From Candidatus Heimdallarchaeota archaeon (GTDB lineage Archaea; Asgardarchaeota; Heimdallarchaeia; Heimdallarchaeales; Heimdallarchaeaceae): a stretch of DNA of 22,001 nt. Below, one piece after another: positions 1 through 22,001 of this stretch (positions are counted from its first letter, which is position 1; the number at the start of each line of letters is the position of its first letter). The position numbers and the translations under genes were made by a program. The stretch is from the NCBI GenBank assembly GCA_030668875.1, contig DAOVER010000047.1:1-22001 (forward strand). Direction: 5' to 3'. A model generated the notes under the pieces. That model was given only the letters and a program-made list of their open reading frames with translations, had not been told where the DNA came from and did no database searches.

Positions 1-202
1 GAGCAGGAAGGACGTGGTAACATTCTTCGTGCTTTAGAAGTGTATCCAAATGATTGTAGAAGAGGAGTTTATTTTGGTTCTTCAATGAACCTTTTATCAG
101 AAAATTTGCTCGATTGTAGAGATTCTTAACTTGATGACAAATCTTGCTCAAATTGGGGTGATAGTCTAGTTCTATACACTCCACACGCAGGACCTTAGTC
201 AT
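1..202 (-). CDS. tnpB: TnpB (IS200/IS605-family RNA-guided nuclease), N-terminal 67 codons, truncated by the window edge; not in the ORF track
   Basis: Manual translation from ATG at 202: MTKVLRVECIELDYHPNLSKICHQVKNLYNRANFLIKGSLKNQNKLLFYNHLDTLLKHEECYHVLPA. The frame is open to base 1. The C(H)xxKNLYNxAN...Y..L..LLK.E..Y..LPA pattern is the typical TnpB N-terminal region. Confidence 0.85.
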   Translation of the reverse strand, partial: MTKVLRVECIELDYHPNLSKICHQVKNLYNRANFLIKGSLKNQNKLLFYNHLDTLLKHEECYHVLPA

Positions 203-223
203 CGCTTATTTCACTCTATTTTC

Positions 224-230
224 ATATAAA
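224..230 (-). promoter_or_regulatory. Putative TATA box (TTTATAT) for a leaderless tnpB transcript
   Basis: Minus strand reads ggggttTTTATATgaaaatagagtgaaataagcgATG, placing the box about 25 nt upstream of the ATG. No clear BRE. Confidence 0.4.
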
Positions 231-360
231 AACCCCGGTAATATTCGTCTAAAGGCATCCCTGTAAACTGATTATTGGTGTGTTTAATATGACAAGATGA
301 CAAAAATATTTTATAGTTCTCACCCAATACCTCGATTGAAAGAGTATTTTTTAGATCAAA

Positions 361-1056
361 CTAATTCAAGCTACTTCTTTCACTTTCCAAAACAGGGATT
401 ATATCATTGATAACATCAAAAGTACAATTTTGCAGATACTCTTTAGATGTTCTCCAGAAATCATCAAACAAGGTTGAATGATAACCAAGTGCCTCATAAG
501 ATAAAGCTTGAATGAGTACCTCTAATTTATCAATGTAAGCAACAAATTTAGCTTCCTTTGAATCTTTATTTCTTAATTCTGCAAATGTGTTTTTCCAAGT
601 ATTTTTTACAGTTTCATCAAGAATTAATGATAGTAGTTCATTGCTAGCAGTTGTAAGAACTTGATTTTTAAATTCTGTATATTGATCTATTCCCAGCAGT
701 ATTTCCAGTTGTTTGTCAAAGTCTTGATATTGACATTCTGGTAAATCATGAATTATTGCAATCCGCATAACATTTTCAATTTTTAGTTGATCAGTTGGAT
801 AAAGAGCGTTATGAAGGTCACCCAACAGAAGAGAGAGCATAGCTGTATTATAAGAGTGATCAGCAACACTTTCAACATCGGACAAAGAAATGCCAACTCT
901 TATCCAACCTTGACGGGGTAAACGTTTAAGCTGGATAGAACTCTGTATAAATCCATAAATCATCTGGTATAGTTCGTCCACTTCACTCTTCTCTTTCAAT
1001 CTTGTCAGTAAAACCAGAGGTGAAAGAGTTATTAAAAACATCGATGGGGGTAACAA
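361..1056 (-). CDS. HD-domain phosphohydrolase, YfbR/HDDC2-like 5'-deoxynucleotidase (true start probably near 999 or 963)
   Basis: LKRLPRQGW, ESVADHS, HDLPE and a distal DKLE metal-binding motif. The first ~20 codons of the called ORF fall in the pyrimidine-rich terminator region of porB and are probably not translated. Confidence 0.85.
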   Translation of the reverse strand: MLPPSMFLITLSPLVLLTRLKEKSEVDELYQMIYGFIQSSIQLKRLPRQGWIRVGISLSDVESVADHSYNTAMLSLLLGDLHNALYPTDQLKIENVMRIAIIHDLPECQYQDFDKQLEILLGIDQYTEFKNQVLTTASNELLSLILDETVKNTWKNTFAELRNKDSKEAKFVAYIDKLEVLIQALSYEALGYHSTLFDDFWRTSKEYLQNCTFDVINDIIPVLESERSSLN

Positions 1057-1088
1057 GAAAGGGAAAAAGAGTAAAAAAAGAAAAAAAA
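1055..1088 (-). terminator. Oligo-U/pyrimidine tract terminator of the por operon
   Basis: 34-nt uninterrupted-looking A/G run on + apart from one T (T/C run on -), starting 5 nt after the porB stop. This is typical of archaeal intrinsic terminators. Confidence 0.6.
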
Positions 1089-1092
1089 TGCC

Positions 1093-1995
1093 TTACATGA
1101 ATTTTCTTATGAAATTCCATTGACGTTCTGTATCAGCTTCCAAAGATTTGAGCTGATCTTCGGTGATGGTTTTCAATCTTCCCTGTAGTTTTGTCCACTC
1201 TGTAACGTTTACTCGATTGGTTATATCCTCGTATTTCTTACTTGGTCGACTGATTTCTATCAAATTGGTTTCTCTGTCCCATTCGAATAATGGCCAGATA
1301 CCTGTCTTCACAGCAAGTTGAGCTATTTTCACTGTATCTGCTGAATCTGATTTCCAGTTTGGAGGACATGGTGCATCTATCTGTATAAGTTTAAAACCTG
1401 TCATAGAAACAGCTTTCTTAACCTTGGAAACTAAATCCTCAATATAACCAGAGCTAGCTGTAGCAACGTATCTAGCATTGTTCGCTATCATGATGAAAGG
1501 AACCATTTTTCTGGGAGTAGTATTACCATAGGGGGTTGTTGCAGTTTTTGCGCCAATCATTGTATCTCCACTACGTTGTCCGCCTGTGTTTCCATAGACA
1601 TTATTTGAGTAAATTATATGTAAAATGTCTTCTTGACGATCACAAGCACCAATTTCGGTAGCAATGCCGATATCAGCTCCTGAACCATCTCCACCCCATA
1701 TAACGATTTTAAGGTCGTCTTTTCCTTTCATTTTCATTGCACGCCTAACGCCAGAAGCAACCGCATCACTTGCTGCAAAAGCAGTATTAATTGTTGGAAC
1801 ATTAAAAGCAGCTCCTTTTCCTCCACCTTGATAAACACTTGCGCAGCTTGCTGGCACAATTAATATCACCTTATCAGCTATTGCACCAATCGCATGTCTG
1901 AAAGCAAGTGTAGAACCACATCCTGCACATGCAAAATGTCCTTTCAAGAGAGCTTTTTTAGGTATATTCAATAAATCTTTTTGAGTTACTTTCAT
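1093..1995 (-). CDS. porB: 2-oxoacid (pyruvate/ketoisovalerate):ferredoxin oxidoreductase beta subunit
   Basis: GHFACAGCG, PASC, the GGDG...N TPP-binding motif, NTGGQRS, TTPYG and APCP. Last gene of the gamma-delta-alpha-beta operon. Confidence 0.93.
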   Translation of the reverse strand: MKVTQKDLLNIPKKALLKGHFACAGCGSTLAFRHAIGAIADKVILIVPASCASVYQGGGKGAAFNVPTINTAFAASDAVASGVRRAMKMKGKDDLKIVIWGGDGSGADIGIATEIGACDRQEDILHIIYSNNVYGNTGGQRSGDTMIGAKTATTPYGNTTPRKMVPFIMIANNARYVATASSGYIEDLVSKVKKAVSMTGFKLIQIDAPCPPNWKSDSADTVKIAQLAVKTGIWPLFEWDRETNLIEISRPSKKYEDITNRVNVTEWTKLQGRLKTITEDQLKSLEADTERQWNFIRKFM

Positions 1996-3153
1996 TTACA
2001 TCTTACTCCTTAGTGCTTCCTTAGCAGCAGCAACAATTTTTGTATAAGGTACATCTTCTCCACCAAGCCCCATGATTCTTCCTTCAACTGATGTGTCTAC
2101 CTTATTTCTCTGTAGCACTGCTTCTATCTCAATTTGCAGTTGTCCAGCATGACCAAAACTTACTGATCGGTCTATCACAAGTAATTTGTGGTTCTTCTTA
2201 GCAAACTCAACAATATCTTCTTCAGGAAATGGTCTGAAAGTTCTAACTCTCATTTCATTGACACTTAATCCTTCTTCCTTTAGCTTATCTACAGCATCTT
2301 GAGCTTCATCAGCTATGGTTCCCATAGAAACTATTGTTAAGTCAGCTACATCGTCACCATATATTTCGATTAAACCATTTCCATGTGTTCTCCCGAAATA
2401 TTCTCCAAATTCTTTGTTCATATCAACAATCTTTTTCTTTGCTCGTTCCATTGCTTCCATCAAATCTGTTCTGTCTTTGATGAATTTCTCTGGATCTACT
2501 AGACCACCATAAATCCAAGGATTTTCTGTATCAACTTCTATAACAGGATCAGAATATTCTCCAACAAAGTTGAAAGAATCCTCAGCAGTTGGAAGTGCAA
2601 CTTGAGCAGTTGTATGGCTAATTACAAAACCATCTAAACAAGGCATATATGGCAAAGCAATGTTTTTGTCTTCTGATATTTTGAATCCTTGGAGTATGGT
2701 ATCGAAAACTTCCTGATTATTCTTTGTATATATTTGGATCCAACCAGCATCTCTGAATGCCATTGAATCTTGTAAATCTTGATAAATGGACCATCCTGGA
2801 GCTAAACAGCGGTTAACAACAGGCATTACAATTGGTAATCGCCCATATCCACTCCAGAAAACATTTTCCGCCATATATAACAATCCTTGAGAGGATGTCG
2901 CTGTGAAAGTTCGGACACCGCTCCATGCCGCTCCCATGCAACCAGCGAGAGCAGAATGTTCACTCTCAACAATAATAAATTCTGCATCTAACTTCCCTTC
3001 ATCAACATATTGACTAAGTTTTTCAATTATCGTTGTTTGGGGAGTTATAGGGTAAGCTGATATTACTTTTGGTTGTGCATAAAGTGCAGCAAATGCTGCT
3101 GCATCATTTCCGGTCATTGATTTTTTACTGTGTTTAACTACCATCTTATTCAT
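1996..3153 (-). CDS. porA: 2-oxoacid:ferredoxin oxidoreductase alpha subunit
   Basis: GNDAAA, AYPITPQT, VESEHSA, TATSSQGL and RTFRPFP. Its stop abuts the porB ATG. Confidence 0.95.
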   Translation of the reverse strand: MNKMVVKHSKKSMTGNDAAAFAALYAQPKVISAYPITPQTTIIEKLSQYVDEGKLDAEFIIVESEHSALAGCMGAAWSGVRTFTATSSQGLLYMAENVFWSGYGRLPIVMPVVNRCLAPGWSIYQDLQDSMAFRDAGWIQIYTKNNQEVFDTILQGFKISEDKNIALPYMPCLDGFVISHTTAQVALPTAEDSFNFVGEYSDPVIEVDTENPWIYGGLVDPEKFIKDRTDLMEAMERAKKKIVDMNKEFGEYFGRTHGNGLIEIYGDDVADLTIVSMGTIADEAQDAVDKLKEEGLSVNEMRVRTFRPFPEEDIVEFAKKNHKLLVIDRSVSFGHAGQLQIEIEAVLQRNKVDTSVEGRIMGLGGEDVPYTKIVAAAKEALRSKM

Positions 3154-3418
3154 CCTCTGAGACCATTGTTATTGCTTTACTTGGGCATTCATTAGCACAT
3201 ATACCGCATCCTTTGCAGTATTCATAATCAAATTTTATAATTTGATCTTTCTCTTTATCTGCTTGATAAATTGCATCATCAGGACAGAATTTCCAGCAGA
3301 TGTTACATTTTATACAGAGTTCTGGATCTACAACAGGTTTGTGTGTCCTCCAGTCTCCTGTTCTTCCAGCTGCTCCTTCAATTGGGAATAGTATAGGGGA
3401 ACTTGGGCCTTTTGTCAT
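3146..3418 (-). CDS. porD: 2-oxoacid:ferredoxin oxidoreductase delta subunit (2x[4Fe-4S])
   Basis: TGDWR..KP plus CIKCNICWKFCP and CKGCGICANECP. 8-bp overlap with porA. Confidence 0.95.
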   Translation of the reverse strand: MTKGPSSPILFPIEGAAGRTGDWRTHKPVVDPELCIKCNICWKFCPDDAIYQADKEKDQIIKFDYEYCKGCGICANECPSKAITMVSEDE

Positions 3419-3972
3419 GCAATTACCACCTTTGTTTCTTCATAAGCTCGCTTGGCTGCTGCAACATTTTTAGGAGCACGTTTTTCTCCCCAGAAACTAA
3501 TTATTGCTTTCTCGAGATTTTCTATACTAATAATGTCTGTTCCTTTAACAAAAGCACCAAGCATTGTCATATTCACCAAAGTAAAACCGCTTAAAACTAA
3601 TCCTAAGTCTTGTGAGATTCCTGTTGCATCTACATATGCAACTTTCCTTCCACTGTTCTTCAGGCTTTCAGGGATTTCTTTAGAGTTAACTATGATTACG
3701 CCGTCCTTATCTACCGTACTAATATCAATTCTGTCTAGAAGGCTTAAATCTAGTATCAAAGCATGATTAGCTTCATACACAGGACTATGTATTCTTATAG
3801 GCTTATTATCAAATCTGACATAAGCTTGGACAGCTGCTCCTCTTCTTTCAGAACCATATTTTGGTATAGCTTGAGCATAAAGTCCTTCATACATTATTGC
3901 AGCTTCAGCAAGAATCTTTGCGCCTGTTACCCCCCCGCTGCCTCCACGGCTTATTTGTATCACTTCTATCAT
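3415..3972 (-). CDS. porG: 2-oxoacid:ferredoxin oxidoreductase gamma subunit
   Basis: RGGSGGVTG, YGSERRGAAV and NMTMLGAF. ATGA overlap with porD. Confidence 0.93.
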   Translation of the reverse strand: MIEVIQISRGGSGGVTGAKILAEAAIMYEGLYAQAIPKYGSERRGAAVQAYVRFDNKPIRIHSPVYEANHALILDLSLLDRIDISTVDKDGVIIVNSKEIPESLKNSGRKVAYVDATGISQDLGLVLSGFTLVNMTMLGAFVKGTDIISIENLEKAIISFWGEKRAPKNVAAAKRAYEETKVVIA

Positions 3973-4015
3973 TTATTATAACCTAAACTAATTGTGATTC
4001 GAATATCTTTCAACT

Positions 4016-4023
4016 TTTTATAA
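4016..4023 (-). promoter_or_regulatory. Putative TATA box (TTATAAAA) of the por operon
   Basis: Consensus-like archaeal TATA box 44-51 nt upstream of the porG ATG at 3972. Confidence 0.45.
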
Positions 4024-4086
4024 TTGTTTAGGTGGCGCAGTTGTGCTACAAGAAAATATTCCATGATGTGACCTTATTCGGTCAAA

Positions 4087-4947
4087 TCACAATTTTAAAA
4101 CTTTTAGTAGAGTACTAATTCCCTCATAATTTTTGATTTTTAGTCCTTTCCCGCAAATTAAATTTATTGACTCTGATTCTATTTCAGTGAAAGGACCTAC
4201 TCGTGTTATAACATCGACGTTTGCATCATGTCTTCTCTTTAATCCAGATAAGCCAATGACAACATTAGGTCCCTTAAACTCTATAACATCTAATCCAGAA
4301 AATCCAGCTATCTCTTGAGGTGTAGAGATCACTAATTTTGTTATAGTTTCTTGTGTAGAATATTTTCGCAAAAATAGCGCGTTTATCTTGACTTCTGAAA
4401 CATTTTCAAATGTGGAGGAGAAAACTTTTATCAGGATTTTGTGTTTTTCATCTTTACTTGATGGCCAACAGGTTGATAATCCAATCTCAGGAAAGAACGA
4501 AATCATAATCTGTTCATTTAATGGTAAGAGTAAATAACTGTTAAAATCTGTTACTTTTTTGAAAGTTAGCAGAATCATGTAATGTAATGGTTTAGAGCTT
4601 ATTTTTGCTGTGTAAATTGTATATGATGTTTGATCATAGTCTTGAATCACAGAATCTATGCTTTTTTGAATTTTATTTTTGATTTTTGCTGTAGTATCAA
4701 ATTTCTTTGAAGGAGTAAATTGAAAGGCTTTTTGATAAACGTTGAAAAACATATTTTGTAATGATAAAGTCCAGGTTTTCCGTATTTTCGCTGAAGTTAT
4801 TTTTTTGTTTTTCAAATTTTTAAGAACCAATTTTTTAATTTCCTCTTCAGAAGATTTTTTGACTTTTTGAGTGGCATCGTGTATGATAGGTAGTAAATCT
4901 TGTTTGGTAAGATATTTTAGAAAAGTTTCCTTATTCATATTCACCAC
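4087..4947 (-). CDS. Hypothetical soluble alpha/beta protein, basic N-terminus (ATG start probably 4938)
   Basis: 286-codon ORF with a GGTGA-type RBS. No confident family; see findings. Confidence 0.75.
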   Translation of the reverse strand: MVNMNKETFLKYLTKQDLLPIIHDATQKVKKSSEEEIKKLVLKNLKNKKITSAKIRKTWTLSLQNMFFNVYQKAFQFTPSKKFDTTAKIKNKIQKSIDSVIQDYDQTSYTIYTAKISSKPLHYMILLTFKKVTDFNSYLLLPLNEQIMISFFPEIGLSTCWPSSKDEKHKILIKVFSSTFENVSEVKINALFLRKYSTQETITKLVISTPQEIAGFSGLDVIEFKGPNVVIGLSGLKRRHDANVDVITRVGPFTEIESESINLICGKGLKIKNYEGISTLLKVLKL

Positions 4948-5093
4948 TGAATTTTTTTTTCTGACACTCTCAAAGTTAGTGTTTTGTTGTTCTATACTCT
5001 TATGATTATTTAATATTATTATGATTGCCGAAGGAGAAAATGACAGAATATTCTAAATATTGAGATAAAATGAAAACAAAGTGGAGAATATTG

Positions 5094-5318
5094 TTAAATA
5101 ATTACTCCGATTTGTAGCAAAATGAGTTGTATCTCAAAAGCTGTAATTAAACTAGTTATAACTACAATTGAAAGAGTTAATTTCCAATTTCGCTTCTGAG
5201 ACATCTCTATGTAAAGAATAAACCAAATTACTGAGGCAACAGTCAAAATTGAGAATAGCACTAAGCAAAATATAAGCCAATTACCGGTTAGAACTCCGTT
5301 GTAAATTGTATAGACCAT
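5094..5318 (-). CDS. Two-TM small membrane protein, OST5/TMEM258-like oligosaccharyltransferase subunit
   Basis: 74 aa with two hydrophobic helices. WFILYIEMSQKRNWKLTLSIVVITSLITAFEIQLILLQIGVII matches the recalled TMEM258 pattern WFxxY..S.K..R....L.I....SL...F.....LL..G at the extreme C-terminus. Confidence 0.7.
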   Translation of the reverse strand: MVYTIYNGVLTGNWLIFCLVLFSILTVASVIWFILYIEMSQKRNWKLTLSIVVITSLITAFEIQLILLQIGVII

Positions 5319-5388
5319 TATTGTCCCTTCTTACTGATTGTAACGTTTGTTTCTTTATGCTTTAAAAAATTTTGTCATTTTGTTCAAT

Positions 5389-5787
5389 TTATTTAGGAAT
5401 GAAAAATTCCCCGTCAATTTTTCCTTTGATGTCTTTCTTTTTAAGATACATTGGAATAATTTTCTTAATACTCTCAACATCAAAACCAATTTCTTCAGCA
5501 AGATCAGTTACATTGAATTTTTCTCCAGAATCAAGAGCATGCTCGATTTTGTATTTAGGCGTATCCTCTAGTTTAAACTCTCCTTTTGTTTTTCCTTTAG
5601 CACCAGTTCGGTTTTTACCGCACTGCGGACAATCCCAGGTCGCCATTCTAGTAATGGTAACGTTACCTTGTTTATCGGGCATCGGGCTAACTATATTCCA
5701 TTCCTTTTTTGTAGGAACATCTGTTGGAAGCCATTCTTCTCCACAGTGTTTGCACTTTATTAGTTTCTTCTTTACCATAAATCTCAA
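5389..5787 (-). CDS. Zn-ribbon Cren7-like domain fused to a C-terminal winged-helix (PCI-like) domain (ATG start probably 5778)
   Basis: CKHC...KEWNIVSPMPDKQGNVTITRMATWDCPQCG, followed by FNVTDLAEEIGFDVESIKKII...IKGKIDG (HTH plus wing). Confidence 0.55.
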   Translation of the reverse strand: MRFMVKKKLIKCKHCGEEWLPTDVPTKKEWNIVSPMPDKQGNVTITRMATWDCPQCGKNRTGAKGKTKGEFKLEDTPKYKIEHALDSGEKFNVTDLAEEIGFDVESIKKIIPMYLKKKDIKGKIDGEFFIPK

Positions 5788-5859
5788 ATGTTGTTCCGTT
5801 AACTTGATTAAAATCTTTTCTATGAGTTATTAATCCAAAAGCTAATTTTATAAGCGGCC

Positions 5860-6423
5860 ATGTCAGTAAGAATCATAATAAAAGTGAATAACATGAAATG
5901 TTTAGCTTGTTGGGAAGATATACCAGAAGCTGCAAGAATATGTCATCATTGTGGTTCTGATCAAAAAGAGGTGAAGGATTTCTGTGTTTTAGCTCTGCTA
6001 AAGCAACAAAAAAGGAAGATTGTTGTTCCTGAAAAAACAGATGTTTTGAAGTATATTCTTGAAGTTGATCCTGAAGTAAAAAGCGAGATAACAATTACTG
6101 GTACTGCGGAACCTTTACCTACTTATCAACCTCAACAACCTTCTATAATGGGTGCTATTGCAGGTCAGAGATATAGTCCTCCTACTAAACCAATAAATCA
6201 ACCAGCTAATCAACAACCTTTACCTCAAAAACCTAAAGAGAAAACATTAGTATGTCCATCTTGTAAAGATGAGGTTCCATTTCGCAAATTTTGCAAATTA
6301 TGCGGTTATCAGTTGCAAAGAGATTGCCATAATTGTGGAACAGTGAATAGGATTAACGCTAAATTCTGTACGAAATGTGGATCTGCTCAGAAACCTTTGG
6401 AAATTGATGGAAAGAAAGAATAA
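5860..6423 (+). CDS. Zinc-ribbon / double-zinc-ribbon (DZR) protein with Pro/Gln-rich linker (ATG start probably 5893)
   Basis: Six CxxC pairs: CLAC/CHHC at the N-terminus and CPSC/CKLC/CHNC/CTKC at the C-terminus. QPQQP...QPLPQKP linker. Confidence 0.8.
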   Translation: MSVRIIIKVNNMKCLACWEDIPEAARICHHCGSDQKEVKDFCVLALLKQQKRKIVVPEKTDVLKYILEVDPEVKSEITITGTAEPLPTYQPQQPSIMGAIAGQRYSPPTKPINQPANQQPLPQKPKEKTLVCPSCKDEVPFRKFCKLCGYQLQRDCHNCGTVNRINAKFCTKCGSAQKPLEIDGKKE

Positions 6424-6462
6424 ACATAGAACTATTTTTCTTTTCTAGAAAAAATTCCACGT

Positions 6463-9084
6463 GTGATAAATATGAAGCTGCCCAAGCCCTATATTGCTGT
6501 TATGTTTAACTGGAATAAAGAAAAACTCTCCTCCGATATAATTTATTTTTATTTAGGAGGAAAGGATAAGGGCTTCGTTGCACACACAAGATTGAATTTC
6601 ACTTATGAAAAAGATTACCTTAGGGTTTACAAATACATGAAGTTAGGTAAAAATTCAAATTTTCATATGAAACCCCGAGCAGCTACAGAAGACCTTCGGG
6701 AAGCTGAATATATCATAATTCCGGACACTGATTTACCTTGGAATAACAAAGCTTTTCTCGAGTATTGTACCACTTTCAAGATCTCCAAAGCTAGAATTGC
6801 AACTCTCTGCAGAACTTGTCTAGATCAAAGAAATAAGTGGACAAGTTTGGAAAACGATTCTATAATCTATAAGGGTCAAAGAATATGTGAGTATTGTTCA
6901 AAAAAGGAATTAACTCAGGAATTGCATCGAAGCAATTTAGTAGTTTCTGGGGGCCTAACGAAATTTTACCAACAACAAGCAGAACGAGAAGGAAATCTTG
7001 ATGTAGTTCTAGAAAATATTTCTTTTGGTTCAGAGCAAGATCCTATAAGAAACCCAAATTCAACTTTGTTTGATATTGTTGAACCTGTGAAACAAGAAAC
7101 CAGTCTCGCAGTAAATAAAATAAAAGGACTTCCAACTAAATTCCAAGATCTACTGATTGCTGATGGTATCAAAACCTTACTTCCAGTTCAAGAAATATCC
7201 CTTGAAAAAGGATTACTTCGAAATAGTAACTTATTAGTTATTGCTGGAACAACTTCTGGAAAAACACTGATTGGGGAACTTGCTGGAGTAACCAAGGCTT
7301 TGCAAAAAAAGAAATTTGTTTATTTATCACCCTTAGTTGCTTTGACCAATCAGAAATATGAACAATTCAAAAAACGGTATAAGAAAATTGGTCTCAATAC
7401 AGCTGTAAGAGTTGGGATGAGTAGAATAAAGGTTGAGGGAGAGTTTACACCGATTATTGATGATGATATCAGAAATTCGGATATAATAGTTGCTACCTAT
7501 GAAGCTTTTGATTTTCTCCTTAGAGATGGAAGAAGCAAAGCTCTAGGAGACATTGGTGTTATTGTTATTGATGAGGTTCAAATGATAGTATCAGAAGGAA
7601 GAGGGTTTAGATTAAATGGTCTTATTGCTCGTTTGAAGGCCCTTTTTCCAAGCGCTCAATTTATTTACTTATCTGCCACAATAGGAAATCCAGAAGGATT
7701 AGCTGAAGATTTAGATGCTGAAACAGTTTTATATCTTGCTCGACCCATTCCTCTAGAAAGACACGCAATTATCACTGAAAATGAAAGAGATCGTTTTAAG
7801 AACCTGTTTAAATTGTGTCAAAGAGAAGAAAAAATCAAATCAAGTACAGGGTATAAGGGACAAACAATGGTTTTCACAAATTCCCGAAGGAACTGTGAAA
7901 GATTAGCTAAAGACTTGAAAAGAAAAGGAATTTTCTCAACTTATTATCATGCTGGTTTAACTTTTAGAAAAAGAAAGGAGGTTGAAAGAGGGTTTGAAAA
8001 AGGTAAATATTCCACAGTGGTGACAACTATTGCATTAGGAGCTGGAGTAGATTTTCCTGCGTCTACTGTAATTTTCGAGAACTTAGCGATGGGAATTAAT
8101 TGGTTATCAGTAGCAGAATTTCATCAGATGCTTGGAAGAGCAGGTAGACTAGGTTTTCATGATAAGGGTAAAGCATATTTACTTGTAGAACCCGGAAGAA
8201 AAATTTTCATTGGGCAAAAAGAGACCGAAGAACAGATTGCTTTTGAATTGCTAACACAACCCATTGAAGATGTCGACCCAGTTCTCGAGATAACTGAGGA
8301 AGAAGAGGAAATACTAGCTACAGTTGTTGCATTTAAGGATGTCAACATTTCTCAAGATAAAATGATCTTTGCTAACATTCTAGGTAGAACATCTCCCTTA
8401 AGCGAAAATATGAGTGCCTTAAAAAAAATGAAAATGATTTATGTTGAAAATAAAACAATTTTTCCAACAGATCTTGGAAAAGCTGTTTCTCTATCATTTC
8501 TTGCTCCATCTTATGCAATACGATTAGTTCAAGAGATTCAACGTTCTAAGAAAAAAAATCTTGCTGATGATTTAGCGCTAACATTAGCCGCTAAAATTCA
8601 ACCTTTCAGATCAGCACATCTCTCACCGAAAATACATGGTGAGATAGAAAGAACAATAAAGTCCACAATTTCAACTAATATTTTTTCTGGCACTGTTTTA
8701 GACCTCTACTCAGGAAATAGTTGGTCAAGAAGAAGTCCAACCCAAGCGATTATAGAAACATTCTCAAAATGGACAATAAATATTTTTACGTGTAAATGTC
8801 TTGACAAACCATTCTGTGATTGCGGAGAAATTAATTTCTCTAAAATGATTTTTGAATTACGTCAGAAAGGTTATTCACCCTCAAGAATCTCAGAAGAAAT
8901 GCGAAAAGAAAATAATATTCAATTATATCCTGGAGATGTATATTCTTGGCTTGATTCTCTCGTTCATCATCTTCAAGCAATACAACGTTTAGCAGATGTT
9001 TTGGATAAAGATGAGTTAAAACAATCTGCACAAAAATTGGCAAAACAGATTGAGAACCCAAATAAAACTCAAATAAAAAAATAA
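6463..9084 (+). CDS. Archaea-specific superfamily II (Ski2-like) helicase, COG1202 / DUF5814-type
   Basis: LLPVQ (Q motif), GTTSGKT, PLVAL, DEVQ, SAT, YHAGL, GVDFP and QMLGRAGR. N-terminal CRTC/CEYC and C-terminal CKC.DKPFCDC and YPGD are characteristic of this family. Confidence 0.9.
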   Translation: MINMKLPKPYIAVMFNWNKEKLSSDIIYFYLGGKDKGFVAHTRLNFTYEKDYLRVYKYMKLGKNSNFHMKPRAATEDLREAEYIIIPDTDLPWNNKAFLEYCTTFKISKARIATLCRTCLDQRNKWTSLENDSIIYKGQRICEYCSKKELTQELHRSNLVVSGGLTKFYQQQAEREGNLDVVLENISFGSEQDPIRNPNSTLFDIVEPVKQETSLAVNKIKGLPTKFQDLLIADGIKTLLPVQEISLEKGLLRNSNLLVIAGTTSGKTLIGELAGVTKALQKKKFVYLSPLVALTNQKYEQFKKRYKKIGLNTAVRVGMSRIKVEGEFTPIIDDDIRNSDIIVATYEAFDFLLRDGRSKALGDIGVIVIDEVQMIVSEGRGFRLNGLIARLKALFPSAQFIYLSATIGNPEGLAEDLDAETVLYLARPIPLERHAIITENERDRFKNLFKLCQREEKIKSSTGYKGQTMVFTNSRRNCERLAKDLKRKGIFSTYYHAGLTFRKRKEVERGFEKGKYSTVVTTIALGAGVDFPASTVIFENLAMGINWLSVAEFHQMLGRAGRLGFHDKGKAYLLVEPGRKIFIGQKETEEQIAFELLTQPIEDVDPVLEITEEEEEILATVVAFKDVNISQDKMIFANILGRTSPLSENMSALKKMKMIYVENKTIFPTDLGKAVSLSFLAPSYAIRLVQEIQRSKKKNLADDLALTLAAKIQPFRSAHLSPKIHGEIERTIKSTISTNIFSGTVLDLYSGNSWSRRSPTQAIIETFSKWTINIFTCKCLDKPFCDCGEINFSKMIFELRQKGYSPSRISEEMRKENNIQLYPGDVYSWLDSLVHHLQAIQRLADVLDKDELKQSAQKLAKQIENPNKTQIKK

Positions 9085-9170
9085 GAGATAATCCCGTTTA
9101 TTCATTAAATCATGTCAATTCGTCATATTTATGAATATCTAAAATCTAATACTCATCGTAAGGTGAAACA

Positions 9171-10244
9171 ATGTTTGAAAATGACTATGACATGGCTTTA
9201 TCCAATGAAGACTTATTTATGATAATACTTGGAGGATTTGCTTTTCTTTTCTCGTTTACAGATATTACCGGACCACAAGCTGGTATTTCCCTTCCTATAA
9301 CTATATTTTTCGTGATCGGTTGGGGAATTGTGAGATTCAGGAGACGCCCTCTTCCAAAACAAGTTCAATCAACCCGTTTCATTTATTTATCTTTAATAAA
9401 AACAATCAGGAATTATACTCTCTTTTCGATCATCATTCAAAACATATTTCTCCTAAGTGGCTATGTTCAACCTATCAATGACGAAGCAATTATAATAAAA
9501 ATAGCCAATTTTGTTATGTTAATAGTCGTGTCCATATTTGAGATTGCAGGACATATCACTGTTCCTGATGATCTCCACGTTTTTCATTTAATCGAAGGGG
9601 AGGACGAGGAAACAATCAAGAAGAATCGGTTTTCTCTTCTTTATGGTCTCAAATTTTGGATGTGGTTAAGTATTACTTCATTAATTGTACTTGGAGCTAC
9701 AGCTTATCCATTTTATACAGCGTTTTTCGTTGCGTTTAACAACAATCAAATATTGATTGTTATTTTTCAATTTGTAGCTCTCCTTCTTGGAGCAGGTCTT
9801 TTTGTATATACTTATTTCAATACGATGTCCTTTGGTAAACTTAAGAAACCAGAAATGGTAATCAAAGCTGTTAACTACTATAATACTGTAGAGTTAAGAG
9901 AAAGAAGTTACGAGATTTTGGAGAATTATCTAGAAAACAAACATGAAAATCTTGGCATCCTATCTAAACTAGCTACTATGAATACACAAGATGAAAATTA
10001 TCATAAAGTACTCGATCTAACAAGAAGGATTCTTGATGAAACAGAGGAGAAGGAGATTAATGTCCCACACATGATAGCTAGAGCTCATCTACTTCAAGCA
10101 ATCAGCTTAAAAGCACTGGAAAATTTCAAATTGGCTTATGAAGAAGTAACGAAATCACTTCATTACATACCAGAAAATGATGTCGCAAGAAAGCTTCGAA
10201 GGGATTTAAGAAGAATCCTAAAGGTTAAGGTTCAAGAAAAATAA
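9171..10244 (+). CDS. Polytopic membrane protein (~6 TM) with C-terminal TPR-like repeats
   Basis: Hydrophobic segments across residues ~15-216. The C-terminal AHLLQAISLKALENFKLAYEEVTKSLHYIPENDVA fits the TPR consensus. Confidence 0.7.
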   Translation: MFENDYDMALSNEDLFMIILGGFAFLFSFTDITGPQAGISLPITIFFVIGWGIVRFRRRPLPKQVQSTRFIYLSLIKTIRNYTLFSIIIQNIFLLSGYVQPINDEAIIIKIANFVMLIVVSIFEIAGHITVPDDLHVFHLIEGEDEETIKKNRFSLLYGLKFWMWLSITSLIVLGATAYPFYTAFFVAFNNNQILIVIFQFVALLLGAGLFVYTYFNTMSFGKLKKPEMVIKAVNYYNTVELRERSYEILENYLENKHENLGILSKLATMNTQDENYHKVLDLTRRILDETEEKEINVPHMIARAHLLQAISLKALENFKLAYEEVTKSLHYIPENDVARKLRRDLRRILKVKVQEK

Positions 10245-10344
10245 TAGATAGCTTTCTAATTTCTATTATTCTCAGCTTTTTCTTTAATTATTACAGTTAC
10301 AATTTACACAATGATTTTAAATGATACATCTATAGCAAATTCAG

Positions 10345-11226
10345 ATGAGAATATGTTCCATCGATTCTACACTTAATGAGGAAATACCTGCAAAACAGAT
10401 AGCAAAACTAATAGATTCAGATATAGCTAAGGTAGAAATCAATATTGTGAAAAAGAAGGTTGGAACGATAGGGTTAGCTAGAAAAACGCTTGAAAAATCA
10501 CATGTTCTTTTTATAACCTTGCCTAAGAAAAAGATCACTCAAGAAATTTATATAGAGCTCATTTCATATATTGACATAGGTGGAACACTTATACTAACCT
10601 TGCCTTCTCCACCTTGGGAAGATTTGGGAAGATTCTTTGAAGAAATGATTAATGAATTAGGTATAACATTTCAGCATAAATATGTATACGGTTTACCAAA
10701 AATACCCTCTGATACTCGCTTAATTGGATCAACATTAACCATAACGAAAGCTCATGTAATAAATTATAATAAGAATAAGGATTTTCTTAAAGAAAATGGT
10801 ATAAAGAAATATCTTCCATTAGCTCTAATGGACAAGAAACCAGTGATTCTAGCCGGTTACAAACGCAGAGGAAAATTTATTATTATAAGTTCTCCCGAGA
10901 TATTTACCGATATAAATTCTGATTTTCTAAACAGATTAGTTCTCCTTTCTTCACAGAAAATCGACTATAAATTATCCGAAGAGAATGTGAAATATAATAT
11001 CGGAAAGAGCAATTTTAGTTTACAACTTCAACATGGCAGTTTACAAAGCTATTTATTGAGCCTTTTCCATTATAATTTCATGTTTCTTCAAGAAGAAGTA
11101 GAATTTACTTCTAAAGAAGACTTAACAGAAAGAATATACAATGTATTAGTGAAACAGAATGTAATCGGTGATTTACCTTCAAAACAAGATATATTCAAAA
11201 TAATTGATAAATTTAAGATTAAGTGA
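10345..11226 (+). CDS. Soluble GIFT-domain (GldG/IFT52; class-I GATase-like fold) protein
   Basis: HVLFITLPKKKITQEIYIELISYIDIGGTLIL, ELGITF and PVILAGYKRRGKFIIISSPEIFTD follow the GIFT/DUF4350 pattern. No signal peptide or TM segment. Confidence 0.6.
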   Translation: MRICSIDSTLNEEIPAKQIAKLIDSDIAKVEINIVKKKVGTIGLARKTLEKSHVLFITLPKKKITQEIYIELISYIDIGGTLILTLPSPPWEDLGRFFEEMINELGITFQHKYVYGLPKIPSDTRLIGSTLTITKAHVINYNKNKDFLKENGIKKYLPLALMDKKPVILAGYKRRGKFIIISSPEIFTDINSDFLNRLVLLSSQKIDYKLSEENVKYNIGKSNFSLQLQHGSLQSYLLSLFHYNFMFLQEEVEFTSKEDLTERIYNVLVKQNVIGDLPSKQDIFKIIDKFKIK

Positions 11227-12299
11227 CTAATATGCTGATAAGAAGGATTTTAATTGTTACTGATAGCGGTCTCCCAGTTTTCGATTACGAAGAATATTCA
11301 AGAGGAGACGAAGTTCTTGTCTCAGGATTAGTTACAGCAATTCTCAAATTTGCAGAAGAAACAGAAAAAGAGCGCCTTTCTAGAGTTTATTTTGAAGAAA
11401 GTCTTTATATTCTTACAGCAATTGAATCTGTAATCCTCATTTTTCAGATTTCAGATGAAATGCCAGGAGAATATGCTGAGTATGTGAGTAATCAAATCAC
11501 TGAAAGTTTCATTAAGAACTACCGAGAAGAAGTTAAGAGGTTCCGAGGAGATGTTTCTGTTTTTCGTGGTTTTCAAGAAACATGTGAGGAAATTCTATTA
11601 CAGAATGGAGTAACAATTGCCAACATTTTAATTGATACACCAGAAGGAGAAAAACTTAAAGCGTGGTGTTTGTATTCGCTAGAAAATGAACCACTGATAG
11701 TTAAAGCAAATTCTCCGAATTATAATATTGACAGTTTTACTATTTTTCAAGTACTTGGAAAAAGTTTCAGAAAAGTCAGCAAAAATGTGGAAAGATGCTC
11801 AAAAGGCACATGCTTTCATATCACTCATGAAGGTAATCTGGTACAATCAATTCTTTTACCAGCTGTTTTCATAGTTATCGAAACGGCAATAGATGAAATG
11901 GCAGTACAGCGATTTAGACAATTCAAAATTAAATCTCAGCAACAACTTGAAGGTATAATCAATGAATTCTACAAGCCTGATAAGATTCAAATTTATAGTA
12001 AAAAGGAGTTTTTGGGCACTCCAGAACAAACTATGAATCCAAGATATAAAATTCTCTATGATCTTTTTAGCGCAGCTGAAAAGGGTTTAGAGTATCTCTA
12101 CAAATCACCAATTCACGTTCAGATTTTAAATATGGATAAAGGAGTAATGGCGATAATTAAACTTGTTAATAGAGTTGCCTTCTTAGAATTTGAATCACAA
12201 CAAACTTCTGCAAGTATAATTGAATCAACAAAAAGAATGTTTGAGCAAGAACAGCTAATTAAGGACGATACCCTTGAAGCAATGCTAGAAAAATCGTAG
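11223..12299 (+). CDS. Longin-domain protein with two further longin/roadblock-like repeats (GTG start overlapping the upstream TGA; alternative ATG 11232)
   Basis: N-terminal IRRILIVTDSGLPVF...DEVLVSGLVTAILKFAEE...F..F is the Asgard-type longin signature. Two further ~110-120 aa units show a helix-beta-beta-helix-beta-beta-beta-helix pattern. Confidence 0.65.
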   Translation: MTNMLIRRILIVTDSGLPVFDYEEYSRGDEVLVSGLVTAILKFAEETEKERLSRVYFEESLYILTAIESVILIFQISDEMPGEYAEYVSNQITESFIKNYREEVKRFRGDVSVFRGFQETCEEILLQNGVTIANILIDTPEGEKLKAWCLYSLENEPLIVKANSPNYNIDSFTIFQVLGKSFRKVSKNVERCSKGTCFHITHEGNLVQSILLPAVFIVIETAIDEMAVQRFRQFKIKSQQQLEGIINEFYKPDKIQIYSKKEFLGTPEQTMNPRYKILYDLFSAAEKGLEYLYKSPIHVQILNMDKGVMAIIKLVNRVAFLEFESQQTSASIIESTKRMFEQEQLIKDDTLEAMLEKS

Positions 12300-13284
12300 T
12301 TGCAGTCAAATCAGCTGTTGATCCAGGATTTATCACTCTGGAATGCGAGGTTCGTAAATAGGAATCTAATTCATTTATTTTTTGTTTTCCTTGAACTGTA
12401 AAAATTCCACCTTGTTTGATTATCGATTTAGCTTCTTTATTTATTATAGTAGCAACCTCATTACCAAATCTCTTAGCAACATGAGTATCTTTTTTTTCTG
12501 CAAGTAATGTGATATATGTTTGAATTATTGATTTCTTGAAATTACTTGTTTCCTCGTAAACCTTAACGAAAGTTGAATAGCCATATTTTATCGTTATCTG
12601 ATACTTATTCGCTAATTCATAGAAAATCACATCTCTTTCTTCGTAAAATTTAGTAAGTTCATACAAATTAGTTCGTTCATGTTGATGAGCTTCTAAAAAT
12701 GAGTTAAAGTCATCTTCAACTTTATTTGAAGGTAGAATTCTATTTGATACAAATTTATTTAAAGCTTCAGTGAGATGTGTACAGTCATCAGTTGTCGAGT
12801 TTTTTAGAAATTGATCTGTTACATTCATCACGTTATCTAAATTTAGCCTAACGTTGGTTTTCATGCCCTCATTTGTGAAACAGTGAGCAACTCCAAGAGT
12901 GATTGGAGAAAACATTAGTATTGTACCGAAGATAGTATTTGTTTCAGATTTGTACCAAGTTGTTGATCTTTCAAGAGCTTTAAAGATATACAACCCAAGT
13001 TCTGCATCTTCGAACCAAAGATGATTTTCAGCAACTAAGATCCCTCTCTTTGAAAGTCCAAATATGGGAGCAAACAAACTACTTCCCCCCGCAAGAAAAT
13101 CCATTGTTTTTGTATCTGCTAATTCATAATTGAATGAAGCTCCACCTGGTTTAGGTTCTGCGGCATATAATAAATTATGAGCTAATACGGCACATTGTGA
13201 GATGTATAATTGTACGTCAAGAGCTTTTCCTTTCACGTCATTAGATGTCAGTGAGAAAGGCATTCTGAATAAATTTCTACTCAT
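12259..13284 (-). CDS. citG: CitG-family triphosphoribosyl-dephospho-CoA synthase-like protein (COG1767, archaeal type)
   Basis: EPKPG, TNTIFG, PITLG and C-terminal INPGSTADL. Confidence 0.85.
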   Translation of the reverse strand: MSRNLFRMPFSLTSNDVKGKALDVQLYISQCAVLAHNLLYAAEPKPGGASFNYELADTKTMDFLAGGSSLFAPIFGLSKRGILVAENHLWFEDAELGLYIFKALERSTTWYKSETNTIFGTILMFSPITLGVAHCFTNEGMKTNVRLNLDNVMNVTDQFLKNSTTDDCTHLTEALNKFVSNRILPSNKVEDDFNSFLEAHQHERTNLYELTKFYEERDVIFYELANKYQITIKYGYSTFVKVYEETSNFKKSIIQTYITLLAEKKDTHVAKRFGNEVATIINKEAKSIIKQGGIFTVQGKQKINELDSYLRTSHSRVINPGSTADLTATTIFLALLQGYRP

Positions 13285-13455
13285 GCTATTTTTAATTAAT
13301 CGGTTTTTGAGAAAATATGTATTTTTCTATTGAGACTAGCGTTAAGTTTATTATAATCGTAGTTTAATGTATATGTGATGTTTCCGAAAGGGAATTGTTC
13401 TCGATTTTTTGTTAGTTTTCTATATAGTATAATTTTTTCCCTTTCGAATATCTAG

Positions 13456-14031
13456 GTGATAAACATGAACTATGAATTAAGAAAATCGGACTCCCTCGCA
13501 CATGCGACTGGATCTTTTAAACAAAATCTGAAAGAAGTAAATCTCAGATGGAACGAACACATAGTTAAACTAGGTAACCTAGGCCCTCAGATTATTGGAG
13601 GTATAAATGAATCAATAAAAAGAAGTAAGAATGAAAAGGTCGCAACAATAGTGACATCATCTCTTTCCGAATTTAGTCAAGTCCTGAATAGCATGGATAA
13701 AACTAATGCTGAAATGGTTGATCTTATGATAGATATAGAAGGTTTGGACTTTCCTCTTAAGACGCCAAAGAAAATTTTGAATCTGTGTGAAAAAGAAGAG
13801 GATAATTTAAAAATGCTACATAATATAATTCGAAATTTGAGTAAAACGTATAATTTTTTTGACAAAGTAAAAAAAGATAAGGGGTTACTTTTGAATTCTT
13901 TGAACTCTTTTGAAACAGCTTTCTCTGATCTACAAGAAATAATTAAGCAAAGTTTAGACTTAACTGCTTTACTTGTAGCAGAACTGGATAAAGAACATAG
14001 CAAAGCTAAGAGATATTTAGGAAAAGTGTAA
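13456..14031 (+). CDS. Hypothetical all-helical / coiled-coil protein (ATG start probably 13465)
   Basis: 191-codon ORF with a GGTGA RBS. Long amphipathic helices, no catalytic motifs. Confidence 0.7.
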   Translation: MINMNYELRKSDSLAHATGSFKQNLKEVNLRWNEHIVKLGNLGPQIIGGINESIKRSKNEKVATIVTSSLSEFSQVLNSMDKTNAEMVDLMIDIEGLDFPLKTPKKILNLCEKEEDNLKMLHNIIRNLSKTYNFFDKVKKDKGLLLNSLNSFETAFSDLQEIIKQSLDLTALLVAELDKEHSKAKRYLGKV

Positions 14032-14098
14032 ACTTTTCTTTTTTCTTCATTATTAGATAATGAAAAAGAGTTATTAATCTGCAGAACAACTATTTTCA

Positions 14099-15643
14099 AT
14101 GAATAAAGATACCAATGATTTCTTTACAATTCGAATGACTAGAGCTTTAGAGGAAAATGTATTTGCAGAAGGCGTTACGATTTTTGAAATGATGAAAGTT
14201 GCTGGCAAGGCAGTTGCAGAGGAAATCATCCAATTTTGCAAAGAAGAATCACTAAACTCAATAACTATATTCTCAGGATATGGCAATAATGGAGGAGATT
14301 CTATGACAGCTGCAAAACTACTGTTAGAACAAGGTTTTAACTGTTCTATTGTCGTTGTTGGTAATAAGGACAAGTTTGATTCTTTAGCTTCTCAAAAAAA
14401 CTACGAAGTACTTCAAAAAATATTACCGAAAGAGAACTGGTGCTATGTCCGCGAACCAGAGGATTTCAGCAAGATACCAGAGAGCATGTTGGAAAATAAA
14501 ATTATTCTAGATGCAATCTTAGGAATTGGAGTTACAGGAAATTTAAGAGAACCAATAAAAACAGCTGTTGAATATCTTAACACAAGGAATCAGGATAAGA
14601 TTATTGCTTTAGATATCCCATCAGGATACAATCCAGAAACACAAAATGAACTATTTGTGAAACACCCTAATCTTATCATTTGTTTGGGTAGAAATAAGAT
14701 CCGTAAAGATGACTTTTCAGTTGCACAAATTGTAGTTAAAGATATAGGTATTCCAGAAGATGCAGAAAAATTTGTTGGCATTGGAGATCTCAAATGGTTC
14801 TATCCTAGAAGAAAACCCGATAGTCATAAGAGACAAAATGGAGTAGTTACAATTATAGCAGGTTCTAGGGATTATATAGGTGCTCCAGCTTTAGTAGGAT
14901 TTGGAGCTTTTAGAACTGGAGCAGATCTAATTTTTATTCTCACCCCTGCTGATATCAGAAAAACAGTCTCATCTTATGCACCTGATTTTATAACAATCCC
15001 TGCCGCCGAAGGTGAAGTCACCCCGAACGATATTGAAGACATTTTCAACCACCATCGAACAAAAGGTTCCACATATGTAATTGGTCCCGGAATGATAGAT
15101 TCCCAGATAACAAAAGATACTTTACTAGAGTTTCTTAAATCTAAAGAATCTAAACAAGTCGTAATAGATGCTAGCGCCTTAAGTTCAATGGAAGAAGAAC
15201 ACTTATTCCTATTAAAATACCATCGATCAATTCTTACTCCTCATAGAGGTGAGTTCATGAAAATTTTCAAGAAGCAATTGTCGGGAGATGTCGATAAAGA
15301 TGCAGAAATAGTATCAGAAGTAGCAGCTAAATGGAAAACAACAATTGTTTTGAAAGGACAAAAAGACATAATATCTAATGGAAAAATCACAAAATTCAAC
15401 AAAACTGGGCATCCTGGGATGACTGTTGGAGGTACCGGGGATGTTCTCACAGGCATAATTGGAGCTCTTCTTGCTGTTATTGATGATCCGTTTCTCGTGT
15501 CGTGTTTGGGTGTCTATATTTCTGGAGCAGCTGGAGAATTGGCTGCAAAAGATTATGGAGACGGATTAATGGCTTCAGATATCCCCAACTATATTCATAA
15601 AGTTATAGAGGGGGCTTTATCTTTTATAGCAAAGGAGATTTGA
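14099..15643 (+). CDS. nnr: Bifunctional NAD(P)H-hydrate epimerase/dehydratase (NnrE-NnrD, YjeF)
   Basis: GNNGGD, DAILGIG and DIPSG (epimerase); AGSRDYIGAP, IGPG, LTPHRGEF, LKG and GGTGDVLTG (dehydratase). Confidence 0.95.
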   Translation: MNKDTNDFFTIRMTRALEENVFAEGVTIFEMMKVAGKAVAEEIIQFCKEESLNSITIFSGYGNNGGDSMTAAKLLLEQGFNCSIVVVGNKDKFDSLASQKNYEVLQKILPKENWCYVREPEDFSKIPESMLENKIILDAILGIGVTGNLREPIKTAVEYLNTRNQDKIIALDIPSGYNPETQNELFVKHPNLIICLGRNKIRKDDFSVAQIVVKDIGIPEDAEKFVGIGDLKWFYPRRKPDSHKRQNGVVTIIAGSRDYIGAPALVGFGAFRTGADLIFILTPADIRKTVSSYAPDFITIPAAEGEVTPNDIEDIFNHHRTKGSTYVIGPGMIDSQITKDTLLEFLKSKESKQVVIDASALSSMEEEHLFLLKYHRSILTPHRGEFMKIFKKQLSGDVDKDAEIVSEVAAKWKTTIVLKGQKDIISNGKITKFNKTGHPGMTVGGTGDVLTGIIGALLAVIDDPFLVSCLGVYISGAAGELAAKDYGDGLMASDIPNYIHKVIEGALSFIAKEI

Positions 15644-15656
15644 AAGATTTAGGTAA

Positions 15657-16514
15657 TCAGTAAGGACTTGGGGATAACGACACCACTATTGTTCCTAAAC
15701 CTAAGTGAGTTGCTAAAGCAGGAGTGAGGAAATTAATAATTTTCTCGCCTATTGGAAATTTACCTTCTAGATGTTTTAAAATAGATTCTGCTGTTTCTGA
15801 GTCATCTCCATGGGTTATCATAACATCATATTTCTGATTCTTTTTGATGCGGTCAAAGATTGAAGTTAGAACTTTCTTGATTGCTTTATCTTTTCCAGTT
15901 GCTTGCCCAATTGGTTGTAAAATCCCATCATTTACTTCAAGCAATGGTTTAGATTTTAAGATTGATCCTACAAGAAATTTGATATGAGAGATTCTCCCTG
16001 ATTTTTTTAGATTATCAAGGTTATCTACATAACCTAATAGTATTGATTCATCTCTTATTTCTTCGACCCTCTTTATTATTTCTTCTTCAGGAACACCTTT
16101 CTTAGATAATTTTGCAACGGCTAAAGAGATAAAAGCTAGAACTCCTGAGCTAAATTTAGAATCGAAAAGGTGTATTTTCTTATCCTTAATTCTTTTAGCT
16201 ATAATTCGAGCTGATTGATATGTAGCTGAAAGTTTTGAAGATATAGTAGCTATGAATATTGAGGAAGAATTTTTCATATTTTCAGTAATTTTATCTAGAA
16301 AATCTTTTGGACTTGATGCTGAAGTCTTTGGTAATTCATCATCATATCTTAAAACTTTATAAAATTCAGTAGGAGTAATATCGATTCTGTCAGCAAAAAT
16401 TTCATTCTTATGATGAACATAAACTGGTACAATATCAATATCATATTTCTTAGCTAATTCTTCTGGGAGATCACAAGTACTATCAACTATTACTTTCATT
16501 GAACTTTTTGGCAA
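15657..16514 (-). CDS. degV: DegV family fatty-acid-binding protein (ATG start probably 16499)
   Basis: VIVDSTCDL, PKTSASSP, ISSKLSATY, DSKFSS, L.KSGRI and HLGLGT. Confidence 0.93.
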   Translation of the reverse strand: MPKSSMKVIVDSTCDLPEELAKKYDIDIVPVYVHHKNEIFADRIDITPTEFYKVLRYDDELPKTSASSPKDFLDKITENMKNSSSIFIATISSKLSATYQSARIIAKRIKDKKIHLFDSKFSSGVLAFISLAVAKLSKKGVPEEEIIKRVEEIRDESILLGYVDNLDNLKKSGRISHIKFLVGSILKSKPLLEVNDGILQPIGQATGKDKAIKKVLTSIFDRIKKNQKYDVMITHGDDSETAESILKHLEGKFPIGEKIINFLTPALATHLGLGTIVVSLSPSPY

Positions 16515-16640
16515 ATATTTTCATTCCTTTGATTTGACACAAAATAGATATAATAATTGTAATAGGAGGTAAACAGTATTATTTACAAGTAAGTTAAGTA
16601 GACCTTTTATATAAATAATTTGTTAAAACATTGATTTTCA

Positions 16641-16682
16641 ACTGAAACTAAAATAAAAATATAGAAAAGAAATAAACAGAGA
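16641..16682 (-). terminator. T-rich terminator-like tract after the CCDC47-like gene
   Basis: Minus strand reads tctctgtttatttcttttctatatttttattttag immediately after the stop. Confidence 0.45.
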
Positions 16683-17582
16683 CTATCTTCCTTTATTTCT
16701 TGCCTTTTCTACTTTTTTTGCACGTCTCTTTGCTTCTCTTTCTTCGATTTTCCTTTCTTTTTCTCTTCTTTTCTCCCTTTCCTTCATGTATTTCTCTTTA
16801 TCTTTTTCCTGCTTTTGTTTCTCTTTTTCATCCAATTTCTTAACTTCTTTCTTAAGAATAACAGGAATGGGAAGGTCTTTTGTTTTCTCAGTAACTCTAG
16901 AAAAGAACTTCAAAGTTGTCATGGCAAACTTTGTTAAATGTAGTAGATCTGCTGGTTGCTTTGTTAGATTAAACTTCATTTCGAAATTAGGTTCATCGGT
17001 TCTTACTGAAATCCATTGCAATTCCTTAGGATAATTCTCCAAGCTTGTTGTAAACATTTTACTGTTAACTAGTTGTTTAATAGCTCGTGATCTATTAGAT
17101 TTTACAAGGAATTTTCCATTGAGTTCAGGCTTAGGGGTTGGAATATCGTCAAGTTCAACAAGATAGTCAAAATCCTTTTTTATAGCTGATTTTAGACGAT
17201 AGGGAATCATTTCAAAAACTACTCTAGGTTTATCCTTAAAATTTGCTGCAATTCCAAATGAATCTTTATTCTTATAGAACAGTCCATCAACTAGCATTGT
17301 TGGAAAACTAGTTCTAGGTAAGAGAATAAGCCACACTGATGCGCTTTTAAGTAGAAAATCATCATTTAGTTGACATCTTATCTCTACTTGTCGATCGTTC
17401 GGATCTTTTCTGGCATAGTTAGTAATGTAGGGATCCAATGCTGTTAGGACATCATCAAAGTATGTTTCCTTCTTCTTTTTATTAGCTATTTTTCCCCAAA
17501 TATAAAATGCAGCATACAAACCTATGAAAATTAAAATAGGTAGCAACATTACTAAAATATCTATAATACCGTCAGAAGCCAT
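16683..17582 (-). CDS. Single-TM protein resembling CCDC47 / DUF1682 (PAT complex subunit)
   Basis: N-terminal TM ending [16 protein letters not shown], a globular alpha/beta domain and a highly charged K/E/R C-terminal coiled coil. Segment-by-segment resemblance to recalled CCDC47 (see findings). Confidence 0.65.
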   Translation of the reverse strand: [299 protein letters not shown]

Positions 17583-17650
17583 ACAATTAACCAGCTCTTG
17601 TTAGTGATTTTGAGATTCACCTATTTTAATACTTTCTTCTTGTTGTTCTT

Positions 17651-18214
17651 TTAAATTTTCATCTCATTGCTCTTCTTTTTGATAATAATACGACCTAATC
17701 TAAGAAAAGCATCATAAACATTGCTTCCAGTTAAAGCGCATGTTGAAAAGTATTCTACAAGTTCAATGTTCTTGAATTTATTTTTAAACTCACTAAGAAA
17801 GTTTTTAGACTGTTCATCAAAAAGCTGATTTTGTTCAAACTCTAGAAGATCATTTTTATTTCCAAGTATCAACAAGGGGATTTTATAATCTATAGAAGAA
17901 TCAAGTTCCTCTAACCATCTATTTAGATTAGCAAAAGTTTCAGGTCGGCTTTTATCGAAAACTAGAAGACCACCTTCAGTTCCAGCGTATTGCTTGGTTC
18001 TAATTTCTTGAAACTCCTTCTGACCACCCATATCCCATATCTGAAAAGTTATTTCCATATCTTCATCTAAATATTTGTGAGTGGCTAAATCTACACCTAA
18101 AGTACTCATATATTTTTCATCTAGATGCAAACCCATGAAAGAACGTTTCAAAGTAGTTTTTCCAGTAGCATAATCTCCTAACAAAACTATTTTAACAGCA
18201 CCAAATATGGACAT
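17651..18214 (-). CDS. Rab-like small GTPase (Ras superfamily); start moved from 18280 to ATG 18214
   Basis: G1 GDYATGKT, G2 STLGVDL, G3 WDMGGQ, G4 NKND, G5 TCAL. The 18280 start would leave only 30 nt to the divergent purA. Confidence 0.93.
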   Translation of the reverse strand: MSIFGAVKIVLLGDYATGKTTLKRSFMGLHLDEKYMSTLGVDLATHKYLDEDMEITFQIWDMGGQKEFQEIRTKQYAGTEGGLLVFDKSRPETFANLNRWLEELDSSIDYKIPLLILGNKNDLLEFEQNQLFDEQSKNFLSEFKNKFKNIELVEYFSTCALTGSNVYDAFLRLGRIIIKKKSNEMKI

Positions 18215-18310
18215 ATGTATGCTTACACTTGAAAGGGAGTTTATTAGGTTTTCTAATTTTCCCAGTTGTTGTAACAACATTTAACAATAAGTTCCTAATT
18301 TGTCACGTGT

Positions 18311-19321
18311 ATGCCATTTTCAATTGTTTGTGGTGGGTTTTGGGGAGATGAAGGAAAGGGGAAGATACTATCTTATCTTGCTATTTCTGATGACCCCGCA
18401 ATGATTGCACGCGCAGGAGTAGGTCCTAATGCAGGACACACAATTGAATTTGAAGGAAAAGAATACAAACTTCGGCTTGTACCTTCAGGTTTCATCAATC
18501 CCAAAATCAGATTGGTTATTGGGGCAGGAGTGCTAATCAACCCTCAAGTGTTATTTAAAGAACTTGAAGTCACTAAAACTAAAGATAGACTAGGGGTAGA
18601 CTTCCAATCAGGTATCATCGAACCTAATCACATAGAGATTGATTCAACTGATACCCATCTTAAAGGAAAGATTGGATCAACTGGTAGTGGATGTGGTCCT
18701 GCTAATATGGATAGAGTTTTGAGAAAATTAAAACTTGCTAGAGATATTCCTGAACTTAAGCCCTATTTGACAGATGTTAGTGTAGAAATTGATGATGCTT
18801 TAAATGAGGGAAAACAAGTAATTGCAGAAGGAAGTCAAGCAATTCTCCTATCCTTATTCCATGGAAGTTATCCGTACGTTACATCAAAAGATGTTTCAGC
18901 AGCTGCAATCTGCTCTGATCTAGGTGTTGGACCCACAAAAGTAACAGACGTTATAGTTGTTTTGAAATCATTTGTTACCAGAGTTGGAACCGGTGAACTC
19001 CCTGGTGAACTTAGCGTTGATGAAACAGAAAAAAGAGGCTGGACTGAATATGGTGCAGTTACTGGGAGATTGAGAAGAGCAGCTCCCTTCAATTATGATT
19101 TAGCTAGAAAAGCTGTTAGGTTGAATGGGGCAACGCAGATTGCACTAACTAAATTTGACATTTTATATCCAGACACTGCCAAAGCAAATAATATAGACCA
19201 AATAAAAAAAGAAGCAAAAGATTTCATTGATCGCATTGAGGATGAAACAAAAGTTAAAGTGTCATTGATTGGCACAGGACCATCCGCTGAAGATATTATA
19301 GATCTTCGTGAAAACATCTGA
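18311..19321 (+). CDS. purA: Adenylosuccinate synthetase, short archaeal type
   Basis: GGFWGDEGKGK, GPNAGHT, IGSTGSGCGP, EGSQ, YPYVTS, EYGAVTGR.RR and TKFD; 336 aa. Confidence 0.97.
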   Translation: MPFSIVCGGFWGDEGKGKILSYLAISDDPAMIARAGVGPNAGHTIEFEGKEYKLRLVPSGFINPKIRLVIGAGVLINPQVLFKELEVTKTKDRLGVDFQSGIIEPNHIEIDSTDTHLKGKIGSTGSGCGPANMDRVLRKLKLARDIPELKPYLTDVSVEIDDALNEGKQVIAEGSQAILLSLFHGSYPYVTSKDVSAAAICSDLGVGPTKVTDVIVVLKSFVTRVGTGELPGELSVDETEKRGWTEYGAVTGRLRRAAPFNYDLARKAVRLNGATQIALTKFDILYPDTAKANNIDQIKKEAKDFIDRIEDETKVKVSLIGTGPSAEDIIDLRENI

Positions 19322-19337
19322 TTCTTGATAGTGGATA

Positions 19338-20252
19338 ATGTTTATATTAGATGAAGGCTTTACGGATTCGAACAAGAGAATGGCAAGTATATCTAAGAAT
19401 TTACATCCTGATTATCAAGACGAGTTTTTTCTTAATCTGGACAGAATTCTAGTTCCTTACGGTGGAAAAGAATTCGAATGTATGGGGTTAGAGCTGGCAT
19501 TCTATATTGCTCACGAATATGGTGCGCATTTAGATCTTCTCCATGTTGGAACAGATCCTGGTAAGAATATTGATGGTTATCTCAAGAAACTGGCAAAATA
19601 CGAAATAGAACATGACTTAGTGGTCCAAGACAACAAAAATGTTACACAGACCATTATTAATTATTGGAAAAAGCATAAGCACAATTTAGTTATAATGTCT
19701 AGTAGAAGAAGACCAACAGTTTTTGATAAAATCACAGTAAAAAGTATTTCTAACACCATTATTCCAGAGATTCACACAGAAGTACTACAAGTTTTTCCAC
19801 CAAGAATCAAGAAAATATCTTCTAACATCAAGAATGTTGCAGTTCTTCTTCCATATTCAAAACGAGACCCCTTTATAATTCGTTGGGCTTCTGCAATTGC
19901 TGCGCCTCAAAAAGGTGCAAATATTAGAGTCTATCACATCACTAGAGTTCCTGAGGTTGTTCCTTTACGAGGAGCTAGGAATGAAGAAGAAATCAAGAAG
20001 GAAGAAAAAATATTCAAAGATTATATGGATAATTATGCTAAAGTTTTTGGACAGATAATTAAAACAAAATTTGTTATTGGCTATAAAATTATCTCAGCAC
20101 TTCATTTTATTTTTGGTAAAGATGAACCAGACATTGTGATAATAGGTAAATCAAGACAACGTAGTTTCTTCCAGAAGCTGTCAAAACCTCTATCTAGCCG
20201 AATAAGGGACAAATTACTCAATACTGGTGTATGTATACATCACATGTTGTGA
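19338..20252 (+). CDS. Tandem universal stress protein (2x UspA-like domains)
   Basis: RILVPYGG...LDLLHV...LVIMSSR and VAVLLPYS...RVYHI...IVIIGKSR show two USP repeats. Confidence 0.8.
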   Translation: MFILDEGFTDSNKRMASISKNLHPDYQDEFFLNLDRILVPYGGKEFECMGLELAFYIAHEYGAHLDLLHVGTDPGKNIDGYLKKLAKYEIEHDLVVQDNKNVTQTIINYWKKHKHNLVIMSSRRRPTVFDKITVKSISNTIIPEIHTEVLQVFPPRIKKISSNIKNVAVLLPYSKRDPFIIRWASAIAAPQKGANIRVYHITRVPEVVPLRGARNEEEIKKEEKIFKDYMDNYAKVFGQIIKTKFVIGYKIISALHFIFGKDEPDIVIIGKSRQRSFFQKLSKPLSSRIRDKLLNTGVCIHHML

Positions 20253-20286
20253 AGGAAATAGTTTAAGTAATCACTTAACCTAATAC

Positions 20287-21231
20287 ATGAAAATGAAGAA
20301 CTGCTCTTATGTTGGATGTGAAGCGGAAGAATCGTTACCTTTCAAATGTAAACTATGTAGTCAAAATTTTTGTGCAAAACATAGATTACCTGAACAACAT
20401 GATTGTCCAAGAATTGGAGTATATCAAACAGATGAATATAAAAAATCAAAAATTTCCTCCAAACAGGTGGAGAGAGAGAGATTAATAGAGAAAGAAAAGA
20501 AGAAGAGAAGTAAAAGATCTCAAAAAGTTCAATTTTATGATCCTTCTGAGCAAGATAGAAGAGAAGGTTATTTCCAACCCAAAGATAGATTTCTCATGAG
20601 ATCTTCTTTCTTTACATTGTTCGAATTTCGTCAAAACAGTTTGAACATAATTGTTTCAACAGCTATTGTTGCTATTTTGATGAGTATTAATTTAATTGTT
20701 AATACTGCAATAAATAAATCAATAAGCTTTTCACCAGATTTTCTTTGGACGTTCCTAACTACATTCTTTGGTGTAATTTTCATTTATGGAGGACATGAGT
20801 TAGCACATGTCATAACTGCTAACAAACTTAAAGTAAGACACGGTCATGTATTATGGATTCAAGGTATACTTCTTGGTCTTCTAAGTATTATTTTACCTTT
20901 TCTTGTATTCCCAAGTTATCTAATTTTTAAGGAAAATGAATCAAAAACAAGAGAGAAAGGATTAGCTGCGTTAGCTGGAGTAATATGGATGATGGTTTGT
21001 CAAATCTTTCTGCTTTTTGCGATTGGTTTTAAGATATTTAGTAGTCACATCCTCTATGGATTATATAATCTACCGTACCTCTTTATGTTCTATTTAATTT
21101 TCAACTTAATCCCATTTGGTCTTACAGATGGAAGATACATCTCTAACTGGAATAGACGAATATTATGGATCATATTAGGTATTAACATACTATTGTTAAT
21201 TGCAGTGTTTGTGGTTACTGCTCTTATTTGA
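20287..21231 (+). CDS. AN1-type zinc finger fused to a site-2 (M50) intramembrane metalloprotease domain
   Basis: CSYVGC...LPFKCKLCSQNFCAKHRLPEQHDC (zf-AN1). HELAH (HExxH) and FNLIPFGLTDG (NxxPxxxxDG) lie in hydrophobic segments. Confidence 0.85.
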   Translation: MKMKNCSYVGCEAEESLPFKCKLCSQNFCAKHRLPEQHDCPRIGVYQTDEYKKSKISSKQVERERLIEKEKKKRSKRSQKVQFYDPSEQDRREGYFQPKDRFLMRSSFFTLFEFRQNSLNIIVSTAIVAILMSINLIVNTAINKSISFSPDFLWTFLTTFFGVIFIYGGHELAHVITANKLKVRHGHVLWIQGILLGLLSIILPFLVFPSYLIFKENESKTREKGLAALAGVIWMMVCQIFLLFAIGFKIFSSHILYGLYNLPYLFMFYLIFNLIPFGLTDGRYISNWNRRILWIILGINILLLIAVFVVTALI

Positions 21232-21272
21232 AACGGAAGACATAGAAATAACGTATTACGGATATTGATTAA

Positions 21273-21499
21273 GTGACCACATCACCCCTTCATGAACTAA
21301 TGACGATGTTGATATATTCTCTAAAATCTGTGCATATTTATTTTAAATCTACAATTTAAGTATAAAATAAACTAAAATTTATGATGGGTTTTTGTCATGT
21401 AGTCATTGCAGACTACATTGGTTGAGCTAGGTTCTTAGAGGTCGGCATATACAACTAAAGCAGTTCTATACTCACTCTCTGGGGATACATCACGTATCC
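21273..21499 (-). ncRNA. Putative TnpB omegaRNA scaffold / element right end (boundaries uncertain)
   Basis: Overlaps the tnpB 3' end. Hairpins: GGATAC/GTATCC (21483-21499), a perfect 8-bp ATGTAGTC/GACTACAT (21397-21418) and TTTATTTTA/TAAAATAAA (21337-21371). Ends in GAAGGGGTGATGTGGTCAC, resembling IS200/605 right ends. Confidence 0.5.
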
Positions 21500-22001
21500 T
21501 CCTACCCCGTTCACCCTGCGTTTAGGCAAGGCTTTCGGATCGCTTTTAACTAAAATATTGTAAGCAGCATTAACATCAGCGTTGATTAAGTGTCCTTGAG
21601 CAGTTCGGAACAATCCTCGATAGATTCTTTTCCCCTTATACTTCCTGTGAAATTTAGGAAACTCATTGTCAAGGAAACTGCATTTAGAGGTGTATTCTTC
21701 GAGGATGGTCTCAACCTTTATTCCTCGTTCTGCTCCTTTGTACTTTAGAATATTGATAATTCTTAGAAAAGGGATGGTGACGAACATCTGGGTGGTTTTT
21801 TTCCAAAAGTGCACTCCTTGTTTCCAGAGAGGGTTATAGCCTATCACCACTTCATGGAGCCCTCTTTCCACCCATACATCAACCAAATATTTGGTTAACT
21901 TGTGGATACCATCTTTCAGTTTCCTCCTCCATTTCTCTTTAAGCTTGTAGTAAGCTTGACCGTATTGTAACTTGTTTCTTGATTGCAGCGATTTCTTCTG
22001 C
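21455..22001 (-). CDS. tnpB: TnpB C-terminal part (5'-truncated by the window edge); the frame is open from 22000
   Basis: QKKSLQSRNKLQYGQAYYKLKEKWRRKLKDGIHKLTKYLVDVW...VVIGYNPLWKQ...KYKGAERGIKV...EEYTSKCSFLD...RGLF...INADVNAAYNI. The TTG start called at 21886 is internal. Confidence 0.95.
   Translation of the reverse strand, partial: QKKSLQSRNKLQYGQAYYKLKEKWRRKLKDGIHKLTKYLVDVWVERGLHEVVIGYNPLWKQGVHFWKKTTQMFVTIPFLRIINILKYKGAERGIKVETILEEYTSKCSFLDNEFPKFHRKYKGKRIYRGLFRTAQGHLINADVNAAYNILVKSDPKALPKRRVNGVGGYVMYPQRVSIELL

What the first reader, a model, noticed from the sequence alone, without database searches (positions are those of the whole stretch)
16683..17582. Archaeal CCDC47-like protein: possible prokaryotic ancestor of the ER PAT-complex / multipass translocon subunit
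Seen in the sequence: an N-terminal TM helix, a ~200-aa soluble domain and a K/E/R-rich tail. Compared with human CCDC47 recalled from memory, colinear blocks match along the whole length: [16 protein letters not shown] vs [29 protein letters not shown] vs [37 protein letters not shown] vs [34 protein letters not shown]...LVNSKM...[14 protein letters not shown] vs LPDSLAILSE...MMDTKM...LTHYADKIESVHFS; then a charged coiled coil ([10 protein letters not shown] vs RREEKKRAEK). Established: CCDC47 with Asterix forms the ribosome-associated PAT intramembrane chaperone of eukaryotes. Inference: this lineage may have a PAT-like co-translational membrane-protein biogenesis factor. I cannot verify whether this has been reported.
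Basis: partly seen in the sequence, partly recalled or inferred. Interest (0 to 1): 0.85.

Follow-up and report, generated by a model that had tools for sequence, protein, structure and literature searches.

The report
Heimdall archaeal CCDC47 homologue with tail
This gene of a Heimdall-group Asgard archaeon encodes a small membrane-anchored protein that is a genuine relative of eukaryotic CCDC47, the ribosome-docking scaffold of the ER machinery for multi-pass membrane proteins. Unlike most archaeal relatives it keeps a long basic C-terminal helix, but what it does in the archaeon is still inferred.

Summary
The ORF at 16683-17582 (-) is real and encodes 299 aa. It has one N-terminal TM helix, a roughly 200-aa alpha/beta domain and a 48-residue K/R/E helix.

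Homology to CCDC47 (Pfam PF07946/DUF1682) holds up:
- The tail-less core hits PF07946 at E 2.6e-6, better than the full length.
- 24 of 27 close relatives, and tail-less distant relatives, also hit it.
- The AlphaFold model (pLDDT 91.5) has CCDC47 chains 7TM3_4, 9I78_4 and 6W6L_7 as its three best PDB matches (Z 18, 16, 12).

So the similarity is not confined to the charged tail.

The family is near-universal in the window's own class (taken to be Heimdallarchaeia) and patchy elsewhere in Asgard. The long tail occurs only in Heimdallarchaeaceae, where its length is fixed and its dN/dS (about 0.10) is close to the core's (0.08).

Limits on the reading:
- No Asterix, TMEM147 or SND3 homologue was found.
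- Bacterial proteins, TtfA and DUF3137 share the fold.
- In one Asgard family (f31, unnamed) a relative sits in a CstA/ArsA module.
- A ribosome/SecY role is inferred, not shown.

Databases already tag some relatives as DUF1682. No paper in the searched library reports an archaeal CCDC47. This scan found the family before in at least 8 other genomes.

The parts
16683..17582 (-). Whole gene for the 299-aa CCDC47-like protein (P0001), stop codon included
   Evidence: ORF list and translation. There are 32 close homologues in Heimdallarchaeota MAGs. dN/dS is about 0.08-0.10.
17493..17561 (-). Single N-terminal transmembrane anchor (residues 8-30). Seven residues lie outside and a KKKK cluster lies inside.
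   Evidence: It is the only hydrophobic window (mean KD 2.63). It is part of helix 3-52 in the model. It aligns with the CCDC47 TM region, chain residue 135 onward.
16875..17492 (-). Cytoplasmic core (residues 31-236): the post-TM helix plus the alpha/beta globular DUF1682 domain
   Evidence: PF07946 E 2.6e-6 for residues 1-238. 6w6l_7 (CCDC47) aligns at Z 12.4, rmsd 3.6 A over 190 residues, model 31-236 against chain 157-398. pLDDT is mostly above 90.
16830..16874 (-). Linker (residues 237-251), LPIPV..KK motif, flexible
   Evidence: The pLDDT block for 241-250 is 57. The sequence is conserved within Heimdallarchaeaceae, and dN/dS is 0.05.
16686..16829 (-). C-terminal basic charged helix (residues 252-299; net +11). 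It corresponds in position to the CCDC47 latch/C-terminal helices.
   Evidence: Helix 252-298 has pLDDT 82-93. The tail is 62-70 aa in 22 of 24 distinct Heimdallarchaeaceae CDS, with dN/dS 0.10 against 0.08 for the core. It is absent or short (0-32 aa) in the non-Heimdallarchaeaceae Asgard relatives sampled. 7tm3_4 aligns over model 9-299.
17651..18280 (-). Context only: a Ras/Roc-type small GTPase directly upstream on the same strand, with a 68-nt gap
   Evidence: Pfam Ras 1.6e-32 and TIGR00231. The order PurA(opposite)-GTPase-CCDC47-like-DegV-(Nnr opposite) is kept in about 36 Heimdallarchaeaceae loci. No functional link is shown.

Best explanation
The gene encodes a true archaeal member of the CCDC47/DUF1682 family, which I rate at about 0.9 for homology. 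It is a stripped-down form. A 7-residue extracellular N-terminus replaces the eukaryotic signal peptide and acidic lumenal domain. After that come the same TM anchor and cytoplasmic alpha/beta domain. In Heimdallarchaeaceae only, a roughly 48-residue basic single helix follows, at the position of the CCDC47 latch/C-terminal helices.

Most likely mechanism (about 0.45, inferred and not shown): the protein is anchored in the plasma membrane with its globular domain and basic helix in the cytoplasm. There it docks on membrane-bound translating ribosomes next to SecYE-beta. The basic helix lies along rRNA near the tunnel exit. This positions or gates SecY and favours hand-over of transmembrane segments to the archaeal Oxa1-type insertase. 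This genome encodes an EMC3/TMCO1-family protein and a probable EMC6-like partner.

Shown here: homology, fold, predicted topology, purifying selection on core and tail, and phyletic spread. Inferred: ribosome/SecY contact and a role in membrane-protein biogenesis. No Asterix-like partner was found, so a bona fide PAT complex is not claimed.
For: Profile evidence:
- The P0001 core (1-238) hits PF07946 at E 2.6e-6, 27.3 bits, and all 10 cores tested hit it.
- 24 of 27 family members hit it, best E 5.3e-11.
- Tail-less distant relatives hit profile positions 8 to about 250-270, up to 29.7 bits, above the 27.7 cut-off.

Fold evidence:
- Model pLDDT is 91.5.
- Foldseek's top three are 7tm3_4 (E 3.7e-10), 9i78_4 and 6w6l_7.
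- VIA gives Z 18.0, 16.2 and 12.4. The next unrelated fold is below Z 7.
- 7tm3_4 and 6w6l_7 are named CCDC47. The chain identity of 9i78_4 was not looked up; its entry paper describes ctCCDC47 in that translocon.

Architecture: one TM with positive-inside topology, and a basic tail.

Selection: dN/dS is 0.08 for the core and 0.10 for the tail, and tail length is fixed at about 63 aa.

Spread: 108 of 399 Asgard genomes. Within the window's class: f1 24/29, f5 22/22, f7 11/12.

Published CCDC47 mechanism: the globular domain binds the ribosome. The positively charged C-terminal helices wedge between Sec61 and rRNA H24 and reach the tunnel exit (PMC7505659; PMC12572126).

The genome also holds SecY, an EMC3/TMCO1-type protein (45.9 bits) and an EMC6-like ORF (E 6.6e-4).
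Against: - No Asterix (PF03669) in the genome or the class, and no TMEM147 or SND3.
- Most Asgard relatives lack the tail that in eukaryotes reaches the ribosome, so ribosome docking cannot be the family's general mode.
- The fold is shared with bacterial proteins, with mycobacterial TtfA (Z 10.8), which has been linked to MmpL3-dependent lipid transport (from general knowledge, not checked here), and with DUF3137.
- In one Asgard family (f31) the relative sits beside CstA and two ArsA/Get3-type ATPases.
- The neighbours here (GTPase, DegV, Nnr, PurA) say nothing about translocation.
- The tail is low-complexity, so its homology to the CCDC47 helices cannot be proven from sequence.
- eL6, a ribosomal contact of CCDC47, is eukaryote-specific (general knowledge).
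Confidence: 0.55

Rival explanations
1. It is a member of a wider prokaryotic family of single-pass, CCDC47-fold accessory proteins. These would stabilise or assemble particular membrane transporters or complexes post-translationally, as proposed for TtfA with MmpL3 or for the mini-CCDC47 in the CstA/ArsA-ATPase module. On this view it has no ribosome contact, the eukaryotic translocon role is a later specialisation, and the Heimdallarchaeaceae tail serves another purpose.
For: - TtfA (6t84) is the next-best structural match after the CCDC47 chains: Z 10.8 over 161 residues.
- Atlas clusters from Chloroflexota and Acidobacteriota match the TM-plus-domain at TM 0.78, rmsd 2.8-3.2 A. This is as good as the eukaryotic CCDC47 cluster.
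- In f31 Asgard genomes (L026, L032) the homologue lies next to CstA (1.5e-95) and two ArsA-type ATPases (7.1e-58).
- Most Asgard homologues have no long tail.
Against: - In this genome and throughout Heimdallarchaeaceae the gene is not next to any transporter.
- The tailed form reproduces the full cytoplasmic architecture of CCDC47, and the tail is under purifying selection with fixed length.
- The Pfam model built on eukaryotic CCDC47 recognises the Asgard proteins. The TtfA and DUF3137 Pfam models do not hit P0001.
Confidence: 0.25
2. It is a membrane anchor, effector or regulator partner of the upstream Ras-like small GTPase. Together they would form a membrane-associated GTPase module, and the basic tail would bind acidic lipids or the GTPase, not the ribosome.
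For: - The GTPase gene is directly upstream, co-oriented, with a 68-nt gap.
- This adjacency holds in about 34 Heimdallarchaeaceae loci across several genera, with GTPase identity 57-92%.
- In f5 genomes two small-GTPase genes lie next to the homologue, convergently.
Against: - The synteny is confined to closely related genomes and includes unrelated housekeeping genes (PurA, DegV, Nnr), so it may reflect relatedness only.
- Asgard genomes carry many small GTPases, so chance adjacency is plausible.
- The intergenic region holds an A/T-rich TATA-like stretch, so separate promoters are possible.
- Families f4, f7 and f33 keep Nnr nearby but not the GTPase.
Confidence: 0.1
3. The resemblance to CCDC47 is convergent or a chance result, driven by a common alpha/beta fold and a low-complexity tail, and the protein is unrelated to CCDC47.
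For: - The full-length protein scores only 14 bits against PF07946, below the cut-off.
- HMMs built from the archaeal family do not retrieve CCDC47 from PDB sequences.
- Sequence identity in the structural alignments is 10-17%.
Against: - The core alone scores 27.3 bits, E 2.6e-6. Many relatives exceed the cut-off and PF07946 is the only consistent family.
- The three best PDB matches are all CCDC47 entries, with a clear gap to other folds.
- The order TM - helix - domain - C-terminal helix is the same.
- Four blocks are colinear with human CCDC47 at consistent offsets.
Confidence: 0.03

Closest known systems
Eukaryotic CCDC47 (calumin; PAT-complex and multipass/SND3-translocon subunit; Pfam PF07946, formerly DUF1682; PDB 7TM3 chain 4, 6W6L chain 7, 9I78 chain 4)
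   Same: - Single TM anchor with C-terminus in the cytoplasm.
- The same TM-plus-alpha/beta globular fold (Z 12-18).
- A basic C-terminal helical extension.
- A profile match over profile positions 8 to about 211 for the core, and 8-322 for the full length.

   Different: - No signal peptide and no acidic lumenal domain (7 residues outside the membrane).
- About 180 residues shorter.
- The tail is modelled as one continuous helix, not two latch helices plus a terminal segment.
- No Asterix, TMEM147/nicalin/NOMO or SND3 was detected.
- It sits in a plasma membrane, not an ER.
- Ribosome and Sec61 binding are untested.
Tail-less 'mini-CCDC47' proteins of other Asgard lineages, including the copies in the CstA/ArsA-ATPase module
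   Same: The same sequence family (E 1e-10 to 1e-32 to P0001) and the same TM-plus-core. Some hit PF07946 above its cut-off.
   Different: They are 212-277 aa, with no tail or a 5-32 residue basic tail. Their gene neighbourhood differs: CstA plus two ArsA-type ATPases in f31, and KaiC-like ATPase and nucleotidyltransferase genes in f4 and f7. The long conserved helix is specific to Heimdallarchaeaceae.
Mycobacterial TtfA (trehalose monomycolate transport factor A; PDB 6T84; Pfam PF28092)
   Same: An N-terminal TM anchor followed by a similar alpha/beta domain: Z 10.8, 161 residues, rmsd 4.5 A. An atlas cluster carrying PF28092 also matches.
   Different: There is no Pfam-level sequence match to P0001. 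It is bacterial. It has no K/R/E helix of this kind.
Bacterial DUF3137 (PF11335) and unnamed Chloroflexota/Acidobacteriota clusters
   Same: Predicted structures match the TM-plus-domain at TM 0.42-0.78. A weak DUF3137 hit was seen for one Asgard relative (E 0.027).
   Different: The link rests on predicted structure and language-model features only. Function is unknown and no sequence-level link to P0001 was shown here.

Membership tests
CCDC47 / DUF1682 (Pfam PF07946) | Significant match to the family profile outside the low-complexity tail | tested here: met
   P0001:1-238 gives E 2.6e-6, 27.3 bits against a cut-off of 27.7. All 10 cores tested hit (best 28.9 bits). 24 of 27 full-length relatives hit (best 5.3e-11). 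Tail-less relatives reach up to 29.7 bits. The window's own full-length protein scores only 14 bits because of the tail.
CCDC47 / DUF1682 (Pfam PF07946) | TM helix continuing into a cytoplasmic alpha/beta globular domain with the CCDC47 fold | tested here: met
   Model pLDDT 91.5. 7tm3_4 Z 18.0; 9i78_4 Z 16.2; 6w6l_7 Z 12.4 at rmsd 3.6 A over 190 residues. Unrelated folds score Z below 7.
CCDC47 / DUF1682 (Pfam PF07946) | Single-pass topology with the bulk of the protein in the cytoplasm | tested here: met
   There is one hydrophobic segment (6-30), the N-terminal 7 residues have net charge -1, and KKKK follows the TM. This is a prediction only.
CCDC47 / DUF1682 (Pfam PF07946) | Positively charged C-terminal helices (latch helices / 'coiled coil') that reach the ribosome tunnel exit | tested here: inconclusive
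   A 48-residue helix with net charge +11 is present, conserved in length and under purifying selection. Homology of a low-complexity helix, and any ribosome contact, cannot be shown with these tools.
CCDC47 / DUF1682 (Pfam PF07946) | Signal peptide and acidic lumenal (calumin) domain | tested here: not met
   Only 7 residues precede the TM helix.
PAT complex (CCDC47 + Asterix) | Presence of the obligate partner Asterix/WDR83OS (PF03669) | tested here: inconclusive
   There is no match at E<=10 in the own genome (92% complete). None of 82 class genomes is over the cut-off, and the weak matches contain stop codons. A short, divergent three-TM protein could escape a Pfam search.
Multipass / SND3 translocon | Co-occurrence with Sec61/SecY, an Oxa1-type insertase (TMCO1) with an OPTI/EMC6-like partner, the BOS complex, or SND3 | tested here: inconclusive
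   Present: SecY, an EMC3/TMCO1-type protein (45.9 bits) and an EMC6-like ORF (E 6.6e-4, below cut-off). These are general archaeal genes. TMEM147 and SND3/Pho88 were not found.
Multipass / SND3 translocon | Physical association with translating ribosomes and the Sec channel | not testable with these tools
   This needs biochemistry or cryo-EM/ET.
TtfA (PF28092) | Match to the TtfA profile | tested here: not met
   No PF28092 hit for P0001 or its core at E<=1-10. There is only fold similarity, Z 10.8.

The most novel reading that the evidence does not exclude
Heimdallarchaeaceae may retain, or have independently built, a minimal precursor of the eukaryotic multipass translocon. In it, a plasma-membrane CCDC47 homologue would use its basic C-terminal helix to dock at the ribosome tunnel exit and hold SecY closed, while the Oxa1-type insertase (an EMC3/TMCO1 relative with an EMC6-like partner) inserts transmembrane segments. 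The CCDC47 scaffold and its ribosome-reaching tail would then predate the ER and eukaryotes.
Probability: 0.25. Interest if true: 0.85.

Novelty: new variant of a known kind. Interest (0 to 1): 0.6.

Why it matters
The translocon papers I read treat CCDC47 and the multipass translocon as eukaryotic. Distribution is discussed only within eukaryotes (PMC9630114; PMC12572126). No paper in the searched library links CCDC47 or DUF1682 to archaea.

A bona fide homologue that is near-universal in Heimdallarchaeia, the group usually placed closest to eukaryotes, would add an ER-translocon scaffold to the list of eukaryotic signature proteins. The tailed Heimdallarchaeaceae form carries the element that, in eukaryotes, reaches the ribosome exit tunnel.

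That makes a concrete question testable: did regulation of the Sec channel by a ribosome-bound scaffold exist before the ER?

Two points temper this. The core fold also occurs in bacteria, so the family is not an Asgard-only invention. And databases already label some relatives as DUF1682.

Tried and rejected
- **Sequence and profile searches of PDB** with P0001, A1 and A2 did not retrieve CCDC47. Only charged-tail noise came back. The link shows only from the Pfam side and by structure.
- **Complex prediction** of own SecY (alignment A3) with the CCDC47-like protein (A1) gave no verdict, score 0.00. This is not evidence either way.
- **The search for homologous proteins with alignment A2** returned only the close family.
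- **The search for related loci with A2** failed for lack of a conserved stretch. With A1 it found only Heimdallarchaeota MAGs.
- **Sequencing runs:** no RNA holder is listed. The DNA holders are marine-sediment metagenomes of one study, one of which may be the source.
- **Sigma-70 promoter and intrinsic-terminator scan:** no signal above shuffles, and in any case not suited to archaea.
- **NCBIfam:** no model matches.
- **Literature checks:** the supplement of Eme et al. 2023 (as held) has no CCDC47/DUF1682/PF07946 entry. The recent structure-based ESP papers do not mention the translocon or CCDC47 in their main text.
- **Asterix, TMEM147 and SND3** searches were negative.
- **Contig look-ups for distant relatives:** P0049 lies in an archaeal-looking context, and P0045 returned no DNA.
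- **A tree including eukaryotic CCDC47** could not be built, because no eukaryotic sequence was available through the tools.

Full report
**1. Observation**

The window is AT-rich (GC about 0.29-0.38). It carries a 299-codon ORF at exactly 16683-17582 on the minus strand.

The protein has a single hydrophobic segment at the N-terminus. The best 19-residue Kyte-Doolittle window is residues 6-24 (mean 2.63), and there is no other. Seven residues precede it and KIANKKKKE follows, which predicts an N-out/C-in anchor.

An AlphaFold2 model built on a 37-sequence alignment is confident (mean pLDDT 91.5, pTM 0.75). It shows:
- one helix at 3-52, comprising the TM and a cytoplasmic continuation;
- an alpha/beta domain at 53-233;
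- a flexible linker at 234-251;
- one long helix at 252-298.

The last 48 residues hold 24 K/R, 13 D/E and only four strongly hydrophobic residues. This is a charged single helix, not a classical coiled coil.

The RREEKKRAEK tail fragment was not checked. Their offsets to the archaeal blocks (+126 to +141) are colinear and agree with the ends of the structural alignment.

**2. Is it a CCDC47 homologue?**

The full-length protein hits Pfam PF07946 (CCDC47, formerly DUF1682) only weakly: E 0.028, 14 bits against a cut-off of 27.7, although end to end. Removing the tail improves the score. Residues 1-238 give E 2.6e-6 and 27.3 bits, and all ten Heimdallarchaeaceae cores tested hit PF07946 as the only consistent family.

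Of 27 close relatives, 24 hit the family, best E 5.3e-11. More distant relatives of 225-277 aa, with little or no tail, match profile positions 8 to about 250-270, reaching 29.7 bits.

By structure, Foldseek's three best PDB matches are 7tm3_4 (E 3.7e-10), 9i78_4 and 6w6l_7. VIA-align gives:
- Z 18.0 over 262 residues (model 9-299 against chain 135-447);
- Z 16.2;
- Z 12.4 at rmsd 3.6 A over 190 residues for the globular core alone.

After the fourth match, TtfA at Z 10.8, unrelated folds fall below Z 7. Chains 7tm3_4 and 6w6l_7 are CCDC47 by molecule name. The chain identity of 9i78_4 was not looked up; its entry is the Chaetomium SND3 translocon, whose paper describes ctCCDC47.

It is therefore not met. 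I rate homology at about 0.9.

In the reverse direction, HMMs of the archaeal family do not retrieve CCDC47 from PDB sequences. The relationship is remote.

**3. Where it occurs**

Close homologues come from Heimdallarchaeota/Heimdallarchaeaceae MAGs, including the complete genomes of Candidatus Heimdallarchaeum aukensis and endolithica. NCBI already names a few of them 'DUF1682 domain-containing protein', and many carry a precomputed PF07946 hit.

The window's genome is 3.23 Mb in 99 contigs, 92% complete. Near-identical DNA is held by marine-sediment metagenomes.

A profile search of 399 Asgard genomes found the family in 108. Family and class names are coded in the tool output; from the record titles above I take f1 as Heimdallarchaeaceae and the class as Heimdallarchaeia.
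- It is nearly universal in the window's own class: f1 24/29, f3 3/3, f4 8/12, f5 22/22, f7 11/12.
- It is present in several other families.
- It was not found with this profile in others, for example f20 at 0/135.

**4. What is special about this copy**

The tail after the core is 62-70 residues in 22 of 24 distinct Heimdallarchaeaceae coding sequences; the other two are 32 and 36 residues, the 36-residue one annotated as partial. Net charge is +10 to +20. In the homologues I sampled from other Asgard families the tail is absent or only 2-32 residues long.

A Nei-Gojobori comparison used 16 unsaturated, non-independent pairs. Median dN/dS was 0.10 for the tail helix, 0.08 for the core and 0.05 for the linker. 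The tail is thus a constrained, fixed-length element and not drifting low-complexity sequence.

Only this subfamily reproduces the complete cytoplasmic architecture of CCDC47. Whether the tail is homologous to the CCDC47 latch helices or convergent cannot be decided from such a composition.

**5. Surroundings**

The gene lies in the conserved order PurA (opposite strand), Ras-type GTPase, CCDC47-like, DegV, then Nnr (opposite strand). This order holds in about 36 Heimdallarchaeaceae loci.

In the loci sampled from f4, f7 and f33, only Nnr stays nearby, together with a KaiC-like ATPase (f4, f7) and a nucleotidyltransferase. In f5, two GTPase genes lie next to it. In f31, it sits beside CstA and two ArsA/Get3-type ATPases. 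The last result confirms a lead from earlier notes of this scan.

None of the neighbours here points to protein translocation. The 68-nt gap to the GTPase contains an A/T-rich, TATA-like stretch, and a T-rich tract follows the gene. Co-transcription is open.

**6. Partners**

- Asterix (PF03669) gave no match in the own genome. It gave only sub-threshold hits, most of them interrupted by stop codons, in 82 class genomes.
- TMEM147 and SND3/Pho88 were not found.
- The genome does encode SecY, an EMC3/TMCO1-family insertase next to it, and a probable EMC6-like ORF at E 6.6e-4. These are common archaeal genes.

**7. Mechanism**

In eukaryotes the globular domain of CCDC47 binds the ribosome. Its positively charged C-terminal helices wedge between Sec61 and rRNA H24, reach the tunnel exit and hold Sec61 closed. 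Its TM binds Asterix (PMC7505659; PMC9630114; PMC12572126).

By analogy, the tailed archaeal protein most likely docks on membrane-bound ribosomes beside SecYE-beta and influences hand-over of transmembrane segments to the Oxa1-type insertase. I put this at about 0.45. Every step beyond fold, topology and selection is inference.

The main rival (0.25) is a ribosome-independent accessory role for membrane complexes. This is suggested by fold relatives in bacteria (atlas TM 0.78), by TtfA, by DUF3137 and by the CstA module. A GTPase-linked role (0.1) rests on synteny only.

**8. Novelty**

No paper in the searched library pairs CCDC47 or DUF1682 with Asgard or other archaeal homologues. The ESP papers I checked do not list it. 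Databases partly annotate it, and this scan has reported the family in at least eight other genomes, mostly tail-less forms.

I class it as a new variant of a known kind, of moderate-to-high interest. Homology is solid. Function is unproven, and the family is not restricted to Asgard archaea and eukaryotes.

Noticed in passing
own genome G000:C68:76922-78202 (locus L064:1303-2679, protein P0055): There is a second, divergent SecY paralogue about 5 kb downstream of the canonical SecY (L063). It is 51% identical to the canonical copy and scores 53 bits against Pfam SecY, versus 232 bits for the canonical one. The N-terminal half is conserved and the C-terminal half diverges. The other same-genus genomes sampled show one SecY. 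Most of the f5 genomes sampled carry two SecY-like copies, and some a third, more distant one.
   Followed up: partly
window 17651-18280 (-): A Ras/Roc-type small GTPase lies directly upstream and co-oriented, with a 68-nt gap. The adjacency is conserved in about 34 Heimdallarchaeaceae loci.
   Followed up: partly
loci L026:2323-7974 and L032:8836-14228: In one Asgard family (f31) the CCDC47-like gene sits beside CstA, two small ORFs of about 100 aa, a roughly 210-aa ORF with no Pfam hit, and two ArsA/Get3-type ATPases. This is a conserved module distinct from the context in this window.
   Followed up: partly
loci L022:9974-10864 and L025:7125-7868: In families f13 and f14, a protein with a weak Vps36 (ESCRT-II GLUE)/GRAM-like N-terminus (E 7.7e-5, below cut-off) lies next to or near the CCDC47-like gene.
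   Followed up: no
PDB 6T84 and atlas clusters: Mycobacterial TtfA, bacterial DUF3137 proteins, and unnamed Chloroflexota/Acidobacteriota proteins share the TM-plus-CCDC47-core fold. This suggests a wide prokaryotic superfamily. None of the translocon papers I read mentions it; I did not search for the TtfA structure paper.
   Followed up: partly
own genome G000:C52:13374-13601 (locus L097): A 127-aa ORF matches the EMC6 profile almost end to end (E 6.6e-4, 21.8 bits, just under the cut-off). It is a candidate EMC6/OPTI-like partner of the archaeal Oxa1-type insertase.
   Followed up: no
window 9171-12299 (+) and 13456-14031 (+): Four ORFs of 357, 293, 358 and 191 aa have no Pfam match at E<=1e-5. 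The first three are co-oriented, and the second and third overlap by a few bases.
   Followed up: no
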